Source: a virus | Direction: 5' to 3' (one strand) | IMG/VR virus record: IMGVR_UViG_3300029848_000009 | Length of the DNA stretch: 56,146 bases | Part shown: positions 1 through 56,146 of the stretch, piece after piece | How the letters are laid out: each line of letters begins with the position of its first letter | Numbering within the stretch: position 1 is the stretch's first letter | Made by a program: the position numbers and the translations under genes | Notes under the pieces: generated by a model | Databases searched by the model: none | The model's input: only the letters and a program-made list of their open reading frames with translations | What the model was told of the DNA's origin: nothing

Positions 1-99
1 CGGTGTGAGCCGGACATGGAAAGACCGTGAAAGCCTTTTTATTGGAGTGTTTCCGTTTGTAAAAGCAATGTAATTAAAGAAGATTGAGCGTGACCATAT
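1..99. repeat. 99-bp terminal direct overlap (1-99 identical to 56048-56146): closed circular or circularly permuted genome, 56,047 unique bp
   Basis: Both contig ends read cggtgtgagccggacatgg...gattgagcgtgaccatat. The overlap carries the last 70 nt plus stop (71-73 = 56118-56120) of the connector gene. Confidence 0.95.
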
Positions 100-173
100 T
101 GCCGATGCCGGTAAAATGGTTGCAGGCGGCGCACATTAAGCGGTGGTGGGCAGTGCGTCAAAAGGAGATTCAA

Positions 174-503
174 ATGAAAAGTATTTTGATTCAAACTTAT
201 CTTGTGGCACTTCCGATAGTGCTTGGATATATAGTTTGGCTTCTTAAACAACAAAAGAAAAGCAGGGATGCGAACAGTAAAGGAACAATGCTCCTTTTGC
301 GCGTCCAGCTTATTGAATACCATGCAAAGTACACCAGAATCGGAGAAATACCGTCATATGCCTATCAGAACTTTTGCGAGATGTATGATGCGTACCATGC
401 GTTAGGTGGAAACGGAATGGTTACGAAAATGAAACATGAGATTGAAGAGATTCATATAGGGAAAGGAGATAAAAGCCATGAGGAATTGGAAGGATTGGAC
501 TAA
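174..503 (+). CDS. Small membrane protein with N-terminal TM helix, directly upstream of holin-like gene (possible lysis accessory)
   Basis: ATG 174 preceded by AAGGAG (162-167), same frame as track ORF 84-503. N-terminus MKSILIQTYLVALPIVLGYIVWLL followed by KQQKK. Confidence 0.6.
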   Translation: MKSILIQTYLVALPIVLGYIVWLLKQQKKSRDANSKGTMLLLRVQLIEYHAKYTRIGEIPSYAYQNFCEMYDAYHALGGNGMVTKMKHEIEEIHIGKGDKSHEELEGLD

Positions 504-681
504 GAAAGCCGGAATCAGAGCAATCAAGACTGTTGCACAGGCGGCGATTGCAGGAATTGGAACGGCGGCATTTATGGGCGCGGTGGATTGGAAATATGTT
601 CTTTCTGCATCAGTCCTTGCCGGAGTGTTATCGCTTCTGACAAGTGTTGCCGGAATCCCGGAGGAAAACACCAATGCTTGA
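478..681 (+). CDS. Holin-like two-TM protein (pattern resembles LL-H / Phage_holin_6-type holins)
   Basis: 67 aa with AAAGGAGAT RBS. IRAIKTVAQAAIAGIGTAAF and LSASVLAGVLSLLTSVAGIPEE form two hydrophobic helices with charged ends. Confidence 0.6.
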   Translation: MRNWKDWTKKAGIRAIKTVAQAAIAGIGTAAFMGAVDWKYVLSASVLAGVLSLLTSVAGIPEENTNA

Positions 682-1132
682 CATTAACAAGCAGGAAATG
701 AAGTATTCACAATCCGGTCAGAGGGTATTTATCCCACAAACTGACGAAAATGGAGATATTGTCTATGAAGGGTACAAGGATTCCGATGGGAACTTTGTAC
801 CTTATTTAGATTCCGAAGGCAACAAGATTCCAAAAGGCGAGGAAGTTGAAGGGTTTTCAGAACCTACAACATTCAAAGCCAATATCAGCAATAAGCTGTC
901 AGAAGCCCTTGTGAAAGAATTCGGAATTGATGATAGTACATCATACTGTCAGCTTGTCACGGATAAAGGATATTTGCCACTGAAAGCCGGTGATGTGGTG
1001 TGGAAACGTTCGGAAATCAAACGCACTGATGATGGACTTGTGGATTCAGAAACCGCAGACTACATCGTAAAAGGAGTTGCTGATGAAGGACTGACCACGG
1101 ATTTGTTTCTTCTTCGGAAGAATATTAAGTAG
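674..1132 (+). CDS. Head-tail joining / head-closure candidate (by position only)
   Basis: ATG 674 after GGAGGAAAA, same frame as track ORF 644-1132. Lies between the connector and major tail genes. Confidence 0.45.
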   Translation: MLDINKQEMKYSQSGQRVFIPQTDENGDIVYEGYKDSDGNFVPYLDSEGNKIPKGEEVEGFSEPTTFKANISNKLSEALVKEFGIDDSTSYCQLVTDKGYLPLKAGDVVWKRSEIKRTDDGLVDSETADYIVKGVADEGLTTDLFLLRKNIK

Positions 1133-1140
1133 GTAATCAC

Positions 1141-1683
1141 ATGGCAAAGAAAACTATTTCAATGACACTATCCACTAAATCCATACAAGCCGCCATAAAG
1201 GAATTAGAAAAGTACCGCGATAGTTTACAGGCTAAATGCGATTTACTTGTTTCTAGGCTTGCACAGATAGGTCAGACGGTGGCAATACAACACATATCGG
1301 AATCCCCATTAGGAAACACGATAACGGTAAGGGTAGATAAAGCACCGCAGTTAATGACCTCGAACGCGATTCTCATTGCGACCGGAAAAACGGTAACGTC
1401 AGAAGATAGAGAACCGTTCTATACTTTGTTGGCGGTAGAGTTTGGAGCCGGTATTTTTTATAACTCCGAAGAGAACCCGAAAGCACCGGAACTTGGATTC
1501 GGTGTAGGCACATATCCGGGGCAAATACACGCTTTTGAAGATGGTTGGTACTATTGGGACGATAAGACCGAAACATGGCGTTATACCCACGGTATCAAAG
1601 CCACAATGCCTATGTACAATGCGGAACAACAGATTATTCAACAGTATGTAAAGATTGCAAGGGAGGTATTCGGTGGAAAATGA
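1141..1683 (+). CDS. Head-tail joining / tail-completion candidate (by position only)
   Basis: 180-aa ORF tightly packed in the structural operon upstream of the major tail protein. Confidence 0.45.
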   Translation: MAKKTISMTLSTKSIQAAIKELEKYRDSLQAKCDLLVSRLAQIGQTVAIQHISESPLGNTITVRVDKAPQLMTSNAILIATGKTVTSEDREPFYTLLAVEFGAGIFYNSEENPKAPELGFGVGTYPGQIHAFEDGWYYWDDKTETWRYTHGIKATMPMYNAEQQIIQQYVKIAREVFGGK

Positions 1684-2083
1684 GTTAAATAGTTGGGCAC
1701 TTGATTTCGAAGATACCTTATGTTCCCTTTTGAAATCGTACATGGAAAGCAAGGTAAAAGGAATTAAAGTGACGCAAGATGAAGAATCGGGCGGCACCGC
1801 AACATTTCCTACGCTTTTAGTCAGACAAATCGGTGTGACAGAAGCCGGACGAACTAATGAAGCAAAGACAATCAATGCAATTCGCCCAACATTTCAGATC
1901 ACAATTACAAACAAAGGTTCAAGAAAAGCAACTAAGGACATCGCAGCATATGCGGTGTCTTTTTTTAAACAACAAATGTTTGAGGTATCAAATATAGTTT
2001 CAACAATTTCCAAGCAAGTGCGAACGGTTACATTCCGCGCAACTCGCGTAATTGGAAACGTTGAGCATTTAGATCAGCTATAA
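1655..2083 (+). CDS. Tail terminator / completion candidate (by position); probable start GTG 1673 after GGGAGG
   Basis: ORF overlaps the previous gene end. Last gene before the major tail protein. Confidence 0.45.
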   Translation: MQGRYSVENELNSWALDFEDTLCSLLKSYMESKVKGIKVTQDEESGGTATFPTLLVRQIGVTEAGRTNEAKTINAIRPTFQITITNKGSRKATKDIAAYAVSFFKQQMFEVSNIVSTISKQVRTVTFRATRVIGNVEHLDQL

Positions 2084-2103
2084 GCAGAAAGGAAGTAGAA
2101 AAT

Positions 2104-2589
2104 ATGGCATCAACAAGTTATAAAACGCGTGTCATTGTAAAAGAGCACACGGAAAAACAGGCCGACTTTGCAGGAACATACAATCTTTTGGTCGCAGCTA
2201 AGTCAGTTCCAAGTCCTGCATCACCACCAAACACTGTTGAATCAACCACAATGGAGGACGATCAACAGACATTCGAGAAAGGCATTAAGACTTCGGATTC
2301 AAGAGAAATCACAGGAAACCTTGAAAAAGAATATCTTTCAAAGGTGGATGGATATGGAGATAAAAAACTTGATATTATCCATCTGTACGGAACGGACGGT
2401 ATTGGCGGCGTTGCAAAATATGCATATGTCGGAACTGCAACAGCCACACCTAACGATGTAGGTGGAAACGATGAAATCCTTGAAATGACGGTAACGGTTA
2501 TTCCAAGTACAGCATCAGAGCTTGTTACAGATAAGCTGACTGTCGTTGATAACAACGATGGTACATTTACCGTAACAGTGGTGGGGTAA
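2104..2589 (+). CDS. Major tail protein
   Basis: 161 aa with GGAAG RBS. Position is immediately upstream of the chaperone pair and tape measure. Ser/Thr/Val-rich beta-type sequence typical of siphovirus tube proteins. Confidence 0.7.
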   Translation: MASTSYKTRVIVKEHTEKQADFAGTYNLLVAAKSVPSPASPPNTVESTTMEDDQQTFEKGIKTSDSREITGNLEKEYLSKVDGYGDKKLDIIHLYGTDGIGGVAKYAYVGTATATPNDVGGNDEILEMTVTVIPSTASELVTDKLTVVDNNDGTFTVTVVG

Positions 2590-2592
2590 AAA

Positions 2593-2644
2593 GCCTATCG
2601 GACGAGCAATCGACCGCACCGGTAGGCGAGGATGATCGGTCGAT
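2593..2644 (+). other. Interleaved complementary segments able to form an H-type pseudoknot (or two mutually exclusive hairpins) just after the major tail stop codon
   Basis: Stem 1 is 2593-2601 gcctatcgg with 2619-2627 ccggtaggc (9 bp, one G-U). Stem 2 is 2609-2616 atcgaccg with 2637-2644 cggtcgat (8 bp perfect). The 5' strand of stem 2 lies inside the stem 1 loop. Confidence 0.5.
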
Positions 2645-2732
2645 AGCAGAACTTGAAGCAATAAGATAAGCAACAATGGGGCGGTGGCAACACTGCCCCT
2701 TGCCAATATAGGGCAGAAAGGCAAGGTAAAGT

Positions 2733-3155
2733 ATGAAAGTAAATTTAGGAAATAGCGAATATTCAATCAAATTTGGTTTTAAGCCAACATTAAAGTCACA
2801 TCTTATCAAAGATGTATCAGAGTCGGTAAGCGAGCAGGACGGAAGTTTAGAATCCGTAGAGAAACTGTTACTTGAAACACTTCCTAAGATGCTTCTTGTA
2901 GGACTGCAAGTAAACCATAAGGACGAGTTTGGATATGACTACTATACAAACGAGAAATACGATGAGCAGTTTAATAAGGTGCTTGATCTGCTTTCTGAAA
3001 AAATTGACGATGGTGAGATTGACTGTATTGAGTTGTTCAACGAATTAGAGAATGAGTTGGAGTCAAACAGTTTTTTAGCGAAAATGATGGAGACGGAGAA
3101 GAAGAATCGAACACCGGCAAAGAAAGCTCCATCCAAGACAGCCAACAAGAACTAA
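2733..3155 (+). CDS. Tail assembly chaperone (gpG-like)
   Basis: 140-aa acidic protein between the major tail protein and tape measure. Contains a slippery heptamer near its 3' end. Confidence 0.75.
   Translation: MKVNLGNSEYSIKFGFKPTLKSHLIKDVSESVSEQDGSLESVEKLLLETLPKMLLVGLQVNHKDEFGYDYYTNEKYDEQFNKVLDLLSEKIDDGEIDCIELFNELENELESNSFLAKMMETEKKNRTPAKKAPSKTANKN
3071..3077 (+). promoter_or_regulatory. -1 programmed ribosomal frameshift site T_TTT_TTA (G/GT chaperone fusion)
   Basis: Zero-frame codons are agt ttt tta. The -1 frame is open from 3056 through 3535, so slippage yields a 2733-3535 fusion. Confidence 0.75.
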
Positions 3156-3196
3156 CATGGGAATATTACGTTGCGGAAATCCGTCCGTTTTACCTT

Positions 3197-3535
3197 ATGG
3201 TAACGAAAGGCTACGGATTTTCCGTTGATGATATAGATATGATGAATCCAGAGTTGCTTAAGCCTTATGTGGATGCATATAAGGCAGAATGGAAGCAACG
3301 CGATATGGAAATGTATATGTGGTTCGGCAGATATGCAACGTCAGCACTTGTGACCGCAATAGACGCGACATTCGGCAAGGGTAATAGTAAGTATGTGAAA
3401 GAAACTTGCTATGATTCCATCGAAAAGCATAATACGGACGATCCCGATGCAGAGATACGAGAAATGCTTAAGGCAGAAGAAGCATGGGCGGCTAAATCAA
3501 GAGAATCACATTTACCAAAGCCAAAGATAGTTTAA
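3197..3535 (+). CDS. T-part of the tail chaperone, probably expressed only as the -1 frameshift fusion with 2733-3077
   Basis: Frame is -1 relative to 2733-3155 and open upstream to 3056. No convincing RBS before ATG 3197. Confidence 0.65.
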   Translation: MVTKGYGFSVDDIDMMNPELLKPYVDAYKAEWKQRDMEMYMWFGRYATSALVTAIDATFGKGNSKYVKETCYDSIEKHNTDDPDAEIREMLKAEEAWAAKSRESHLPKPKIV

Positions 3536-3551
3536 GAAAAGAGGTATTGCC

Positions 3552-4241
3552 ATGGCAGTAATTATCGGAAGTGCGCGGCATGATGAACACGGCAACTGCT
3601 ATTCTGGTGGAAAAGCCGGAGACCAGACCGGACAGGAAGTGTCTACGCAGAAGTTTTACAACCATTCTAAGGGATGGAATGTGTTAAGAGCAAAGGATAA
3701 TAAGGTTGCGGAGAAGTTAGCTGAAGCTATGAAGATTGCGTGTGGCAACAAAAACATCGGCTATGACCAATCGGAACGCTACGGAGTCATTAAACATGGC
3801 ATTAGCGCAAAGGTTAAGACGGAATGCGATTGTTCTTCTCTTGTACGCGCTTGTATTATCCATGCATTCGGGAAAGATGTAGGAGATTTCAATACTGCAA
3901 ACGAAAGAATCATTCTTTTGAAATCCGGCTTGTTTACCGATGCTGGTTCTTACCGAATCGGAGAACTGCTTTACAACGGGGACATTCTTGTGACGCGTAC
4001 AAAAGGTCACACTGCAATCGTTGTAAGTGGAGCAAAGAAAAATGCAAGCAAGTATTATTCGATGTATACCGGAAAATCTGGATCAATCGTTGAAGCATTA
4101 AAAGCGGTTGGGGAAGATGATGTGTCAAAAGAACATCGCGCGGAAATCGCAAAAAAGAACGGATTTTCCAATTTTAAGTTTACATCAGAGGAAAATTCAA
4201 AAATGATTTCTCTTCTGAAAAAGGGAAAACTGAAAAAGTAA
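3552..4241 (+). CDS. Putative peptidoglycan hydrolase (NlpC/P60- or CHAP-like Cys/His enzyme) with C-terminal wall-binding-like domain; only lysin candidate in the genome
   Basis: Candidate catalytic Cys in ECDCSSLVRAC and His in TKGHTAIVVSG. GAGG RBS, followed by a strong terminator. Confidence 0.5.
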   Translation: MAVIIGSARHDEHGNCYSGGKAGDQTGQEVSTQKFYNHSKGWNVLRAKDNKVAEKLAEAMKIACGNKNIGYDQSERYGVIKHGISAKVKTECDCSSLVRACIIHAFGKDVGDFNTANERIILLKSGLFTDAGSYRIGELLYNGDILVTRTKGHTAIVVSGAKKNASKYYSMYTGKSGSIVEALKAVGEDDVSKEHRAEIAKKNGFSNFKFTSEENSKMISLLKKGKLKK

Positions 4242-4246
4242 TTCAA

Positions 4247-4278
4247 GGGCGGTAGGGGTCAAATCCTACCGCCCTTTT
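4247..4278 (+). terminator. Intrinsic terminator
   Basis: gggcggtagg (4247-4256) pairs with cctaccgccc (4265-4274), followed by tttt. Confidence 0.8.
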
Positions 4279-4330
4279 AACCGGCTATCAATGTGGAAGA
4301 TAGCCGCTAACCTAAAAAAGTTATAGGAAG
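4279..4330 (+). promoter_or_regulatory. Conserved hairpin-plus-tail element, copy A (upstream of tape measure); copy B at 49230-49279
   Basis: aaccggctatc..gatagccgctaacctaaaaaagttataggaag. About 80 percent identical to copy B, with a compensatory base-pair change in the stem. Confidence 0.6.
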
Positions 4331-4341
4331 TTGGTGGATAA

Positions 4342-7300
4342 ATGGAATTAGAGTCTCTTGAAATAAAAATCCAAGCACAGGCACAACAGGCAAGCGGTCG
4401 GATAGATGCGCTTGTGACAAGACTTGGGAGATTATCTTCCGCGCTTTCTGGACTTAATACCGGAAATCTGAATAGTCTTTCCACAGGGGTAAACCGACTT
4501 GCAGGGGCAATGACGGCAATGCGTGGAATTGACACACGGACTTTTTCTGCGGTTGCAAGAAATATAAGCAAATTAGGCTCTATCAACAGCAAGCAGATTA
4601 ATGCTGCGGCTGGTTCTATGCGTCAGATTTCCAATGCATTAAAAGGGATTTCTGGAATGTCGGCATCCGTTAAGGGTCTGACCGACCTTGCGTCTGCAAT
4701 CAAACAGCTTGGTTACCAGAGTTCCACCAAGGCGATTGAAAATATTCCGAAACTTGCCACGGCAATGCGACAGCTTATGTCCGAATTGTCGAAAGCCCCT
4801 AGCGTAAGCCGGAATATTATTGACATGACAAACGCATTGGCAAAATTATCGCGTACCGGTGGAGCGGCAGGAACAGCGGCAAAAAGCATCACAAGCTCAT
4901 TTAGTGGATTTAGTTCCAGTGCTTCTGCGGTTACCAAGAAGTCGTTTTCTCTTGCGTCTGCAATCGGAAAAGTGTATGCAACGTATTGGGCTTTATTTCG
5001 CGGATTTAGGCTACTTGGAGACGCCATTGACATATCATCCTCACTGACAGAGGTTGAGAACGTTGTAAGGCAGACATTCGGGCAGTATGAAAGCCTAATT
5101 AACAATTTCGCAAAAACATCAATTGAAAAATTCGGTATGTCCGAATTGTCCGCGAAACAGTTTGCAAGCCGTTTCCAAGCCATGGGAACTGCCCTTGATA
5201 TTCCACAAGGAAAAATGGCAAAAATGTCTATCCGGTTGACCGAATTAGCCGGAGATATGGCTTCATTCTATGATGTGAGCCAAGAAGATATTGCCAAGAG
5301 TCTGCAATCTGTATTTTCCGGTACTACGGCACCTATGCGGCGTTATGGTATCGACTTGACACAGGCAACATTAAAGGAATGGGCGTTAAAGCAAGGGCTT
5401 GATGCGAACATTTCCTCAATGACGCAGGCTCAAAAAGCCATGTTGCGTTATCAGTATGTGCTTGCGCATACAACCAATATCACCGGAGACTTTGCACGTA
5501 CAGCCGATACGTGGCATAACCAGATAACCATGCTTAAAGAGAACTTCAAAGCACTTGGAGCGGTCGTTGGTGGTGGTTTAATCAATGCGTTCAAGCCATT
5601 TATCAAGGTACTCAATGCAGTTCTGCAAAAGGTTATTTCCTTCGCAGAAATGGTCACAAATGCTTTAGGTTCAATCTTTGGATGGAGATATGAAGCAAGC
5701 AAAGGGGCAGGAATCAGCGGTCTTGCTGATGATATTGGAAGCGCATCTGACGGCATGGACGATTTAAGTAATGCCGCAGGAAGCGCAGGGAAAAACACGG
5801 GTGGTATCGCAAAAAATGCCAAGAAAGCAAAAAAGGAAATCCAACAGGCAACTCGTGCATTTGATGAATTAAAGGTTATTTCAAAACAAAGTAAAGATAA
5901 TACTTCCGGTTCCGGGAATAAAGGTTCTGGTTCTGGATCTGGTTCAGGTGCTGGTGGCGGCACCGGTGCTGATGGTGGATTAGTTCAGACGGACACCATC
6001 TTTAAGAAATTCAAAAGCAAAATCAAAGACCTTGAACAGTTGGGAGAGTCTATTTCCGGTGCGTTAATTAACGCAATGAAAAAAATTAAATGGGAAAAAG
6101 TGTATGCAAAAGCTGAAGGTTTTGGAAGGGGATTAGCCAAATTCCTTAACGGACTATTTAAAGGGCAAAAAGGAACAACGCTTTTCGGAGAAACCGGAAA
6201 ACTGATCGCAAATTCATTAAACACGGTGCTTCATGGATTGGATTCGTTTGGAACGACATTTAATTGGAAGCAATTTGGAAATTCAATCGCAGACGGAATA
6301 AACAAGTTTTTCCAAAACTTTGACTTTGCATTATTGGCTAAAACGCTTAATTCGTGGGCGCAGGGCGCGTTTGATACAGTTACGACAGCATTAAGTAAAA
6401 TTTCATGGAAGGATGTATGGAACGGAGCAAAGGAGTTTTTAAGCAACCTAGATGTAAAAACAGTTGGAATCATAATCGGTGCGCTGACAATCAAAAAAAT
6501 TCTTGGATTACATCTTGCAAAAACCGCACTTGATATAATCGGAACTTCCATTTCAAAAGCAATAGCTGGTTCACTTGCATCAAGGCTTGGCGTTGAAATT
6601 GCGGCAAATGAGGGAATCTCGGCAGTATTGTCTACCGCTTTGTCAAAAAAAATAGGTGGGGCGTTTGCTACACTTGGAACAACTGTTTCAGCTGGTGTCA
6701 AAGCTTTATTCGGTAGCGGTGCGGCAGAGAGCGCACTTTCTTTTATCAGCCCGGTAGCAAAAGCTATAACCGGGATTGGCTCTGTTGCGATTGGCGCATT
6801 TACTGCAATATCAAACTTTGTGACCATGTTAAAGAACGGATTCAGTTGGCTTAATGAAGCACTTATGCTTGTCGGAGTTACGATTACGGCAGTCGGAGCG
6901 GTTATTTTAGGGGTAGCGGCAGCACCTGCAGCGATTACCGCAGGAATAGTATCCGGTGTTGCAACGGCGGCTGTAGTAGTCAAGGATCATTGGAAAGAAA
7001 TAAAAGGAATTTTCTCAAAAGCAGGAGATTGGTTTAATACTAATGTGATTAAGCCAATAAGCGGTTTTTTTAAGGGATTATGGGAATCTGTTTCCGGTTT
7101 TTTCTCTTCTTTATGGAAAGATATATCCGGTGTATGGAAAACAGTTTCTGGATGGTTCAATACTAATGTTATAACTCCTATTGTTTCATTTTTCCAAGGA
7201 TTTTCGAAAAGAGTTGGTCAAATCTTTCAAGGATTGTGGATCATTGTCAAGGCTGTATGGATTGTTGTTTCTGATTGGTTTAAATCAAAGGTAATAGAGC

Positions 7301-8115
7301 CAATAAAGAAGAATTTTGAATTATTGAAATCGGCAGTATCAACCGCATTCAAGGTTCTATGGACAACTGTGAAATCTGTATGGGCGGTGGTTTCCGGTTG
7401 GTTTAAGGAGCATGTTACAACACCTATCAAGAATGCTTTTAGCTCAGCAAAAGAATCTATTCAGAAAGCTTTTAGCGCGGCAAAGACAGCGGTAACCGGT
7501 GCGTGGAATAGTGTTTCTAGTTGGTTTAAAGAACATGTAACCACCCCGATAAAAAATGCTTTCTCGAAGATGAAAGAAAGTGTAGCTGAAATATTCAGCA
7601 AATTATGGAATAGCGTGAAAAGTGGTGTTGCCGGGGCAATGAACACCGTAATTTCAAGAATTGAAACAGCAATAAATTCATTGATCGGTGGAGTGAATAC
7701 CGTTTTGAGAGGGTTCAACAGTGTTGTTTCTGCGGCGGCTAAAGTAGCAAAGGTAAAGTGGAGCGGAGTCGATCTTGTGCCGAAAGTGAGCCTACCTAAA
7801 GTAAAGGCTTATGCAACGGGCGGTTTTATGGATAAATATAGCATAGCAACAGTTGGAGAAAATGGACTTCCGGAAATTATGGGAACAGTCGGAGGTAAGC
7901 CAGCGGTCGCAGGAAGCCAAGAAATTACCGGAATCAAAGATGCTATCAATTCAACATCTGCGCAAGAGGTTTCCTTACTGCGACAACAAAATCAGTTATT
8001 ACAAGCTATTTTACAGAAAAATTTCGGAATTACTACAAACGACATAGGAAAAGCTGCAAGGGATTATGGTAGAGAACATTACAATCGAACCGGAGACAAT
8101 GTATATGTTTTTTAG
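4342..8115 (+). CDS. Tail tape measure protein
   Basis: 1257 aa, follows the chaperones. Ala/Gly/Ser-rich with hydrophobic central segments, Trp/Phe-periodic repeats and a GSGSGSGSGAGGG tract. Confidence 0.9.
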   Translation: MELESLEIKIQAQAQQASGRIDALVTRLGRLSSALSGLNTGNLNSLSTGVNRLAGAMTAMRGIDTRTFSAVARNISKLGSINSKQINAAAGSMRQISNALKGISGMSASVKGLTDLASAIKQLGYQSSTKAIENIPKLATAMRQLMSELSKAPSVSRNIIDMTNALAKLSRTGGAAGTAAKSITSSFSGFSSSASAVTKKSFSLASAIGKVYATYWALFRGFRLLGDAIDISSSLTEVENVVRQTFGQYESLINNFAKTSIEKFGMSELSAKQFASRFQAMGTALDIPQGKMAKMSIRLTELAGDMASFYDVSQEDIAKSLQSVFSGTTAPMRRYGIDLTQATLKEWALKQGLDANISSMTQAQKAMLRYQYVLAHTTNITGDFARTADTWHNQITMLKENFKALGAVVGGGLINAFKPFIKVLNAVLQKVISFAEMVTNALGSIFGWRYEASKGAGISGLADDIGSASDGMDDLSNAAGSAGKNTGGIAKNAKKAKKEIQQATRAFDELKVISKQSKDNTSGSGNKGSGSGSGSGAGGGTGADGGLVQTDTIFKKFKSKIKDLEQLGESISGALINAMKKIKWEKVYAKAEGFGRGLAKFLNGLFKGQKGTTLFGETGKLIANSLNTVLHGLDSFGTTFNWKQFGNSIADGINKFFQNFDFALLAKTLNSWAQGAFDTVTTALSKISWKDVWNGAKEFLSNLDVKTVGIIIGALTIKKILGLHLAKTALDIIGTSISKAIAGSLASRLGVEIAANEGISAVLSTALSKKIGGAFATLGTTVSAGVKALFGSGAAESALSFISPVAKAITGIGSVAIGAFTAISNFVTMLKNGFSWLNEALMLVGVTITAVGAVILGVAAAPAAITAGIVSGVATAAVVVKDHWKEIKGIFSKAGDWFNTNVIKPISGFFKGLWESVSGFFSSLWKDISGVWKTVSGWFNTNVITPIVSFFQGFSKRVGQIFQGLWIIVKAVWIVVSDWFKSKVIEPIKKNFELLKSAVSTAFKVLWTTVKSVWAVVSGWFKEHVTTPIKNAFSSAKESIQKAFSAAKTAVTGAWNSVSSWFKEHVTTPIKNAFSKMKESVAEIFSKLWNSVKSGVAGAMNTVISRIETAINSLIGGVNTVLRGFNSVVSAAAKVAKVKWSGVDLVPKVSLPKVKAYATGGFMDKYSIATVGENGLPEIMGTVGGKPAVAGSQEITGIKDAINSTSAQEVSLLRQQNQLLQAILQKNFGITTNDIGKAARDYGREHYNRTGDNVYVF
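7399..7563 (+). repeat. Internal tandem repeat inside the tape measure gene
   Basis: tggtttaaggagcatgttacaacacctatcaagaatgctttt (7399-7440) versus tggtttaaagaacatgtaaccaccccgataaaaaatgctttc (7522-7563). Both encode WFKEHVTTPIKNAF. Confidence 0.8.
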
Positions 8116-8177
8116 TGACTTCTATAATAGAACGTGATATAATTCTAAATAAATCATATCACAAGAAAGGAGTCATT

Positions 8178-9092
8178 ATGAGAAACACAAAAAAATTATT
8201 AGTAGCGATGGGATTGGCATTTGCCGTTTTGATTTCGGCTATGCCAATCCAAAATGCAGATGGGGAACAGATTGTTGCACAGGCGGCAACTATCAAATTA
8301 AGCAGAAAGACTCTTAATTTAAAAATTGGAGAATCCGCAACATTAAAGATAAGCGGAATGAGGAAAACTGCTAAATGGAGTAGTGGCAATAAATATGTTG
8401 CTTCTGTAAATAAGTCTGGAAAGGTTCTGGCGGTTGGAGAAGGAACGACGTACGTAAAAGCAAAAATTGCAAAGAAAACGCTTTCTTGCAAAGTTACCGT
8501 CACTTCTTCCTTTAATGCGAACAAGGTAAAGAAAAACATCTCAATTGAATACCAAGATAGTGGTCATGGAGTTGTTGCTATCTTGAAAAACAACAACAAG
8601 GTAAATGTTGATCTGGACGCAAAACTTGTATACTACAAAAACGGTAAAATGCTGGATAGCAAAAGTGATTGTAACAGAGCTTTTGAATCCGGTAAGGAAT
8701 GTGTTCTTTATTTTGACGCACCGAGCGACTCTGATTATAACGATGTTTCTTATGATAACTATAAAATGTCGTTGAGTGTTGATGAAGCAACAAATGCTGT
8801 TTGTGATGTTCGCAATATAATGGTTCAATCGGACATTGGAGCAGATAATGTTACGGTTGAAGCTACAAACGATTCCGGAAAAGATTTTTCATTTGTGAAA
8901 ATTTCTTGCGTAATGTATGATGCATCTGGCAACTTGATCAAATATGATTATCATTATGCAGAATGTGAAAAGAATGGAGATACAGATTATTTCTCGTTTA
9001 GTTTTCCGTACGATTCAAATTACGATACGATCTATCCGAGCAGCTATAAGATATATGTTGATGAAGCATATACATATACTTGGTTACAGTAA
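8178..9092 (+). CDS. Secreted/surface protein with signal peptide and Big_2 (bacterial Ig-like) domain
   Basis: ATG 8178 after AAAGGAG. MRNTKKLLVAMGLAFAVLISAMP is a signal-like N-terminus. TIKLSRKTLNLKIGESATLKISG...GTTYVKAKIAKKTLSCKVTV matches the Big_2 pattern. Confidence 0.65.
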   Translation: MRNTKKLLVAMGLAFAVLISAMPIQNADGEQIVAQAATIKLSRKTLNLKIGESATLKISGMRKTAKWSSGNKYVASVNKSGKVLAVGEGTTYVKAKIAKKTLSCKVTVTSSFNANKVKKNISIEYQDSGHGVVAILKNNNKVNVDLDAKLVYYKNGKMLDSKSDCNRAFESGKECVLYFDAPSDSDYNDVSYDNYKMSLSVDEATNAVCDVRNIMVQSDIGADNVTVEATNDSGKDFSFVKISCVMYDASGNLIKYDYHYAECEKNGDTDYFSFSFPYDSNYDTIYPSSYKIYVDEAYTYTWLQ

Positions 9093-9115
9093 AAATTGAA
9101 AGATAAATGATACTT

Positions 9116-9140
9116 AAGCCGTGGAAACACGGCTTATTTT
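9116..9140 (+). terminator. Intrinsic terminator after the Big_2 gene
   Basis: aagccgtg gaaa cacggctt followed by atttt. Confidence 0.75.
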
Positions 9141-9154
9141 AATTCAAAAGCGGA

Positions 9155-9183
9155 TTGACACAAAATCAAAAATAGTCTATCCT
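9155..9183 (+). promoter_or_regulatory. Sigma-A-type promoter (TTGACA, 17 nt, TATCCT)
   Basis: TTGACA at 9155-9160, 17-nt spacer, TATCCT at 9178-9183. Confidence 0.55.
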
Positions 9184-9248
9184 TATTACTAAGGAAACAA
9201 CTTTATCCGTGAAGATGCGGATTACTTACTTGAACGCCATACTGTACG

Positions 9249-9293
9249 AAAGAGGAAACCAATGTGATTTCACAAGCGGTTTCCTCTTTTTTA
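9249..9293 (+). terminator. Leader terminator/attenuator between the promoter and the antirepressor gene
   Basis: agaggaaacc (9251-9260) pairs with ggtttcctct (9278-9287), followed by tttttt. It lies about 30 nt upstream of ATG 9325. Confidence 0.7.
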
Positions 9294-9324
9294 TTCAGAT
9301 AAAAATGTATGGAGGTAGACACGA

Positions 9325-10125
9325 ATGAAAAAATCACAACTTATGCTTAAGATTCAAAACGGCATTGAGGTATTTGAGAATCCAATATTCGGACAGATCA
9401 GAATGGTCATGGTCGATGATGAACCTATGTTTTGCCTTATTGATGTTTGCAGGGCATTGGAAATGTCAAACAGCCGTATTGTTGCTGATAGACTAGACGA
9501 GGATGAACGACGTAAGTTAAACTTACCCCGTCAAGGAGAAACTTGGTTTGTTACTGAATCCGGCTTATATGCGGTTATTCTTCGGAGTGACAAACCGAAC
9601 GCAAAGAAGTTTCGCAAGTGGGTAACATCCGAGGTTCTTCCTACAATCCGTAAAACAGGTGGGTATGTCAATAATGATGAATTATTTATTTCCACTTACC
9701 TGCCGTATGCAGATGAAAACACTAAGCTGATATTTTCACAGACATTAAAAACTGTTAGAGAGCAGAACGAAACCATTAAAAGACAGAAGAAAGAAATCAT
9801 CCATAAGGAAGATGTTATTATCGGACTTGTTGATGATATTGACTTGGCAACTAAGAGACAGCGGATAACTCAGATTGTCCGTTTCGGTGCCGATGGAAAG
9901 TATCAAGAACGCTATTCGTTGCTTTATGGAGAATTTGAAAGGAAATATCACTGCAACCTTAAATCAAGGATGGAAGGGTGCGCACTCAAGCCAAAAGTAA
10001 GAAACAAGATGGATTATATCGACAGGGAAATGGGAATGATTCCGCAGTTGTACGAAATCGCTTGCAAACTTTTTGAAAACGATGTAGAAAAGCTGAAATC
10101 TGAATGGGAATCAGTAGTAGCTTAA
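9325..10125 (+). CDS. Bro-N domain antirepressor-like protein (C-terminal ORF6C-like region), moron in tail module
   Basis: FENPIFGQIRMVMVDDEPMFCLIDVCRALE...FRKWVTSEVLPTIRKTGGY is the classic Bro-N pattern. Has its own promoter and terminators. Confidence 0.75.
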   Translation: MKKSQLMLKIQNGIEVFENPIFGQIRMVMVDDEPMFCLIDVCRALEMSNSRIVADRLDEDERRKLNLPRQGETWFVTESGLYAVILRSDKPNAKKFRKWVTSEVLPTIRKTGGYVNNDELFISTYLPYADENTKLIFSQTLKTVREQNETIKRQKKEIIHKEDVIIGLVDDIDLATKRQRITQIVRFGADGKYQERYSLLYGEFERKYHCNLKSRMEGCALKPKVRNKMDYIDREMGMIPQLYEIACKLFENDVEKLKSEWESVVA

Positions 10126-10141
10126 AATTTAATCAAATGGA

Positions 10142-10173
10142 TAGCATCTACCAAACGGTAGGTGCTATTTTTA
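10142..10173 (+). terminator. Intrinsic terminator
   Basis: tagcatctacc aaac ggtaggtgcta followed by ttttta. Confidence 0.75.
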
Positions 10174-10196
10174 TACCCATTTTTAGGAGGTAAACG

Positions 10197-10613
10197 ATGG
10201 GATATGGCGGATATTTAGTAAAGTTTGGTGATTATACCATACCGAACAATTTAATAAAGCAGGACACGTTTAGTTCCTATGTAAACATGCAGGATAAAGA
10301 CCTTTGGACGGATGAAAACGGATATGAGCATCGTGATGCCGTGGAGCTGAAAGCCTTAAAGGTTGAGTTTGAAACCAAAGCCATGCTGACCGAAAAGCAG
10401 TTTGATGATTTTTGGAAGAATATTGAAAAGAACTATACCAAGGCAAAGGAGCGCGGCGGCTATATCACGGCATACGTGCCGGAAAAACGCGGATATGTGA
10501 CACAGTACGGATATATCGCTGATATTCAGCCTACGTTCTATTCTGTGGCACATGGGAAGATAAAGTATGACGCAATCAAATTTTCGTTTGTAGGTGGTGT
10601 ATATGATAAATAG
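10197..10613 (+). CDS. Distal tail protein (Dit) candidate, by position
   Basis: 138 aa with AGGAGG RBS. Overlaps the start of the large tail/baseplate protein. Confidence 0.45.
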   Translation: MGYGGYLVKFGDYTIPNNLIKQDTFSSYVNMQDKDLWTDENGYEHRDAVELKALKVEFETKAMLTEKQFDDFWKNIEKNYTKAKERGGYITAYVPEKRGYVTQYGYIADIQPTFYSVAHGKIKYDAIKFSFVGGVYDK

Positions 10614-12813
10614 CAATTTGAAAGAAAAGTATTGGGATTCCGCGACAGATAAGCAGATGGTCATATCTGTTGTTGGAACGAACCAGAAGATAGACAATTC
10701 GATGCTTGAAATCGGTACGTTTGCGCTTGAAGAAAGTCTTTGTTCGGAATCTGAATTAAAGTTTGGAGCGTGCGAAGCGAATTGTGTAAAATTCACAGCA
10801 CGAAACACCGCAGGAAACATTATTGGAAAGACAATCTCTATCGAAGAAACGATTGACGGAGATAGCCAAAATCCGATGCCATACGGAGTTTTTAAGGTTG
10901 CATCCGATGTTCCTACGGCTGACCGTACAAAACGGCAGATTACGGCATATGACGCTATGTACGACATTATTAATACAGATGTAAAGTCTTGGTATGCAGG
11001 ACTTAGCTTTCCAATGACATTAAGGCAGTTCCGCAATAGCTTCTTTGCACATCTTGGAATTGCGCAAGTTGAAACAAACCTTGTCAATGATTCCATGACG
11101 GTCAATAAGACGATTGTAGCCACACAGACGGACGATTCAAGCGCGGTTACAGAAGAGTCCTCTATCAGTGGGAAAACGGTTGTAACGGCAATCTGTGAGA
11201 TTAACGGATGCTTTGGAAATATCAACCGAGAAGGCAAGTTTGAGTATGTCTTTCTGAAAGCAATCACAAGCGCACTTTATCCGGCAGAAGATTTATTTCC
11301 GTCTGACAATTTGTTTCCGTCTGATGCAAACACAGAGTCCATGACCGGACACTACATCACGTTTGATTATGAGGACTTCCAAAGCAAGGCAATCACACAG
11401 CTTGAAATCAAGACAAGTGAAGATAATGCCGGTGCTATTGTTGGAACTGCCGGAAACAACTATTCGATTACAGGAAATTTTCTTGTATCAGATAAGACCG
11501 GAGCAGAGCTGGAACAGATTGCGAATAACCTATTGCCAATCATGAAACAGGCGGCATACACACCGATTAAAAGTTGCACCTGTGTCGGAAATCCATGTCT
11601 GACACTTGGGGAACCAATCCGATTCAATACCACGAGAGAGATTGTTGAAACGTATCTATTGCAACGCACTTTAACCGGAGTACAAAGCAAGAGAGATTCA
11701 ATCTCGGCACAGGGAACGCAGACGCACTCTGCAAAGGTCAATTCTATCAGAGACACGATTGAAAGTGTGGAAAGACGTACCGGAAAGTTAGAGAGGAACG
11801 CAGACCATCTTCAATCCGCGTATGAGGATTTAGAAGACCAGACAAATACCAAGTTTGAGCAGACCGCAAAGAGCATTTCCGCAGAAGTCAATCGAGCACA
11901 AAAAGCAGAAGGCGAATTGGATGCGTCCTTGGAATTAAAGTTAGGCAGAGACGAGAACGACCAAGTTATTTCTATGATCAATGCCAGCGCAGACCAGATT
12001 ATGCTTCGTGGGAACAGGCTCATAGTCGAAAGCAACAACTTCAGACTTGATGGAGCTGGACGAGTAACAATAATCGATTCGCTAAACTTTAATTCGACAG
12101 CGCTCGGTGATGACCTTACAATTATTGGGCTTGACGGAAGAGGCAGACCCATGCTGCAAAACATACTCATTGACCTAGGCACTGTAACAGATTCAAACGA
12201 GGAAAACTTGGCAACTGAAAGTTATGTTGACAATTCGCTGAGCGACTACGCAACCAAAAGCGAATTGCCAAGTGGGTATTTTACAGATGTAGATTATACA
12301 CTTAATGATAGCTCTACAACCAAGTATTCGCCCAGACACTTTAATAAAGTGTCTAATTTTGGCTCGAGGGAAAGTACCTTGGATATCGAGGGTCTTTTGA
12401 TTTCTATTCCGAGTTCCGATAAAAGGCTGAAAAATAATATACAATCATTAAGGGATATTAAAAGCGTTTATATGGCAATGTGCCCGGTTGAATATACATG
12501 GAAACCCGGATACATCACGCAACACACAGGCTTACAGTTTGGTTTAATTGCGCAGGATTTAGAGAAGATTTTGCAGGATGCCGGATTGTCCGATAGCGGA
12601 CTTGTACTAAAAGAAAATGCCGAAGAGGATGAAAAAGCAATTCACGGAGATTCAAAGACATGGAAAATTGACAAGGAAAATCTCCATGCAATGCACATAC
12701 AGATGATCCAGATGCAGCAGAAAGAAATCGAACTTTTGCAGCAGAAAAACGAAGATCTGGAACGCAGATTATCAGCGTTAGAAAGGAGTGTGAACCATGC
12801 AGAAAATTTATAG
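10603..12813 (+). CDS. Tail-associated (Tal-like) protein with C-terminal peptidase_S74 intramolecular chaperone domain
   Basis: About 736 aa. C-terminus SSDKRLKNNIQSL...YTWKPGY...QFGLIAQDLEKILQDAG plus a coiled coil matches the S74 autoproteolytic chaperone pattern. The track start GTG 10594 is an alternative. Confidence 0.75.
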   Translation: MINSNLKEKYWDSATDKQMVISVVGTNQKIDNSMLEIGTFALEESLCSESELKFGACEANCVKFTARNTAGNIIGKTISIEETIDGDSQNPMPYGVFKVASDVPTADRTKRQITAYDAMYDIINTDVKSWYAGLSFPMTLRQFRNSFFAHLGIAQVETNLVNDSMTVNKTIVATQTDDSSAVTEESSISGKTVVTAICEINGCFGNINREGKFEYVFLKAITSALYPAEDLFPSDNLFPSDANTESMTGHYITFDYEDFQSKAITQLEIKTSEDNAGAIVGTAGNNYSITGNFLVSDKTGAELEQIANNLLPIMKQAAYTPIKSCTCVGNPCLTLGEPIRFNTTREIVETYLLQRTLTGVQSKRDSISAQGTQTHSAKVNSIRDTIESVERRTGKLERNADHLQSAYEDLEDQTNTKFEQTAKSISAEVNRAQKAEGELDASLELKLGRDENDQVISMINASADQIMLRGNRLIVESNNFRLDGAGRVTIIDSLNFNSTALGDDLTIIGLDGRGRPMLQNILIDLGTVTDSNEENLATESYVDNSLSDYATKSELPSGYFTDVDYTLNDSSTTKYSPRHFNKVSNFGSRESTLDIEGLLISIPSSDKRLKNNIQSLRDIKSVYMAMCPVEYTWKPGYITQHTGLQFGLIAQDLEKILQDAGLSDSGLVLKENAEEDEKAIHGDSKTWKIDKENLHAMHIQMIQMQQKEIELLQQKNEDLERRLSALERSVNHAENL

Positions 12814-13528
12814 CCGGACATACTGGGAGAATTTTCCAAGCGAGAAAACAGCAATTGATGCCATGCGGTTAAATAATGCGGAAGCCGGCATTGACAATCT
12901 GGATGATCGTGTGGTTGCTATGGATGCGTCTAAGGTTGATTTGGCAAAGGCAAATGAGCTTGTGAAAGAAATTCTGTGGGATGAATCAAAGGGAACGATC
13001 ACTGTTGTGAAAATGAACGGTTCCAAAGCAGTCATTGATACTAAGTTGGAAAAGCTGGCCGTAAACTTTACATATGATCCGCAGTCGCAGCAGTTGATTA
13101 TCACGCTGGACGATGGCGCAACGCAGAATGTTGATTTGTCCGCTCTGATCACGCAGTATGAATTTATAGATAGCAATACCATTGCATTTGAAATTAGCAG
13201 TGACGGTAAGGTGTCCGCAATCGTGAAAGAGGGAAGTATCCAAGAAAAGCATCTGCGCCCAGATTATCTTGCAGATATTAAAGTGGAATCTGCCAAGGCG
13301 GTAGCATCTGCCAAAAGCGCAGGGGTGTCCGAAACCAATGCTGCAAAATCCGCCACAGATGCCAAGGACAGCGCAGACCGAGCACAGGGAATCGAAGACG
13401 AGATTAACAAGAAACTCACAATGACAGAATTTGATGTGAATGAGGATGGGGAGTTGATTTACATGGACAATGCGGCATATAACTTTTTCGTTGACAATGA
13501 CGGAAATTTGAATTGGGAGGTGGCTTAG
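12797..13528 (+). CDS. Tail fibre / baseplate protein
   Basis: N-terminal YWENFPSEKTAIDAMRLNNAEAGIDNL motif is common at phage fibre N-termini. Lies in the fibre block. Confidence 0.6.
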   Translation: MQKIYSRTYWENFPSEKTAIDAMRLNNAEAGIDNLDDRVVAMDASKVDLAKANELVKEILWDESKGTITVVKMNGSKAVIDTKLEKLAVNFTYDPQSQQLIITLDDGATQNVDLSALITQYEFIDSNTIAFEISSDGKVSAIVKEGSIQEKHLRPDYLADIKVESAKAVASAKSAGVSETNAAKSATDAKDSADRAQGIEDEINKKLTMTEFDVNEDGELIYMDNAAYNFFVDNDGNLNWEVA

Positions 13529-13529
13529 A

Positions 13530-14492
13530 ATGGCTATAGCAGGAAGAGTGGCGATTGTACCAAAGGGCGATTGGAGCGCAGATGCTACATATAAGAGATT
13601 GGATGCAGTAACTTATAATAACACATTGTATTTTGCGAAAAAAGAAGTTCCGGCAGGAACAGCAACGAGCAATACGGAATATTGGTCGAAATCTATCGTG
13701 GGCGGTGCTAGTGCGATTGCAACAACAGAGGATGCCGGAGTTGTAAAGCCGGACGGAAAGAGCATGAGCGTAGATGAAAGCGGAACGCTTAGCATTAACT
13801 TGGATGGAACTACAATCACATTAGATGAAGCGAAAAACGTCATAAAGTTGGCAGATACACTAAAAGAAAAGATCGGAAGCGCACTGCAGCCTGAAAGCAT
13901 TGCCAATAACCAGACAACAACTGAAGCAGGATTCGCCTTAGACGCTAGACAGGCTAATCCAAACGTGGATGGAACTTTGGCTAAACAGTTAAGTAATGCT
14001 GCTACTAAAACTGAAGTGAGAGCTTTAAATCCAGCCGATAGTATTAAGATATGCAGCCACTTTTCAATTGGCAAACTTGGAGAAGGATGGTATAGATCTG
14101 CTGAAATAGTTTGTGATACTGATACAGTTGCCAAAGGAGCAAATAGTTTATTCATAGAAATGTTAATAAACCAATTCTGGAATGTACAAGTTGGATGCTT
14201 TCAAAGGGTGCAAATAATTACAAAACACTCAGATAAAGCCAGCATTTCTAGCATAGGTCTTGGAACATTAAACATAACAAAAGTTAGAGTTGTTAGAAAA
14301 GTCAACATTTTATATTTGGATATATTCAGCAGAGGGTATGATGATGCAACTAAACTGTTAGTAAATATACCAACGCCTACTTACGTTACTTCGGCAAGAG
14401 CTTATGATGATATGAAAGTTGTTCCAGAAACTGCTGACGGAGAAACAATTGTGCGAAGTATCGAACTTAAAGATAACTTTACAGGTGCATAA
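13530..14492 (+). CDS. Tail fibre / receptor-binding protein candidate
   Basis: N-terminal KGDWSADATYKRLDAVTYNNTLYFAKK...EYW fibre-type motif. Last large structural gene. Confidence 0.6.
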   Translation: MAIAGRVAIVPKGDWSADATYKRLDAVTYNNTLYFAKKEVPAGTATSNTEYWSKSIVGGASAIATTEDAGVVKPDGKSMSVDESGTLSINLDGTTITLDEAKNVIKLADTLKEKIGSALQPESIANNQTTTEAGFALDARQANPNVDGTLAKQLSNAATKTEVRALNPADSIKICSHFSIGKLGEGWYRSAEIVCDTDTVAKGANSLFIEMLINQFWNVQVGCFQRVQIITKHSDKASISSIGLGTLNITKVRVVRKVNILYLDIFSRGYDDATKLLVNIPTPTYVTSARAYDDMKVVPETADGETIVRSIELKDNFTGA

Positions 14493-14547
14493 TCTAGGAA
14501 AACTAAAGATATACCTAAACCATTTCACGCATAGAAAGGAAGATATT

Positions 14548-14928
14548 ATGGATAAAATTATTTTAGCTAACAAAACTGAATTTGAGATTGCTGATGGAGC
14601 TAGCCTCTCATCTATTAAGATCCAGGCTGAGAACTTCGATGCTATCAAGACAATCACTGATGCCTTTACTGAGGCTAATCTGAAGGAAGTGACGTTCACT
14701 CATAATGCTGCAGAGTCTGGAAAGTACGCAGATATGAAATCCGATGGATTTACATATATGCCGAACGTGGGAGAGGATGGCGCAGAGGATGGTACGTACA
14801 CAGTAACGGTCAGCTTGAGGACTAAGACGGAAATGGAAAAGGCAATTGATGAGCTTAAAGCAGGACACGAAGCAAACGCAGAAGCAATCGAAGAACTGGC
14901 AAGCATTACCGCAGGAAGTGAGGTGTAG
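14548..14928 (+). CDS. Hypothetical protein (XkdW-like position between fibre and XkdX)
   Basis: ATG 14548 after AAGGAAG, same frame as track ORF 14419-14928. Confidence 0.5.
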   Translation: MDKIILANKTEFEIADGASLSSIKIQAENFDAIKTITDAFTEANLKEVTFTHNAAESGKYADMKSDGFTYMPNVGEDGAEDGTYTVTVSLRTKTEMEKAIDELKAGHEANAEAIEELASITAGSEV

Positions 14929-14931
14929 GAT

Positions 14932-15057
14932 ATGGTTAAATTTTATGTAAGACGTATTCTTATCGACAAGAAAATGACGATTGATGAAGTGCCTATGCGT
15001 TGGCGCGCAAAAGTGCAAGAAGAGATTGAGAAACAGCTTTCCGCTTCTCTGCAATGA
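14932..15057 (+). CDS. xkdX: XkdX-family small protein
   Basis: 41 aa, below the track cutoff: MVKFYVRRILIDKKMTIDEVPMRWRAKVQEEIEKQLSASLQ. Size, position and pattern match XkdX-type proteins. Confidence 0.55.
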   Translation: MVKFYVRRILIDKKMTIDEVPMRWRAKVQEEIEKQLSASLQ

Positions 15058-15089
15058 TGTTTTCTGTCGAAACTTGCGACCGAAAAATG

Positions 15090-15119
15090 TTGAAATCATG
15101 CATATTACAGTGATACTAT
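15090..15119 (+). promoter_or_regulatory. Promoter (TTGAAA, 18 nt, TGaTACTAT extended -10)
   Basis: TTGAAA at 15090-15095. TACTAT at 15114-15119, preceded by TG. Confidence 0.5.
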
Positions 15120-15246
15120 GGACTTGTCCGAAAGGACACTTCAAGTTCTGGCATGGGTGGGGTTTGGCATGGCTCCGCCCATAATTGGGGATTGACTATG
15201 CAGAACATACGTTCTATAATGGGGTATAAGGATTGGGGGTTTTGTT

Positions 15247-15357
15247 ATGGACTTTAAAAAGATGATAATTGAATTACTTGATAAAATCGATGATTCAAAG
15301 ATTTTGCGTTATATCTACATAATAATTTCTGACATTGTAAAGGAGATTGAGAAATGA
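15247..15357 (+). CDS. Small hypothetical protein (36 aa)
   Basis: MDFKKMIIELLDKIDDSKILRYIYIIISDIVKEIEK. ATGA overlap with the next ORF. Confidence 0.35.
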   Translation: MDFKKMIIELLDKIDDSKILRYIYIIISDIVKEIEK

Positions 15358-15608
15358 AAAATTCAAAACTTGAAATCAGGTCAATTGATGAAGATAGCAT
15401 TTATTGCGAAGTTTTGATTGACGGTCATGTTGTGCATGGAGTGCGCAGTATACGATTTGAAAAGAAAGCGCAATCCATGCCTGTTGTTCACCTTGATTTT
15501 AATTGCATCAATATGTCAATAGACTCTCCGTTTGTTACAAGATTAGAAGGAAATGACGGAGAGAGCGAGATTGAGATTAAATTTAAGAATCAAGACCACG
15601 CCATATAG
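15354..15608 (+). CDS. Hypothetical protein
   Basis: 84-aa ORF with GGAGATTGAGAA upstream. Confidence 0.5.
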   Translation: MKNSKLEIRSIDEDSIYCEVLIDGHVVHGVRSIRFEKKAQSMPVVHLDFNCINMSIDSPFVTRLEGNDGESEIEIKFKNQDHAI

Positions 15609-15771
15609 GGCAATCGTTTCTTTCGCAATGATACGTTGTGTCGCTATAACCGCAACGTATCTTGCCTTTTGCGTATACAGTTCCTTCGTTGCTATTGTAT
15701 GGAACTTGTTCAACTTCTATTGTAACATTTTTATTAACCAATTCACAAAATCCATATTCTTTTCTATACAT
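15583..15771 (-). CDS. Small Cys-containing protein co-transcribed downstream of the repressor
   Basis: 62 aa. Starts 3 nt after the repressor stop and converges on 15354-15608. Confidence 0.4.
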   Translation of the reverse strand: MYRKEYGFCELVNKNVTIEVEQVPYNSNEGTVYAKGKIRCGYSDTTYHCERNDCPIWRGLDS

Positions 15772-15773
15772 AA

Positions 15774-16109
15774 CTATTCCTCACTCAATAAATCAATCAA
15801 TTCAAAAACGTGCTTTTTCTTCTTATCTGAAAGGGCAAGTATCTTTTTTATGGCGTTTTCCAAGTCTGCATCGTTTCTTATTTTAGATATAAGATGAGCC
15901 GATTCATCTGAAAATGCGGAGTTTTCTTCGCCTGTCAATATCCAATCTGTACTCACTCCAAAATATTCAGCAATTTTTATTATTCTCGATGATGGAATAT
16001 CCTTCGGTTTTGATATAGAGCCGTTGCTAAATTCCAGCTTTTCTTCTAGGGCAGTCATGCTAATCCCTGATTTTTTGCATAATAACCTAATTCTTTCTAG
16101 CGGTGTCAT
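15774..16109 (-). CDS. CI-like repressor (XRE-family HTH)
   Basis: ATG 16109 after GGAGGGAAATT. MTPLERIRLLCKKSGISMTALEEKLEFSNGSISK is an HTH. Divergent from the Cro-like gene across an operator array. Confidence 0.8.
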   Translation of the reverse strand: MTPLERIRLLCKKSGISMTALEEKLEFSNGSISKPKDIPSSRIIKIAEYFGVSTDWILTGEENSAFSDESAHLISKIRNDADLENAIKKILALSDKKKKHVFELIDLLSEE

Positions 16110-16127
16110 AATTTCCCTCCATTTCAC

Positions 16128-16292
16128 TAGAACAATTTCTATAAAATGGGTTGACAAACTAGAACATCTTCTATATAATGGCTTTATCAACTAGAAAATG
16201 TTCTACGAAATATAAATAGAGACTGTTCTTAAATTCATTTGGCAAACTTATTTTAGAATATTATCTACATTATGTCAATAGAATATTTTCTA
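16128..16292. promoter_or_regulatory. Genetic-switch region: five TAGAA-N4-TTCTA operators plus rightward promoter TTGACA(16151-16156)/TATAAT(16174-16179)
   Basis: O1 16128-16141 TAGAACAATTTCTA. O2 16160-16173 TAGAACATCTTCTA. O3 16192-16205 TAGAAAATGTTCTA. O4 16254-16267 TAGAATATTATCTA. O5 16279-16292 TAGAATATTTTCTA. Confidence 0.75.
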
Positions 16293-16318
16293 AGTCTATA
16301 GAAAAGGAGGTATGCGAT

Positions 16319-16501
16319 TTGCTTTACGACAAAATCAAGCAGCTTTGCAATGAAAAGGGTACAAACATTATGAGAGTCGAGAAAGAAGCAGGACTTAGCA
16401 ATGCTACAATCCGCAAATGGAACGAATCTTGCCCTAGTGCAGAAAACCTTAACGCCGTTGCAAAGGTTTTAAATGTAACTGTTGATTCTCTTCTTAATTA
16501 G
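16319..16501 (+). CDS. Cro-like XRE-family HTH regulator
   Basis: TTG start 9 nt after AAGGAGG. LYDKIKQLCNEKGTNIMRVEKEAGLSNATIRKW is an HTH. Confidence 0.75.
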   Translation: MLYDKIKQLCNEKGTNIMRVEKEAGLSNATIRKWNESCPSAENLNAVAKVLNVTVDSLLN

Positions 16502-16517
16502 AAAGGAACTGAAAAGA

Positions 16518-16745
16518 ATGGAAGGAAAAAGATACCGGCTTTTAGACGAAGAAGGAAAAGCCGTAATCGTAAAGAAAGACAAGGATAGATACATCGGTCT
16601 TGATGAATTGGCACAGCATATAGCAATGGATATTGTTGATGATTACCAAAGTATTTTGGATGGCGATAAGAAAATCGAAGATACAAACATTGAATTATCC
16701 GTCAAAGTTCTTACCGCCATTTCTCCGGTCATTAAAACATGTTAG
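16518..16745 (+). CDS. Hypothetical early protein
   Basis: ATG 16518 after GAAAGGAA, same frame as track ORF 16482-16745. Confidence 0.5.
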   Translation: MEGKRYRLLDEEGKAVIVKKDKDRYIGLDELAQHIAMDIVDDYQSILDGDKKIEDTNIELSVKVLTAISPVIKTC

Positions 16746-16930
16746 AAATGTTTTATGTTACGGAATGGGTTTTCTGCCACCTCTACGCTGGATAATTGAT
16801 TTTCTTCTTTGGGTAGAGATTTTTTGATTTCTTCGCAGTATTGGTCGTACTTGGTTTTGAAATCACCGAAAGAATCATTACATCCACAAATTTTAGCGAT
16901 AGCGTAGGCAGATACATATTCATTGTTCAA
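16742..16930 (-). CDS. Hypothetical small protein
   Basis: 62-aa ORF with GGGAGGTGAA RBS on the - strand. Confidence 0.5.
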   Translation of the reverse strand: MNNEYVSAYAIAKICGCNDSFGDFKTKYDQYCEEIKKSLPKEENQLSSVEVAENPFRNIKHF

Positions 16931-16984
16931 AAATTCACCTCCCTTATTTGATGATAAGGGGATTATACCACAGAAAGGAGATTT

Positions 16985-17746
16985 ATGAACGAATTACAGA
17001 TTTTTAATAATGAAGAATTCGGAGAAGTCCGAATGGCAGAGATTAATGGAAAACCGTATTTTGTAGCAACAGATGTTGCAACCGCACTTGGTTATACGAA
17101 CCCACGCAAAGCGATTAGTGACCATTGCAAGGGGGTAACAAAACGTGACACCCCTACATCTAGTGGAGTGCAACAGATGTCATACATAAATGAGGGGGAT
17201 TTATACCGACTCATTATGAAATCAAAATTACCTAGCGCAGAGAAGTTTGAAAAATGGGTAATGGAAGAAGTCCTTCCGTCAATCCGTAAGAATGGCGGTT
17301 ACATAGCAGGGCAGGAAACCTTGTCTGATGAAGAGTTGCTTTCCAAGGCACTTATGGTGGCACAACGAAAGATTGACGAAAAGAACAACATCATTGCCAT
17401 GCAGGACTCACGAATCCAAGGAATGATACCTAAAGAGATTTTCGCTGATGCAGTATCAGCAAGCCATACATCAATCCTTATAGGAGATTTAGCAAAGCTG
17501 ATTTGCCAGAACGGTGTGCAGATAGGACAGAAGCGGTTGTTTGAGTGGTTGCGAGAGAATAACTTCCTTATTAAAAGCGGTACTTCTAGGAATATGCCAA
17601 AACAGAGATATGTGGAACAGGGATTGTTTGAGGTTAAGGAAAGCAACATTCAGAATCCGGACGGTTCCGTAAGAATCACAAAGACAACGAAAGTTACCGG
17701 AAAAGGACAAGTTTACTTTGTAAACAAATTCCTGAAAGGAGCATGA
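16985..17746 (+). CDS. Antirepressor (Bro-N domain + KilAC/ANT C-terminal domain)
   Basis: IFNNEEFGEVRMAEINGKPYFVATDVATALGY...FEKWVMEEVLPSIRKNGGY is Bro-N. ILIGDLAKLICQNGVQIGQKRLFEWLRENNFLIK is KilAC-like. Confidence 0.8.
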   Translation: MNELQIFNNEEFGEVRMAEINGKPYFVATDVATALGYTNPRKAISDHCKGVTKRDTPTSSGVQQMSYINEGDLYRLIMKSKLPSAEKFEKWVMEEVLPSIRKNGGYIAGQETLSDEELLSKALMVAQRKIDEKNNIIAMQDSRIQGMIPKEIFADAVSASHTSILIGDLAKLICQNGVQIGQKRLFEWLRENNFLIKSGTSRNMPKQRYVEQGLFEVKESNIQNPDGSVRITKTTKVTGKGQVYFVNKFLKGA

Positions 17747-17977
17747 ATGAAAAAAGTAATCCAATTCATCATAGGTGCGGTTGCAATGGAATATTCCTTG
17801 GTTGCCGCGTGCTATATGGATAGTGAGGGAACGGTCGGGAACATTGCGGCTATTAAATTTGTAGTCGGGGCAGTAATTGCGGCAACCATGTATTACTGGT
17901 CGGAAGTAGACCGGAAGAGAGCTGAACTCGACAAGCGAATTAAGAGAAAACGCAGAATGAGAGAGGATGCATGGTAG
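17747..17977 (+). CDS. Small membrane protein
   Basis: Two hydrophobic segments (VIQFIIGAVAMEYSLVAA, FVVGAVIAATMYYW) followed by a basic tail. Confidence 0.5.
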   Translation: MKKVIQFIIGAVAMEYSLVAACYMDSEGTVGNIAAIKFVVGAVIAATMYYWSEVDRKRAELDKRIKRKRRMREDAW

Positions 17978-18118
17978 GCGTTGTGTATATAAGTGGCACG
18001 AGATGTTCCACGAAAGAAAAGCGTATGCTTGCTGAACTTTTGGCAGGGAAACGAAAGAAACAGAATGATAAAGAGAACTTTGAAAAGGTTCTTGACAGAG
18101 AAATGGAAAGGAGAAGCA

Positions 18119-18703
18119 ATGGAGAACAAAATAACACTGATCGGTGATGTTGTATCAGCACCAAGGGAAAGCCATAAATCAAGCGGTAAGATTTTTTATA
18201 AATTTTTCATCGGAGTCGAAAGAAGAAGCGGTGTTGCAGATATTCTTCCGGTACTGTTTGATGAAAAGGTCAGTGATGCAGGGATTAGCGGAACGGTATG
18301 TGTCAGTGGGAAGATAATTACTAGACTCGTGAGAACAGGATCCGGAGAAGCCATTCTTATGTATGTTATGGCGGATACAATCACAAAGCCAGAGGATGAT
18401 AGTCCTTTGAATGAAGTAAGTCTTGAGGGCATTATCGAGGAAAAGAAGCTTAGAGAAACACCGCTTGGTCGTAAAATCTGTGATGTGAAACTCAAAAACG
18501 TAAGAGAAAACGGAAAAGAGGATTTGATCACTTGTATCGCATGGGGAAAGGGTGCAGAGTATACGGACTCACTTGCTTTAGGAGATAGGGTAAGCACATA
18601 CGGAAGATTACAGAGCCGGAGATATAAGAAAACGTGTAAAGATGGTCGCGTTGTGGAAAAAGTTACATATGAGTTATCAATAAAAGGAATCGTGGGGGTG
18701 TAG
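18119..18703 (+). CDS. OB-fold ssDNA-binding-like protein (two OB-like halves)
   Basis: ATG 18119 after GGAAAGGAGAAG. NKITLIGDVVSAP... and ...VSLEGIIEEKKLRETPLGRKICDVKL...GDRVSTYGRLQSRRY resemble SSB/PriB-type OB folds. Confidence 0.45.
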   Translation: MENKITLIGDVVSAPRESHKSSGKIFYKFFIGVERRSGVADILPVLFDEKVSDAGISGTVCVSGKIITRLVRTGSGEAILMYVMADTITKPEDDSPLNEVSLEGIIEEKKLRETPLGRKICDVKLKNVRENGKEDLITCIAWGKGAEYTDSLALGDRVSTYGRLQSRRYKKTCKDGRVVEKVTYELSIKGIVGV

Positions 18704-18707
18704 AATA

Positions 18708-20744
18708 ATGCGAATGATTTTGAAATCGTTACATATGGAGAATTTCAAAGGTATTAAGAGCCTTGATGTGAATTTCTCTAATAAGACAAGTATTAAAGGA
18801 CAGAACGCCGCAGGAAAGACAACCATATTCGATGCGTTCACATGGCTTCTGTTTAACAAGAACAGTGCCGGAGAGGAAAAGTTCAATGTCAGACCGTTGG
18901 ATAAGGACGGAAACCGCATTGATAACGTGGAAATCAAGGTGTCTTCCATTCTGGATGTAGATGGAAAGGAAGTTGAACTTTCCAAGACACAGAAACAGAA
19001 CTGGGTTAAGAAGCGTGGAACCGATACGGCAGTATTGCAGGGGAATGTTAATTCGTTTGAGATTGACGGATATCCGAAGAGTGAAGCTGATTTCAAAGCC
19101 TATGTTTCAAATCTGGCACAGAGCGAGGATATGTTTAAGATGCTGACCAATCCGCAGTATTTTTCTTCTCTGAAATGGAAAGATCAGCGCGATATTCTGA
19201 TGCGCCTTGCAACGGATGTATCGGATGTTGAACTGGCGCAGACAGATGCTAAGTATGCCCCATTACTCGGCGAGTTGGAGAAAGCACCGTCAACGGATGA
19301 TATTCGTGCCAAGTTTTCCAAGGCTTTGAGCGAGTGGAAGAAGAAACAGGCTGAAATTCCGGTACGTATTGATGAAGCAGAAAAATCCAAGATTGATGTG
19401 GATGTGGCAGAACAGGAGCTTGCAAAGACTGATCTGACAAGAAGAATCGCTGAATGTGATAAGAAGATTGAGAATGCCGGTAGCGCATTGGGCGATTTAA
19501 GAAGTAAGGAAATGCAGTTACAGTTTGACATGTCTGGCATGGAACAGACGATGAATCGCGAGTTATCAAACAAAAGAAGCATCATGGATGCTGAATTGCG
19601 TGATTGTAAAAATGAGTTAGAACATTTTGCGGTTACGATTTCTTTGAAAGAGAAACAGATTTCTGATAACGAAAAAACTATCACTGATGCGGATGCAGAG
19701 CGGAAGAAACTGGGCGAGCAGTACAATGCCGAGAAAGCCAAGGCGTTTGATGAAACACCATATCTGTTTGATGAATCCAAGTGGGTATTTGACGAATCTA
19801 CAACGATTTGTTCCTTATGTGGTCAGAAGTTACCGGCTGATAAGATTGAGCAGTTAAAGGCTGATTTTGAAGAAAGAAAGACAAAAGCCAAGGCAGATGC
19901 AAAGCGGAAACTAAATGATTCAAAAAGTGACTTTATTACCCAGAAAGAATCCAACTTGGAAGAAATCAAGGCATATGGGTTTGCGAAGAAAAATCTTATC
20001 GAGGAACTGACAAAGAAAAATGCTGATCTGCAAATGGAAATAGATTCCTTAAAGAAACAGGAGCAGGGGACTTTTACGAATAAAGAGGAACTTTGCAAAC
20101 TGTTATCTGAGATACCAGAAGAAGCTGATTATTCGCAGAATGAAGAATATGTGAAGCTGAAAGCAGAGCATGACAAGATTCTTGCTGATATTGCAAAGCT
20201 TGAATCCGAGGGCGCAGACAAGGTTGTTACTGATTTGAAAGCCGAGAAAACCAATCTGCAGGCACAGCTTGATGAAGTGAACAAGGTTATTGCGCAGGCG
20301 GCTAACAACATTATGATTGATGATCGTATCGAAACGCTTCGCGACGAGCAGAAAGAAATCGGGCAGAAAGTTGCCGACCAGGAACAGATGCTTTACCTCT
20401 TAGAAGAGTTCATTCGTTTCAAACTGGATAAGGTTTCTGAATCTATCAATAGCCATTTCAAGACAGTTAATTTCAAACTCTTCGAAATGCAATTAAATGG
20501 CGGTATGAAAGATTGTTGCGAGTGTACTGTGAATGGCGTTCCGTATTCGACTTTGAATAGTGGTCACAGAATCGTAGCAGGACTTGATATTATCCGTTCT
20601 CTTAGCGAGTTATACGGCGTAAGCGTGCCTATTTTTGTTGATAACGCAGAATCGCTGAATGAGTTCAATGTGCCGGATATGGATGCACAGTTAATTCTTT
20701 TGAGCGTAACAGAGGACAAGCAGCTGAAAGTTGAGGGTGTGTAG
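18708..20744 (+). CDS. SMC/RecF/Rad50-like AAA ATPase with long coiled coil
   Basis: Walker A is GQNAAGKTT within LHMENFKGIKSLDVNF...TIFDAFTWLL. Long central coiled coil. C-terminal PIFVDNAESL is Walker-B-like. Confidence 0.75.
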   Translation: MRMILKSLHMENFKGIKSLDVNFSNKTSIKGQNAAGKTTIFDAFTWLLFNKNSAGEEKFNVRPLDKDGNRIDNVEIKVSSILDVDGKEVELSKTQKQNWVKKRGTDTAVLQGNVNSFEIDGYPKSEADFKAYVSNLAQSEDMFKMLTNPQYFSSLKWKDQRDILMRLATDVSDVELAQTDAKYAPLLGELEKAPSTDDIRAKFSKALSEWKKKQAEIPVRIDEAEKSKIDVDVAEQELAKTDLTRRIAECDKKIENAGSALGDLRSKEMQLQFDMSGMEQTMNRELSNKRSIMDAELRDCKNELEHFAVTISLKEKQISDNEKTITDADAERKKLGEQYNAEKAKAFDETPYLFDESKWVFDESTTICSLCGQKLPADKIEQLKADFEERKTKAKADAKRKLNDSKSDFITQKESNLEEIKAYGFAKKNLIEELTKKNADLQMEIDSLKKQEQGTFTNKEELCKLLSEIPEEADYSQNEEYVKLKAEHDKILADIAKLESEGADKVVTDLKAEKTNLQAQLDEVNKVIAQAANNIMIDDRIETLRDEQKEIGQKVADQEQMLYLLEEFIRFKLDKVSESINSHFKTVNFKLFEMQLNGGMKDCCECTVNGVPYSTLNSGHRIVAGLDIIRSLSELYGVSVPIFVDNAESLNEFNVPDMDAQLILLSVTEDKQLKVEGV

Positions 20745-20745
20745 A

Positions 20746-20919
20746 ATGTCAAGAGTAGGGACAAGCAACAACATCACACAGCCGGATGCACGGTGTATGT
20801 CGTGCAAGCGTTGGAAGAGTGCAAGTAAGGGGTTCTGGGAAAGAGCCGGACATTGTTCTCTTCCGTATTGCGAGAAAGATATGAGAAATAAAGGAAAGAG
20901 AGGTCGTGTACATGGATGA
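20746..20919 (+). CDS. Small Cys-containing hypothetical protein
   Basis: ATG 20746 after GAGGGTG, same frame as track ORF 20731-20919. Confidence 0.4.
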   Translation: MSRVGTSNNITQPDARCMSCKRWKSASKGFWERAGHCSLPYCEKDMRNKGKRGRVHG

Positions 20920-21088
20920 TATTGAAAAATTGAAGGCTGAAAACTCGGATTTGCGAACAAAGGTAGATGAACTTATGAGTAATAAATATTGCCTTGAAGA
21001 AAAACTTAGAAAAGTCTCAGGAACAAACGAAAGACTTTTGCGTATTCTTGAAAATTTGTCAAATGGATATGTGAAAAAGGATGGTTAA
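20912..21088 (+). CDS. Small coiled-coil protein
   Basis: MDDIEKLKAENSDLRTKVDELMSNKY... shows a heptad pattern. Confidence 0.45.
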   Translation: MDDIEKLKAENSDLRTKVDELMSNKYCLEEKLRKVSGTNERLLRILENLSNGYVKKDG

Positions 21089-21297
21089 TGATGCATTATA
21101 TCAAAGCAAAGTTTCCAAACAGCACCAGAAGTTATACATACCGCACCGAGGATTCCGTAAAAGCCGGTGACACGGTTGTAAATGCCAAAGGTGCAAAGCT
21201 GACGGTCACGGATGAAACCGTGGATATGAAGTGGGTGGAAACCTATGGTGCTGATAAGGTGGCAGTTGTGAAGAAGTATGAAGAAAGCGAGGAATAG
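21088..21297 (+). CDS. Hypothetical protein
   Basis: 69-aa ORF, ATGATG start overlapping the previous stop. Confidence 0.5.
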   Translation: MMHYIKAKFPNSTRSYTYRTEDSVKAGDTVVNAKGAKLTVTDETVDMKWVETYGADKVAVVKKYEESEE

Positions 21298-21299
21298 AT

Positions 21300-21455
21300 A
21301 TGGTTATCAAAACAAAGAGATTTTATGTAAATCTTAAGTCATGCAAGGTTGAACTTAAGAAAGAGGGTGCTGATTACCTTGTGGTAGTTGACGGCAATGT
21401 GTACGCAAAGACTCCAAACGAGTTGTATGCGGTGCAGAAATTTAACGAGATTTAA
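21300..21455 (+). CDS. Small hypothetical protein (51 aa, below track cutoff)
   Basis: MVIKTKRFYVNLKSCKVELKKEGADYLVVVDGNVYAKTPNELYAVQKFNEI. Fills an otherwise empty gap. Confidence 0.4.
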   Translation: MVIKTKRFYVNLKSCKVELKKEGADYLVVVDGNVYAKTPNELYAVQKFNEI

Positions 21456-21472
21456 GAAAGCGAGGAATAGAA

Positions 21473-21715
21473 ATGATTAAATCAGATTTAGGAACAATAG
21501 AAGTAGACGGAAGAGAGCCGGTTATCATGGCTGAATTTATAACTCTTTTAGTAGCATTAAGGAATGCTCTCGGAGAGGAGAAATACAACCGTGCTTTGCA
21601 GAGAGCAAATGATAGTGTGGAGTCCAAGAAAGACACAGAAACATTGAAAAATGAAGAAAAAGAACGCATGGCAGAAGTTATCAAAGCTATTTTAAGCGGA
21701 ATGGAGGAAAAATAA
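21473..21715 (+). CDS. Hypothetical protein
   Basis: 80-aa ORF after GAGGAATAGAA. Confidence 0.5.
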   Translation: MIKSDLGTIEVDGREPVIMAEFITLLVALRNALGEEKYNRALQRANDSVESKKDTETLKNEEKERMAEVIKAILSGMEEK

Positions 21716-21717
21716 TT

Positions 21718-22503
21718 ATGGCAGAGAACACAGAATTAGTAAAGGCAGAAGAAAAGACAGAGGTTGCAACACACAATAACAAGGTTACCGATTACAGCCT
21801 TGGAATTTTCGGAACATCCGACAATTTCATCATGGCTATGCAGATGGCAAAAGCGTTAGCCGAGTCAACAATAGTTCCGCAGACGTATCAGAAAAATCCA
21901 TCTAACTGTTTGATCGCCATTGAGCAGGCGCAGAGAATGCACATCAGCCCACTTATGGTTATGCAGAACCTTTTTCTGATACAGGGCAAGCCAAGCTGGA
22001 GCAGTAAGTTTTTGATCGCGTCTATCAATGCCAGCAACAAATTCGACATGGAGTTGCAGTACGACGAAACCAAGGACAAGAACGGAAAACCTTATTCTTG
22101 CACTGCGTGGACTATGAAAAATGGTCGAAGAATTGAGGGCATGGAAGTTAATATGCAGATGGCAGATGATGAAGGTTGGACGAAGAAGAACGGTAGCAAG
22201 TGGAAAACAATGCCGCAGTTAATGCTTCGTTACAGAGCGGCATCATTCTTCTCTAGTCTGAATTGCCCTGAACTAACAATGGGACTTTATACCAAGGAAG
22301 AAATCGAGGATGGCGATTTCAAGGAATATCCGATGGAAGATTTACAGAAACAGGTCAAGCGTGATATTACGGAGAACGCCAACAGTGAGCCATTTGTTAC
22401 GGCGGAACCTTGTTCAACCGAAAGTGCAGCAGTCGAGCCAGAGAAAGTAGCCGGAGAAGTTGCTGAGAATGACGAGAATGTACCGGACTTTATGAAAGAT
22501 TAG
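21718..22503 (+). CDS. Single-strand annealing recombinase (RecT/Redbeta superfamily)
   Basis: KWKTMPQLMLRYRAASFFSSLNCPELTMGLYTKEE parallels the Redbeta PWQSHPKRMLRHKAMIQCARLAFGFAGIYDKDE region. Acidic C-terminal tail. Confidence 0.6.
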   Translation: MAENTELVKAEEKTEVATHNNKVTDYSLGIFGTSDNFIMAMQMAKALAESTIVPQTYQKNPSNCLIAIEQAQRMHISPLMVMQNLFLIQGKPSWSSKFLIASINASNKFDMELQYDETKDKNGKPYSCTAWTMKNGRRIEGMEVNMQMADDEGWTKKNGSKWKTMPQLMLRYRAASFFSSLNCPELTMGLYTKEEIEDGDFKEYPMEDLQKQVKRDITENANSEPFVTAEPCSTESAAVEPEKVAGEVAENDENVPDFMKD

Positions 22504-22513
22504 GAGGTTTTCT

Positions 22514-22876
22514 ATGAGAGTTATATCGCAGGACGGGACGATTGATATGCCATATGAAATCAGTTCTTTGAGCATGGCATATGAGAATGTTGAACACGCA
22601 GCTATCTTTTGCCACAACTCTTCGACAGCAATGGGAACAAAAATGGCTGAATACAGTTCCAAAGAAAAGGCGAAGAAAGCCATGGAAATGCTTAGAGTTG
22701 CGTATGCTGGCAAGTTTATCACAAATGCGGATATTCCAGATGATTTCAATGAAACGCTAAAGGCTGCTATGAAAGGCGGCTTTGGAACTGTGGTAGTTAA
22801 GGATACTTGCGAACGTGTGGAATTTAACAATCTGAATGGATATTTCCACTTTCCGGCAGAGGAAGAATTGGAGTAG
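22514..22876 (+). CDS. Hypothetical protein
   Basis: 120-aa ORF after AGGAGG. Confidence 0.5.
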   Translation: MRVISQDGTIDMPYEISSLSMAYENVEHAAIFCHNSSTAMGTKMAEYSSKEKAKKAMEMLRVAYAGKFITNADIPDDFNETLKAAMKGGFGTVVVKDTCERVEFNNLNGYFHFPAEEELE

Positions 22877-22879
22877 GGT

Positions 22880-24188
<1,309 letters not shown>

Positions 24189-24207
24189 GGAAAGTGAGGT
24201 GGTTTAA

Positions 24208-24950
24208 ATGCTTATGCGTTGTTGCGGTTCATCATCGGCAGGCAACAGTTACGCTTTAATCAGCAACAGTGGCGAGATTCTTGCAATCGAAGCAGGATGC
24301 AAATTTCTTGATTTTAAGAAGATGATTGATTGGCGTATTTCTGATGTCGCAGGATGTATCGTCTCACATGAGCATGGTTAGGAGACCATGCACGATACAT
24401 AAAAGATTTCATGAAATCCGGCATTCCGGTTTATACGGCGTTTGAAACACAGACAGCACTTGAAACCATAACCGGAGAACGTACAATAGCCATTCCACCG
24501 CGCAGAACACGGCAAATTGGCAGTTTTACGGTTACTCCCTTTAATGTACCGCATGATACAGAAATCGAGTGTTATGGCTATTTAATCGAGCATGAGGAAA
24601 TGGGTAAACTGTTATTCTTGACCGACTTGGAATATTGCAAGTATGACTTTTCCGGTATGAAGGTTGAGCATATCATGGTTGAAGCCAATTACAGCATGGA
24701 CTTGGTAGACAGGAATGAGCCAAATTACGAACACCGTTTGCGAGGTCATATGAGCCTTGATACGGCACTTAAATTTATTCAGACGAACGACAACCCAGCT
24801 TTACGAAATGTCGTTTTAATACACTTATCGGACACAAGCGGAAATCCCGCGTTATTCCTACAACAAACGAAAGAAACAATTAAATATGGAGCAAATGTTT
24901 ATGTTGCAGAAAAAGGGCTAGAGGTTGATATGAACCTTTGTCCGTTTTGA
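24208..24950 (+). pseudogene. MBL-fold metallo-hydrolase interrupted by 5 nt (tagga) inside the HxHxDH motif; frames 24208-24381 and 24384-24950
   Basis: The upstream frame ends ...CIVSHEHG-TAG. The downstream frame begins DHARYIKDFMKSGIPVY. Joined, they read SHEHGDH. Confidence 0.75.
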
Positions 24951-24961
24951 AAGGAGAAAGC

Positions 24962-25534
24962 ATGGAGAAATTCTATATCGTATCCAATGAGCGGTTTTTG
25001 AAAGAGATTAGAGATTTCAAAAAGCACTCAGAGGAAAGGCGGAAAGTAATAAATGAGTTCTTTGACAAGAAAGGGATTGCCGGCGAATGCTATCAAATTT
25101 GCGGTGATGGCGCGATCAATGAACCTTTTAAAGATTTTCAAAAGGGCGAGATTCGATTATATATCGAGTCTTGCGAGGAAAACAATCAGAAATTCGGAAG
25201 GGAATTATTAAAGCCTGTCAAGCTGTTTTGCGATTCGGATGTGATGATGCGGAAGTTTAGAGCGAATAGTAAGACACTAAAAGAGTTCCAGAACTTATGC
25301 ATCGAGAGAAACATTGTAATCAATAATGATCCGATTAGAGAGGGAGATTATTTCAGAGAATTGCATATGGGCGGTTACTCGGTTTCGAGATTCGAATACA
25401 ACGGAAAAATGTATTTGAGAATGTATACATCAAGATATGATGACATTACACCGGAACAAGAGGGATTCAACGAAATCAAAGGCAGTGAGTATTTTAAATC
25501 ACTTGAAGAGTTAAAAGAACAAACATTAGGTTGA
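24962..25534 (+). CDS. Hypothetical protein
   Basis: ATG 24962 after AAAGGAGAAAG, same frame as track ORF 24938-25534. Confidence 0.5.
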   Translation: MEKFYIVSNERFLKEIRDFKKHSEERRKVINEFFDKKGIAGECYQICGDGAINEPFKDFQKGEIRLYIESCEENNQKFGRELLKPVKLFCDSDVMMRKFRANSKTLKEFQNLCIERNIVINNDPIREGDYFRELHMGGYSVSRFEYNGKMYLRMYTSRYDDITPEQEGFNEIKGSEYFKSLEELKEQTLG

Positions 25535-25659
25535 AACACCTTGGCGAAAGCCTAAAAGAAACTATCTTGTTTGGCGAATAGTTATCACAAACCTTATTGA
25601 AAGCCATGTTTTGGCGGTGCGTTTACCGTACCGCCCTTACAAAAGATTGGAGGTAAAAA

Positions 25660-26007
25660 TTGAAATTATGTGAATACTGTATGGTTGAATTTGAGCCGAA
25701 GCGACCAGATCAAAAATACTGTAGACCAAAATGTGCCAAAAGATACGCACAGTTTAAGAATTTTAAAAAGGCTGGAAGAATTGTGTATACAAGAATATGC
25801 CCGAAATGTGGCAGGCTGTTTATGACGATAGATGAACGAAAAGTTGATTGCCAAGACTGCATCGGCAATGAAGTTAAAGAACGCTTGAGAAAGCCAAAGA
25901 AAAAGGACGATGCAATCAAGGCTGTGAATCATATGGCGTGCGCTTCTGGTATGAGCTACGGAAAGTTTGTGGCTCAAATGAGCATGAAGCCATTGGAGAG
26001 GAAGTGA
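25660..26007 (+). CDS. Zinc-ribbon protein
   Basis: TTG start after GGAGGTAAAAAT. CEYC...CRPKC and CPKCG...CQDC pairs. Confidence 0.55.
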   Translation: MKLCEYCMVEFEPKRPDQKYCRPKCAKRYAQFKNFKKAGRIVYTRICPKCGRLFMTIDERKVDCQDCIGNEVKERLRKPKKKDDAIKAVNHMACASGMSYGKFVAQMSMKPLERK

Positions 26008-26621
26008 TTGGGGTGGATTATAAGAAATTTAGACAGGCAAAAGCCATCGAAGCCAAAAATAAACAGAAGTGGCTTGCGTTGAATCCGAAACTGAATGATG
26101 AAAGCGGAATATACTTCTTACTTCGTGAGGATGAAAATGGTTTCCGGTATGCGTATATCGGGCAGGCACTGCATATAATCAGCAGATTGTGTAGCCACCT
26201 TACAGGCTATGAACAACACATAGACCTTAGTTTGCGGAAGCATAAGTTGTACAACGAGAGCGACAATCCTTATGGTTGGCGAGTTGAATTTCTGAATTTC
26301 TCAGAGAGCCAGCTTGATAAAAAGGAGAAATATTACATCAAGTTATATGCAGATAAAGGCTATCAATTGCGTAATGTCAGTTTGGGCGGTCAAGGAGAAA
26401 ATCGCGCAAGTGGTTCAATCGGAGAAAGAAAAGTGGTCAAAGGTTATATGCGGGGCGTACAACAAGGCAAAAAGACTCTTGCCAAGGAATTATCGCATAT
26501 CGCTGAAAAGCACCTCGAAATCCGCTTAAAGCCGGAGAAACAGGGTAACAAAGTTTCTGAAAAGCAGTATGAGAAATTTATGGCTTTGATTTCTGAAAAT
26601 ACATATGAGGAGAGTGATTGA
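26004..26621 (+). CDS. GIY-YIG nuclease domain protein (free-standing homing-endonuclease-like)
   Basis: GIYFLLREDENGFRYAYIGQA...R...H...EKYYIKLY...LRN matches GIY-YIG spacing. Start is GTG 26004 or 26013 after GGAGAGG; track ATG 25938 is unlikely. Confidence 0.65.
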   Translation: MIGVDYKKFRQAKAIEAKNKQKWLALNPKLNDESGIYFLLREDENGFRYAYIGQALHIISRLCSHLTGYEQHIDLSLRKHKLYNESDNPYGWRVEFLNFSESQLDKKEKYYIKLYADKGYQLRNVSLGGQGENRASGSIGERKVVKGYMRGVQQGKKTLAKELSHIAEKHLEIRLKPEKQGNKVSEKQYEKFMALISENTYEESD

Positions 26622-26625
26622 TTAA

Positions 26626-27429
26626 ATGGCAGAAGTCAAGTGGATTAAAATCACAACAGATGTCTTTGATGATGAAAAGATTCTGCTGATTGAGAGTATG
26701 CCGAGTGCGGATAGCATCATTACGATTTGGTTCAAACTTCTTATTCTTGCTGGGAAACAGAATAACAACGGTGTGTTCATGATGAGCAACAAGTTGCCGT
26801 TCACGGATGAAATGCTTGCCACCATTTTCCGCAGAGATTTGAACACGGTAAGGCTTGCGCTTAAGACCTTTGAAGAATTTGGAATGATTGAAGTTGTTGA
26901 CAATGTGATAACGATTCCGAATTGGAATAAGCATCAAACACTTGACGCTTATGAGAAGAAAAAGGAACGTGACAGGCTATATCAGCAGAACCGAAGAAAG
27001 AAGCAGAAGAACCTAATTGAGCAAAAATCGCCCGATAAATCGTCTAACGTCGTTGTTTCAGATAAAGAAGAAGAAAAAGAAGAAGATAAAGAGAAAGAAA
27101 ATATAAAAGAAAATTCGCTGTCGACCGATTCCGGAGATTTGTTTGATTTTGACGATGCATGGAAAAAGACTTTTAGCATATACCCCAAGAAAACAGCGTA
27201 CACTGCCTCTAAAACAGCTTGGATGGATAAAGTGCTAGAAGTTATCGAAGAGAACCAACCGGACATTGCACGGCTGTTATACAAAGCAACAGAAGCATAT
27301 TTGAGTGACTATCAAGAAAAGAATCCGGACGATACGGATTTTCGGTACATTCCAAAATATGTTGATTGGCTGAAAAATGATTGCGACTATTGGTTGCAGA
27401 TTGCAGAGAAACGAGGTGATGACAGTTGA
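26626..27429 (+). CDS. Phage replisome organizer / DnaD-like replication initiation protein
   Basis: MAEVKWIKITTDVFDDEKILLIESMPSADSIITIWFKLLILAGK...ITIPNWNKHQ is the replisome-organizer N-terminal pattern. Lies upstream of DnaB. Confidence 0.7.
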   Translation: MAEVKWIKITTDVFDDEKILLIESMPSADSIITIWFKLLILAGKQNNNGVFMMSNKLPFTDEMLATIFRRDLNTVRLALKTFEEFGMIEVVDNVITIPNWNKHQTLDAYEKKKERDRLYQQNRRKKQKNLIEQKSPDKSSNVVVSDKEEEKEEDKEKENIKENSLSTDSGDLFDFDDAWKKTFSIYPKKTAYTASKTAWMDKVLEVIEENQPDIARLLYKATEAYLSDYQEKNPDDTDFRYIPKYVDWLKNDCDYWLQIAEKRGDDS

Positions 27430-28742
27430 CAGAAGCGGAGTTCGGAGTGATCGGGTGCGTACTGATTGACAATGATGTGCTAAATAGCATCTGGCGAACA
27501 CTGAAACCGGAAATGTTTAGTTCGGATTTCGCACAGGACACATACAAGGAAATGCTTGCCATGTATGACCGGAATGAAAGCATTGACCCAATGTCTTTAT
27601 CAATGGCACTTGAGAATCACAAATACACACAGGAACAGATTAGCGAATTGATGAAATCCTGTATTACCGGAACAATCACTTCAACCATGGTTAAAAGTTA
27701 TGCCGATGCGGTTGCGAAAGAATACAAAGCAAGAACGGTTCGTGACATGTATCAGAAATCCAGTTTAAAACCATGCGACATTGATGATACAATCAGCGAT
27801 CTTCTTACAAGACTTGAACATTTGCAAGAGGGGAAAGAAGTAAAGCTAAAACCAATTAAGCAGATTTCAGTTGAGAATAAAGACAAATATTTTAACGAAA
27901 GTGTTGGAGAGGGCGGTATAAAAATCGGGTTATCGCAACTTGATGATGCGCTTGGAGACCTTGAACGCGGTGATGTAACAGTAATTGCCGCAAGACCGGC
28001 AGTTGGAAAATCCGCACTCACAACGCAAATCATTGGGAATATGGCAAAAAAAGGACTTAAAGTCGCATATTTCAACTTGGAGATGATCGATAAACAGGTG
28101 TATGAACGATTTATTTCAAGGCTTGCGGAAATCGGTTTAACGAGAATCAGAAGGGCAAAAGCGTTTCTTGGCGATGAACAGGAAAAATTTAACCGAGCAA
28201 ATGAAGAAATGAGCAACTATCAATTATGGGTTGCGTCCGGCACTGTATCTCCGAGAGAGATAAAGTCGGAATGCAGGCACCAAAACTTTGACGTTATTGT
28301 TGTTGACTATCTGCAATTGCTTATGCCAGATAACAGATATTCCGGAAGAAATGAAGAAGTAGCATCAATTTCAAGAGGTTTAAAATCGGTTGCAAGAGAC
28401 TTAAATACACATGTAATAGCACTTTCGCAGATAACAAGGGCTTCCGAAAGCAGAGACACAAAAGAACCTAGCATGGCAGAGTTGAGAGAATCCGGAGCAA
28501 TCGAACAGGACGCGTCAAACATAATTATGCTGTGGAATCTGTCAAATAATGACAAGGGAGCCAAGGGTGTAAAAATCGAGAAGAACAGACAGGGAATGAC
28601 AATGCGTGAAGCAATGGAGTTTGATGGAGATCACATGAAGTTTGTTGAAATCGAAAAACCGCTTGATGATGTTGTTGCGGAAATAAAAAAGAAAGAACGT
28701 GGGGACGGATTCAAGCCATACAATGGTAATTGTCCATTTTAG
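27426..28742 (+). CDS. dnaB: Replicative DNA helicase DnaB
   Basis: Walker A is ARPAVGKSALT. VVDYLQLL is Walker B. ALSQITRASE, RESGAIEQDAS and the arginine-finger region are present. About 438 aa. Confidence 0.9.
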   Translation: MTEAEFGVIGCVLIDNDVLNSIWRTLKPEMFSSDFAQDTYKEMLAMYDRNESIDPMSLSMALENHKYTQEQISELMKSCITGTITSTMVKSYADAVAKEYKARTVRDMYQKSSLKPCDIDDTISDLLTRLEHLQEGKEVKLKPIKQISVENKDKYFNESVGEGGIKIGLSQLDDALGDLERGDVTVIAARPAVGKSALTTQIIGNMAKKGLKVAYFNLEMIDKQVYERFISRLAEIGLTRIRRAKAFLGDEQEKFNRANEEMSNYQLWVASGTVSPREIKSECRHQNFDVIVVDYLQLLMPDNRYSGRNEEVASISRGLKSVARDLNTHVIALSQITRASESRDTKEPSMAELRESGAIEQDASNIIMLWNLSNNDKGAKGVKIEKNRQGMTMREAMEFDGDHMKFVEIEKPLDDVVAEIKKKERGDGFKPYNGNCPF

Positions 28743-28753
28743 AGGTAGTGGCT

Positions 28754-28999
28754 ATGGCAAGTGCAAAGATTGAAAAGGGTTCGGAAGAATGGCAAGTATT
28801 TATGGATTATTGGCAATTCATTCAGAAATACTATTCACCGGACAACACTGATTCTTGGTGGGATGAAGTTGTAAAAGCCGGAGAATCATTGATAAACAAA
28901 TACAAAGGCATGGAGATTGAAGAGCGTGCAAGACAGCTTGTATTGAGTCATTTTGCATGGTTGGAAATCACATACAGAAAGGAGAAATCAAAGAAATGA
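28754..28999 (+). CDS. Hypothetical protein
   Basis: ATG 28754 after GAGGTAGTGG. Confidence 0.5.
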   Translation: MASAKIEKGSEEWQVFMDYWQFIQKYYSPDNTDSWWDEVVKAGESLINKYKGMEIEERARQLVLSHFAWLEITYRKEKSKK

Positions 29000-29592
29000 G
29001 CAATGCGTTGAGACGGAATAAAAAGCCAACATTTTACACAAAACAGGAAATGCGGATTATCGGGAAAAATGATTTTGAAAAGCGCAATGCTGATAAGGTT
29101 GTAACAAAATCATACAAAGATTTTGTCGTGATTGGGTACATAATTCTGCATGACAAATTCGGATTCGGACAGGCAAGAATCATCCGGTTGCAGGATTTTT
29201 TGAAATCCTACTTAGATGAAGCAGCATCCGGTGGAAATACCGGAAAGGACTTGTCTGTTTACCTGAAAAGTAAATACGGAATCGACATCAAAGAAGAAGT
29301 CGGAAAAATTCCACAGAGACAGTTAATGAACCTGTATGCAAAGAAAGGTTTCTGTATCGAGCGTGAAGCCTACAGGCTTTCCAGTGCATCGTTGTTTAAC
29401 TATTTTGCACTGACACTTACGATTCTGAAAAAGGAGTTTAGGATAACAGCGAAACAGTTGCAATATTTCACGGACAAATTTATTGACTACATCGACACAT
29501 TGGCTAATTACAAGCAGTTCCAGTTGACGGTGCCGATGATAGCACAGAGTTTGGCGGATGAGATTAAGTTTGTATGCGATTTGGAGGTTTAA
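28996..29592 (+). CDS. Hypothetical protein
   Basis: ATG 28996 after AAAGGAGAAA, with ATGA-type overlap. Confidence 0.5.
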   Translation: MSNALRRNKKPTFYTKQEMRIIGKNDFEKRNADKVVTKSYKDFVVIGYIILHDKFGFGQARIIRLQDFLKSYLDEAASGGNTGKDLSVYLKSKYGIDIKEEVGKIPQRQLMNLYAKKGFCIEREAYRLSSASLFNYFALTLTILKKEFRITAKQLQYFTDKFIDYIDTLANYKQFQLTVPMIAQSLADEIKFVCDLEV

Positions 29593-29593
29593 T

Positions 29594-29992
29594 ATGACGA
29601 ATAAAGAAAAATATGGGAATGAGATTATAGAACTTGCGGTAAACACAGGAAAGTTAGTATTAAAAAATGGAGAGCCTGCACTTTGCAGAGAAACTAAATG
29701 TGAAGAGTGTGATTTTTATGGGTTGGATTCGTGCAAAGGAAGTACGTATAATTTCCGTGAATGGCTTAATTCAGAATATGTTGAGCCACCTGTTGATTGG
29801 ACTAAAGTTCCGGTCGATACGCCGATTTTGGTAAGAAATAGCGAAAAAAATTCGTGGGAAAAAAGATATTTTGCAAAATACGAGAACGGAATAGTGTACG
29901 CATGGGGATACGGAGCAACATCTTGGAGTGCGCGCGGAAGTGGCGATATAAGCGATTGGAAAATGGCAAAGCTGGCAGAAAGTGAGGGATAG
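29594..29992 (+). CDS. Hypothetical protein
   Basis: ATG 29594 after GGAGGTTTAAT. Confidence 0.5.
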   Translation: MTNKEKYGNEIIELAVNTGKLVLKNGEPALCRETKCEECDFYGLDSCKGSTYNFREWLNSEYVEPPVDWTKVPVDTPILVRNSEKNSWEKRYFAKYENGIVYAWGYGATSWSARGSGDISDWKMAKLAESEG

Positions 29993-29994
29993 TC

Positions 29995-30474
29995 ATGGAG
30001 AGATTAACAGAACGGACAGCGGATGGAATCTTAGTAAAAGAGAATTACGAGAAAGAATCCTTAAAAACCTTGTATTCGTGCTATGGCGAAAAGCCTAATT
30101 CATATTATTCCAATTGTGAAGAAGGTTATTGCGCAATGGAGAAGTTAGCGGATTACGAGGATGCAGAGGGACAGGGCAGAATGATTATTTTTCCATGTAA
30201 CAAAGGAGATAAACTCTATGAATTTTATCGCGAATGTGTAGAATGCAGATTAGAAGCCGGAGAGAAACCGGAAGATATTATCAGCACGAGGAGAGTTCGT
30301 TATTTTGGGTATGATGGAGATGAAGCATACATTTACGCGTCACAAGCATTACCGGTTCGACTTTTTAATAACGATGAGCCATTTTGTATTCCGGTAAGTG
30401 AGATAGGTAAAACAGTATTTCTCACAAAATCCGAAGCCGAAGCCAAGCTGAAAGAAATGGAGAAAAATCAATGA
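29995..30474 (+). CDS. Hypothetical protein
   Basis: 159-aa ORF after GAGGGATAGTC. Confidence 0.5.
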   Translation: MERLTERTADGILVKENYEKESLKTLYSCYGEKPNSYYSNCEEGYCAMEKLADYEDAEGQGRMIIFPCNKGDKLYEFYRECVECRLEAGEKPEDIISTRRVRYFGYDGDEAYIYASQALPVRLFNNDEPFCIPVSEIGKTVFLTKSEAEAKLKEMEKNQ

Positions 30475-30653
30475 TTAAAGGAAAGAAAGTAGTAATGAAC
30501 GACAAATACTATGTGTCAGAGAAAAATAAAGGCAAGATTTTTGAAGTTACAAGTGAGCCGTATAGTGTATGCGGAACCGTAGTTGTAAAGCTGAAAGGCT
30601 TAAGCGGCTGTTATGCGTTGGATGGATTAGATGAGGTGAAGGATGGAAGATAG
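30471..30653 (+). CDS. Hypothetical small protein
   Basis: 60-aa ORF with ATGA overlap. Confidence 0.45.
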   Translation: MIKGKKVVMNDKYYVSEKNKGKIFEVTSEPYSVCGTVVVKLKGLSGCYALDGLDEVKDGR

Positions 30654-31059
30654 ATTTTTATTCCGTGGAAAGCGGATTGATAACGGCGAATGGATTGTTG
30701 GGAGTCTGATTGTTGATAAACATCAGCATATTGAGACGGGAGAACAAATTGAAATTATAGGGATATATCCTAGTGAGTATAAGGATTTTTCAAAAAGGAT
30801 AGACCCATCCACTATCTGCCAGTGCACCGGACTTAAGGACAAGAACGGCAAGCTGATTTTTGAGAATGATATTCTCTCAGGGCATATCGACGTTGAGTTT
30901 CCAGAAGATGAGACGAGAAAGCGTGTCGTGTGGCATAAAAACGGATGGTGCACGAATGAGCCGGGCTGTGATGACTATGAGGAACTGGATGATTTTGATT
31001 CAGAGAATTTTGAAGTGATCGGCAACATGATTGACAACCCGGAGTTGTTGGAGGTGTAG
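30643..31059 (+). CDS. YopX-family protein
   Basis: FRGKRIDNGEWIVGSL...CQCTGLKDKNGKLIFENDIL is the typical YopX pattern. Confidence 0.65.
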   Translation: MEDRFLFRGKRIDNGEWIVGSLIVDKHQHIETGEQIEIIGIYPSEYKDFSKRIDPSTICQCTGLKDKNGKLIFENDILSGHIDVEFPEDETRKRVVWHKNGWCTNEPGCDDYEELDDFDSENFEVIGNMIDNPELLEV

Positions 31060-31061
31060 GA

Positions 31062-31244
31062 ATGAGTAACAACACAAATATAGTAATATCACAGGCTTTA
31101 ATGATGAGAATTAAAAATTATGCAGAAAGAGCATTGGATAGAAAAGATGTAACAGTTGATATAGCTATGGCTGAAATACGCTGTACGGTTGACGCTTATG
31201 ACGAATATTTTCATACAGGCAGACTGCCAGTAAGAAAGGAGTAG
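31062..31244 (+). CDS. Hypothetical small protein
   Basis: 60-aa ORF after GGAGGTGTAGGA. Confidence 0.45.
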   Translation: MSNNTNIVISQALMMRIKNYAERALDRKDVTVDIAMAEIRCTVDAYDEYFHTGRLPVRKE

Positions 31245-31246
31245 CC

Positions 31247-31750
31247 ATGACAGAGAATGAAGCAATCGAAAAAATCAAGTACCGGATGCATACGGCGGAG
31301 CATGTAGCCGGGGAATGCGGAATGGAAGATCTGGAAATGGCGATAAAGGCACTGGAAGAGGTGCAGCGCTGGCACACATCAGAAATCAACCCTAATATTA
31401 AAAACGAATTTGCAAACACCTCTACACAGATCTGCCACAACTGCGACCACAAAGATGAATACATCGAGGAACTGGAAGCAGAAGTGGAAGAGTACCGCAC
31501 AATCGGTACACCGGAAGAATTGCAGGAGATGAAGAAAGATTTTGCTGAAGCGTTAAGCGACTGGCGGCAATATCGTAAGGTTGGAACTTTAGAAGAATGC
31601 CGGGCGGCTGTGGAGAAACAGACAGCGAAGCGACCGAGAATAATGGGAAACGCAATGATTTGTCCATCATGCCCGAGATGCTTTAAAAGTGATAATTCCG
31701 CCTATTGCCCAAGTTGCGGTCAAAAGCTGAAATGGGAGGATGAAGAATGA
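31247..31750 (+). CDS. Hypothetical protein with C-terminal zinc ribbon
   Basis: CPSCPRC...CPSCG at the C-terminus. Confidence 0.5.
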   Translation: MTENEAIEKIKYRMHTAEHVAGECGMEDLEMAIKALEEVQRWHTSEINPNIKNEFANTSTQICHNCDHKDEYIEELEAEVEEYRTIGTPEELQEMKKDFAEALSDWRQYRKVGTLEECRAAVEKQTAKRPRIMGNAMICPSCPRCFKSDNSAYCPSCGQKLKWEDEE

Positions 31751-31998
31751 ATGAAGAACTTAAACCATGCCCGTTCTGCGGCGGAAAAGCAATGTTCTTT
31801 ACCATTGTAAATAAGTCATCACATTCGGATGTTGGAGTAATGTTCAAAATCAAATGTATGAAATGCGGAACAGAACTTCCAAAAAGCTATGAATGTGAGA
31901 TGTATATGGATCAGGACGGTGGAATCAGAACAGGAAAAGACGAGCGAACAAAAGCAACTACAGATTGGAACAGGAGGGCAAACAATGAGACTGATTGA
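31747..31998 (+). CDS. Lar-family (restriction alleviation-like) zinc-ribbon protein
   Basis: LKPCPFCGGKA...KCMKCG...DWNRRA pattern. Confidence 0.55.
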   Translation: MNEELKPCPFCGGKAMFFTIVNKSSHSDVGVMFKIKCMKCGTELPKSYECEMYMDQDGGIRTGKDERTKATTDWNRRANNETD

Positions 31999-32293
31999 TG
32001 CGGATGCACTAAAGAAAGATTTAAAATCGGTTACTTTAAGCAATGGAACTTTAGTAAACACAAATGCAGTATTGTATTTACTAGAAGAATATCCGACGGC
32101 TTATGATGTAGACAAGGTTGTGGAACAGTTGGGAAAATTAAAGAAAGCAGAGCAGGACAGACCAGATGATTGCGACGAGGACGGATGCGGAGACGGCGAA
32201 CAGATCTACGATGACGGGAGAAGTCAGGGAAGATATGAAGCATTTGGCAAAGCAATCCAGATTGTGAAAGGCGGTGGAGTAGATGGCAATTAA
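31985..32293 (+). CDS. Hypothetical protein
   Basis: ATG 31985 (MRLIDADALKKDL...), same frame as track ORF 31889-32293. Confidence 0.5.
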   Translation: MRLIDADALKKDLKSVTLSNGTLVNTNAVLYLLEEYPTAYDVDKVVEQLGKLKKAEQDRPDDCDEDGCGDGEQIYDDGRSQGRYEAFGKAIQIVKGGGVDGN

Positions 32294-32888
32294 ACCGATT
32301 TTATTCAATACCGAGATGGTTCGGGCAATTCTGGACGGACGGAAGACCTGCACTAGGCGAGTTATCGAATTGCCGGAAAATATGGATGGTGTACCGGTTG
32401 GCAAAAGCGGAGATAGCAGTAATCCGCTTGGGTTCATGTATCCTGGTGGTATTAAAAGACCGCCATATCAGCCGGGAGATATCCTCTACGTTCGGGAAAC
32501 ATGGTGTGCGCTTCCGGTAAATGAAGCCGGTCATATGCGTGGTCACTCTATTTATTATTATAGAGCTGATGGAGATCTGCGACCGGAAGGATGGCGTGGT
32601 AAGTGGCGCCCGTCCATTCACATGCCGAAAGAAGCGGCACGTATCTGGCTCCGGGTTACGGATGTGAGGGTGGAGCGGTTGCAGGATATTGACGGAAAAG
32701 GGTGTGTGAAAGAAGGAATTGAAGAAGAACATTTAAAATACGTCGGAGACGAGTTCGTAAAAGGTATGTTTCATGACCTTTGGGATTCAACCATCAAGAA
32801 ATCTGATCTTGATCGTTACAGTTGGGATGCAAACCCGTGGGTATGGGTGATTGAATTTGAGATGTGCGAGAAACCGGAAGGAGTGTGA
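32283..32888 (+). CDS. Conserved phage protein (ASCH-like)
   Basis: KPILFNTEMVRAILDGRKTCTRRV...PGDILYVRETW is a recurrent prophage motif. Confidence 0.45.
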   Translation: MAIKPILFNTEMVRAILDGRKTCTRRVIELPENMDGVPVGKSGDSSNPLGFMYPGGIKRPPYQPGDILYVRETWCALPVNEAGHMRGHSIYYYRADGDLRPEGWRGKWRPSIHMPKEAARIWLRVTDVRVERLQDIDGKGCVKEGIEEEHLKYVGDEFVKGMFHDLWDSTIKKSDLDRYSWDANPWVWVIEFEMCEKPEGV

Positions 32889-32891
32889 GGT

Positions 32892-32996
32892 ATGAGTAAA
32901 AGCAGAGCCAGTAAAATGAACGGCTATCGTAGCATGGTAAGCCGGCAGAAAAATGATGTTTTTAAGTTTAAGTCTAAGAAGAAAAAGAAAGGGTGA
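32892..32996 (+). CDS. Small basic protein (34 aa)
   Basis: MSKSRASKMNGYRSMVSRQKNDVFKFKSKKKKKG, after GTGAGGT. Confidence 0.3.
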   Translation: MSKSRASKMNGYRSMVSRQKNDVFKFKSKKKKKG

Positions 32997-33002
32997 TACA
33001 GA

Positions 33003-33206
33003 ATGAAGATTTTAAGCAAGAAGAAATGTGAAGAAATATTAAAAAGAATTACTGCAAATGAAATTATTCAGACTGAATATGGACTGCACGACATGGAAGC
33101 AGAAACAAAAGCGACAGAAAATAGAGCAGAAATAGCTTTTATTGTCGGTGGAATTAAGGGAATGGATAAGGTGCAGAATACATTAAGAAAAAGATATAAC
33201 AACTAA
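33003..33206 (+). CDS. Hypothetical protein
   Basis: 67-aa ORF. Confidence 0.45.
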   Translation: MKILSKKKCEEILKRITANEIIQTEYGLHDMEAETKATENRAEIAFIVGGIKGMDKVQNTLRKRYNN

Positions 33207-33230
33207 CCGAAAATCAAAGAAAGGAATAGG

Positions 33231-33956
33231 TTGTGCGCACATAAAACCGGGTTTCCTTTTGGTAGATTTAGAATGAAAGTACATTGTTTATTTGAACAGT
33301 CAGGAACATTCAAGAATGCTTTCAAGAAGTATGGGATTGAAGCCTACGACTATGATATTCAGAATGAATTTAACGAAACCGACTATGTTACTGACCTTTT
33401 TGAAGAGATTGATAGGGGGTATCAAGGCGAGCCAAGTTTGTTTGATAAGATAAGTACTGATGATTTGATATTTGCATTTTTCCCTTGCACTAGGTTTGAA
33501 GCACAAATACTTTTATCCTTTCGGGGTCAGCAAAAACAAGATAAGAATATGACCTTGTTGGATAAGTTAGAAAGAGATTTGCGACTTCATACAGAGTTAC
33601 ATCGTAACTATCTATTAGTTACTAAACTTGCAATAATTTGCGAAAGAAAAGGATTGAGAATGGTTTTGGAAAATCCGGCTGGAGAACAACATTATCTTAC
33701 CAAGTATTGGTGCGTTAAACCGAAAGTAATTGATAAAAACCGAAGAGAGAATGGAGATTACTTTAAGAAACCTACTCAATTTTGGTTTTTCAATTTTGAA
33801 CCGAAATTCAATTTTATTTTTGAAGCGTTGGATTGGGTTAAACCTAAAACTTGGAGTGGTTTATCGCAAACAGAACGCAGTATGATACACCCACAGTACG
33901 CAGATAGATTTATCAGACAATATATTCTCGATGAAGAAATATGGAGAAAACAATAG
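33231..33956 (+). CDS. Divergent C5-cytosine-methyltransferase-like protein
   Basis: CLFEQSGTF sits at the motif I position, FFPCTRFE resembles motif IV (PC), and VLENPAG resembles motif VI (ENV). The start is uncertain (TTG 33231 or ATG 33264). Confidence 0.4.
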   Translation: MCAHKTGFPFGRFRMKVHCLFEQSGTFKNAFKKYGIEAYDYDIQNEFNETDYVTDLFEEIDRGYQGEPSLFDKISTDDLIFAFFPCTRFEAQILLSFRGQQKQDKNMTLLDKLERDLRLHTELHRNYLLVTKLAIICERKGLRMVLENPAGEQHYLTKYWCVKPKVIDKNRRENGDYFKKPTQFWFFNFEPKFNFIFEALDWVKPKTWSGLSQTERSMIHPQYADRFIRQYILDEEIWRKQ

Positions 33957-34039
33957 TTTTATAGATTTTATCAATTATTATTAGATTTTCCACATTAAAA
34001 AATCTAAATATCAACCAATAAAATAAGGAGAAATGGCTT

Positions 34040-34267
34040 ATGAAATTTACAAAATTCATTAAGCCAGAACTTGAATACATTAAAGAAAATGCCAATTTCA
34101 CGGAAGAAGAGGAGAGGATTTTCTCTCTTCTCTGCCGTGGTTTTTCACAAAAGCAAATATCCACAAAAGAAAATCTATCACTAAGAACGATAGAGTACAG
34201 AGTGAGAGATATAAAAGATAAAATAGAAAGAACGGGGGTATTTGATTGGATGAAAAAGAACTGTTGA
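34040..34267 (+). CDS. Small LuxR/GerE-type HTH regulator (75 aa)
   Basis: FTEEEERIFSLLCRGFSQKQISTKENLSLRTIEYRVRDIKDKI fits the LuxR/GerE HTH pattern. Confidence 0.6.
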   Translation: MKFTKFIKPELEYIKENANFTEEEERIFSLLCRGFSQKQISTKENLSLRTIEYRVRDIKDKIERTGVFDWMKKNC

Positions 34268-35442
34268 AATATGCCGTTGATAGTGGTATTCTCGACATAG
34301 CACTTGTGCAGAAACAAGTCACTATGCAAAAGAGAGAAAAATTACTCAACAAAAATCCCTATAAAATCTATCAAGGAAAGGATGAGAACTGGTACTCATA
34401 TCTGCCGGATGAAGTTAAAGGCAGACGTAAAATCAAGGCAAAGCGTAGAGAAGCGGTCGAGCAGAAAATCATTGATTATTGGAAAGAGAGAGAGGATGAC
34501 CCTACAGTAGAGGAAATCTTCAATCGTTGGATTTCACAAAAGCTGGAACTTGAAGAAATCAGCAGGGCAACCTATGACAGATACTTAATGGACTTTCAGA
34601 GATACTTTGACGGTATCAAAGATAAGAAAATCAAAAGAATAGACGAATGCGACCTTGAAACGTTTATACGAAACAGCATCCATGATTTCAACATGACTTC
34701 CAAGGCATTCTCAAACTTCCGAACGCTGATTTATGGAATCTTTAAGTATGCCAAGCGGAAGAAGTATGTCAAGTTTTCCATTACATACACGCTGAAAGAC
34801 ATGGACATATCGCCAAAAGCGTTTAAGCACGTAGTCCGACAGGCAAAAGACCAAGTATATATGCCGGATGAAAAGGAGCGCATGGAGATGTATCTTAGGA
34901 ATCACTTAGATATCGTGAACCTTGGATTGTTATTCATGTTTAAGACAGGGGTTCGTGTCGGGGAATTGTCGGCATTAAAGCGGAAAGATGTTGAAAACTA
35001 CACGGTTGCTATCAATTCTACAGAAACACGCTATCGGGATGATGATGGTTTTCACTATGAGGTCAAAGATTTTCCGAAATCAGAAGCCGGATTGCGATTT
35101 GCAATATTGCCAGATAAGTACAAATGGATTCTTGATGAAGTACGAAAGAGAAATCCCTTCGGGGAATATCTATTTGAGAGAGATGGAGAACGGTTGAAAT
35201 CCTACAACTTTCGTGAACGTTTGCGGTACATCTGTGAACACGAACTGCGAATGAAAGTGAAATCTCCGCACAAAATCCGAAAGACGTATGGAAGTATCTT
35301 GCTTGACGGAAAAGTGAAAGAGTCCACAATCCTTGATACTATGGGGCATACAGACATTAGTTGCACAAAAGATCATTATTATTTTGATCGTACCGGAATT
35401 GAGGAAAAGAGACAGGAACTTGACTTAATCGAAGCATTATGA
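34246..35442 (+). CDS. int: Tyrosine integrase
   Basis: C-terminal catalytic pattern: GVRVGEL...HKIRKTYGSILL...LGHTDISCTKDHYYF (R..HxxR..Y). attP-like region lies immediately downstream. Confidence 0.85.
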   Translation: MDEKELLKYAVDSGILDIALVQKQVTMQKREKLLNKNPYKIYQGKDENWYSYLPDEVKGRRKIKAKRREAVEQKIIDYWKEREDDPTVEEIFNRWISQKLELEEISRATYDRYLMDFQRYFDGIKDKKIKRIDECDLETFIRNSIHDFNMTSKAFSNFRTLIYGIFKYAKRKKYVKFSITYTLKDMDISPKAFKHVVRQAKDQVYMPDEKERMEMYLRNHLDIVNLGLLFMFKTGVRVGELSALKRKDVENYTVAINSTETRYRDDDGFHYEVKDFPKSEAGLRFAILPDKYKWILDEVRKRNPFGEYLFERDGERLKSYNFRERLRYICEHELRMKVKSPHKIRKTYGSILLDGKVKESTILDTMGHTDISCTKDHYYFDRTGIEEKRQELDLIEAL

Positions 35443-35449
35443 GTCCCTA

Positions 35450-35612
35450 GTACTCAAAGGTACTCAAAGAAAAATTGATAGAATGGCTATTTTAAGCCAT
35501 TTCAAGGCAATTACTCTAGGGTTCGATTCTCGTACGGACTGTTTTTAAAGTCGCATAAACACTGTGTTTGCGGCGTCTTAAAAAACTTTGGTACTCAAAA
35601 TGGTACTCAAAA
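35450..35612 (+). mobile_element. attP region: tRNA 3'-end-like core flanked by two pairs of GTACTCAAA(G/A) arm-type repeats
   Basis: GTACTCAAAG at 35450 and 35460. GTACTCAAAA at 35591 and 35603. Core GGGTTCGATTCTCGTACGGACT at 35519-35540. Palindrome ATGGCTattttaAGCCAT at 35483-35500. Confidence 0.6.
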
Positions 35613-35677
35613 ATTGAACACAAAAGAAAGGAGTCTGCGCAAGTGCTTTAGATTCTTTTCTGAAAATGGTAGACTTG

Positions 35678-35701
35678 GAACGCTTGGGGCGTTCTTTTTT
35701 T
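35678..35701 (+). terminator. Intrinsic terminator
   Basis: gaacgc ttggg gcgttc followed by ttttttt. Confidence 0.7.
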
Positions 35702-35778
35702 ATGCGGTTTTTCTGCTTATTTTTTGCGGAAGAACCGTATTTTTTTATGCAAAAATATAAGCATAGGAGGGATGCGGA

Positions 35779-35931
35779 ATGTTATTTACAGATGAAATTC
35801 TTGAAAAAATCTTAACAAGAGAAGATGTGTCAAAGGTTCCGCTTGTGTATCAGTCAGCAATGATTCACGCAATCAAGGAAGTATTGGAGGAAGAGAATGT
35901 ATCAGATGCAAAATCAGAATATGGCATTTAA
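35779..35931 (+). CDS. Small hypothetical protein (50 aa), first gene of the attP-adjacent module
   Basis: ATG 35779 after TAGGAGGGATGCGGA. Overlaps the next gene by 35 nt. Confidence 0.4.
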   Translation: MLFTDEILEKILTREDVSKVPLVYQSAMIHAIKEVLEEENVSDAKSEYGI

Positions 35932-36373
35932 CCCAAACCCAAGCTATGCCGCATATCAGTACAACCCAATGCAGAGGTTTCAACAGCCAGAGCCACAGAT
36001 TCCGCAGATGCAACCGCAGTTTCTTGGAATCCAAGGAAAAGTAGTACAGTCGGAATCGGCGATCATGGCGAATGATGTGCCTATGGATGGAAGCGTTGCG
36101 TTTTTCCCGATGCAGGACATGAGCGCAATCGTTGCAAAACAATGGGATGCCAATGGAACAATCAGAAAGACCGTTTACAAGCCTTTTAATGAGCAGATGG
36201 CAGATTCTTCGATTGATGATAAAAGAATTGAAATAGGGCTGTCTGACGATGCGACAAAGGCTATTACTGACAAATTGGATTGCTTGTTTGGAAAGATGGA
36301 AGAGTTGGAAGATAAGCTATCTTCGCAAACGCAAAGAAAATCTTCACGAACACAAAAGGAGAGTGAGTCTTAA
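35897..36373 (+). CDS. Q/N/P/M-rich protein of unknown function
   Basis: GGAGGAAGAGA RBS. N-terminus MYQMQNQNMAFNPNPSYAAYQYNPMQRFQQPEPQIPQMQPQ. Confidence 0.6.
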   Translation: MYQMQNQNMAFNPNPSYAAYQYNPMQRFQQPEPQIPQMQPQFLGIQGKVVQSESAIMANDVPMDGSVAFFPMQDMSAIVAKQWDANGTIRKTVYKPFNEQMADSSIDDKRIEIGLSDDATKAITDKLDCLFGKMEELEDKLSSQTQRKSSRTQKESES

Positions 36374-36600
36374 TGAATCCTATGCAGATGTTACAGGGAA
36401 TGAGAAACCCACAGCAGTTTTTACAACAAATGATGGGGAATAACAGCGTAATGAGCAACCCTATGGCGCGCAATGCTATGCAAATGGCGCAGAAGGGAGA
36501 TTCCAAGGGCATCGAACAGATGGCTAGGAATTTGTGCAAAGAAAAGGGAATTGACGCAGATAAGGCTTTTGAGTCGTTTAAAAGCCAATTAGGAATGTGA
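36373..36600 (+). CDS. Met/Gln-rich small protein of unknown function
   Basis: 75 aa with 12 Met and 10 Gln. TAATG overlap with the previous gene. Confidence 0.55.
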   Translation: MNPMQMLQGMRNPQQFLQQMMGNNSVMSNPMARNAMQMAQKGDSKGIEQMARNLCKEKGIDADKAFESFKSQLGM

Positions 36601-36653
36601 TACTAATTCTTGCAAGATTATGTATATAAAAATGAATTATGGAGGTAAATTCT

Positions 36654-37415
36654 ATGTTTAACACAGGTAATTGTGCATCCGTTCCGCTTGTCGCGAACAT
36701 TGACGGAAACGGAAATAACAACGGATGGGGCGCAGAAGGCTCATGGTTATGGTTCATTATCGTTATCTTTGCCATCTTCGGATGGGGCGGATTTGGTAAC
36801 GGATTCGGAGGAAACGGAATGAATGGTGGTGTCGGAAGCGAAATTCAGCGCGGATTTGATAATCAGGCGGTTGTGTCAAAACTTGACGGCATTACAAACG
36901 GACTTTGTGACGGATTCTATGCAGTGCAAACAGGCATGAACGGCATCAACACAAACATCTTGCAGACCGGATTCGGCATCCAGCAGGCTATCAATGCTGA
37001 TACAGTTGCTAACATGCAGAATACAAACGCATTACAGTCACAGCTTGCAAACTGCTGCTGTGAAACAAGAGAAGCTATCCAAGGCGTAAACTACAACATG
37101 GCAACTAACACTTGCGCGTTGCAGAACACAATGAACAGCAACACAAGAGACATTATCGACAGTCAGAACGCAGGAACACGCGCTATTCTTGATTATCTCT
37201 GCAATGAGAAAATTTCTTCCTTACAGGCAGAAAATAATGACCTTCGCAGAGCGGCTTCACAGGATCGTCAGAGTGCATTACTTACAACTCAGATGGCAGC
37301 TCAGACACAGCAGATTATCAATGCAGTAAATCCGTCTGCTATCCCGGCATATGTTGTACCTAACCCAAATGCTTATGCATATGGATGCGGATGCAACACA
37401 GGATGTGGCTGCTAA
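36654..37415 (+). CDS. Gly/Asn-rich single-TM protein with Q/N-rich middle and Cys-rich C-terminus
   Basis: ATG 36654 after GGAGGTAAATTCT. GNGNNNGWGAEGSWLWFIIVIFAIFGWGGFGNGFGGNG, then ANCCCETRE, ending AYAYGCGCNTGCGC. Confidence 0.6.
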   Translation: MFNTGNCASVPLVANIDGNGNNNGWGAEGSWLWFIIVIFAIFGWGGFGNGFGGNGMNGGVGSEIQRGFDNQAVVSKLDGITNGLCDGFYAVQTGMNGINTNILQTGFGIQQAINADTVANMQNTNALQSQLANCCCETREAIQGVNYNMATNTCALQNTMNSNTRDIIDSQNAGTRAILDYLCNEKISSLQAENNDLRRAASQDRQSALLTTQMAAQTQQIINAVNPSAIPAYVVPNPNAYAYGCGCNTGCGC

Positions 37416-37538
37416 AACTAAATAATTGAGTATCTTAATTGAGTTTAACTCGATCATGTCTGCTATGCAGTATTACTTTTGAATCAAAGGGCAGACTATA
37501 ATGTTTGCCCTTATTTTTATGAAAGAGAGGTAAAAATA

Positions 37539-37958
37539 ATGGAAGTAACAGGAATTGCATTACAAACCGTTGCTGCTGGAGAAGATGTTGCATTTACAGA
37601 AACGGCAGTAAACGGAACAAAATGTATCGTACACAGACAAGGAAGCGGAATTATAAAACTAAGAGGTATCACCAATCAGTGCAAGGCTAGATTTTTGGTA
37701 TCGTATTCCGGCAACATTCAGATTCCGACAGGCGGTACAGTCGGAGAGATTTCACTTGCAATCGCGGTTGATGGAGAGCCTTTGCAGTCAACAAAGATGA
37801 TCGTAACCCCAGCCGCAGTTGAGAATTTCTTTAACGTATCAGCACAGGCATACGTTGATGTGCCTTGCGGTTGTTGCAGTACCGTAGCCGTGCAGAATAC
37901 ATCCACGCAGGCTATCGAGGTTCAGAACAGTAATTTGATTGCAGTAAGGGAGGCTTGA
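37539..37958 (+). CDS. All-beta ~139-aa protein, possibly C1q/TNF-like (BclA C-terminal-domain-like)
   Basis: ATG 37539 after GAGAGGTAAAAATA. Alternating beta pattern FLVSYSGNIQIP...ISLAIAVDGEPLQ...AQAYVDVPCGCCSTVAVQN...LIAVREA. The fold call rests on sequence resemblance alone. Confidence 0.55.
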   Translation: MEVTGIALQTVAAGEDVAFTETAVNGTKCIVHRQGSGIIKLRGITNQCKARFLVSYSGNIQIPTGGTVGEISLAIAVDGEPLQSTKMIVTPAAVENFFNVSAQAYVDVPCGCCSTVAVQNTSTQAIEVQNSNLIAVREA

Positions 37959-37962
37959 TATT

Positions 37963-38643
37963 ATGCATAAGTTTGCGAAACAGATTATGGATTGCGTGAA
38001 AGCCCACGTTGACGGCATCGGAATCGAGAATTTTGAAGGACAAAACCTCGATGATCTCAAGGATTGGACGGAAATTGCAAAGAATATCGTATGCTTTGAC
38101 AAGGACTATAACATTGTTGAAGCGATGAAAAGGTCTGAAGATGAAGAAATCATGCGCATGATGGAAGAATTTGGGGATTATCCGGGAAGAAGATACTACA
38201 ATGAGTACCGGTACTCAAATGGCAGATTCGCACCGAAAGGACGTGGAACACGCAGAGGATATGTAGAACCACCATATTATCATCAGATGCCGGAAGATTA
38301 CCACGAATGGGAGAGTATGCCAGAATACGACCGAATGAGAGACCTTGACAGAATGAGTATGGGAAAGATGTATTATTCAGAGCCTATGAGCGGAAATAAC
38401 GGCATGAGTACCGGTACTCACGATGCAAGAGAAGGCAGAGCCGGTATGAGTCGGAGAAGCTACATGGAGACAAAGGAAATGCATAACGGAAATTCACCTG
38501 AAGATAAGGATGCAAAGATGAAAGAACTCGAAAAGTACATGAAATCTCTTTCGGAAGATGTGACCGAACTGTTTTCCGGAATGTCCCCAGAAGAGAAACA
38601 GTTGACCAAGACAAAGCTGACTACGCTTGTTACGAAAATGTAA
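37963..38643 (+). CDS. Arg/Tyr/Met/Glu-rich protein of unknown function
   Basis: GRRYYNEYRYSNGRFAPKGRGTRRGYVEPPYYHQMPEDYHEWESMPEYDRMRDLDRM. Confidence 0.55.
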   Translation: MHKFAKQIMDCVKAHVDGIGIENFEGQNLDDLKDWTEIAKNIVCFDKDYNIVEAMKRSEDEEIMRMMEEFGDYPGRRYYNEYRYSNGRFAPKGRGTRRGYVEPPYYHQMPEDYHEWESMPEYDRMRDLDRMSMGKMYYSEPMSGNNGMSTGTHDAREGRAGMSRRSYMETKEMHNGNSPEDKDAKMKELEKYMKSLSEDVTELFSGMSPEEKQLTKTKLTTLVTKM

Positions 38644-38646
38644 TAG

Positions 38647-38671
38647 AGAGGGCATTTTGCCCTCTTTGTTT
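38647..38671 (+). terminator. Hairpin / partial terminator
   Basis: agagggc atttt gccctct followed by ttgttt. Confidence 0.5.
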
Positions 38672-39002
38672 GCGAGGTGGTAAATTGTTCACAATAAACA
38701 ATGAAATGTGGAATTTGGTCAAAGTATCGCGTTACAGCGATATGCTACAGAGAAGTGACGGAAGTAGAACGGTAGGCATGACCGACAGGGACACGCAAAC
38801 AATATATCTTGCAGATGATCTACGCGGAAAATTCCTTGATCGTGTGTTATGCCACGAATTATGTCATGCATTCTGTCTTTCGTATAATGTATACATGGAT
38901 ATTGATACCGAGGAAATCGTAGCAGACTTCTTGGCTACATACGGAAGAGAAGTGTTTGAAATAGCAGACAGATTATTGATTAAACTTATGGAGGTTGCAT
39001 AA
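38670..39002 (+). CDS. Small HExxH metallopeptidase-like protein (ImmA/IrrE- or SprT-like)
   Basis: TIYLADDLRGKFLDRVLCHELCHAF carries the HELCH motif. The start is uncertain (TTG 38670/38685 or ATG 38706). Confidence 0.5.
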   Translation: MRGGKLFTINNEMWNLVKVSRYSDMLQRSDGSRTVGMTDRDTQTIYLADDLRGKFLDRVLCHELCHAFCLSYNVYMDIDTEEIVADFLATYGREVFEIADRLLIKLMEVA

Positions 39003-39154
39003 TGGATAAAATTTCAGAACTCTTACAGTACGTGCACCGGACGAATCCGGAAATGACTAGGGAAAGGCTGATAGAAGAGTTGAGCAAAAGTGACTATGCG
39101 GCGCGTTCTTTGATTTTCACGAAAGAAAACATCGTTGCGCTAGGTCAAAAATAA
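39002..39154 (+). CDS. Small hypothetical protein (50 aa)
   Basis: TAATG overlap. MDKISELLQYVHRTNPEMTRERLIEELSKSDYAARSLIFTKENIVALGQK. Confidence 0.4.
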   Translation: MDKISELLQYVHRTNPEMTRERLIEELSKSDYAARSLIFTKENIVALGQK

Positions 39155-39155
39155 A

Positions 39156-39180
39156 TCCGGCGGTTTGAATTGCCGCCGGA
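39156..39180. terminator. Bidirectional terminator between convergent genes
   Basis: tccggcgg (39156-39163) pairs with ccgccgga (39173-39180). Confidence 0.7.
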
Positions 39181-39186
39181 ATTGTA

Positions 39187-39426
39187 TCAGACTTTCGGAA
39201 TGTAAGAACCTTTCATTATTTCTATAGCGAGTTTCGCGCCTTCCGTCATGTAAAAATCATTATTCTTTGCACAGCAACTAAAAAGCAGTTCCTCGAACTC
39301 TGAATATAAATTTTCACTTAATAACCCTTTCAGCTTCTCTGTTAAGGGTGAGAAGTATTCAACAAAGGCATTTCCGGTTTCATTGTCAAGCTGACTTGAA
39401 CATACGATTTTAATAAATTCATCCAT
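39187..39426 (-). CDS. Hypothetical protein (weak paralog of next gene)
   Basis: 79 aa. ELLFSCCAKNNDFYMTEGAKLAIEIM resembles AAFIAGFACCAKFLTNG in 39448-39723. Confidence 0.5.
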   Translation of the reverse strand: MDEFIKIVCSSQLDNETGNAFVEYFSPLTEKLKGLLSENLYSEFEELLFSCCAKNNDFYMTEGAKLAIEIMKGSYIPKV

Positions 39427-39447
39427 TTTAATATTCTCCTTTCAATT

Positions 39448-39723
39448 CTATTCGTTTGGTAACAAGTCTGTTTTGCCATTTGTAAGGAACTTTGCGCAAC
39501 ACGCGAATCCAGCAATAAAAGCCGCTTCTTGAATGTCGCAAACACCATCCCTTATCTTATCGCTAATGTCGTTATACAGTTTTTCGCTCAACACATCCTT
39601 AAGGCTGTCAACCGAATCATACATCTTGTAGCAAGCAGAATTGATAATTCTTACACTCTTTGAATTGTTTACATCGTTTGTGTCTAAAAAGTTTTCATAA
39701 GCAATTTTTAATAATTCTTCCAT
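39448..39723 (-). CDS. Hypothetical protein
   Basis: ATG 39723 (MEELLKIAYENF) after GGAGAGAAACAATT on the - strand. Confidence 0.5.
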   Translation of the reverse strand: MEELLKIAYENFLDTNDVNNSKSVRIINSACYKMYDSVDSLKDVLSEKLYNDISDKIRDGVCDIQEAAFIAGFACCAKFLTNGKTDLLPNE

Positions 39724-39777
39724 AATTGTTTCTCTCCATTTCTGTTTTGTGTTTTTCTTGATGAATATACAGTAACA

Positions 39778-39951
39778 TATATAAGTTGAATATTCAACCG
39801 ACAATATAACCAAAATATATAAGTTGAATTTGTGTGGCTATTGTGAATATTATATAAGTTGAATATATGATTATACGCATAGCTGATTATATAACTTGAA
39901 TATTGACATATTTAACGATAATTGATAATATGTTTATATAAATTGAATATT
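39778..39951 (+). repeat. Five direct copies of a 16-17-bp iteron TATATAA(G/C/A)TTGAAT(A/T)T in a divergent intergenic region
   Basis: Copies start at 39778, 39816, 39851, 39888 and 39935. Copy 1 extends into the palindrome GTTGAATATTCAAC. TTGACA 39904-39909 follows copy 4. Confidence 0.85.
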
Positions 39952-39966
39952 AAAAGAGGTGAGACA

Positions 39967-40149
39967 ATGGCAAAAACTCCAGAGTATACAAAGAAAGCTA
40001 TTCAGAATTACAATAACAAGTTTGACAGAATAGCAGTTAATTTACCAAAGGGGACAAAAAACAGGATAAAAGTATTGACCGGAAAAAGTTGTAATGCTTA
40101 TGTTTCTGAATTGGTTGTAAAAGATTTAAACAGCTTAGAAAATAAGTAA
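39967..40149 (+). CDS. Ribbon-helix-helix (CopG/Arc-like) small DNA-binding protein
   Basis: ATG 39967 after AGAGGTGAGACA. FDRIAVNLPKGTKNRIKVLTGKSCNAYVSELVVKDL fits an RHH beta-alpha-alpha pattern. Confidence 0.5.
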   Translation: MAKTPEYTKKAIQNYNNKFDRIAVNLPKGTKNRIKVLTGKSCNAYVSELVVKDLNSLENK

Positions 40150-40204
40150 TTTGTTGGTAAAACGGAAATGATTTGTTCAAAAACTAAAGAGAAAGGAGAA
40201 AGCA

Positions 40205-40915
40205 ATGGAGGAATTAGAAAAATTGGAAATTCCAGCAATCAAAGTTTGGGATTCTCAAAGGGTTGTAACTTTTAATGATATAGACAGAGTACATCAAAGA
40301 CCTAACGGAACGGCAAAGCGTAGTTTTAAACAAAATAGAAAACATTTTATTTTGAACGAAGATTACTTTGAATTAACAAGAAAAGAGTTCGGGACGAATT
40401 TCGTCCCTAATTCCGAACCGTTAAAAGGGAACCCGAATTTGAAAGTCTTTTTATTTACAGAAACAGGATATTTAATGCTTGTAAAGTCATTCCATGATGA
40501 TTTGTCTTGGAAAGTGCAAAGAAGACTTGTAAGCTCATATTTCAATTGTGGAAAGTTGCAAAACGAAGTGATAAATCGAAGTGATGTACCGCAACCGCAT
40601 GAAGGTCATTATCCATCGTTGGCTAACACTTGGATGAAAGACCATGAACCTCTATTTAAGCAGATTTGTAGTGCCTATGGGATCAGCAGAAAGGAACTGT
40701 ACCACAAGATATTGTTGGATATTGGGGATGATTATAATGTTGATGATTATAGAGTTTTCTATAAGCGCGATACCGGACACGCGCCAGAGTATATCATGGA
40801 GGTTGTATCGTTTTATCCAGAATTAAGGGAAGCGGCAGAAACTATCATACAGATACACATGAATAGAGTTAGAAGGTACCCAAAAGAGTATTTAGGGCAT
40901 ATATATAACAGATAA
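40205..40915 (+). CDS. ORF6N/KilA-N-type antirepressor-like protein
   Basis: SQRVVTFNDIDRVHQRPNGTAKRSFKQNRKHFILNEDYFELTRKE fits the ORF6N pattern. Confidence 0.55.
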   Translation: MEELEKLEIPAIKVWDSQRVVTFNDIDRVHQRPNGTAKRSFKQNRKHFILNEDYFELTRKEFGTNFVPNSEPLKGNPNLKVFLFTETGYLMLVKSFHDDLSWKVQRRLVSSYFNCGKLQNEVINRSDVPQPHEGHYPSLANTWMKDHEPLFKQICSAYGISRKELYHKILLDIGDDYNVDDYRVFYKRDTGHAPEYIMEVVSFYPELREAAETIIQIHMNRVRRYPKEYLGHIYNR

Positions 40916-40930
40916 AAGATAATTCACAAA

Positions 40931-41025
40931 CAAAGGGCAGATTTTCCGGCTGTCTTTTTCTTTTTGCCATATCCAAAAAACAACAACGCTTCCGGGCATA
41001 TCTCACAAAATCTTTCGCAAAAAAT
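40931..41025 (+). repeat. Imperfect ~95-bp direct repeat, copy A (terminator hairpin plus conserved tail); copy B at 43951-44040
   Basis: caaagggcagattttccggctgtctttttctttttgccatatccaaaa..gggcatatctcacaaaatct aligns with copy B at roughly 80 percent identity. Confidence 0.8.
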
Positions 41026-41116
41026 GAAACGTGACAACTTTTCAGAAAAGGAAATGCGGCAGATTGCGGATGCATTGGGGCTTGATTTAGAAATTGTAAT
41101 GAAAGAGAAGAAATAA
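41024..41116 (+). CDS. Short ORF (30 aa), possibly a remnant of an HTH-protein C-terminus
   Basis: MKRDNFSEKEMRQIADALGLDLEIVMKEKK, followed by a terminator. Confidence 0.25.
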   Translation: MKRDNFSEKEMRQIADALGLDLEIVMKEKK

Positions 41117-41117
41117 G

Positions 41118-41142
41118 AAAACCCGCCTAACTGGCGGGTTTT
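41118..41142 (+). terminator. Intrinsic terminator
   Basis: aaaacccgcc taactg gcgggtttt. Confidence 0.75.
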
Positions 41143-41421
41143 GATGAAAGAAAATTTTTCCCGCGCCCCAAAAAATATTTCGTAATTTTTTTGTACCCCC
41201 CTGGGGTAGCGTTTTTGGGGTCAAGATTCCATTTTCACGGATTCTCAAAAACGTGTAACAAACATGCAATTATCTGCGATATCCCGCAAATAACACAAAT
41301 ACACTATATGCTATGCCATATATAGATAATCCATTGATGATATTTGATGATATTGCCGATCACAGGCAAACGCCAGAAGACGCCTGCCCGGCTATAGTTA
41401 TAGTCTAGCATAGACCGCATT

Positions 41422-41667
41422 TTACCACTTGTCAAGATAGTTTTTCCCATTGTACCGGCTGTAAGTGTGTGTTATGCTTTCCAACTTTTGCGTGATCTGC
41501 AACCAATCACCGCCACGTTGGGCTGTTATTTTGATTTTTGCAGATTCCACCCATTCCACGCCTTCAAATTTCGAGTATCCGCACATTTTGCCGGATTCCA
41601 CAGGATAGCCAAGAGCATCCACCCGGCGCAAAATCTCCCTTTTACCGATATACTCATATTTTTCCAT
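41422..41667 (-). CDS. Hypothetical protein (last gene of leftward operon)
   Basis: 81 aa with GGAGGTGTAGAAG RBS. Confidence 0.55.
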   Translation of the reverse strand: MEKYEYIGKREILRRVDALGYPVESGKMCGYSKFEGVEWVESAKIKITAQRGGDWLQITQKLESITHTYSRYNGKNYLDKW

Positions 41668-41821
41668 CTTCTACACCTCCAGAAGTTCCGCGCTCGCTCA
41701 TGCAGATATCTTTGCATCCGTTGCGCGCTAACTGGTTAACGATCAGCCACGCTTGCAAATCTCCATACGCTACCCGGCGCACAGCTTGCCCCTTAAAAGT
41801 TGCCTTAATATCATAGGTCAT
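41654..41821 (-). CDS. Small hypothetical protein (55 aa)
   Basis: ATG 41821 after AAGGAGGTGTGAATCC. The track ORF extends upstream to 41866. Confidence 0.5.
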   Translation of the reverse strand: MTYDIKATFKGQAVRRVAYGDLQAWLIVNQLARNGCKDICMSERGTSGGVEDGKI

Positions 41822-41886
41822 GGATTCACACCTCCTTGTATTGTGTTTATTTATTAATGCGCTCATGGAAACTGATTTCCATGCAA

Positions 41887-41933
41887 TCCGCGTTCCCGGA
41901 ATCGAACCGGAACGAAGTCACCAGACACGCGAA
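41887..41933 (-). ncRNA. tRNA-like acceptor/T-arm minihelix 1 (no D or anticodon arm)
   Basis: The - strand reads TTCGCGT-(15 nt)-TCCGG-TTCGATT-CCGGG-A-ACGCGGA. It is intergenic, between 41955-42218 and 41654-41821. Confidence 0.45.
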
Positions 41934-41954
41934 GAAGGGCGGAAGAGTACCGCC

Positions 41955-42218
41955 TTAAATTACAACAAAATCCCCTTGGAATCCTGTTGTTATAATCATT
42001 TTTCCGTCAGATCTGCGGTACACAACGCCGCAACCGTCCGCAAAAGTTGACCACACGAGCCATCCGGGCGGTGTAAGTTTTTCCCCGGTTTTATAATCCA
42101 GGAATGAGTAACGCGGAATAACGCCACTTTTTTCTTGATCTAGCGCGTTGTTAATTGCTTGCGATTCTGTTACGATCTGCACACCTTTTCCCGTGTGCAA
42201 AATATATCTTTCTTCCAT
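41955..42218 (-). CDS. Hypothetical protein
   Basis: 87 aa with AAAGAGGTATAAGAA RBS. Confidence 0.55.
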   Translation of the reverse strand: MEERYILHTGKGVQIVTESQAINNALDQEKSGVIPRYSFLDYKTGEKLTPPGWLVWSTFADGCGVVYRRSDGKMIITTGFQGDFVVI

Positions 42219-42259
42219 TTCTTATACCTCTTTCCTTTTATTTGCTCATTTTTGAGTAA

Positions 42260-42303
42260 TGGCAAGCCGGGGAATCGAACCCCGGAAAACTCCGCCGCTT
42301 GCC
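42260..42303 (-). ncRNA. tRNA-like acceptor/T-arm minihelix 2 (44 nt)
   Basis: The - strand reads GGCAAGC-GGCGGAGTTTTC-CGGGG-TTCGATT-CCCCG-GCTTGCC-A. It has a perfect 7-bp acceptor and 5-bp T stem, and starts on the last base of the upstream stop codon. Confidence 0.55.
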
Positions 42304-42659
42304 TAACTTGCTAAAATCTGCCGTGCTGTATTAAATACATAGAGCCGGTTGTGGCTGTGGCGTTTAAAATCTCCATTTTCAGCAATCACACGCCCACTAT
42401 TTGGATATTTGAGGCTTACAACGGTCAAATACTTGTTTAGCAGTTCATCCGGGCATTTTAGGCATTCTATAGCGTTTTCAATGGTGCTTTTCTTGCTATT
42501 CCAGTAAATGCCCTCAATGCGTACGCCTTTTTCTTTTTCCAGTTCGTCAAATTCTTTCATCAGTTCCGCTTTTGTCATAAAATCAACCAACCTTTCATTA
42601 TTCAAAAATGAACCCGTAGCCGCTATTTCGTGCTGCTCTCTGAAATTCTTCTTTTCCAT
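42303..42659 (-). CDS. Hypothetical protein (start uncertain; may be fused to 42598-42744 by a frameshift)
   Basis: ATG 42659 lacks an RBS. The track ORF extends to 42707. It overlaps the upstream ORF by about 60 nt in another frame. Confidence 0.45.
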   Translation of the reverse strand: MEKKNFREQHEIAATGSFLNNERLVDFMTKAELMKEFDELEKEKGVRIEGIYWNSKKSTIENAIECLKCPDELLNKYLTVVSLKYPNSGRVIAENGDFKRHSHNRLYVFNTARQILAS

Positions 42660-42744
42660 ACTTTTGATACATCTTTTCAAGATTTGCGGAAATGTCAAAC
42701 CCTGCAAGTTTTAACTCAAACAATATTTGTATTTTGTCGTCCAT
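42598..42744 (-). CDS. Small hypothetical protein or N-terminal part of a frameshifted gene
   Basis: ATG 42744 after AAAGGGAAAAT. Ends at ...GFIFE-TAA, right after a T5 run. Confidence 0.4.
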   Translation of the reverse strand: MDDKIQILFELKLAGFDISANLEKMYQKYGKEEFQRAARNSGYGFIFE

Positions 42745-42821
42745 ATTTTCCCTTTCTGGTCTGCCATCATCAGAGCCGGGCGACCATCCCACGGCTGACG
42801 CTCCAGATCGGAGCGTTTCGG

Positions 42822-43019
42822 CTATGCTATGCAGATTTCAAATACATCGCCTTGGACGTGTTCAAAATCGACTTTTTCAAAAATGCCGATTCCGTAAAAG
42901 TCGGCTGTGAGTTCTCCGAAGTGGTTATACTCAAACGCGATTCCGTTCTTTTTCAGTTCGTTGATCGCGTCACCGTTCTTTGTTGTTTCCCATGTAAAAC
43001 GCATTCCCGTCTTTCTCAT
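42822..43019 (-). CDS. Hypothetical protein
   Basis: 65 aa with GGGAGGGCTTAAAT RBS. Confidence 0.55.
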   Translation of the reverse strand: MRKTGMRFTWETTKNGDAINELKKNGIAFEYNHFGELTADFYGIGIFEKVDFEHVQGDVFEICIA

Positions 43020-43032
43020 ATTTAAGCCCTCC

Positions 43033-43209
43033 CTATAAAATTTCCGAAAGCTGTAAAATCTGCGCTTCGCTCAAATGGTCAATAACAACATTCCCGTTTA
43101 CGTCACTCAATTCGTATTCATCCGGGAGAGTGGTAAAACCGTCAAACTGGTTCGAAATATAAAACCCTTTTCTTTCTAATAATGTTTCTGCCGCTTTCAT
43201 ATTTTTCAT
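43033..43209 (-). CDS. Hypothetical protein (first gene of leftward operon)
   Basis: ATG 43209 after GCGAGGTTACAAC. The track ORF extends to 43404 through the promoter region. Confidence 0.5.
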   Translation of the reverse strand: MKNMKAAETLLERKGFYISNQFDGFTTLPDEYELSDVNGNVVIDHLSEAQILQLSEIL

Positions 43210-43251
43210 GTTGTAACCTCGCTTTCGTGTTTCATTTGATATACTAATAGT

Positions 43252-43376
43252 ACACGATAATAGATTATAATACAATTGACACAATACGCGAAAATAGACG
43301 ACACAAAACAGCAGTTTATTGTGCAATATGATACATGAGAATAGACGTTGACATGGTGTGAAAAATCTATTATCAT
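43252..43376. promoter_or_regulatory. Divergent promoter/operator region of the XRE cassette
   Basis: The box ACACGATAATAGATTAT occurs at 43252-43268 and again at 43653-43669. AATAGAC occurs at 43293, 43340 and 43635. The promoter is TTGACA 43348-43353 / TATCAT 43371-43376. Confidence 0.55.
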
Positions 43377-43402
43377 ATATAAAAAGAAAAGAGGTGTGAC
43401 GC

Positions 43403-43624
43403 ATGGCGAATTATGGTGCAAACGGATATATTGACTTTTCCAAGCTGTGGAATGTCTTAGAAAAAAAGGAATACAATAAGCAGTGGTTAAAGAATAACGG
43501 AATCCATTCTAATACAGTGGCAAAGCTGACAAAAAATGAAAATGTAACTTGTGAGGTTATATGTAATCTATGCAGACTGCTAAATTGTCAGCCGGGCGAT
43601 ATTATGGAATATAAAAATAATTAA
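43403..43624 (+). CDS. XRE-family HTH regulator
   Basis: LWNVLEKKEYNKQWLKNNGIHSNTVAKLTKNENVTCEVICNLCRLLNCQPGDIMEY is an HTH_26-like pattern. Confidence 0.7.
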   Translation: MANYGANGYIDFSKLWNVLEKKEYNKQWLKNNGIHSNTVAKLTKNENVTCEVICNLCRLLNCQPGDIMEYKNN

Positions 43625-43719
43625 AATACATGAAAATAGACTATTGACATATACACGATAATAGATTATTATAAAGCTGTCGGAAGACAATAGCCGGGCA
43701 AGCGGAGAAAGGAGAACAA

Positions 43720-43863
43720 ATGAACGAAATGACAGATAAACAGATGGAAGTTATATTAAATCTCGTAGCTGATAAATTTGCAGGATGTAAGGACATGGAC
43801 GAAGTTCAAAAAGCAATAGATGAGGTTCGCAACATGGCAAAAAAAGAAAAGCCTAACGATTAG
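43720..43863 (+). CDS. Small hypothetical protein (47 aa)
   Basis: ATG 43720 after AAAGGAGAACAA. Has its own promoter: TTGACA 43644-43649 / TATTAT 43667-43672. Confidence 0.45.
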   Translation: MNEMTDKQMEVILNLVADKFAGCKDMDEVQKAIDEVRNMAKKEKPND

Positions 43864-43950
43864 GTTTTAGGGAATGAAAGGGAGGGCGGACTTGCCGCCG
43901 CTCTCAATCAAATAAATTGTAACACATAGTAATTATATAATCAATGCAAG

Positions 43951-44040
43951 CAAAGGGCAGCTTTTCCGGCTGCCTTTTCTTTTTGTCATGTCCAAAATAA
44001 ACAACGCGCCTGGGCATATCTTACAAAATCTCCGAAAAAC
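43951..44040 (+). repeat. Imperfect ~95-bp direct repeat, copy B
   Basis: caaagggcagcttttccggctgccttttctttttgtcatgtccaaaataaacaacgcgcctgggcatatcttacaaaatct. Confidence 0.8.
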
Positions 44041-44145
44041 TGTAAACGAACTATAAAACTTCTCTTAAATTTTTATAAACAAGGCTAGTTGTATTAGGTC
44101 TTTGACAAGTACAAAAATGATAGAATAGTATCAGTTTTTGGTAAA

Positions 44146-44190
44146 AATCGTCTGACAATCGTTTGACATAACACGACACAATCGTCTGAC
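44146..44190 (+). repeat. Three 11-bp direct repeats AATCGT(C/T)TGAC upstream of terS (candidate pac/TerS-binding or operator sites)
   Basis: Copies at 44146-44156, 44157-44167 (tandem) and 44180-44190. Confidence 0.7.
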
Positions 44191-44421
44191 GTCGCTTTTT
44201 CAGAACTATGTTTCTCTTTCTCTCTCTTTTTCTTAATCTTTTAAATTAATAATAATACACTGTATTTAAAGTCTATAGGTTTATAGTAAATGTATATCCG
44301 CATACGCGCGCGGCGTAAGTATATAATGCCACTGTAAAAAATTAAGCCTTGACTTTAAGCCCGAAAATAGTGTATACCAAAAGCAGAGAGAAATAAAACG
44401 GATTGGAGGTGCGAAAAGTAT

Positions 44422-45105
44422 ATGCAGGATGTAAAGAGTGTAGAGAATGTAGATCTTACAACCCTTATAGTGGATCTAGGTACAGTACAGATATATACAT
44501 CAACTGTGCAAGATTTAATAGACAACGCTTGTATAGAATTTCACATCGAAGATTTGTTGAAAGCTGGGCAGAGACAGTGGAAAGCTGTTATGCAGTATGT
44601 TGGTATGCATTTATTCCCGGATACATCGGTACTAAAAGACAAGAGTTTGAAACCTCTTGGTAATGCAACTATACCGACTAACTGCAATAGATATGATAGA
44701 GAGGTATTATATAAGCTTTGTGATTATTATATATATATATCCAATGTGTACAGCAAGTTGGTAAGTACAGTAGCATTTAGTTATTTTTGTAATATACCTA
44801 CTACAACGTTTGACCTATGGAAAGACGAGGAATCAAGTTCGGTGGCTTTTAAGATTTGGCAAAAATTACAGCGATCTCGTAAAGATTGCATCCTCGATCG
44901 TGCGTATGACTCCAACAGCCCTGTAGGCACTATGTTCGTGGGCAACAACGAATTCGGCATGAATCAGCCGGGAATTGGAGATAATGCCACCCAGCGCAAG
45001 GCAATCACAGCACAGGAGCTGCCAAGATTGGACGAGAAAAAGAGCCAAGAATTGCACGCAATTGACACACAATTCACGGATACAGCGGCAAATAATACGG
45101 TTTAA
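44422..45105 (+). CDS. terS: Terminase small subunit candidate
   Basis: VAFSYFCNIPTTTFDLWKDEES...AYDSNSPVGTMFVGNNEFGMNQ resembles the HTH plus oligomerisation core of small terminases. The call is by pattern only. Confidence 0.5.
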   Translation: MQDVKSVENVDLTTLIVDLGTVQIYTSTVQDLIDNACIEFHIEDLLKAGQRQWKAVMQYVGMHLFPDTSVLKDKSLKPLGNATIPTNCNRYDREVLYKLCDYYIYISNVYSKLVSTVAFSYFCNIPTTTFDLWKDEESSSVAFKIWQKLQRSRKDCILDRAYDSNSPVGTMFVGNNEFGMNQPGIGDNATQRKAITAQELPRLDEKKSQELHAIDTQFTDTAANNTV

Positions 45106-45399
45106 ATTGTGCGTGATTATTCTACAATTCACAAACGCAGTAATATCAATGGTTGTAGCGTTTCAACTATTCGTGAACTATTCGGAAAGGTTAGGTTTTG
45201 CGAATAGTTACAAGGGTATGACATGAATTGTATTAAAACAATTTGGTTTTCACACAATGACAACAAAACGAAACGGAAAATATTTTATATTTCCATGTTT
45301 TCAGAAAAAGGATGGGGAGGGGGTCTGACAGAAAGACCACCGGGCGGCTACTAAGTTCCTCAAATACCTCAAAAAATAAAAAGCCGCTTACAACACCCA

Positions 45400-45466
45400 T
45401 TGACTTTCACTGTAAATAGGCTATAATAAATTTATAACAATTCACTTTCACGTTGCGAATCGCAAC
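45400..45466 (+). promoter_or_regulatory. Promoter (TTGACT, 16 nt, TATAAT) followed by a 7-1-7 palindrome GTTGCGAaTCGCAAC
   Basis: TTGACT 45400-45405, TATAAT 45422-45427, palindrome 45452-45466. Confidence 0.6.
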
Positions 45467-45522
45467 TACATTTCCAAAAAATTTTTAAAAACAAAAAGAG
45501 TGTTTCGGACAGGAGAATGATA

Positions 45523-45859
45523 TATGACCGGAAATGAGTATCAGAAATTAGCTATGAGGACTTGCAATATTCCGTATGACCGTAAAAAAAGACATGCTTA
45601 GGCACGCCGTATTTGGGCTGGCATCCGAAGCTGGAGAGGTATCCGGAATTTTGCAGAAAGAGTACCAGGGGCATGAGATCGACGATCAGCACATAAAGAA
45701 AGAGCTTGGGGATTGCCTGTGGATGATTGCAGAAGCATGCAATGCGTTTGGATTTAAAATGGATGATGTTATGCAGACAAAATTGACAAGCTAAAGGCAA
45801 GATTTCCAGATGGTTTTGATGTTGAAAAGGATTTACACCGCAAGGATGGTGATGTGTAA
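45523..45859 (+). pseudogene. MazG-like nucleotide pyrophosphohydrolase disrupted by three single-base indels
   Basis: The pieces are MTGNEY / QKLAMRTCNIPYDRKK / DMLRHAVFGLASEAGEVSGILQKEYQGHEIDDQHIKKELGDCLWMIAEA...VMQT / IDKLKARFPDGFD. Frame changes are at tatt (about 45540), the A7 run (45584-45590) and the A4 run (45779-45782). Confidence 0.7.
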
Positions 45860-46020
45860 TGACAGAGCGTAAAGAATGTTGCGGCACCCGTAAATATGGC
45901 TTATGCGTCAAGACAAACGGTTATGTTTGTTCAAACGGCGAAAGCGATTATGCCGCTGATTTCGTAGAATACAGCCATTCATGCGATTTCTGGGAGCAGA
46001 AGCAGGGAAAACGGAAATGA
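45859..46020 (+). CDS. Small Cys-rich protein (53 aa)
   Basis: MTERKECCGTRKYGLCVKTNGYVCSNGESDYAADFVEYSHSCDFWEQKQGKRK, with TAATG overlap. Confidence 0.4.
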   Translation: MTERKECCGTRKYGLCVKTNGYVCSNGESDYAADFVEYSHSCDFWEQKQGKRK

Positions 46021-46367
46021 ATGAAACATTGATGAAAACCGAGTATTCCACGGCTTTTGATGAAAAGCGCAAAGGTCTGATTGAGCAGTCGTATTACAAA
46101 TACGGACCGGCAAGAATGAACTTTTCCACCGGAAATGTTAATGCGGTTGAAAGTTTGAAAATGTGTCTTGCAAAGTTTGAAGAGACCGGAAACCTTGAAT
46201 ACCTGTGCGATGTTGCAAATTACGCTATGTTCCGGTTTATGTTTCCACAGCAGGGCGAGTATTTCGAACATACGGACTCTGATTCATCTGCCGGGATCTT
46301 CGGTATGAGCGTAAATGAAATGGAACGATTCAAACAGGAACACAGCTTTGAGGATGGGAGATATTGA
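46017..46367 (+). CDS. Hypothetical conserved phage protein
   Basis: ATG 46017 with ATGA overlap, same frame as track ORF 45981-46367. Confidence 0.5.
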   Translation: MNETLMKTEYSTAFDEKRKGLIEQSYYKYGPARMNFSTGNVNAVESLKMCLAKFEETGNLEYLCDVANYAMFRFMFPQQGEYFEHTDSDSSAGIFGMSVNEMERFKQEHSFEDGRY

Positions 46368-46368
46368 T

Positions 46369-46521
46369 ATGATTTTAAATATAATCGCTACGGCGATAGA
46401 TGCCCTTGTAATACTTGGACTTATGGGAGGACAGGTAAAACAAAAAGACAATTCAAACGCAATTGGTTATTTGCTTTCATACGCGATCTTTGCAATGAAT
46501 ATTATGGTCATTTGGAAATGA
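46369..46521 (+). CDS. Small membrane protein (50 aa)
   Basis: MILNIIATAIDALVILGLMGG...IGYLLSYAIFAMNIMVIW has two hydrophobic helices. Confidence 0.45.
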   Translation: MILNIIATAIDALVILGLMGGQVKQKDNSNAIGYLLSYAIFAMNIMVIWK

Positions 46522-46592
46522 TGGGCTATCGCCAAACGGTAAGGCACAGGATTTTGATTCCTGCATTCCGGGTTCGAATCCCGGTAGCCTAA
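46522..46592 (+). tRNA. tRNA-Gln (anticodon UUG)
   Basis: Acceptor TGGGCTA/TAGCCTA. Anticodon stem CAGGA/TCCTG with loop TTTTGAT. T arm CCGGG-TTCGAAT-CCCGG. U1-A72 is typical of bacterial tRNA-Gln. Confidence 0.85.
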
Positions 46593-46819
46593 TCGGTTGC
46601 ATGTTGACGTTTCATGTAGCCACGTATGTTTTCCATACGTACTTGAACCCTTGGTTGAGTGATTCAAGCATTTGGGTTCCTCCTTTCGCCACTAGGACGA
46701 TTCTGTTAAGGACGGTGCGAGACCGTCCGGTGGTATTCTATCATGCGTCTATCCCACGGCGCATGATCGTGTAACGCATAGCACGTAAAACATATTGCTA
46801 ACCGTCTCGTGGCGGTTAT

Positions 46820-46890
46820 GATCGGTTAGTCGAGCGGTAAGACACCACCCTTTCACGGTGGTAACACGAGTTCAAATATCGTACCGATCA
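46820..46890 (+). tRNA. tRNA-Glu (anticodon UUC) with a non-canonical T arm
   Basis: Acceptor GATCGGT/ACCGATC. Anticodon stem CCACC/GGTGG with loop CTTTCAC. T arm ACGAG-TTCAAAT-ATCGT has a G53-A61 mismatch. Confidence 0.6.
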
Positions 46891-46896
46891 TTGTAT

Positions 46897-46968
46897 TGGG
46901 ATTTAATTCAGTGGTAGAAGACACGGCTTATATCCGGGTTGTCGCGGGTTCGATTCCTGCAATCCCAA
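46897..46968 (+). tRNA. tRNA-Ile-like (anticodon UAU)
   Basis: Acceptor TGGGATT/AATCCCA. Anticodon stem CACGG/CCGGG (one A-G mismatch) with loop CTTATAT. T arm GCGGG-TTCGATT-CCTGC. Confidence 0.55.
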
Positions 46969-47108
46969 CGCGTTGTAAAATATTGTTTATGTGACAAGGC
47001 TGACGAGTTTTGGTGTAATGAATGATGTTTTTCTTGTGATGGAAGCGTTGTCGACTTAAAAAGCGTGGAAATAGGACGATGAAAGTTCGTTTACGATATA
47101 TAGAAAAT

Positions 47109-47196
47109 TTTGCAGTGTTCCCATAACGGTATTGGAACGGCTTGCTAAGCCGCCGGGCGTTTGTTCGCCTTGCAGGTTCGAATCCTGTGTACGGCG
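47109..47196 (+). tRNA. tRNA-Ser(GCU)-like pseudo-tRNA (long variable arm, acceptor strands do not pair)
   Basis: Loop TTGCTAA at 47142-47148. Variable arm GGCG/CGCC. T arm GCAGG-TTCGAAT-CCTGT at 47172-47188. The 5' tttgcag and 3' gtacggc strands are not complementary. Confidence 0.3.
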
Positions 47197-47410
47197 TTTG
47201 CTCGAAAAAATCGGGCGTTGATATGTGGCGAAAAAGGTAAACGCTATTGCCGTAAGATAATTCGTTGAAACCGGCAACCTAGATGACGAGAAGTGCACTA
47301 ATCATGCATGGTGCAAATCCATGCCATATCAATTCAATTACATTTATTACACACAAAAGACGCGGAATCTCACGAGGATTCCGATTTTTGCTATGATTGG
47401 GGGCGTAAGA

Positions 47411-47578
47411 ATGTGTGATTTTTGTCGGAATAAAAAGAAAATCATTGATGGTAAAGGAAATTTAGTCCTTTTTGGAGCTGAAAATAACATGATTTTCGAC
47501 AATAGCGATGGAAAAGAGGTTGCAGGAGCCGTAAAAATTAATTTTTGCCCTATCTGTGGCAGAAAGTTGGTGGAATGA
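47411..47578 (+). CDS. Small zinc-ribbon protein
   Basis: ATG 47411. MCDFCRNKK...FCPICGRKL. Confidence 0.5.
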   Translation: MCDFCRNKKKIIDGKGNLVLFGAENNMIFDNSDGKEVAGAVKINFCPICGRKLVE

Positions 47579-47847
47579 TGGCAGAACCTTTAAGTAAATT
47601 AGCAGAAAAATGTAAAAGTTGCCCCAAATCTGAAAAATGTGACCATAAAAGAATGGAGTTATGCGCTTTAGCGGATTTGCCACCACAAAATCTTTCAAGT
47701 GCTACACAAGGCATTTTGATAGACAATATGTCACCTATATTGAGGGAAGAAATAAAAAGCCCTTTAAGCCCATTTCGGTACAAAGACGAATTAGAAAAAG
47801 CACTAAATGATTTGCATTTTGGAAATATGTTTATGAATGGTGCTTAG
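47575..47847 (+). CDS. Hypothetical protein with Cys cluster
   Basis: CKSCPKSEKCDHKRMELC, with ATGA overlap. Confidence 0.5.
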   Translation: MMAEPLSKLAEKCKSCPKSEKCDHKRMELCALADLPPQNLSSATQGILIDNMSPILREEIKSPLSPFRYKDELEKALNDLHFGNMFMNGA

Positions 47848-47862
47848 AAAGGTTGACGTAAT

Positions 47863-48255
47863 ATGTATGAACACTGTGGTAATGAATCGAAACAAATAAT
47901 TGATGACAGAGAGAAGGATTCTATTTTGTATATTTCCGATTCAGAAAAAGACATGAGAATTTTTCTTGAATATCTCAAAAAGAAAATGGATAACAACGGA
48001 AAAGAATGTTTCTTAGATGGAGAACATGATATTTTAAAAACAGAAAATTACAATGTTGTCTGTAAAAGTATTCATGGTACTATACTTGGAGTCGGATATG
48101 GGTATTGTCTACATTACTGTTTTTCGAGAAATTTTGATAAGAGTAAGTGCAACGATATGGAAAAATGCTCGACGGAAGAAATTCTTGCGCACACAAGAGA
48201 GGGTGCAAAAGAAATATCGGAACTTGATATTTTATGCATGCTAGGGTTAGTTTGA
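47863..48255 (+). CDS. Hypothetical protein
   Basis: 130-aa ORF. Confidence 0.5.
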   Translation: MYEHCGNESKQIIDDREKDSILYISDSEKDMRIFLEYLKKKMDNNGKECFLDGEHDILKTENYNVVCKSIHGTILGVGYGYCLHYCFSRNFDKSKCNDMEKCSTEEILAHTREGAKEISELDILCMLGLV

Positions 48256-48266
48256 AAGTTGGTGAA

Positions 48267-48425
48267 ATGATGAAACAGGAAAAAGAAATTTTATGCACAT
48301 GTATTAATCATGAAAATTGTCCATTAGACCCGGTTAGTTGCGGATGTTCAATAGAAATTACGACTTTTGAAGATGCTTGTGTAGGTAAAGGGACATTCAT
48401 TCCGGGAATCAAATGTGATAAGTGA
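48267..48425 (+). CDS. Small Cys-rich protein
   Basis: ATGATG start 48267/48270. CTCINHENCPLDPVSCGC. Confidence 0.45.
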   Translation: MMKQEKEILCTCINHENCPLDPVSCGCSIEITTFEDACVGKGTFIPGIKCDK

Positions 48426-48434
48426 GGGATTTAT

Positions 48435-48602
48435 ATGAAACATCAAAAAGAATGGTGTACTTGTGATCGTTGTGGTACTGAAATTAAAAAAGGAATACTT
48501 TGTGGAAATTCCATTACAAGGAATGGCACTTTAAATACCACATACGACTTGTGCTATAAGTGTATGGAAGATTTTGAGGAGTTTATGAAGAATGAAGAAT
48601 GA
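48435..48602 (+). CDS. Small zinc-ribbon protein (55 aa), paralog of 48592-48840
   Basis: WCTCDRCGTEIK...YDLCYKCMEDFEEFMKNEE versus WRACDRCGKEIK...YDLCPKCRKDFERFMRND. Confidence 0.5.
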   Translation: MKHQKEWCTCDRCGTEIKKGILCGNSITRNGTLNTTYDLCYKCMEDFEEFMKNEE

Positions 48603-48840
48603 AAGACAATGGCGCGCTTGCGACAGGTGCGGAAAAGAAATAAAAGTAAAACCAATAAGTGAATTTGAATTTATGCCGATTGGTGATTATTTTACTCCAA
48701 GTCCCATTTTTGAAGATGGAGACGTAAGGGGAGAAATTAAAGAGATTCATTCAAACAGATTATTTCCGTTTGGCCGTACATATGATTTATGCCCTAAATG
48801 CAGAAAGGATTTTGAGAGGTTTATGAGAAATGACTGTTAA
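48592..48840 (+). CDS. Small zinc-ribbon protein, paralog of 48435-48602
   Basis: Shares CDRCG...C(P/Y)KC...DFE.FM with the upstream ORF. Confidence 0.55.
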   Translation: MKNERQWRACDRCGKEIKVKPISEFEFMPIGDYFTPSPIFEDGDVRGEIKEIHSNRLFPFGRTYDLCPKCRKDFERFMRNDC

Positions 48841-49045
48841 TATGGGAACAAAAACCTATGAAATGAGCCGAAAGCAGGCAAAAGCTATCCTTGGAACGGC
48901 TAAGAAACTTGCAAATTGCAACATATACGGCATTGAAAAAGGCAATGTGGTGATTATGCTGAATGAAAAATATGAGGACAATATGAGCCTTAAGAAAGCC
49001 GTAGAGGAGTATAAAAAGAAAGGGTTCAAGGTGCATTGGAAATGA
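48830..49045 (+). CDS. Hypothetical protein
   Basis: 71-aa ORF overlapping the previous stop. Confidence 0.5.
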   Translation: MTVNMGTKTYEMSRKQAKAILGTAKKLANCNIYGIEKGNVVIMLNEKYEDNMSLKKAVEEYKKKGFKVHWK

Positions 49046-49224
49046 AAATAATCAAAGAAGGCAGCCTTAGGTACGAAAGAAAACCTTTAAAGTTTGAGTG
49101 TAAGAATTGCAAAACCGTTTTTGAAGCGGAAAAGACTGAATATGAATATTGTGGAGATCAAAGGGAAGGCGATAACTACAAGTGTGAATGCCCATTGTGC
49201 CACAAAATGGTATATTACAATTAA
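49042..49224 (+). CDS. Small zinc-ribbon protein
   Basis: ATG 49042 after AAGGTG. CKNCKT...CECPLCHK. Confidence 0.5.
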   Translation: MKIIKEGSLRYERKPLKFECKNCKTVFEAEKTEYEYCGDQREGDNYKCECPLCHKMVYYN

Positions 49225-49229
49225 AAGAC

Positions 49230-49279
49230 AACCGGCTAACAAATGGAGTTAGTCGCTACCCTAAAACAGTTATAGGCAG
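49230..49279 (+). promoter_or_regulatory. Conserved hairpin-plus-tail element, copy B (upstream of terL)
   Basis: aaccggctaacaaatggagttagtcgctaccctaaaacagttataggcag. Stem is 49233-49240 with 49248-49255. Confidence 0.6.
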
Positions 49280-49318
49280 AGGTCAAGGCACTTCTGCTTT
49301 TGCGGAGGTGCTTTTTAT

Positions 49319-51106
49319 TTGGCTTCAAAGCAGTTAATCAATGCAGTAAATGGATATGAAAACTACATACAGAGAAAAGGCGTTGATGAACAGGTAATAG
49401 ATGCCCTTTTGAAAGCGTGCAATGTGGCGATTCGGACGGAAAAAGATGTTGACTACGGATTGACTATAACCGAAAGAACAAAGGCTTTAATCAACGAATA
49501 TACGCAGAAAAACGCGGGTGGTAGCATATGGGAACTTGAACGATATGCGCAGGATCACGACATTAAAGGCGGATACAAACTTGTGGATCAGTTCTATGAA
49601 GTCTTGCGATTAGAGAGCTTTTATCGTTTCGAGAGCTTTATTTACTTTATGGAGCGCAAAAGAAATTGGAGTAAACGGTTTTATTATCCACGCCGCAAGA
49701 CACTGAATATAGTCGCTCAAGATCTTGAAGATTTGGAAAACCGGAAGATTAAATTTTACGGATTGTCAATGCCATCGCGTGTCGGTAAATCGACTATCTG
49801 TATTTTCTTTCTTGCGTGGGTAGCTTTGCGCAGACCAAACAGCCATAGTGCTATGGGCGGTCACTCCGGTATTTTGGCAAAAGGATTTTACAAAGAACTG
49901 ATGAATCTTTTTACCACGGAAGAATATACGTTTGCTGAACTTTTTGCTTATTGGCATCCGGAATACGCAAACGCATCAATTCCGACAGACAAGAGCGCGG
50001 ACGAATTTACGATCACGCTTGGAGATCCGGACAGATTCGCAACCGTAACGTGCCGTGGCATTGATGGAACATGGACAGGAGCAGTCGATGTTTCGAAAGA
50101 TGGATATTTATATGTCGATGACTTGGTTCGTGATCGTGAGCATTCATTAAGCCCTACTCGAATGGAAAACACATACCAAGAGTACCTAAACAAGATGGTT
50201 GACCGTAAAAATGACGGTGCAAGGGAATTGATGGTTGGTACTCTTTGGAATGTTTTAGATCCGTTGGAGCGCATGAGAAAGCAATATGAGCATGATCCAC
50301 AATACCGATTCCGTAAGATTCCGGCACTTAATGAAAATGATGAAAGCAATTTCGCGTATGAAATCAACGGATTTTCCACGGAATACTATCGGGATATGCG
50401 AGATAAGCTTGACAACGCCGAATGGATGGCTAAGTTTATGCAGCAACCATATGTCCGCGAAGGATTGCTTTATACGGATTTGAGACTATTTAACGGAATA
50501 CTTCCGGATGGAGATTTTCGAAGAATCGGAGTTGTGGATGTTGCCTGGGGCGGCGGCGATAGCTTGTCAATGCCGATTGGGGCAGAATATGAAAACGGTG
50601 ATGTTTATATTTACGATTGGGTATTCAATAAGGGGCCGAAAGAGGTAACAATTCCTCTTGTTGTTGGACGAATTATCGGGAATGAGATTCGGCAGACAAG
50701 ATTTGAGGGAAATACAGGAGGAGATCTGTATTGCCAATATGTAGATGAAAAGTTGCAGGAACAGGACTATAAATGCTCATGCACAAGTAGAAAAGCACCA
50801 AACAAGGTTGAAAAGTTATCGAAGATCATAGCGTATTCCGGTGATGTTAAGAGAAAATTCATATTTCTTGATATGCACAGACCGACGCAGGAACAAATGA
50901 AGAAAGATTCAGATCTTGGAGTAACGAGATATTACAGAAATGACGAATATCAAGCGGCTATGGATGAACTCTCTATGTTTGTAAGTATTGGCGGTAATGA
51001 ACATGACGATGCCGCAGACGGTTTAACCCAGCTTGAAATGTTTATAGAGAACCCAAACAATACCGCAAAGGTAGAAGCGGCAGTAAACCCATTTAGGAGG
51101 TATTAG
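49319..51106 (+). CDS. terL: Terminase large subunit
   Basis: TTG start 8 nt after GGAGGTG. Walker A is MPSRVGKST, Walker B is YLYVDDLV. C-terminal nuclease-type acidic motifs are present. Immediately precedes the portal block. Confidence 0.85.
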   Translation: MASKQLINAVNGYENYIQRKGVDEQVIDALLKACNVAIRTEKDVDYGLTITERTKALINEYTQKNAGGSIWELERYAQDHDIKGGYKLVDQFYEVLRLESFYRFESFIYFMERKRNWSKRFYYPRRKTLNIVAQDLEDLENRKIKFYGLSMPSRVGKSTICIFFLAWVALRRPNSHSAMGGHSGILAKGFYKELMNLFTTEEYTFAELFAYWHPEYANASIPTDKSADEFTITLGDPDRFATVTCRGIDGTWTGAVDVSKDGYLYVDDLVRDREHSLSPTRMENTYQEYLNKMVDRKNDGARELMVGTLWNVLDPLERMRKQYEHDPQYRFRKIPALNENDESNFAYEINGFSTEYYRDMRDKLDNAEWMAKFMQQPYVREGLLYTDLRLFNGILPDGDFRRIGVVDVAWGGGDSLSMPIGAEYENGDVYIYDWVFNKGPKEVTIPLVVGRIIGNEIRQTRFEGNTGGDLYCQYVDEKLQEQDYKCSCTSRKAPNKVEKLSKIIAYSGDVKRKFIFLDMHRPTQEQMKKDSDLGVTRYYRNDEYQAAMDELSMFVSIGGNEHDDAADGLTQLEMFIENPNNTAKVEAAVNPFRRY

Positions 51107-51109
51107 GAT

Positions 51110-51544
51110 ATGACAACGGACAAATATCTTTCACAAATAAATAGATGTGATCATGTTATCAAAAACAAAATGTCCGAAATTCAAAAACTTTCCAATATGG
51201 CAACTTCCATTTCCGTATCTCCCAAAGAGGTTGATGTGCAGTCTTCCGGCGATCCGGACAAAATGGGAAGTGCTGTTGCTAAAATTGCAGACCTGCAGAA
51301 CGAGATAAAAGAACTTGTGTGCGAATTTGTGGATAAACGCCGGGTTATTATCGGGCAGATTGACAGTATGGAAAATACAGATGTGTATATTGTCCTGTAT
51401 GCGCACTATGTTGATAATAAGGACTGGAATTTAATTTCTGTAGAAATGGGATATTCCTACAGAAATATCATGAACCTCCGAAAGAAGGCTATTCGGGAGT
51501 TTGAGAAGAAATTCGGCGGGATTTATCTTGAAAAGAGTGCATAA
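51110..51544 (+). CDS. DUF1492-like (sigma-70 region-4-like, RinA/ArpU-type) phage transcriptional regulator
   Basis: YLSQINRCDHVIKNKMSEIQKL...KIADLQNEIKELV...W..ISVEMGYSYRNIMNLRKKAIREFEKK matches the DUF1492 pattern. Confidence 0.65.
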   Translation: MTTDKYLSQINRCDHVIKNKMSEIQKLSNMATSISVSPKEVDVQSSGDPDKMGSAVAKIADLQNEIKELVCEFVDKRRVIIGQIDSMENTDVYIVLYAHYVDNKDWNLISVEMGYSYRNIMNLRKKAIREFEKKFGGIYLEKSA

Positions 51545-51704
51545 AAGTACACAATAGTTCACACTCTTTCACAACATTTCCTAAAACTTGCATGGTATAC
51601 TAAAAGAGTAGAAAAAACAAAATCCTACAACCCCAAAAGCATATAACCCGTAAAAAGCACTGTCAGAAATGGCGGTGTTTTTTATTTACAAGAAAGAGGT
51701 TGCT

Positions 51705-51896
51705 ATGAAAAAAGTAACTATATATTGCCCGGATTGCGGAAGAATTGCCGGACATTATGATGGGAGATCTACGATAGATCATCCGTGTAAATGTAAAAAA
51801 TGCAATCATATTGTGATTTATCGCGTGGCAACAGGCAAAATTGAAACAAAGCCAATACCAAAACGCGCTTGCAGTAGTGGAGTTTTATTTATATGA
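51705..51896 (+). CDS. Com-like zinc-finger protein
   Basis: ATG 51705 after AAGAGGTTGCT. IYCPDCGRIAG...HPCKCKKCNHIVIY. Confidence 0.45.
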   Translation: MKKVTIYCPDCGRIAGHYDGRSTIDHPCKCKKCNHIVIYRVATGKIETKPIPKRACSSGVLFI

Positions 51897-53356
51897 AGAA
51901 CACACAGTATTTTCATGACCTTGTAAAAGGCAGATACGGAAGGAAAATTGCATATGCTAACGTAGAACAGATTACGGCAGACAATATCGTAAACGTTATC
52001 GGAAACTGCATTGGTGCATTTTATTTCAACAAGACAGTCATTCGGTATCTGTGGAACTACTATAAGGGCGATCAGCCTGTATTGTATCGAACAAAGGTAC
52101 AGAATGCGGATATAACCAATAAGGTATCTGAAAACCATGCCTATGAGATTGTTCAATTCAAGGTTGGTCAGACTTACGGTGAGCCAATTCAGCTTATCAG
52201 TAGGAAAGACGATGACCGTATAAACAATGCGGTTGATGAATTTAACGATTATCTGACCGATGCTAATAAGCAGGAAAAGGACATTAAGGCAGGAGAATGG
52301 CAATCAGCAACCGGAACGTCATTTAAGGCGGTGCAGATTACAAGAAATGGAGATATACCATTTAGAATTGTTGCACCAACACCAATGAATACATTTGTTA
52401 TTTATAACCAATCCACAGAAGAACCACTTTTAGCAATCCAAGAGCTTAAGGATGCCGATGGGAAGATGTATAAACTCTGTTACACGGACTCTTACGAATG
52501 CAAGATTGTAAACGGAGAGGTTCGAGATTGGAAACTGCATGGTTTTGGTGGAATCCCGATTGTTGAGTTTCCGAATAACCATGAGCGCATTTCTGATATT
52601 GAGCTTGTGATCGGACTATTGGATGCAATCAATACAATGCAGTCAAACCGAATGGATGGTGTTGAGCAGTTTGTTCAGTTTTGGATAAAGTTTGTAAATT
52701 GCGACATTGACCCGGAAACGTTTGAAAAAATGAAGAGTTCCCATGCGCTGACGGTAAAATCCAATAATGAGCAGAATAAATCAGATGTTGACATTATGAC
52801 ACAAGAGTTGAATCAGACAGAGTGCCAAGTTGCAAAGGATGATTTATGGGATAATGCACAGTCCATTCTTGCCATACCGAATAAGAACAACAATAATTCC
52901 GGTGGAGATACACAGGGAGCGGTTGAGCTAAGAAACGGATGGGACTTCTCGAAGTCGAGAGCCAAACTAAAAGACCCAATTGTAAAGTCGGCTGAAAAAA
53001 GACTTGCGAAAGTTGTTTTGAACGTGATTCGTATACAGGATCACGACTTAGGATTGAGTTTGCGCGACTTTGATGTTCAGATAAACCATAGCCCACAAGA
53101 CAATATGTATACCAAGTCGCAGACCCTATATCAGCTTTTACAAGCCGGTATTCATCCGCTTGTGGCAATTAAATCTGTCGGGCTTTGGGGAGATGCAGAA
53201 AAGACATTCCTGTTGTCAAAGCCATACTTGGACAATCTGTGGAAAACCATTGATGATGTAGAAGCACAGGAACAAAAAGCACAGGAATTGATAAATAAAA
53301 TGAATACAGATGGCACACAGAGCCAGACAAACAAAGATAAGACAGTCACCGAGTAA
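51893..53356 (+). CDS. Portal protein (SPP1 gp6-like)
   Basis: 487 aa. WNYYKGDQPVLYRTKVQNADITNKVSENHAYEIVQFKVGQTYGEPIQL matches the SPP1-type portal N-terminal pattern. Confidence 0.85.
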   Translation: MKNTQYFHDLVKGRYGRKIAYANVEQITADNIVNVIGNCIGAFYFNKTVIRYLWNYYKGDQPVLYRTKVQNADITNKVSENHAYEIVQFKVGQTYGEPIQLISRKDDDRINNAVDEFNDYLTDANKQEKDIKAGEWQSATGTSFKAVQITRNGDIPFRIVAPTPMNTFVIYNQSTEEPLLAIQELKDADGKMYKLCYTDSYECKIVNGEVRDWKLHGFGGIPIVEFPNNHERISDIELVIGLLDAINTMQSNRMDGVEQFVQFWIKFVNCDIDPETFEKMKSSHALTVKSNNEQNKSDVDIMTQELNQTECQVAKDDLWDNAQSILAIPNKNNNNSGGDTQGAVELRNGWDFSKSRAKLKDPIVKSAEKRLAKVVLNVIRIQDHDLGLSLRDFDVQINHSPQDNMYTKSQTLYQLLQAGIHPLVAIKSVGLWGDAEKTFLLSKPYLDNLWKTIDDVEAQEQKAQELINKMNTDGTQSQTNKDKTVTE

Positions 53357-53471
53357 TCGGCGGCTGTTTTTATTTTATAAAAATTCGCAAAGTTGTGAGC
53401 GTAAAAATCAACAATGTCGTTCGGTGTCGTTGCACCGTATAAAAATTCGTATGACATATCGGAGGTAATGA

Positions 53472-54032
53472 ATGAAGAGAGAAGATCTGATTGCTATGGG
53501 ATTAAGCGAGGAAAACGCGGACAAGATCATGGCAGATTACGGAAGTTCCGTACAGAGAGCCAAAGCAAAGGCTGACGAGTACAAGACAAAGGCTGACAAA
53601 GCTGAAGAGTTGCAGAAGCAGCTCGATGATATCGAACAGGGAAAGCTTACGGAAGTCGAGCAGGCAAATAAGAACCTCGAAAAAGCCAATGCAAGAATCG
53701 CGGAACTTGAAAAAGCGCAGGCAATAGCTACGCAGAGAGCCAATGCTGCATCTAAATTTAATGTTACTGCAGAGCAGGCAGCACAAATCGTAAAAGACGA
53801 TGGCAGCTTTGATTATGACGTTCTTGGAAAGATTATCTCTGAAAAAGAGACCGCTGCAGCGCAAGCCAAGGAACAGGAAATTGCTAAAGGCAGTACAAAT
53901 CCGGGCGGTGGAACGGCTGGCGGTAATAAAGCCGGTGCAGATAATAAGACAAATGCTGAAAAGATAGCAGAAAGCCTTATATCTAATGCACCTAAGAACA
54001 ATGATGTTTTATCACATTACATTCAACAATAA
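53472..54032 (+). CDS. Scaffolding protein (DUF4355-like)
   Basis: MKREDLIAMGLSEENADKIMADYG plus a long Ala/Lys/Glu coiled coil. Lies between the portal and capsid genes. Confidence 0.75.
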   Translation: MKREDLIAMGLSEENADKIMADYGSSVQRAKAKADEYKTKADKAEELQKQLDDIEQGKLTEVEQANKNLEKANARIAELEKAQAIATQRANAASKFNVTAEQAAQIVKDDGSFDYDVLGKIISEKETAAAQAKEQEIAKGSTNPGGGTAGGNKAGADNKTNAEKIAESLISNAPKNNDVLSHYIQQ

Positions 54033-54045
54033 CAGGAGGTAAGAA

Positions 54046-54399
54046 ATGGCAAAGGAAATGAATATGCAGTATGAAAAGACTTTATACGCAGGAGATGTTC
54101 AGATTTTAAAGAGAGAGCCTAATGAAGCAATCCCATTAACGCTTGATTTTGATGGTGTAACAACTAAAAACGCACAGGGCAAGAAGATTGTCAAAGCAGG
54201 TACTCCAATCGGAGCAAATGGCAAGGCTGACAATACAGCTACAGTAGTGGGCATTTTGAGATTTGATGTAACAGAGGACAGACCACAAGGAGTACTGCTC
54301 AAGAAAGCATACCTTAACACGAAAGTAGCAGAAGCAAATTCCGGCGTTACATATGACGCAGCAGTTAAAACAGCTCTTCCAATGATTGTATTTGAATAA
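54046..54399 (+). CDS. Head decoration / capsid accessory protein candidate
   Basis: 117 aa with AGGAGGTAAGAA RBS. Lies directly upstream of the major capsid gene. Confidence 0.5.
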   Translation: MAKEMNMQYEKTLYAGDVQILKREPNEAIPLTLDFDGVTTKNAQGKKIVKAGTPIGANGKADNTATVVGILRFDVTEDRPQGVLLKKAYLNTKVAEANSGVTYDAAVKTALPMIVFE

Positions 54400-54416
54400 T
54401 AACAGGAGGTAAATAG

Positions 54417-55490
54417 ATGTTAATCAATGAAGTATTAGACAGTAAGTCTATTGCATTATCGGCAACAGAAAACGCTAGTAATCAGATACCTTATCTTGGT
54501 TTACAGTGGTTTCCAGAAAGAAAGAAGCAGGGACTTGATTTAAGTTGGATTAAGACACACAAGGGTTTACCGGTTTCGCTTGCACCATCTAACTTTGACA
54601 CAATCCCAACTCTTAGAGCTAGAGGCGGATTAAGTAAGGAAAAAACGCAGATGGCATTTTTCCGTGAGGGAATGACAGTTGGTGAAGAGGAAATGCTTGA
54701 AATCGAGCGTATTCAATCAGAAGACGACCCTTACCTTGCGAGTGCTTTATCAAGCGTATATGACGATACTAACAACCTTGTAAGCGGTGCGGAAGTTGTA
54801 CCGGAGCGTATGAGAATGTCGCTTCTTTCTACAAATGCAGGTCATCCGGTAATTGCTATTGTAAGTGATGGCGTTCAGTACGCTTATGATTACGATAAGG
54901 ATGGCTCATACGCAAAAGACCATTACGCAAAGTTATCCGGCACAAGCATGTGGAGCGATACAGCTAATTCAAAGCCACTTACAGACCTTAACAATGCAAG
55001 AAAGAAGTTACAGAAGCAGGGTAAGATTGCTAGATACGCACTTATGAACAGCAATACATTCCAATATCTGCTTGACAATGCACAAATAAGAAACTCAATT
55101 CTTGCACAGAACCTTACAGCAACTATTGAGGTTGACGATGATACTGTTATTTCGGTGGTACAGAAGAGGGCGAAGCTCACTATCGTACTTTACGATAAGA
55201 TGTACATTGATGATGATGGCAAAGAGCAGTACTTCTACCCGGATAACAAGGTTACACTTCTTCCAGAAGGCAGCCTTGGAAGCACTTGGTTTGGCACTAC
55301 ACCGGAAGAAAGAACTGCAAGACAAGTAGCTGATGTTGATGTAACAACATATGGTGTAGGTATTACAGTCGCTACAAAGACAGAGTATGGACCACCTATG
55401 AAGATGTCAATATTTGCATCTGAGGTTGTACTTCCATCATACGAGAATATGGATAGCACATTCGTATATGAGGTTCATAGCGAAGAGTAG
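54417..55490 (+). CDS. Major capsid protein (lambda gpE-like family)
   Basis: 357 aa with AGGAGGTAAATAG RBS. LGLQWFPERKKQGLDLSWIK...FDTIPTLRARGG...QMAFFREG matches the Phage_cap_E pattern. Confidence 0.8.
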   Translation: MLINEVLDSKSIALSATENASNQIPYLGLQWFPERKKQGLDLSWIKTHKGLPVSLAPSNFDTIPTLRARGGLSKEKTQMAFFREGMTVGEEEMLEIERIQSEDDPYLASALSSVYDDTNNLVSGAEVVPERMRMSLLSTNAGHPVIAIVSDGVQYAYDYDKDGSYAKDHYAKLSGTSMWSDTANSKPLTDLNNARKKLQKQGKIARYALMNSNTFQYLLDNAQIRNSILAQNLTATIEVDDDTVISVVQKRAKLTIVLYDKMYIDDDGKEQYFYPDNKVTLLPEGSLGSTWFGTTPEERTARQVADVDVTTYGVGITVATKTEYGPPMKMSIFASEVVLPSYENMDSTFVYEVHSEE

Positions 55491-55501
55491 GGGGTGCAAC
55501 T

Positions 55502-55729
55502 ATGAAATATCCATATATAGTGATTCATAATGGTAAATGGTACAACGCAGGAGAAGAGGTGCCGGAGAGTAATTCTCCGGTATCTTCCGTTGGGTATACA
55601 AAGACCGAAATCAACAGAATGAGTACCGCAGACTTGCAAAAACTTGCCACAGAGCAGGGAATTGAAAACGCAAAAGCGACAAGCGGCGCGGAGCTGAAAG
55701 AAATTCTGATTGCAAAATTTAATCTGTAG
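55502..55729 (+). CDS. Small protein with Rho-N/HeH-like C-terminal motif
   Basis: MSTADLQKLATEQGIENAKATSGAELKEILIAKF. Confidence 0.5.
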   Translation: MKYPYIVIHNGKWYNAGEEVPESNSPVSSVGYTKTEINRMSTADLQKLATEQGIENAKATSGAELKEILIAKFNL

Positions 55730-55739
55730 GAGATCGCTT

Positions 55740-56120
55740 ATGTCATACACACTTGTCGAACAAGTAAAAATTCGTTTACAACAATTTCATATAGAAGAAG
55801 TAGAGGACGAAACAACCGGGGAAAAGTCCGATAAAGTTGTGTTTGATGAAAAAGAATGTAACCCTTTGATTGAACAGCTTTTAGAGCAGGCAAGAAAAGA
55901 GATTATCAGCAGACGAAACTATCCGGACACATATACGCAAGAACAGATTGACAGTGATGTTAAGAACTATGAAAACATTATGGTCAATTTGGCAGTGTAC
56001 GACCGGTCGCAGGCAGGAGAATCATACATGGCAAGTTTCTCCGAAAACGGTGTGAGCCGGACATGGAAAGACCGTGAAAGCCTTTTTATTGGAGTGTTTC
56101 CGTTTGTAAAAGCAATGTAA
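55740..56120 (+). CDS. Head-tail connector/adaptor (gp6-like)
   Basis: ATG 55740 (MSYTLVEQVKIRLQQFHIEE...), the first gene after the capsid block. The 3' end is duplicated at 1-73 by the assembly overlap. Confidence 0.6.
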   Translation: MSYTLVEQVKIRLQQFHIEEVEDETTGEKSDKVVFDEKECNPLIEQLLEQARKEIISRRNYPDTYTQEQIDSDVKNYENIMVNLAVYDRSQAGESYMASFSENGVSRTWKDRESLFIGVFPFVKAM

Positions 56121-56146
56121 TTAAAGAAGATTGAGCGTGACCATAT

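What the first reader, a model, noticed from the sequence alone, without database searches (positions are those of the whole stretch)
24364..24392. 5-nt interruption GGT-TAG-GA inside the HxHxDH motif of an MBL-fold gene: candidate stop-hop translational bypass
Frame 1 reads ...VSHEHG and then TAG (24379-24381). Five nt after the GGT codon (24376-24378), frame 0 continues GAC CAT GCA = DHARYIKDF... Skipping exactly tagga gives SHEHGDH, a perfect metallo-beta-lactamase HxHxDH motif. Simple -1 slippage (possible only between 24372 and 24381) would give HEHGLGDH and break the motif.

The architecture mimics known hops:
- a Gly take-off codon (GGT) is followed immediately by UAG
- a Gly landing codon (GGA, 24381-24383) abuts the next sense codon
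- the take-off codon sits in the 5' arm of a 7-bp hairpin, gcatggt (24372-24378) with accatgc (24385-24391)
- the hairpin loop UAGGAG contains an SD-like AGGAG

The alternative is a recent 5-bp insertion, making this a pseudogene.
Basis: partly seen in the sequence, partly recalled or inferred. Interest (0 to 1): 0.6.

Follow-up and report, generated by a model that had tools for sequence, protein, structure and literature searches.

The report
Ribosome hop site in phage hydrolase
A gut-phage enzyme gene is broken inside its catalytic motif by a stop codon plus two bases, and about 170 related loci keep the same "codon, stop, matching codon" interruption under selection, so ribosomes most likely hop over it: a kind of decoding that a 2016 review says has been shown only in artificial constructs.

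Summary
Window 24208-24378 encodes 57 residues ending SHEHG. TAGGA (24379-24383) interrupts the gene, and GAC CAT at 24384 continues it in another frame to 24950.

It is not a pseudogene or an artefact:
- The identical junction occurs in at least 10 independent assemblies.
- 168 related loci carry a gap at this exact site. Gap lengths are 5, 6 (in frame), 8 or 11 nt.
- Every gap starts with a stop codon.
- All but the TGAGC/TGAGT class end in a codon synonymous with the one before the stop: GGT..GGA/GGC/GGT, CTT..CTA, and CAA..CAG in two cultured Cellulophaga phages.
- Both gene halves evolve at dN/dS of about 0.1-0.2, the same as uninterrupted relatives.
- 143 of 146 complete gapped genes have no other lesion.

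Only a hop that re-pairs the peptidyl-tRNA downstream gives HxHxDH in every class.

An HNH endonuclease gene lies directly upstream in 35 of 149 gapped loci and in 0 of 259 uninterrupted ones. This recalls T4 gene 60 and MobA. The window itself has no such gene.

Earlier notes of this scan describe the same phenomenon on other genomes.

The parts
24194..24207 (+). Leader with the Shine-Dalgarno-like GAGGTG (24196-24201), 6 nt before ATG 24208
   Evidence: Read from the sequence. The same leader, GAAAGTGAGGTGGTTTAAATG, precedes both gapped and uninterrupted relatives, so it is the gene's native ribosome-binding site.
24208..24378 (+). Part 1 of the MBL-fold hydrolase gene: 57 codons, MLMRCC...CIVSHEHG
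   Evidence: ORF list. Of 27 clusters of short proteins, 22 end in H-x-H-G at this same point. Within the TAGGA class dN/dS is 0.15.
24376..24378 (+). Take-off codon GGT (Gly), in the P site when the stop enters the A site
   Evidence: GGT preceded by CAT occurs in every genuine HEHG-type gapped relative, even when the search pattern left both codons free. The 80 uninterrupted close relatives examined (L012-L091) use GGA and CAY.
24379..24381 (+). Zero-frame stop codon TAG, directly after the take-off codon
   Evidence: In genuine relatives every gap of 1-14 nt begins with TAG, TAA or TGA.
24379..24383 (+). 5-nt coding gap TAGGA, read as skipped during translation
   Evidence: Gap classes at this site: TAGGA 87, TGAGC 27, TAGGC 4, TGAGT 1, TAAGGA 32, TAAGGC 4, TAAGGT 3, TGATCGGA 2, TGAACGGA 1, TAATCCATGGA 4, TAATCCATGGC 2, and CTT-TGAGGGAGCTA 1. 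The Cellulophaga phages add CAA-TGACAG.
24381..24383 (+). Landing triplet GGA (Gly); its first base is the last base of the stop codon
   Evidence: The landing triplet is synonymous with the take-off codon in every class except TGAGC/TGAGT. Within classes it varies only at the third base, GGA/GGC/GGT.
24384..24950 (+). Part 2 of the gene: resume codon GAC, then 188 codons DHARYIKDF...NLCPF and stop TGA 24948-24950
   Evidence: dN/dS is 0.11. D58 and H59 are invariant in 30 diverse homologues. The first ATG in this frame (24411) lies after the Asp-His metal ligands.
24372..24391 (+). Inverted repeat gcatggt/accatgc (hairpin); judged incidental
   Evidence: Fold. Across 43 distinct junction sequences the pairs vary only by G-C to G-U, with no change on both sides. 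The outer helix 24354-24362/24392-24400 holds in only 20-43 of the 43. The CTT and CAA classes lack the repeat.

Best explanation
The gene at 24208-24950 encodes one 245-residue metallo-beta-lactamase-fold phosphodiesterase of the YhfI / ELAC / PhnP / Apyc1 kind. It is made by a short programmed translational bypass, a 'stop-hop'.

Proposed mechanism:
1. The ribosome decodes ...S-H-E-H-G.
2. With peptidyl-tRNA(Gly) on GGU in the P site, the stop codon UAG enters the A site. Termination is slow relative to what follows.
3. The peptidyl-tRNA lets go of GGU.
4. The mRNA moves 5 nt, and the tRNA re-pairs with GGA (24381-24383).
5. Decoding resumes at GAC.

The product reads SHEHG-DHARY, with an intact HxHxDH metal site. 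Ribosomes that terminate instead release a 57-residue fragment.

What is shown: the gap architecture, its conservation, the codon covariation and the purifying selection.

What is inferred: the hop itself, its efficiency and its purpose.

The likely origin and purpose are also inferred. The gap may be an insertion that alters the DNA of the most conserved motif of the gene, so that a neighbouring HNH homing endonuclease no longer cuts its own genome, as in T4 gene 60 and MobA. The hop would make such an insertion harmless. This window keeps the gap but has no HNH gene.
For: 1. **One site, many alleles.** Of 442 surveyed loci, 168 have a gap exactly between the x and D codons of HxHxDH and 274 have none. 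No locus has a gap elsewhere in the junction. Gapped alleles include ones only about 45-50% identical to the window: L113/L271, L272 from Lactonifactor longoviformis DSM 17459, and L354-L356.

2. **Variable length, fixed architecture.** Gap lengths are 5, 6, 8 and 11 nt. The downstream frame is therefore -1, 0, -1 and -1 relative to the upstream frame, yet the arrangement is always take-off codon, stop, 0-6 nt, landing codon, GAY CAT. One protein lineage can hold two lengths, for example TAAGGC and TAATCCATGGC, or TAGGC and TAAGGA.

3. **Covariation of take-off and landing codons.** The pairs are GGT..GGA/GGC/GGT, CTT..CTA (L354) and CAA..CAG. The last is in the cultured phages Cellulophaga phi18:3 and phi46:3, whose sister phage phi13:2 reads CAA GAT uninterrupted. 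Landing codons change only at the third base.

4. **The gap always starts with a stop.** When gaps of any sequence were allowed, every gap in a genuine relative began with a stop. Gaps beginning with a sense codon occurred only in unrelated chance matches.

5. **Purifying selection on both halves.** Among 48 distinct gapped alleles the median dN/dS is 0.108 for part 1 and 0.107 for part 2. Within gap classes the values for part 1/part 2 are 0.15/0.11, 0.20/0.11 and 0.27/0.07, against 0.19/0.10 for uninterrupted relatives. Of 146 complete gapped genes, 143 have no other lesion.

6. **Only a hop keeps the motif.** H54, E55, H56, D58 and H59 are invariant in 30 homologues of 34-89% identity. The model of the uninterrupted form is confident (pLDDT 93.6) and is an MBL fold.

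7. **No start codon for a separate second chain.** TAG- and TAA-type alleles have no start codon that would include the Asp-His ligands (TTA GGA GAC; the first ATG is 24411).

8. **HNH association.** A NUMOD4/HNH_3 gene (Pfam) lies directly upstream in 35 of 149 gapped loci and in 0 of 259 uninterrupted loci (Fisher 3e-17). Among close relatives the counts are 31 of 98 against 0 of 102.

9. **Precedent.**
   - Low-level stop-hops between matched codons are known from constructs (PMC5009743).
   - Peptidyl-tRNA(Gly) can land on all four GGN codons in gene 60 constructs (10.1101/2024.12.09.627546).
Against: - No protein, ribosome-profiling or mass-spectrometry evidence exists. Read and RNA data could not be consulted.
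- The TGAGC/TGAGT class (28 loci) has AGC/AGT at the landing position. That is not a Gly codon and offers at most two of three pairs. In all TGA-type alleles the sequence NNT TGA creates a TTG start overlapping the stop, so those alleles could instead make two chains.
- Synthetic stop-hops are described as low-level, and no stimulatory signal was found here. The hairpin and the SD-like motif are by-products of the coding sequence.
- If the gap spreads by homing, part of the low dN/dS could have accumulated while the alleles were still intact.
- Most gapped loci came from pattern searches that fixed CATGGT. Only the last scan and the protein-based look-ups are free of that bias.
- The tree may be confounded by recombination within the gene.
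Confidence: 0.72

Rival explanations
1. Selfish-element casualty. The gap is only a protective change of a homing-endonuclease target. It spreads by gene conversion into a dispensable accessory gene and inactivates it. On this view gapped alleles are young pseudogenes that are continually re-created from intact ones.
For: - The HNH gene is found only next to gapped alleles.
- Gapped and uninterrupted alleles are intermingled at the tips of the tree.
- Recombination inside the gene is common.
- The enzyme is an accessory gene, and many relatives do without the gap.
Against: - A purely protective insertion needs no stop codon and no landing codon synonymous with the preceding codon. Yet six or more gap classes and three amino-acid pairs keep exactly that arrangement.
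- Landing codons change only at the third base.
- 114 of 149 gapped loci lack the HNH gene, but they still show dN/dS of 0.07-0.27 within classes that share the same gap.
- 143 of 146 complete gapped genes have no other lesion.
- Gapped lineages are deep: L272, L271 and L144 sit on long branches.
Confidence: 0.12
2. A different recoding event gives a protein with extra residues in the motif: a -1 (or +2) ribosomal frameshift at GGT-T in this window, or stop-codon readthrough in the in-frame relatives. The window's product would be HEHG-LG-DH.
For: - The downstream frame is the -1 frame, and a stop in the A site can stimulate shifting.
- In the -1 frame the changes TTA to TTG and GGA to GGC are synonymous.
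Against: - There is no slippery sequence. tRNA(Gly) would have to re-pair from GGU to UGG.
- The insertion would be 2, 2, 3 or 4 residues in the 5-, 6-, 8- and 11-nt classes. It would sit inside a motif whose spacing is invariant in all 274 uninterrupted loci and in Pfam PF12706.
- No single shift fits both the in-frame 6-nt classes and the out-of-frame classes.
- The match between take-off and landing codons would go unexplained.
Confidence: 0.07
3. Split enzyme. The two ORFs are translated separately, by termination followed by re-initiation, and assemble into a two-chain hydrolase. T4 gp39 and gp60 do this across a split metal site.
For: - All TGA-type alleles (TGAGC, TGAACGGA, CTT-TGAGGGAGCTA) have TTG overlapping the stop (TTGA). 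Gene callers start the second ORF there, giving MSDH..., MNGDH... and MRELDH....
- The gene 60 precedent for a split metal site is described in 10.1101/2022.08.31.505936.
Against: - The window and all TAG/TAA-type alleles, which form the majority (87 + 4 + 39 + 6 loci), have TTA or no start codon at that place.
- The first start in the window's downstream frame (ATG 24411) removes the Asp-His ligands.
- The synonymous landing codon would be unexplained.
Confidence: 0.06
4. Sequencing or assembly artefact, or a private recent 5-bp insertion (a plain pseudogene).
For: Taken alone, a 5-nt frameshift in one contig looks like either of these.
Against: - The identical junction is in 10 independent samples.
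- It is also in 43 IMG/VR contigs, in an isolate genome and in complete genomes of cultured phages.
Confidence: 0.01

Closest known systems
Synthetic 'stop-hops' in E. coli reporters (Weiss, Dunn, Atkins and Gesteland 1987, +5 and +6 hops; summarised in PMC5009743)
   Same: Matched codons flank a stop codon. The peptidyl-tRNA leaves the first and re-pairs with the second a few nucleotides downstream. The stop and the landing triplet give no residue. Both +5 and +6 geometries are described, as found here (GGT TAG GA and GGT TAA GGA).
   Different: Those cases are artificial, low-level and without biological use. PMC5009743 (2016) states that no natural in-frame stop-hop is known. Here the arrangement is natural, sits in a catalytic motif, and is conserved under selection in about 170 loci, including cultured phages.
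Phage T4 gene 60 bypass cassette with the MobA HNH homing endonuclease (10.1101/2022.08.31.505936; PMC5462505)
   Same: - A Gly take-off codon is followed directly by UAG, with a matched Gly landing codon.
- The gap lies in a conserved region of a phage enzyme gene.
- An adjacent HNH homing endonuclease is linked to the gap.
- The bypass insert protects the carrier genome from MobA.
- Some lineages keep the gap after losing the endonuclease, as this window does.
   Different: - The gene 60 gap is 50 nt and needs a nascent-peptide signal, stem-loops and a mini-SD. Its efficiency is about 40-50% (PMC10732093; 10.1101/2022.08.31.505936).
- Here the gap is 5-11 nt and no separate signal was found.
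- The host gene is different and there is no sequence homology.
- The HNH gene lies upstream of an unsplit gene rather than inside it.
- Cleavage specificity has not been tested.
Streptomyces phage Hau3 terminase, 10-nt inserts bypassed at UUA (PMC10732093)
   Same: A short coding gap (10 nt, or 7 nt in a prophage) lies inside a conserved phage protein. A slow-to-decode A-site codon triggers the bypass. The argument is the same: a frameshift would add residues to a conserved junction. A junction peptide was seen by mass spectrometry in E. coli.
   Different: The trigger there is a rare sense codon whose tRNA is developmentally regulated, not a stop codon. Only three genes are known. No covarying take-off and landing pairs across many lineages are described.
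Mitochondrial byp elements of Magnusiomyces capitatus (cited in PMC5009743 and PMC10732093)
   Same: Many short inserts in coding sequences are skipped by translational bypassing, which makes the insertions harmless.
   Different: Those are in the mitochondria of a yeast, not in phages of bacteria.
Apyc1 anti-Pycsar nucleases and the YhfI/ELAC/PhnP group of MBL-fold phosphodiesterases (what the protein is)
   Same: - MBL fold with HxHxDH (PF12706).
- Foldseek matches to YhfI 6kns (E 4e-15, TM 0.74), 1zkp, PhnP 3g1p and Apyc1 7u2r/7u2s/7t28 (TM 0.66-0.69).
- 35-40% identity to phage genes annotated as Apyc1-like.
   Different: Sequence search against the PDB found no significant relative. The substrate is unknown, so the anti-defence role is only an annotation-level lead.

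Membership tests
Programmed translational bypassing (hopping) | Two ORF parts separated by a non-coding gap whose removal restores a contiguous conserved protein | tested here: met
   Removing 24379-24383 gives a 245-aa protein that is 96% identical to the uninterrupted P0001, with SHEHGDH. The same holds for the 6-, 8- and 11-nt gaps in relatives.
Programmed translational bypassing (hopping) | The landing codon, 5' adjacent to the resume codon, matches the take-off codon (peptidyl-tRNA re-pairing) | tested here: met
   In the window the pair is GGT then GGA. Relatives show GGT..GGA/GGC/GGT, CTT..CTA and CAA..CAG. The exception is the TGAGC/TGAGT class (AGC/AGT).
Programmed translational bypassing (hopping) | A slow-to-decode codon (a stop or a rare codon) in the A site at take-off | tested here: met
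   TAG lies at 24379-24381.
Programmed translational bypassing (hopping) | A full-length product that lacks the residues of the gap (junction peptide) | not testable with these tools
   This needs expression with tags and mass spectrometry.
T4 gene 60 / MobA bypass cassette | A gap of about 50 nt with a take-off stem-loop, a nascent-peptide signal and a mini-SD, located in the topoisomerase large-subunit gene | tested here: not met
   - The gap is 5 nt and lies in an MBL-fold gene.
- The hairpin is explained by the coding sequence and shows no compensatory change.
- The SD-like AGGAG is absent from most other classes.
T4 gene 60 / MobA bypass cassette | Linkage of the gap to an HNH homing endonuclease whose target it disrupts | tested here: inconclusive
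   Linkage is shown in relatives: 35 of 149 gapped loci against 0 of 259 uninterrupted, with NUMOD4 + HNH_3 domains. The window has no HNH homologue (best tblastn E 0.69). The cleavage site has not been tested.
Programmed -1 ribosomal frameshift | A slippery heptamer X XXY YYZ that allows both tRNAs to re-pair in the -1 frame | tested here: not met
   The sequence is C ATG GTT AG. Neither tRNA(His) nor tRNA(Gly) can re-pair, because the -1 codons are GCA and UGG. In-frame gapped relatives cannot be explained by a -1 shift.
Pseudogene | Relaxed selection and accumulation of further lesions | tested here: not met
   dN/dS is 0.07-0.27 in both halves, equal to that of intact relatives. Of 146 complete gapped genes, 143 have no other lesion.
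Metallo-beta-lactamase fold hydrolases (Pfam Lactamase_B_2) | HxHxDH motif, downstream His/Asp ligands and the alpha-beta/beta-alpha fold | tested here: met
   - PF12706 scores 44.8 bits against a cut-off of 27.
- H54, H56, D58, H59, H127, H179 and H204 are invariant in 30 homologues.
- The AF2 model has pLDDT 93.6.
- Foldseek gives probability 1.0 to YhfI, ELAC, PhnP and Apyc1.
- All this holds for the joined (hop) product only.
Apyc1 anti-Pycsar nucleases | Cleavage of cyclic mononucleotide signals, and orthology to Apyc1 | tested here: inconclusive
   The protein is 35-40% identical to phage genes annotated as Apyc1-like. Foldseek TM to 7u2r, 7u2s and 7t28 is 0.66-0.69, but YhfI and 1zkp score better. 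Enzyme activity cannot be tested here.

The most novel reading that the evidence does not exclude
This locus may belong to the first natural family of programmed stop-hops. These would be modular cassettes of 5-11 nt (sense codon, stop, 0-6 nt, synonymous codon) inserted into the DNA of the catalytic HxHxDH motif of phage MBL-fold genes. Ribosomes of both Bacillota and Bacteroidota would decode them by re-pairing the peptidyl-tRNA. HNH homing endonucleases would spread or maintain them as self-immunity, making this a miniature, signal-poor counterpart of T4 gene 60.
Probability: 0.6. Interest if true: 0.9.

Novelty: new variant of a known kind. Interest (0 to 1): 0.82.

Why it matters
Translational bypassing has very few natural examples: T4 gene 60 and its relatives, one yeast's mitochondria, and a candidate in Streptomyces phage Hau3. 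Short stop-hops between matched codons were found in constructs in 1987. Natural counterparts have long been presumed to exist (PMC5009743), but that 2016 review states that no natural in-frame case is known, and my searches of the held literature found none reported since.

If this reading holds, several things follow:
- Ordinary ribosomes, with no elaborate mRNA signal, would hop 5-11 nt often enough for selection to keep an enzyme gene in this form across phyla.
- Gene callers would be splitting such genes systematically. Cellulophaga phi18:3 gp020 and gp019 are annotated as two proteins.
- Some cases now read as in-frame stops, readthrough or pseudogenes could be hops.
- Homing endonucleases could be placing insertions inside codon-constrained catalytic motifs without destroying the protein.

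The set also offers natural variants in gap length, stop codon and codon pair for studying the rules of landing. Cultured systems are available for direct tests: the Cellulophaga phages and Lactonifactor longoviformis DSM 17459.

Tried and rejected
- **Read pile-ups and RNA runs.** Independent assemblies served instead.
- **Whole genome of the window.** None is held, so the host tRNA(Gly) set was not examined.
- **Sequence search of the PDB.** Only spurious hits to designed TIM barrels came back. A fold search was used instead.
- **Hairpin as a signal: rejected.** The inner stem is forced by the codons CAT GGT / GAC CAT GC, and the outer 9-bp helix is not conserved.
- **AGGAG as a signal: rejected.** It is absent from TAGGC, TGAGC, TAAGGC and TAAGGT.
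- **GIY-YIG gene at 25938-26621 as the linked endonuclease: rejected.** It is present in 59 of 73 gapped loci and 16 of 17 uninterrupted close relatives.
- **The 19 nt before ATG 24208 as a remnant of a deleted HNH gene: rejected.** The same leader precedes uninterrupted alleles.
- **Identity discordance between the two halves as a mark of a conversion tract ending at the gap: not specific.** There were 6 gapped and 8 uninterrupted cases.
- **Altered genetic code: rejected.** The window's four tRNAs (Gln-TTG, Glu-TTC, Ile-TAT, Ser-GCT) include no suppressor, and a reassigned TAG would not fix a 5-nt shift.
- **Close relatives among deposited phages.** blastn against that collection found none.
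- **Chance matches.** Matches in soil, freshwater and Planctomycetota contigs (L273, L363, L364 and others) are chance hits to the pattern and were left out.
Full report
**The observation**

The frame opened by ATG 24208 reads ...TCA CAT GAG CAT GGT (S H E H G, 24364-24378) and then TAG (24379-24381). Five nucleotides after GGT, GAC CAT GCA CGA TAC... (DHARY...) continues in another frame to TGA 24948-24950. That frame is closed just upstream by TGA 24369-24371. Any -1 shift would therefore have to occur in 24372-24381, and it would give HEHGLGDH.

Joining 24208-24378 to 24384-24947 gives a 245-residue protein. It matches Pfam Lactamase_B_2 and PHROG 392, 'metal-dependent hydrolase'. More than a hundred close homologues are uninterrupted proteins of exactly 245 residues with SHEHGDH. 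The nearest, P0001, is 96% identical.

**Not an artefact and not a private mutation**

- The window's downstream ORF is indexed in 105 blocks of the public collection.
- Ten loci from ten different samples and assemblers (L002-L011) carry the identical junction, in differing neighbouring gene contexts.
- A scan of IMG/VR for the flanks with any insert of 1-12 nt returned 43 contigs, every one with exactly 5 nt.

**The gap is conserved at one site across deep divergence**

A search with the 57-residue N-terminal fragment found 27 clusters of short proteins. Of these, 22 end in H-x-H-G at the same residue.

Their contigs, and others found by pattern and by the C-terminal fragment, show the same interruption in alleles only about 45-55% identical to the window:
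- L113/L271, the latter a Lachnospiraceae MAG
- L272, in the isolate Lactonifactor longoviformis DSM 17459
- L143, L147 and L354-L356

In a survey of 442 loci where both gene halves could be located, 274 have no gap and 168 have one, always between the 'x' and 'D' codons of HxHxDH.

In a tree of 205 distinct proteins all gapped alleles fall in one clade (support 0.93). Gapped lineages lie on the deep branches, uninterrupted ones are nested among them, and 83 outgroup sequences are all uninterrupted. Recombination within the gene is frequent. The tree therefore shows that the gap is old, horizontally spread, or both. It does not give a clean history.

**The architecture of the gap**

| Gap length | Sequence after take-off codon | Loci |
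|---|---|---|
| 5 nt | TAGGA | 87 |
| 5 nt | TGAGC | 27 |
| 5 nt | TAGGC | 4 |
| 5 nt | TGAGT | 1 |
| 6 nt (in frame) | TAA GGA | 32 |
| 6 nt (in frame) | TAA GGC | 4 |
| 6 nt (in frame) | TAA GGT | 3 |
| 8 nt | TGATC GGA | 2 |
| 8 nt | TGAAC GGA | 1 |
| 11 nt | TAATCCAT GGA | 4 |
| 11 nt | TAATCCAT GGC | 2 |
| 11 nt (take-off CTT) | TGAGGGAG CTA | 1 |

A further class is in cultured phages. Cellulophaga phi18:3 and phi46:3 read CAC GGC CAC CAA TGA CAG GAC CAT. Their sister phage phi13:2 reads CAC GGG CAC CAA GAT CAT. GenBank annotates the interrupted gene as two proteins.

The arrangement is therefore always the same: a sense codon, a stop codon, 0-6 further nucleotides, a codon synonymous with the first, and then GAY CAT. 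Three further points follow.
- The pair of codons co-varies between lineages: Gly/Gly, Leu/Leu, Gln/Gln.
- Within classes the landing codon changes only at its third base.
- A single protein lineage can hold two gap lengths, such as TAAGGC and TAATCCATGGC.

Gaps starting with a sense codon occurred only in unrelated chance matches. When the His and Gly codons were left free, the take-off context was still CAT GGT in all genuine relatives. The 80 uninterrupted close relatives examined (L012-L091) use CAY GGA.

**Selection**

- Among 48 distinct gapped alleles the median pairwise dN/dS is 0.108 for the first half and 0.107 for the second.
- Within single gap classes the ratios (first half/second half) are 0.15/0.11 (TAGGA), 0.20/0.11 (TGAGC) and 0.27/0.07 (TAAGGA).
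- Uninterrupted relatives give 0.19/0.10.
- Of 146 complete gapped genes, 143 have no other stop or frameshift.

**What decoding fits**

The gaps are 5, 6, 8 and 11 nt long, so the second half lies in the -1, 0, -1 and -1 frame.
- A -1 or +2 shift, or readthrough in the in-frame class, would insert 2 to 4 residues of varying sequence between HxHx and DH.
- That spacing is invariant in all uninterrupted relatives and in 30 homologues of 34-89% identity (H54, E55, H56, D58, H59).
- There is no slippery sequence.
- A separate second chain is possible only in TGA-type alleles, where NNT TGA creates TTG. The window and the other TAG/TAA-type alleles have TTA or nothing there, and the first ATG (24411) lies beyond the Asp-His ligands.

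One event gives HxHxDH in every class. The peptidyl-tRNA leaves the take-off codon while the stop sits in the A site and re-pairs with the synonymous landing codon. Decoding then resumes at GAY. This is the 'stop-hop' known from E. coli constructs.

The review PMC5009743 says that natural counterparts have long been presumed and that no natural in-frame stop-hop is known. Gene 60 constructs show that peptidyl-tRNA(Gly) can land on GGA, GGC, GGU and GGG (10.1101/2024.12.09.627546). My searches of the held literature found no description of this case.

**What remains unexplained**

- The TGAGC/TGAGT class has AGC or AGT in the landing position, because TGA forces the first base to be A. This allows at most two of three pairs. 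Those alleles may hop with a near-match or may use the TTG start.
- No stimulatory signal was found.
It follows from the codons CAT GGT...GAC CAT GC, shows only G-C to G-U changes in 43 distinct junctions, and is absent from the CTT and CAA classes.
  - The AGGAG is GGA plus GA and is absent from several classes.
- The efficiency of the hop is unknown.

**Link to a homing endonuclease**

- A gene with NUMOD4 and HNH_3 domains ends exactly at the ribosome-binding site of the hydrolase gene in 35 of 149 gapped loci with enough upstream sequence, and in 0 of 259 uninterrupted loci (Fisher 3e-17).
- Among close relatives the counts are 31 of 98 against 0 of 102.
- The HNH gene accompanies five gap classes.

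This parallels T4 gene 60, where the bypass insert protects the carrier from its MobA endonuclease and survives after MobA is lost (10.1101/2022.08.31.505936). The window has no HNH homologue. Its GIY-YIG gene at 25938-26621 is not associated with the gap. That the gap disrupts the endonuclease's target is an inference. Cleavage was not tested.

**What the protein is**

A model of the uninterrupted relative P0001 is confident (pLDDT 93.6, pTM 0.91). The junction lies in the loop between strand 47-51 and helix 57-60. The best structural matches are Bacillus YhfI, the ELAC homologue 1zkp, PhnP, Apyc1 (7u2r, 7u2s, 7t28) and RNase Z. Phage genes 35-40% identical are annotated 'anti-Pycsar nuclease (Apyc1-like)' or 'metal-dependent hydrolase', and often sit next to RecT. 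The substrate is not known.

**Verdict**

I put about 0.7 on a programmed hop. The main rival, at about 0.12, is that the gapped gene is a tolerated casualty of a selfish element.

The phenomenon has been noted before in this scan on other genomes: e1-3472132, e1-3646863, e1-1935047, e1-3689074, e1-2903616 and e1-3548035. I found nothing about it in the literature I could search. A tagged expression construct with mass spectrometry of the junction peptide would settle it.

Noticed in passing
window 23297-23327 (gene halves 22880-23428 and 23346-24188): An (ACAG)n tract splits the PAPS-reductase-like gene just upstream. At the same site (left flank CAATCTTA) the tract is 12 to 74 nt long in related loci. 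In L006 and L009 the gene is a single 434-aa ORF. This looks like a hypervariable microsatellite switching the gene on and off. It is already listed as finding e1-3754193.
   Followed up: partly
L135:1926-2501, L106, L108, L373 and 31 other loci: A free-standing NUMOD4/HNH_3 endonuclease gene whose last codons run into the ribosome-binding site of the hydrolase gene. It is found only in gap-bearing loci.
   Followed up: yes
L513 (NC_021794.1, Cellulophaga phage phi18:3 gp020 + gp019) and L515 (NC_021792.1, phi46:3 gp019 + gp018): GenBank and RefSeq annotate the interrupted hydrolase as two proteins. The second starts at a downstream ATG that drops the Asp-His ligands. The junction is CAA TGA CAG GAC CAT.
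   Followed up: yes
L272 (NZ_FQVI01000064.1, Lactonifactor longoviformis DSM 17459): A cultured Lachnospiraceae isolate carries a diverged gapped allele (GGT TGAGC GAC) on a 4.3-kb contig. It could serve as a laboratory system for the unexplained TGAGC class.
   Followed up: partly
window 46522-47197: A cluster of four phage tRNA genes: Gln-TTG, Glu-TTC, Ile-TAT and Ser-GCT. There is no tRNA(Gly) and no suppressor. tRNA-Ser(GCT) reads AGC/AGT, which is the triplet at the landing position of the TGAGC/TGAGT alleles. This may be coincidence.
   Followed up: no
P0143 (76 aa): One short protein reads ...CIVSHEHGNMNIKY. The same HEHG end is fused to the C-terminal residues of the upstream PAPS-reductase-like protein (NMNIKY). 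This suggests a rearrangement or chimeric contig at the junction.
   Followed up: no
L390 and L434: Two gapped loci (TAAGGA and TGATCGGA) have a shortened second half, 63 and 110 residues. They lie on short contigs, and it is unclear whether this is real decay or a contig-end effect.
   Followed up: no

Follow-up and report, generated by a model that had tools for sequence, protein, structure and literature searches.

A mobile accessory cassette of gut Clostridia phages encoding a predicted BclA/C1q-like protein

Gene organization and composition of the attP-proximal block

To ask whether eight genes lying beside the integration site of a phage form a functional unit, and what they might encode, we analyzed a 56,146-nucleotide stretch of viral DNA (IMG/VR record IMGVR_UViG_3300029848_000009), hereafter the window. 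A sequence-only reading had described the block at 35779-39154 as a terminator-insulated module of proteins with extreme composition, and had proposed that it is a lysogenic-conversion system, possibly one acting on the spore surface. All eight ORFs (o1 to o8) were found on the + strand, with intergenic gaps of -35, -1, 53, 123, 4, 26 and -1 nt, and homologs supported the ATG at 36654 as the start of o4. The unusual compositions were also confirmed. The first 42 residues of o2 (35897-36373) contain Q11, P7, M5 and N5, and o3 (36373-36600) has 12 Met and 10 Gln in 75 aa. o4 (36654-37415) has 35 Asn, 31 Gly and 11 Cys; its only strongly hydrophobic stretch is LWFIIVIFAIFGW, and it carries a CCC triplet and ends in GCGCNTGCGC. 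HELCH is present in o7 (38670-39002). No ORF hit a named family in Pfam, NCBIfam or PADLOC, and the PHROG hits were all of unknown function; none mapped to a known virion, lysis, replication or defense family.

We next examined the boundaries of the block. Upstream, two tandem terminator-like hairpins with U-runs, at 35677-35695 (-10.1 kcal/mol) and 35703-35741 (-21.2 kcal/mol), insulate the block from upstream transcription, and relatives also have a hairpin plus T-run before the cassette. Downstream, a hairpin with an 8-bp GC stem is present at 39156-39180, but its U-run lies on the minus-strand side only. It is therefore a good terminator for the convergent minus-strand genes and only a U-less hairpin for the module, so that the earlier description of this element as bidirectional is only partly right.

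The attP-like region (35448-35617) contains four copies of GGTACTCAAA, arranged as 2+2 arm-type repeats (T/A)GGTACTCAAA, which flank a tRNA-3'-end-like core (ggttcgattctcgtacgg, about 35511-35535). It follows a tyrosine integrase gene (34246-35442, +; phrog_1, E 1e-30, and Pfam Phage_integrase), which is not part of the cassette. Among close relatives, an integrated form (locus L007) and a phage form (locus L009) share an identical core equal to the 3' end of a host tRNA-Met gene, together with "aaggtaacac" arm repeats. In the integrated form, the module lies directly inside attL, next to host metH. Thus, the prediction that the block would sit at the extreme edge of the prophage is confirmed in integrated relatives.

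The cassette recurs in three genomic slots

To determine whether the block is specific to this phage, we surveyed related loci. A cassette with the fixed order small σ4/GerE-like HTH, peptidase, o2, o3, o4, o5, o6 recurred in about 90 independent phage and prophage loci from Lachnospiraceae, Oscillospiraceae and relatives. o2 was found in 81 of 91 loci, and o6 (37963-38643, +) in 88 of 91 loci, always directly after o5. o2 belongs to phrog_21718 and has a Q/P/N/M/Y-rich N-terminus, a conserved central domain of about 60 aa, and a C-terminal coiled coil with a K/E/S-rich tail; no Pfam or PDB relatives were found. o3 is a probably helical protein with NPxxQ repeats, and the main lineage's version belongs to phrog_22984. 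o6, of which the main lineage's version hits phrog_28802, has an Arg/Tyr/Gly/Ser/Met-rich low-complexity region between N- and C-terminal segments that appear helical by eye. By contrast, o1 (35779-35931, +), a 50-aa acidic helical protein that overlaps the o2 start, is specific to this lineage, with homologs in 13 loci, always directly before o2. o7 and o8 are separable from o1-o6 in relatives. o8 (39002-39154, +), a 50-aa protein, always accompanies o7 and was detected in 12 loci, directly after o7 (o7a).

Pfam searches of the neighboring genes placed the cassette in three slots: after the lysis genes, between the minor-capsid and scaffold genes, or beside integrase-attP. Upstream neighbors were lysis genes or Phage_min_cap2 (12), and downstream neighbors were integrases (11 Tyr and 2 Ser) or scaffold (8). 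In about 12 of the 71 distinct loci whose upstream neighbors were scanned, the cassette sits inside the head-gene operon, and one of these is a temperate phage that has its own lysis-integrase slot; the prophage edge is thus a frequent location but not a rule. The cassette is also shared by phages with unrelated head genes. Between the window and locus L004, o5 is 86% and o4 67% identical, while the window's terminase, portal and MCP have no tblastn match in any fetched locus, including L004 and L005, which carry annotated or probable head genes. The eight ORFs are therefore one lineage's version of a portable cassette.

A presumed regulator and a conserved 5' box

The gene at 34040-34267 (+) encodes a 75-aa stand-alone σ70-region-4/GerE(LuxR)-type HTH protein that passes Pfam GerE (25.0 bits against a cut-off of 23.5). 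Its homologs lie upstream and co-directional in 52 of 75 complete cassettes, and relatives hit PHROG "sigma factor" and Sigma70_r4 families, indicating that it belongs to the unit as its presumed regulator. In the window, the integrase-attP unit separates it from the rest of the cassette, and L009 has the same order of GerE, integrase and module.

Immediately behind the terminators, we found a conserved box, TTTATGCAAAAATATAAGCATAGGAGG (35744-35770, +), which consists of a T-run and ATGCMAAAATWTAAK followed by the RBS. This box is unique in the window and was found in 15 fetched loci, two of which are near-duplicates of L007. In 14 of them, it lies at the 5' side of the cassette, within about 450 nt of the called o1/o2 start; the exception is locus L057. 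Degenerate forms occur after the HTH gene in head-operon versions. The box has a -10-like TATAAG but no -35, and is a candidate activator-dependent promoter or regulator-binding site.

A covarying RNA element between o4 and o5

A second cis element lies at the o4/o5 junction (37412-37535, +). It comprises a variable hairpin, a 5-bp hairpin with conserved flanks (AUGUyyGs...sCrrUAUUAC), and a strong GC hairpin with a U-run (37487-37512). A covariance model of this element gave one hit per source in 56 sources, always on the + strand (70.3 bits in the window), with no second hit in 1.18 Mb; wherever o4 and o5 were mapped, the hit lay in the o4-o5 gap. In the alignment, 97.3% of cells were paired, and the covariation score was 0.772, against 0.336 when shuffled and at most 0.22 when slid. 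No Rfam family was hit. The element is a candidate attenuator or terminator. Both this RNA and the 5' box are new.

o5 is predicted to adopt a BclA-C/C1q/TNF-type jelly roll

o5 (37539-37958, +; phrog_20016) is a 139-aa protein with an invariant GCC loop, which the sequence-only reading had likened to the BclA C-terminal domain. The AlphaFold2 model (pLDDT 82.2, pTM 0.77) supported this assignment. Foldseek searches of the PDB with this model hit F-BclA-CTD (9h38, E 7e-7, TM 0.69), BxpB (8d02, TM 0.70), ExsFA, EDA, C1q and BclA (1wck), and hits in BFVD included C1q and collagen proteins. In addition, 7 of 85 divergent family members hit Pfam BclA_C directly (best E 2.3e-10). The o5 family forms 844 clusters at 50% identity, of which the top 150 are all 80-196 aa, indicating a stand-alone architecture like that of the exosporium protein ExsF/BxpB.

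A possible membrane-anchored complex

o4 (phrog_16490, E 2e-59) has a Gly/Asn-rich N-terminus, one Trp-flanked hydrophobic helix (residues about 31-44), three long helices, a near-invariant CCC, a conserved PxPIPAYxVPNP motif and a C-terminal CxCxxxCxC tail. In alignments, W33, C134-136, P229, P231, P238, C247 and C253 were near-invariant. The helices were taken from a low-confidence AlphaFold2 model (pLDDT 32), and the topology of o4 is ambiguous because no basic residues flank the hydrophobic helix.

The cassette also includes one peptidase. In most lineages it is papain-like (Cys-His-Asp), whereas in the window this position is occupied by o7, a minimal zinc metallopeptidase of the minigluzincin/IrrE-like type (HExxH plus a downstream Glu) with invariant H62, E63, H66 and E82. 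Profile searches against the PDB hit MJ1213 (E 5e-4) and IrrE (0.014), and sub-threshold Pfam hits were obtained to DUF6782, SprT-like and M78. The o7-type and papain-like genes were mutually exclusive, occurring in 18 and 54 loci, respectively, with none carrying both (papain-like first, 54/18/0/3). However, the two types track two cassette lineages, so their mutual exclusion could reflect shared ancestry rather than functional replacement.

Taken together, these findings are best explained, with moderate confidence, by a transcriptionally insulated, self-regulated accessory cassette of Clostridia siphophages that acts on the host cell and is not part of the virion. In the absence of expression or localization data, every mechanistic step beyond gene order is inferred. 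In this scheme, the HTH protein, made as the last gene of an upstream phage operon, would switch on the -35-less box behind the terminator; o1-o4 would be transcribed first, and the RNA element would then set or gate read-through into o5-o8. o4 would insert into the cytoplasmic membrane by its N-terminal helix, with its helical domain in the cytoplasm (no signal peptides were evident by eye in the cassette). Trimers of o5 would dock on the conserved C-terminal Pro-rich peptide of o4, resembling the way in which ExsF clamps the leader peptides of BclA and F-Anchor (PMC12357932); this docking is an analogy, not a result. The Cys clusters (o4 CCC and CxC, o5 GCC) would lock the complex by metal ions or disulfides. 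The low-complexity proteins o2, o3 and o6 would act as scaffolds or chaperones, with Met-rich o3 possibly shielding the hydrophobic segment of o4, and the peptidase would mature one component. The biological role is undetermined, with envelope or spore-surface remodeling, exclusion of other phages, or a membrane platform used during lytic growth as candidates.

Is the cassette a spore-surface system?

We then considered the original proposal that the phage remodels the spore surface. In this reading, the cassette would be expressed in the mother cell of a sporulating lysogen under a GerE-like regulator, and would add an exosporium- or coat-like layer made of an ExsF/BclA-C-like trimer, Cys-rich cross-linkers and a CotG-like Arg/Tyr/Ser-rich protein. 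The best structural matches of o5 are indeed exosporium proteins, relatives hit BclA_C, the composition is Cys-, Gly- and Tyr-rich, and the regulator passes Pfam GerE, although this HTH is equally well a generic σ70-region-4 protein. The apparent lack of signal peptides would suit coat proteins made in the mother-cell cytoplasm, a peptidase is part of the kit, and BclA is proteolytically matured before docking on ExsF (PMC12357932), and the hosts are Clostridia, with one host flank encoding SpoIIGA.

However, no σK/σE/σG/σF-type promoter or GerE box was found upstream in the window, and none was enriched across 185 upstream regions of relatives; because the consensus sequences are from B. subtilis, this is weak negative evidence. 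A complete cassette is kept in Butyrivibrio fibrisolvens phage Ceridwen, the only cultured carrier, whose host probably does not sporulate, and other named hosts include Lachnospira, Agathobacter, Roseburia, Anaerobutyricum and Subdoligranulum, which are likewise apparently non-spore-forming. The resemblance to coat and exosporium proteins is a shared fold for o5 and shared amino-acid composition for the rest, and no sequence similarity was found to any coat or exosporium protein other than the BclA_C superfamily. The spore-surface reading is thus not supported, and we regard it as unlikely.

Virion-linked and exclusion roles

The position of about 12 loci between the minor capsid protein and the scaffold raised the possibility that the products are packaged or ejected accessory proteins, or a fiber or decoration, with a membrane-penetration-type o4 carrying a fusion-peptide-like Gly-rich segment, an Arg/Tyr-rich DNA-binding o6, a maturation protease, a TNF-like knob and the HTH as a late activator. 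Ceridwen has no integrase in the fetched region and has been seen only in lytic growth, and the HTH gene is always co-directional with, and at the end of, a lytic operon. BclA-C/C1q heads in phages are usually receptor-binding tips, and TNF/C1q heads occur in phage spikes and fibers (9eul, 8ke9; BFVD tail fibers). The o4 profile also gave weak hits to influenza HA2 over the fusion peptide and helix (E 0.03), but these are not significant and are driven by composition. By contrast, the cassette is exchanged between phages with unrelated terminase, portal and MCP, is flanked by terminators even inside a head operon, most often sits outside the structural modules, and hits no virion PHROG or Pfam family. 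Moreover, o5 relatives never carry an N-terminal fiber or attachment domain. A virion-linked role therefore remains possible but doubtful.

Finally, we considered superinfection exclusion, or a new anti-phage or anti-defense system acting at the cytoplasmic membrane, which we judge the least likely of these alternatives. No PADLOC model was hit, there is no nuclease, ATPase, NTPase or other effector or sensor domain, and five low-complexity or structural-looking proteins are atypical for defense systems. In addition, if the HTH is made only from lytic operons, the cassette would be off in the lysogen. Nevertheless, the moron-like position at prophage ends, the mobility between phages, the inferred membrane-anchored component, and the presence of its own regulator and insulation are consistent with such a role, as is a very high prevalence in gut prophages: o5 and o4 each form at least 8000 clusters at 90% identity, and one o4 sequence was seen on at least 1000 contigs.

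Genomic context of the gene block

To place the eight ORFs in context, we first examined the whole 56,146-nt window, which is a temperate siphophage-like genome lying almost entirely on the + strand. Tail genes are at about 1-15 kb, and large ORFs at 49-56 kb are placed and sized like packaging and head genes. A DNA methyltransferase (33231-33956) is followed by a 75-aa GerE/σ4-type HTH (34040-34267; hereafter reg) and a tyrosine integrase (34246-35442). Downstream of the integrase, four copies of GGTACTCAAA surround a tRNA-3'-end-like sequence, followed by two terminator-like hairpins with U-runs at 35677-35695 and 35703-35741. Eight tightly packed + strand ORFs (o1 to o8, in order; 35779-39154) then lead to a GC hairpin at 39156-39180, whose U-run lies on the minus-strand side. 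The extreme compositions attributed to these proteins in the sequence-only reading are all correct.

Beyond this hairpin are two convergent minus-strand genes (39187-39426 and 39448-39723; no known function). At 39774-39954, four to five direct copies of TATATAAGTTGAATAT lie between these divergent minus-strand genes and a + strand 60-aa gene (39967-40149), which belongs to PHROG families of unknown function and whose counterpart in L007, an integrated relative, has a weak RHH_1 hit. This arrangement looks like a genetic switch whose leftward genes are not recognisable repressors. An anti-repressor comes next; the genome carries two separate anti-repressor genes, at 16985-17746 and 40205-40915 (phrog_130 Ant, E 1e-96; phrog_4608, E 3e-40).

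Searches of all eight proteins against Pfam, NCBIfam and PADLOC gave nothing above threshold; only the neighbouring reg passed, scoring 25.0 bits against a cut-off of 23.5 for Pfam GerE. Relatives of reg score equally well on Sigma70_r4 and on PHROG sigma-factor families. Three proteins hit PHROGs, namely o4 (phrog_16490, E 2e-59), o5 (phrog_20016, E 2e-67) and o7 (phrog_1233), all labelled 'unknown function'. No defence-system model in PADLOC was hit by any of the eight proteins, nor by pep and o7b, two proteins found in related loci. A YjcZ-type tiny sporulation membrane protein was considered and rejected; no NCBIfam hit was obtained.

The block is a conserved, mobile cassette

A tblastn search with o5 found 16 GenBank phage records, and inspection of six of them showed the same gene order. 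A scan of one genome per species returned 157 further loci, of which the best 80 were kept; most are from Lachnospiraceae, Oscillospiraceae, Acutalibacteraceae and other Clostridia. We then ran HMMs for each gene over 91 loci and found o5 in 91, o6 in 88, o4 in 87 and o2 in 81. With very few exceptions, the genes are co-directional and in the order (reg)-(pep)-o2-o3-o4-o5-o6-(o7a/o8 or o7b). The small HTH gene reg lies upstream in 52 of 75 complete cassettes, whereas in the window and its close relatives the integrase-attP unit sits between reg and o1.

The pep gene encodes a 125-aa papain-like protein with invariant Cys17, His97 and Asp108. Among the 75 complete, non-duplicate cassettes, 54 have pep only, 18 have the HExxH protein o7a only, none has both, and 3 have neither. 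The HExxH motif plus a downstream Glu is conserved in o7 (about 110 aa), with H62, E63, H66 and E82 invariant in 26 homologs. Its profile hits the minigluzincin MJ1213 at E 5e-4 over nearly the full length and IrrE at E 0.014, placing it near the minigluzincins (MJ1213, projannalysin) and the ImmA/IrrE M78-type peptidases, although all Pfam matches are below the gathering thresholds and no XRE-type substrate repressor is adjacent. A peptidase therefore looks like an integral component supplied by two unrelated folds, with the caveat that the two types also mark two lineages of the cassette. In four relatives (L007-L010, 12846-14078) and in L002 (9244-10423), o7 and o8 travel with a DUF4417 gene, and in L007-L010 they are separated from o1-o6 by inserted RHH-like and pRha genes; o7/o8(/DUF4417) may therefore be a sub-module of its own.

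The cassette is very common in the searched collections. The o5 family comprises 844 clusters at 50% identity and more than 8000 at 90%, and a single o4 sequence was seen on at least 1000 contigs, in prophages of Roseburia, Anaerobutyricum, Lachnospira and many MAGs. A cultured carrier (Butyrivibrio phage Ceridwen) and cultured lysogens exist. The strict gene order, the associated regulator, an internal covarying RNA element and a swappable peptidase indicate a coherent multi-protein machine, not a random collection of small ORFs. No paper describing this cassette was found in the literature searched, including searches on phage-encoded exosporium or BclA functions and on Lachnospiraceae prophage conversion, and all of its PHROG families are of unknown function. 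As a multi-protein system it cannot be filed under any known kind, and only individual parts can be placed (the BclA_C superfamily, the minigluzincin-like peptidase and the σ4/GerE HTH); we regard it as categorically new as a system, although its function is not established.

Genomic locations of the cassette

To determine where the cassette resides, we ran Pfam on 135 upstream and 138 downstream neighbour ORFs. Upstream neighbours are lysis genes (PG_binding_1 8, GH25 4, Amidase_2 4, Amidase_3 2, at least nine holin hits, CHAP and NlpC/P60) or Phage_min_cap2 (12). Downstream neighbours are integrases (11 tyrosine, 2 serine), scaffold proteins (8), Cro/CI-type HTHs and host genes. This gives three slots: after the lysis cassette and before the integrase or prophage end; between the gp7-like minor capsid protein and the scaffold; and directly behind integrase-attP, as in the window.

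The third slot was examined in detail. L007, L008 and L010 are integrated prophages in which the cassette starts about 230 nt after a host tRNA-Met, next to metH, whereas L009 is the phage form, with the order GerE-integrase-attP-cassette. The two forms share the tRNA 3' end as the core. The prediction of the sequence-only reading, that integration puts the block at the extreme prophage edge, is therefore correct for this lineage. It is not a general rule, however: Dulem virus 35 is temperate, with an integrase after its lysis genes, yet carries the cassette inside the head operon. There too the cassette is bracketed by terminators, as seen in L004, a locus in the head operon of MT835516. In L004, a tRNA-Ile(tat) gene (13780-13853) sits immediately after the cassette's terminator, and the window has its own cluster of four tRNA genes at 46522-47197 (Gln, Glu, Ile-tat, Ser).

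The cassette is exchanged independently of the virion. The window's o5 and o4 are 86% and 67% identical to those of L004, whereas its terminase, portal and MCP have no tblastn match in any fetched locus, including L004 and a second locus, L005, which carry annotated or probable head genes. For this reason we rejected a capsid decoration protein. Because the cassette moves between phages with unrelated capsids, sits mostly outside the structural modules and hits no virion family, we favour, with moderate confidence, a host-directed function over a virion component.

In these respects the cassette resembles phage morons and lysogenic-conversion cassettes, which are autonomous units inserted between conserved phage genes. 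It is present or absent, and differently placed, in otherwise organised phage genomes, is flanked by terminator-like hairpins, sits at prophage ends in many cases, and is independent of the virion type. It differs in holding 7-9 genes rather than one or a few, in carrying its own regulator and an internal structured RNA, and in being retained in a phage seen only in lytic growth. The regulator gene is always the last gene of an upstream lytic-type operon and is followed by a terminator, an arrangement that would fit induction-dependent expression as well as lysogenic conversion.

Predicted jelly-roll fold of o5

We next predicted the structure of o5 (139 aa) with AlphaFold2. The model, built from 38 sequences, has pLDDT 82.2 and pTM 0.77 and is all-β with 9 strands. 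Foldseek searches of the PDB gave top hits, all at probability 1.0 and with TM 0.6-0.7, to the F-BclA C-terminal domain (9h38, E 7e-7, TM 0.69), BxpB (8d02, TM 0.70), ExsFA (7r1m, 7r5i, 9h3d), EDA-A1/A2, C1q and BclA (1wck and 2z5w, TM about 0.65). Phage spike and fibre knobs (9eul, 8ke9) appear lower in the list. BFVD returned small uncharacterised phage proteins, one labelled 'BclA protein', and many collagen/C1q proteins of giant viruses and phages.

At the sequence level, the window protein itself has no hit to Pfam BclA_C (PF18573) at E <= 0.1. An exhaustive profile search found 844 representative clusters at E <= 1e-3, and of 85 of these representatives, found with the o5 profile at E <= 6e-26, seven hit BclA_C directly (best E 2.3e-10). 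The link is therefore transitive, not direct, and suggests that o5 is a distant member of the BclA_C superfamily. A collagen-like (GXY) stalk, as in BclA and C1q, was not found; o5 has no repeats, and the 150 best of the 844 representatives are all 80-196 aa single-domain proteins. The o5 family has an invariant GCC loop.

The architecture of o5 is closest to ExsF/BxpB (ExsFA), the exosporium trimer of the Bacillus cereus group that clamps the leader peptides of BclA and F-Anchor, the BclA leader being proteolytically trimmed (PMC12357932). Both are stand-alone TNF/C1q-type jelly rolls (predicted for o5) of about 140-170 aa with no collagen stalk. ExsF works with a proteolytically matured partner that carries a Pro-rich docking peptide, and the cassette likewise has a conserved Pro-rich peptide in o4 and a dedicated peptidase. 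By contrast, sequence identity is only 9-10%, HMMER finds no hit to PDB sequences, the gene is phage-borne, and the proposed partner is a membrane-anchored coiled-coil protein rather than a collagen-like fibre. The finding links the BclA-C/ExsF fold, best known from spore-surface architecture in Bacilli, to phages, including phages of organisms that probably do not sporulate. Either exosporium-like assembly principles are used more widely, or phages reuse the fold for something new.

The other core proteins

The o4 protein (253 aa; 36654-37415) has a Gly/Asn-rich N-terminus and one Trp-flanked hydrophobic helix (maximum Kyte-Doolittle 2.09). Three long helices were also predicted, but only in a low-confidence model (pLDDT 32) from an alignment of effectively two distinct sequences. 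Across 80 homologs, o4 keeps a near-invariant CCC, a near-invariant Pro-rich motif (P229, P231 and P238 in '...PSPIPAYxVPNP...') and a C-terminal CxC tail. The Cys/Gly-rich C-terminus suggested a RiPP or bacteriocin precursor, which we rejected, as there is no modification enzyme or transporter and the protein is 253 aa. The o2 protein combines a P/Q/Y-rich N-terminus, a conserved central domain of about 60 aa and a coiled coil; o3 is a Met/Gln-rich protein with NPxxQ repeats; and o6 has apparently helical ends around an Arg/Tyr/Gly/Ser-rich region. As judged by eye, no protein shows an evident signal peptide.

None of these families has Pfam or PDB relatives. Profile searches against PDB sequences gave no meaningful hit for o2, o5 or pep. 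For o4, the family profile repeatedly picked only influenza HA2 (fusion peptide plus first helix) at E 0.03-0.7, over residues about 46-126. This match is not significant, and we treat it as compositional resemblance, not homology, although o4 has the same layout of a Gly-rich hydrophobic segment followed by long helices. Pfam scans of 80 o4 and 76 o2 homologs gave only scattered coiled-coil noise, including Baculo_PEP_C in 4 of 80 at E >= 0.005.

By analogy with ExsF-BclA, we infer that o5 trimers dock on the Pro-rich and Cys-rich tail of o4, that o2, o3 and o6 have scaffold or chaperone roles, and that the peptidase acts in maturation. A more far-reaching and doubtful possibility, which the data do not rule out, is that gut Clostridia phages carry a portable 'surface-assembly kit'. 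In such a kit, a membrane-anchored Cys-rich coiled-coil stalk (o4) would capture stand-alone BclA-C/ExsF-like trimers (o5) through a Pro-rich docking peptide and Cys/metal locks, assisted by prion-like and Arg/Tyr-rich scaffold proteins and a dedicated maturation peptidase, and switched on by a σ4-like activator and a previously undescribed structured RNA attenuator. The result would be a new proteinaceous layer or fibre on the host membrane or spore that changes how lysogens, or infected cells, interact with phages, the immune system or the gut surface, and the kit would have spread by horizontal transfer among hundreds of phage lineages.

Conserved cis elements

Directly before the first cassette gene lies TTTTTTTATGCMAAAATWTAAK followed by the RBS (35744-35770), a box that is unique in the window. 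The box (a T-run, ATGCMAAAATWTAAK and the RBS; for example also in L007 at about 8119, L012, L013, L036 and L043) was found in its strict pattern in 15 fetched loci, two of which are near-duplicates of L007. In 14 of these it lies at the 5' side of the cassette, behind a hairpin, the exception being locus L057. Degenerate versions follow reg in head-operon cassettes, and some versions form a TATGC-N10-GCATA palindrome. The box has a -10-like hexamer but no -35, and a consensus σ70 scan found no promoter there; we infer that it is an activator-dependent promoter or regulator site.

We also investigated whether the cassette carries sporulation-type control sequences. No σK/σE/σG/σF-type promoter or GerE box was found in 35560-35790, 37400-37545 or 33950-34045, and across 185 upstream regions the observed counts are at or below the shuffled expectation. 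A role in the spore surface, as proposed in the sequence-only reading, would be in keeping with the exosporium proteins that are the best structural analogues of o5, with the coat-protein-like composition and with the Pfam GerE match of reg. However, the complete cassette is also kept in Butyrivibrio fibrisolvens phage Ceridwen, which has been seen only in lytic growth and has no integrase in the fetched region, and many of the named hosts are likely to be non-spore-forming. We consider this reading unlikely.

The 123-nt o4-o5 gap holds a conserved structured RNA (37412-37535), consisting of a variable hairpin, a 5-bp hairpin with conserved flanks, and a strong terminator-like hairpin with a U-run (37487-37512). 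A covariance model built from 34 sequences finds one hit per source in 56 sources, that is, the window and 55 related loci (for example L004 11874-11991 and L054 7870-7990), always on the + strand. Wherever o4 and o5 were mapped, the hit lies in the o4-o5 gap, and there is no second hit in 1.18 Mb. Across these hits, 97.3% of cells are paired, 12 of 14 pairs show double changes, and the covariation score is 0.772, against 0.336 when shuffled and at most 0.22 when slid. An Rfam 15 scan of 35300-39400 found nothing relevant, with no hit at E <= 1 at 37412-37535. The element is absent from the most divergent cassettes. It is a candidate new cis-regulatory RNA, possibly an attenuator that sets or gates expression of o5-o8.

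The element stays with o4 when extra genes are inserted before o5. In loci L016-L019 and L083, ORFs of 0.5-1.3 kb follow the RNA element, flanked by a repeated 'ctgatagttt...aaactatcag' hairpin with a T-run. In Ceridwen (L001, 8428-9222), an ORF that by eye looks like an HNH/AP2-like endonuclease lies between o5 and o6. Finally, a called protein on an ENA contig of 1899 nt (P0001) fuses the first 40 aa of o3 to the o5 upstream region and o5 (100% identical over o5), which is either a natural deletion of o4 or an assembly artefact.

Follow-up and report, generated by a model that had tools for sequence, protein, structure and literature searches.

Several systems are known in which tRNA-like shapes or small ribozymes divide a longer transcript. 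In mitochondria, tRNAs are excised from between cistrons by RNase P and RNase Z/ELAC2, sometimes with a cut inside a stop codon, which polyadenylation then completes from U or UA. In the nucleus of eukaryotes, the long MALAT1 and MEN-beta transcripts contain a non-decoding tRNA-like structure (mascRNA, RF01684), at which RNase P and RNase Z make the end of the upstream RNA and free a small CCA-tailed RNA. In the E. coli tufB operon and the T4 tRNA region, host tRNA enzymes part mRNA from tRNA-shaped RNA in one transcript. RNase P, tRNase Z and the CCA-adding enzyme are well known to accept an acceptor/T-arm minihelix as a minimal substrate, recognizable by a 7-nt T-T-C-R-A-N-N loop and a closing G53-C61 pair. 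Prophage operons also carry ribozymes (hammerhead, pistol and twister) between their cistrons, and where hammerheads stand in tandem in prophages, the proposal has been that they divide long transcripts into mRNAs of one gene each (Perreault et al. 2011, PMC3088659).

The locus described here lies in the 56,146-nt IMG/VR record IMGVR_UViG_3300029848_000009 (the window, i.e., the whole stretch of DNA that was analyzed), where two tRNA mimics, MH2 and MH1, occupy intercistronic gaps of a co-directional, leftward operon of small genes on the (-) strand, as originally predicted. The first punctuation element of the operon is a type II hammerhead ribozyme at 42755-42823 (-) (Hammerhead_II, RF02276, 67.9 bits against a gathering score of 37), whose start overlaps the stop codon of the ORF at 42822-43019 (-) by 2 nt; it had been missed in the original prediction. 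Judging by the sequence, cleavage at its GUC site would keep stem III with the upstream product, and the downstream product would begin with stem I. Next come ORF A (48 aa, family F11, 42598-42744), which recurs in 14 loci with differing downstream partners, and ORF B (91 aa, family F22, 42303-42577), followed by MH2, ORF C (87 aa, family F2, 41955-42218; 159 related stretches), MH1, ORF D (55 aa, family F10, 41654-41821) and ORF E (81 aa, family F1, 41422-41667), the best conserved gene of the operon, all on the (-) strand. ORF B had been drawn from 42659; its end at 42303 stands, but by homology ATG 42577 is the more likely start, because a separate 48-aa gene fills 42744-42598. The operon likely ends leftward at a strong intrinsic-terminator-like hairpin picked up in a terminator scan (41118-41142 (-), 10 bp and then a T run). 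The seven small proteins of the operon have no match in PHROGs, Pfam, NCBIfam or PADLOC. The carriers of this class of mimics are temperate gut phages of Clostridia.

Both mimics, and the 8-bp hairpin that trails MH1, were re-read from the sequence at the coordinates and on the strand first given for them. MH2 (42260-42303 (-)) starts on the last base of the ORF B stop codon, confirmed as the G of TAG. Its acceptor pairs GGCAAGC (42303-42297) with GCTTGCC (42267-42261), and between this and the T arm runs the linker GGCGGAGTTTTC (42296-42285), which contains GG. The T arm (42284-42268) consists of CGGGG (42284-42280), the loop TTCGATT (42279-42273) and CCCCG (42272-42268), and the discriminator is A 42260, with no CCA encoded. 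The stems have 7 and 5 bp, all Watson-Crick. A 4-bp hairpin, CTCA-AAAA-TGAG (42245-42256 (-)), lies 3 nt past the discriminator and begins the 5' UTR of ORF C; it is new relative to the original prediction, and in relatives it is also found behind a different element, MHx.

MH1 (41886-41933 (-)) has the same plan, with an acceptor of TTCGCGT (41933-41927) and ACGCGGA (41893-41887), a T arm reading TCCGG-TTCGATT-CCGGG (41911-41895) and T 41886 as discriminator; its stems also have 7 and 5 bp, two of the pairs being G·U. An extra A at the junction (41894) can alternatively be read as part of a sixth T-stem pair (TTCCGG/CCGGGA). The 15-nt linker includes a D-like mini-hairpin, GTC-TGGT-GAC, which was not counted as a supported helix because its register varies among variants. 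MH1 is preceded by a GC hairpin, GGCGG-TACTCTT-CCGCC (41938-41954 (-)), that abuts the stop codon of ORF C and is followed by a T-rich 4-5 nt. (This hairpin, which had not been noticed previously, is invariant in 18 distinct relatives, with every pair kept; MH3 elements in the loci L115 and L140 are preceded by an analogous hairpin and T run.) Two nt past the discriminator of MH1 comes the 8-bp hairpin CATGGAAA-TCAG-TTTCCATG (41864-41883 (-)), which is 100% paired in relatives and shows compensatory double changes in 6 of its 8 pairs. Both elements thus have the build of a tRNA top half, i.e., a stack of ~12 bp, a T loop and an unpaired discriminator.

Could such shapes arise by chance? With at most one mismatch, GGTTCGATTCC occurs six times in the window against 0.68 expected, in three real tRNAs, in MH1, in MH2 and at one site beside the integrase. 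A loose minihelix descriptor is uninformative, with 10.8 matches per shuffled window, and a strict version was used instead; it finds two matches in the window against ~0.03 expected (shuffled sequence gives 1.3 per 2.2 Mb), and over 2.2 Mb of related loci it finds 203 against 1.3 in shuffles. The covariance model R1 gives MH2 49.6 bits and MH1 36.3 bits, the next best score in the window being 15.1. The alignment behind R1 was padded with N to equal length and omitted the bulge of MH1, so that MH1 scores carry an insertion penalty; a plain MAFFT alignment mis-registered the 5' strand. Folding energy is weakly unusual on its own (z of -2.0 and -1.0 for the two elements). The original anatomical description, of tRNA-like acceptor/T-arm elements in intercistronic gaps, is supported.

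The elements are kept in more than 150 related phage contigs. Among some 240 related loci compared, MH1 is present in all 80 that bear ORF C and MH2 in 75 of these. At least eight minihelix families can be distinguished, which have unrelated stem sequences but one geometry in common: an acceptor of 6-7 bp, a 5-bp T stem, a TTCRANN loop, a discriminator and no encoded CCA. In every family the 5' linker measures 8-18 nt and contains GG, as in a D loop. Besides those of MH1 and MH2, the acceptors of 7 bp include GCCGYUY (MH3), AGCUAAU (L158), AGUGACG (L141) and GGUAACG (L167/L195), among others. Of the 65 distinct MH2 variants 63 have a TTCRANN T loop, as do all other families, and across all MH1 variants the loop reads T[T/C]C[G/A/C]ATT. 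Broken variants nevertheless persist: L015 and L085 have no 5' acceptor strand, L018 and L027 no 3' strand. The T-loop consensus has been lost in L142 and L173, and MHx, a related element, has the non-canonical loop ATCACTA; strict mimicry of tRNA is thus not always required.

Pairing is retained in 96.0% of cells across the families, compared with 76.5% in shuffled sequence and 33-65% when the partners are slid, and 9 of the 12 pairs show double changes. Most of the latter are differences between families, and may reflect independent captures of tRNAs rather than covariation within one lineage. Of the cells in the MH1 region 99.1% are paired, and of those in the MH1 acceptor 99.2%; five of the seven acceptor pairs drift, solely through G·U, which points to a constraint on RNA of the (-) strand. 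The MH2 family has two compensatory T-stem changes, in L136 and L192 (L115 shows a half-step), but these stand against about six disruptive changes among the 65 distinct variants. Since the MH2 T arm is almost invariant, conservation there could act at the level of DNA. Downstream hairpins add to the pattern: in 84% of 73 distinct contexts, against 30% in shuffles, a hairpin begins 2-4 nt past the discriminator, and these hairpins have more than ten different stem sequences. The predicted stems are therefore conserved in relatives, with both G·U and compensatory changes.

Around these elements the operon is a mosaic, in which flanking genes turn over while the elements stay in fixed slots. The homology of relatives breaks exactly at or inside MH2, where 5' variants keep company with the gene upstream and 3' variants with the gene downstream, and the recombinants include A·C mismatches. 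The elements are junctions of the mosaic, with crossovers falling within the T arm, a feature that was absent from the original prediction; being nearly invariant, the T arm would serve as a crossover point for the exchange of modules. The distance from stop codon to element ranges from -4 to +16 nt, and position +1 mostly falls within or right next to the stop codon.

The slots are shared with ribozymes. The hammerhead upstream of MH2 is conserved in many relatives, and in ~45 of 100 hammerhead-bearing IMG/VR loci a mimic follows 230-1700 nt downstream on the same strand. In mimic-free loci, the slot is taken by a further hammerhead (the second or third of the locus) or by a pistol ribozyme. 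MH1 and MH2 themselves match none of the covariance models of known self-cleaving ribozymes (hammerhead, twister, twister-sister, pistol, hatchet and HDV-like) even at E <= 10. In the GenBank phage collection, the hammerhead alone is shared, with MT835516 and Dulem virus 39, and a full-text literature search found no description of the minihelices. With several families, none of them in Rfam 15, they constitute what is by sequence and predicted structure an un-catalogued RNA class. The principles of tRNA punctuation and of MALAT1-mascRNA are known already, and these phage mimics would be a variation on them.

ARAGORN and Rfam find only four tRNAs in the window, at 46522-47197, and none at MH1 or MH2, where the gap between acceptor and T stem is just 12-15 nt and no D or anticodon arm fills it. 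Nor did ARAGORN find a tRNA at the slot in any of 93 loci, all 80 ORF C loci included; the relatives hold neither a full tRNA nor an intermediate with a D or anticodon arm there, and fragments of a longer tRNA were accordingly rejected. The tRNA-like domain of a tmRNA is known by its tag reading frame, by pseudoknots and by G·U as acceptor pair 3-70. Here pair 3-70 is C-G, ARAGORN reports no tmRNA, and only the 17-nt T arm matches beta_tmRNA (12.2 bits). MH2 does align end to end with mascRNA-menRNA (RF01684), the internal arms being deleted, but at 24.9 bits (E = 0.013) it falls short of the gathering score of 42.5; the L019 copy scores 18.8 bits. An attachment-site core, which would adjoin the integrase and match the 3' part of a host tRNA gene exactly, was likewise rejected. 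Next to the integrase gene (34246-35442) lie a tRNA-fragment core and arm-type repeats (35450-35614), so that integrase and probable attP together take up 34.2-35.6 kb, 6.3 kb away from the mimics, and no matching host tRNA was found: among 185,579 species-representative bacterial genomes the 24-nt 3' half of MH2 occurs in two, each time as the same minihelix and in none as a tRNA. The original view that these are not att remnants is borne out. Intrinsic terminators were rejected as well, since a scan of 40800-43700 gives only 41142-41118 (-) and one (+) site, and the RNA after MH2 (AUUAC) and after MH1 (UUGCA) is not a U tract. Finally, TTGACA follows the hairpin behind MH1 in many relatives, but a promoter there was rejected because only ~35 nt separate it from the start codon and a ribosome-binding site takes the place of the -10 box.

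Why, then, would a phage keep truncated tRNA shapes between its genes? The reading we prefer, though we would put it no higher than evenly balanced, is that MH1 and MH2 are signals for RNase P and RNase Z that cut a polycistronic mRNA and leave structured ends. From the observed geometry, conservation, pairing, co-orientation, downstream hairpins and slot-sharing, we infer co-transcription, recognition by enzymes, cleavage and stabilization along the following lines. One RNA would be transcribed from the whole operon, and each mimic would fold as a tRNA-like elbow recognized by the host enzymes that process tRNA ends. RNase P would cut 5' of +1 and RNase Z past the discriminator, and CCA addition may come next. 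The RNA would in this way be split at the same kind of position as by the self-cut of the upstream hammerhead. The hairpin 2-4 nt downstream would become the 5'-proximal protective structure of the downstream mRNA, and the upstream mRNA would end in the minihelix itself or, before MH1, in the GC hairpin. In B. subtilis, precursors without CCA are trimmed by RNase Z on the 3' side of the discriminator, and a CCA blocks the enzyme. Such precursors are also cleaved by RNase P in vivo, and with a long 5' leader RNase P acts before RNase Z (PMC1874595). At positions 74-76 MH2 has UUA and MH1 has UGC, and no variant has CCA; the phage's own four tRNAs also lack an encoded CCA.

Processing punctuation was part of the original prediction, and it has gained comparative support from the slot-sharing with ribozymes and from the hairpins 2-4 nt past the predicted RNase Z site, while the mechanism itself remains inferred; stabilization of 3' ends, proposed alongside it, is compatible with the punctuation model and has become part of it. 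Besides the nearly invariant MH2 T arm, the double changes that lie mostly between families and the broken variants, two observations count against it. MH2 is absent from five of the 80 ORF C loci, and the predicted RNase P cut at +1 of MH2 removes the last base of the ORF B stop codon, so that a non-stop mRNA would result, which is awkward unless it is regulatory. (If it is, elements with +1 in the UAG, as in MH2, could couple processing to tmRNA-mediated gene shut-off or to tail-dependent restoration of the stop.) That gut phages evolved these mimics to co-opt RNase P and RNase Z of the host, and perhaps its CCA-adding enzyme, as a protein-enzyme-dependent counterpart interchangeable with the ribozymes, is a more tentative proposition, to which we give somewhat less than even weight.

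The third role originally proposed, a decoy for tRNA-targeting defenses, drew no support from the comparison. In the broader form of this idea, the product that matters could be the excised minihelix, an RNA of ~45 nt with a CCA tail acting as decoy, sponge or competitor for factors that bind the top half of tRNA (acceptor-stem nucleases, nucleotidyltransferase toxins, TruB/TrmA, EF-Tu or synthetases), its position in the operon merely giving expression. The elbow features are kept (T loop, linker GG, 12-bp stack and discriminator), the small genes lie beside the lysogeny switch, where counter-defense genes are common, and relatives have an additional anticodon-less tRNA-like element within their real tRNA cluster. 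This is nonetheless unlikely, as it leaves unexplained the conserved downstream hairpin, the tight abutment to stops and ribosome-binding sites and the swapping with self-cleaving ribozymes. The acceptor sequences are unrelated between families and hence mimic no single synthetase or toxin identity, and most known tRNA-directed defense nucleases hit anticodon loops, which MH1 and MH2 lack. A structured intercistronic RNA might also work without any tRNA enzymes, as a leaky attenuator or terminator or as a barrier to exonucleases, its likeness to tRNA being ancestral. UUUU does follow some copies in relatives, many MH2 variants and all MHx copies preceding a run of 4-5 Ts; the GC hairpin ahead of MH1 has its own T run, and MHx, L142 and L173 retain the Y shape without a canonical T loop. 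Read-through must occur, because too little space precedes the downstream genes for each to have a promoter. However, the terminator scan calls neither element of the window and no U tract follows them, and a plain hairpin needs neither a conserved T loop nor GG in every linker, which makes this possibility quite unlikely.

Other readings place the function in the DNA, in translation or in self-cleavage, or deny it altogether. The breaks in homology at or inside MH2, the 5' and 3' variants that follow neighboring genes, the A·C recombinants, the nearly invariant T arm and a weak RecT match (21718-22503) would suit islands of 25-45 bp that act as boundaries or linkers for the exchange of cassettes between co-infecting phages, with tRNA origin incidental. 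But any conserved functional island between variable cassettes gives crossovers, so this evidence does not discriminate, and neither the equal helix lengths and loop of unrelated families nor the strand-specific G·U drift, the constant co-orientation and the co-varying downstream hairpins are explained; the idea seems improbable. It is very improbable that the minihelices act at the stop codon as a translational device (termination, re-initiation or ribosome rescue) or, with their hairpin, form a new self-cleaving ribozyme. The frequent contact of +1 with the stop, and a gene neighborhood of the kind where new ribozyme classes have been found, are in its favor, but the spacing to the stop is variable, no ribozyme family matches, and the conserved nucleotides are exactly those of the tRNA elbow and not a plausible catalytic core. 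Least probable, if only slightly, is a collection of decaying tRNA pseudogenes or old integration and excision scars, functionless today. The phages do have tRNA clusters and a tRNA-directed integrase, and some variants are broken, yet in 75-80 of 80 loci, as well as in phages of many other backgrounds, the elements keep to their slots despite gene turnover, and the tRNA scans, the host genomes and the distant attP all speak against such an origin.

If processing by host enzymes is indeed the function, phages employ the tRNA-maturation machinery as a general tool for processing mRNA, and excised CCA-tailed minihelices might act as decoys besides. It would also supply a reason, long missing, why hammerhead, pistol and twister ribozymes cluster in phage operons, all of them being interchangeable "cut here" modules with built-in end protection. 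The mimic, 3 nt and the hairpin make up a compact, portable module of ~60 nt that is potentially useful for synthetic operons in Firmicutes. For annotation, the lesson is that T-arm matches in phages are not always att sites or tRNA pseudogenes.

Compared with the described systems, the phage arrangement would be the equivalent, in a bacterial virus, of mitochondrial tRNA punctuation, which it resembles in having tRNA shapes directly between cistrons and a cut that can fall in a stop codon. It differs in that the mimics are not functional tRNAs, have no anticodon arm, would depend on bacterial enzymes and are followed by a conserved hairpin, and in that processing is here a prediction. With MALAT1 and MEN-beta they share a non-decoding tRNA-like structure within a long transcript, but those RNAs are eukaryotic and nuclear, mascRNA retains D- and anticodon-like arms, and the phage elements are not homologous to it. 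The tRNA-like domain of tmRNA and the modules of YrlA Y RNAs also combine an acceptor, a T arm and a D-loop analogue in the absence of an anticodon arm; they are, however, domains of larger stand-alone non-coding RNAs (with a tag ORF and pseudoknots, or a Ro-binding stem), whereas the phage elements are 44-48 nt within mRNA. The tufB operon and the T4 tRNA region involve genuine tRNAs, or transient and non-conserved structures, rather than a dedicated and conserved family of truncated mimics. The tandem prophage ribozymes (PMC3088659) share the operon niche, the intercistronic sites at stops and ribosome-binding sites, the interchangeable slots and the proposed role of cutting transcripts to gene-length mRNAs. 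Unlike them, the minihelices have no ribozyme core, and would rely on the protein and RNA enzymes of the host.

Two short tRNA-like elements, each built from an acceptor stem and a T arm without D or anticodon arm, lie in a leftward operon of small genes. MH2 (42303-42260, minus strand) reads GGCAAGC-GGCGGAGTTTTC-CGGGG-TTCGATT-CCCCG-GCTTGCC-A. MH1 (41933-41887, minus strand) reads TTCGCGT-(15 nt)-TCCGG-TTCGATT-CCGGG-A-ACGCGGA and is followed by a T, two further bases and an 8-bp hairpin (41883-41864). These sequences and coordinates, taken from the original prediction, were all reproduced, as was its claim that MH2 begins on the last base of a stop codon (the TAG that closes the upstream ORF has G42303 as its third base), and the observation of two minihelices is confirmed. 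With at most one mismatch, the T-arm core GGTTCGATTCC occurs six times in the window against 0.68 expected, and MH2 and MH1 score 49.6 and 36.3 bits with a covariance model derived from relatives, the rest of the window reaching 15.1 bits at most. Folding energy by itself is unremarkable (z of -2.0 and -1.0 for the two elements). At the end of ORF B there is a second copy of the 5' acceptor strand, AGCAAGT (42306-42312, minus strand), 2 nt upstream of GGCAAGC, which the covariance model favoured as the acceptor 5' strand; similar duplicated motifs, TTAGCAAG, are found in the related loci L023 and L007.

Along the minus strand, the operon consists of two small ORFs, a type II hammerhead ribozyme (42755-42823; Rfam, 67.9 bits), ORF A (48 aa), ORF B (91 aa), MH2 with a hairpin, ORF C (87 aa), a hairpin, MH1, another hairpin, ORF D, ORF E and a terminator. 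The hammerhead begins 2 nt inside the stop codon of the ORF at 42822-43019 and ends 10 nt ahead of the ORF A start codon. The 4-bp hairpin that begins 3 nt past the MH2 discriminator is CTCA-AAAA-TGAG (42256-42245), and that between the ORF C stop and MH1 is GGCGG-N7-CCGCC (41954-41938). The operon probably ends at a GC-rich 10-bp hairpin followed by a T run (41142-41118), the sole strong terminator-like site on this strand in 40800-43700; the roughly 280 nt between it and ORF E are apparently non-coding. The ribozyme and these three hairpins had gone unmentioned in the original prediction. None of the seven small operon proteins has a match in PHROGs, Pfam, NCBIfam or PADLOC. A Cro/CI-type HTH gene (43403-43624) is divergent from the operon and an anti-repressor gene is convergent with it. 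Temperate and siphovirus-like, this gut phage of Clostridia has genes for DnaB, a replisome organiser, SSB and a RecT-like protein, and an SPP1-type portal, for which the closest GenBank matches come from uncultured human-faecal phages and Dulem virus 39. Related minihelix copies are contained in Roseburia and Eubacteriales MAG contigs.

How widely are these elements conserved? Conservation in related phages, which the original prediction had proposed as a check, is borne out by 80 IMG/VR loci obtained from relatives of ORF C, of which all 80 have MH1 and 75 have MH2. Clustering of the flanking ORFs into families (ORFs A to E being F11, F22, F2, F10 and F1) gives the frame (F3/F18)(F4/F15)-hammerhead-(F9/F11/F14/F23/F24)-(F6/F16/F20/F22)-MH2-(optional F8/F12/F17)-F2-MH1-(F10)-F1, which shows a constant frame with exchangeable cassettes. 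The similarity of relatives to the window frequently breaks right at or within MH2. The 5' portion of MH2 moves together with the gene upstream of it and the 3' portion with the one downstream, and crossovers within the invariant T arm have led to G·U and even A·C at pair 1-72. The elements are thus module junctions, a behaviour that would be expected of any conserved island amid variable cassettes.

Searching IMG/VR with a pattern for the hammerhead lineage of this operon added more than 110 loci (contigs of 5-160 kb). Of the first 100, about 45 also have a minihelix, located 230-1700 nt downstream of the ribozyme and on its strand. With a strict minihelix descriptor, the 2.2 Mb of retrieved sequence yields 203 matches, against 1.3 for the same length of shuffled sequence. 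The matches form families with unrelated stems: MH2 (GGCAAG/CTTGCC), MH1 (TTCGCGT/RCGYGGA), MH3 (GCCGYTY/GGGCGGC, which takes the place of MH1 in L090, L115 and L140), those of L158 (AGCTAAT/ATTAGCT), L141 (AGTGACG/CGTCACT) and L167 with L195 (GGTAACG/CGTTACC), and another that neighbours the genuine tRNA cluster in some relatives. Common to all are a 7-bp acceptor, a 5-bp T stem, a TTCRANN loop and a linker of 8-18 nt that contains GG without exception. The longer linkers fold into a hairpin of 3-5 bp whose loop carries GG (GTAAG-ACAGG-CTTAC, TGCA-GGCGG-TGCA, GTC-TGGT-GAC), resembling a D-loop analogue that may dock on the T loop. The minus strand of L090 ends, after a TAA stop, in AAGCAAGCCGGGGTTGTTCC (1-25), cut off by the contig end, which could be an MH2-like element without any linker.

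Pairing in 96 distinct sequences is standard in 96.0% of cells, against 76.5% in shuffled sequences and 33-65% with slid partners, and both sides change in 9 of 12 pairs, in an alignment that was fitted to the model and in which most double changes are between-family differences. The MH2 T stem is nearly invariant across 65 distinct variants, with two compensatory events (CCGGG/CCCGG in L136, and GGCGG/CCGCC in L192, with L115 as a one-sided intermediate) and about six changes that disrupt pairing. At pair 1-72, 24 MH2 variants have A-U, 20 have G-C, 16 have G·U and 4 have A·C. For the MH1 region, an independent MAFFT alignment of 18 distinct sequences has 99.1% of cells paired, and the GC hairpin upstream is invariant. 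Five of the seven acceptor pairs change on one side only, always via G·U, a pattern tolerated solely in RNA of this strand. A further MH1 variant, L106, has A-U at pair 4-69.

Might the elements instead be an att site or the remains of a tRNA gene? ARAGORN and Rfam (gathering score) find only four genuine tRNAs in the window (46522-47197), on the strand opposite to the minihelices. An attP is probable, judging by the layout, directly downstream of the tyrosine integrase gene (34246-35442, plus strand), where a T-loop and 3'-acceptor fragment, GGTTCGATTCTCGTACGGACTG (35520-35541), is flanked by arm-type direct repeats, two of GTACTCAAAG (35450-35469) and two of GGTACTCAAAA (35591-35614), all on the plus strand. 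This site is 6.3 kb away from MH1 and MH2, and the 24-nt 3' half of MH2 occurs in only 2 of 185,579 species-representative genomes, both times as the same minihelix in phage-like context, with no tRNA called at the sequence in either; the att site is therefore rejected. The original prediction had also asked whether relatives carry a longer tRNA of which these are fragments. ARAGORN finds no tRNA in the MH1/MH2 slot in 93 loci, including all 80 with ORF C, and a broken tRNA is likewise rejected. In relatives, a different anticodon-less element, AGCGGTT...CAGGG-TTCGATT-CCCTG-TGCCGCT, adjoins a genuine tRNA cluster on the tRNA strand (L004 ~4830-4880, minus; L104 3133-3181; L111 5591-5639; L122 256-304; L174 7665-7713; L194 662-710; L208 5681-5729); the window has no copy.

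A hairpin lies 2-4 nt past the discriminator in 84% of 73 distinct contexts, against 30% of shuffles, and mean folding energy downstream is -6.1 versus -2.7 kcal/mol. The stems vary (CCGG/CCGG, CCCGG/CCGGG, CTCA/TGAG, CCTC/GAGG, AGCCGAC/GTCGGCT, CATGGAAA/TTTCCATG, GTGAGTAC/GTACTCAC, GTGGGTG/CACCCAC and others), and the hairpin 3' of MH1 has compensatory double changes in 6 of 8 pairs with 100% pairing. A-rich sequence and the next gene's RBS come after the hairpin. Of the phage's own tRNAs (Gln-TTG, Glu-TTC, Ile-TAT and Ser-GCT; 46522-47230 with hairpin, plus strand), the last, tRNA-Ser, likewise has a hairpin, GCTCG-AAAAAAT-CGGGC, 3 nt past its discriminator, at the spacing seen for the minihelices.

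Judged by the position of its GUC site, the operon hammerhead would produce an upstream RNA that ends in stem III and a downstream RNA that begins directly with stem I, and the minihelix modules would have the same effect. In Dulem virus 39 (L093, PP511791), where an HTH gene is divergent from a leftward operon as in the window, hammerheads occupy two successive intercistronic slots (3995-4062 and ~4480-4545, minus strand) with no minihelix; the second (GAAAC ... CTGATGAG) is absent from the Rfam listing at gathering score and was recognised by eye. Eleven hammerhead loci without minihelix matches were examined for other ribozymes. Three tandem hammerheads are found in L187 (299-1448, minus), two in L145 (2234-2634, minus), and in L135 a pistol ribozyme (1434-1501, plus) lies 0.9 kb downstream of a hammerhead (548-617, plus), in each case in consecutive slots on one strand and without a minihelix. 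L145 also has a ROOL RNA beside a tRNA array (9696-10279). Tandem prophage hammerheads, including those of Clostridium scindens, have been described and proposed to split long phage transcripts into gene-length mRNAs (Perreault et al. 2011, PMC3088659).

Encoded CCA is absent from all four phage tRNAs and all mimics. RNase P, tRNase Z and the CCA-adding enzyme all act on acceptor/T-arm minihelices, their classical minimal substrates. In B. subtilis, according to PMC1874595 with reference to Pellegrini 2003, RNase Z cleaves CCA-less precursors 3' of the discriminator, is blocked by CCA and is inefficient with long 5' leaders, and CCA-less precursors are cleaved in vivo by RNase P, first when the leader is long. 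From these points together, we infer processing by RNase P and RNase Z. RNase P would cut ahead of the first minihelix base and RNase Z past the discriminator, so that the ~45-nt minihelix would be freed or kept as a 3' cap, the downstream mRNA would start 2-4 nt ahead of a protective hairpin, and the upstream mRNA would gain a structured 3' end. For the window's copy of MH2, RNase P would cut within the UAG and leave ORF B mRNA without a stop; in other contexts, the stop codon is 3-16 nt upstream of the element. Everything in this scheme beyond the RNA folding into the described shape is predicted.

Some relatives depart from the tRNA-like form. The 5' acceptor strand is missing in L015 and L085 and the 3' strand in L018 and L027, and L142 and L173 retain the stems with the T-loop consensus gone. 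A further conserved element, MHx (75 copies: L019 3917-3962, L028, L063 and ~70 others), reads (TAG/TAA)CCGCCG-CAGAGGATGCNC-GCCGG-ATCACTA-CCGGC-GGCGG-TTTT and lies directly ahead of the ORF C UTR hairpin, the MH2 position of the window, where it has no copy; it has no Rfam match. It shares the minihelix-like Y shape and the stop-codon abutment, but its 7-nt loop is non-canonical and it has a U run. Strict tRNA mimicry is thus not universal, and the elements might act by structure alone, attenuating or stabilising the transcript, or through the excised RNA itself. The tRNA-mimic reading is supported by the comparison with relatives, and processing punctuation is the best-supported explanation, a predicted function to which we would give about an even chance. 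The mRNA-processing role in the original prediction has gained comparative support from the downstream hairpins and the ribozymes in equivalent slots, with cleavage still a matter of prediction.

No earlier description of the elements was found in Rfam 15 or in full-text literature searches aimed at them. The two elements belong to a class with several families and are not isolated oddities. The principle proposed for them is a known one, common to tRNA punctuation, MALAT1-mascRNA and ribozyme punctuation in prophages, and the phage elements would be a variant of it.
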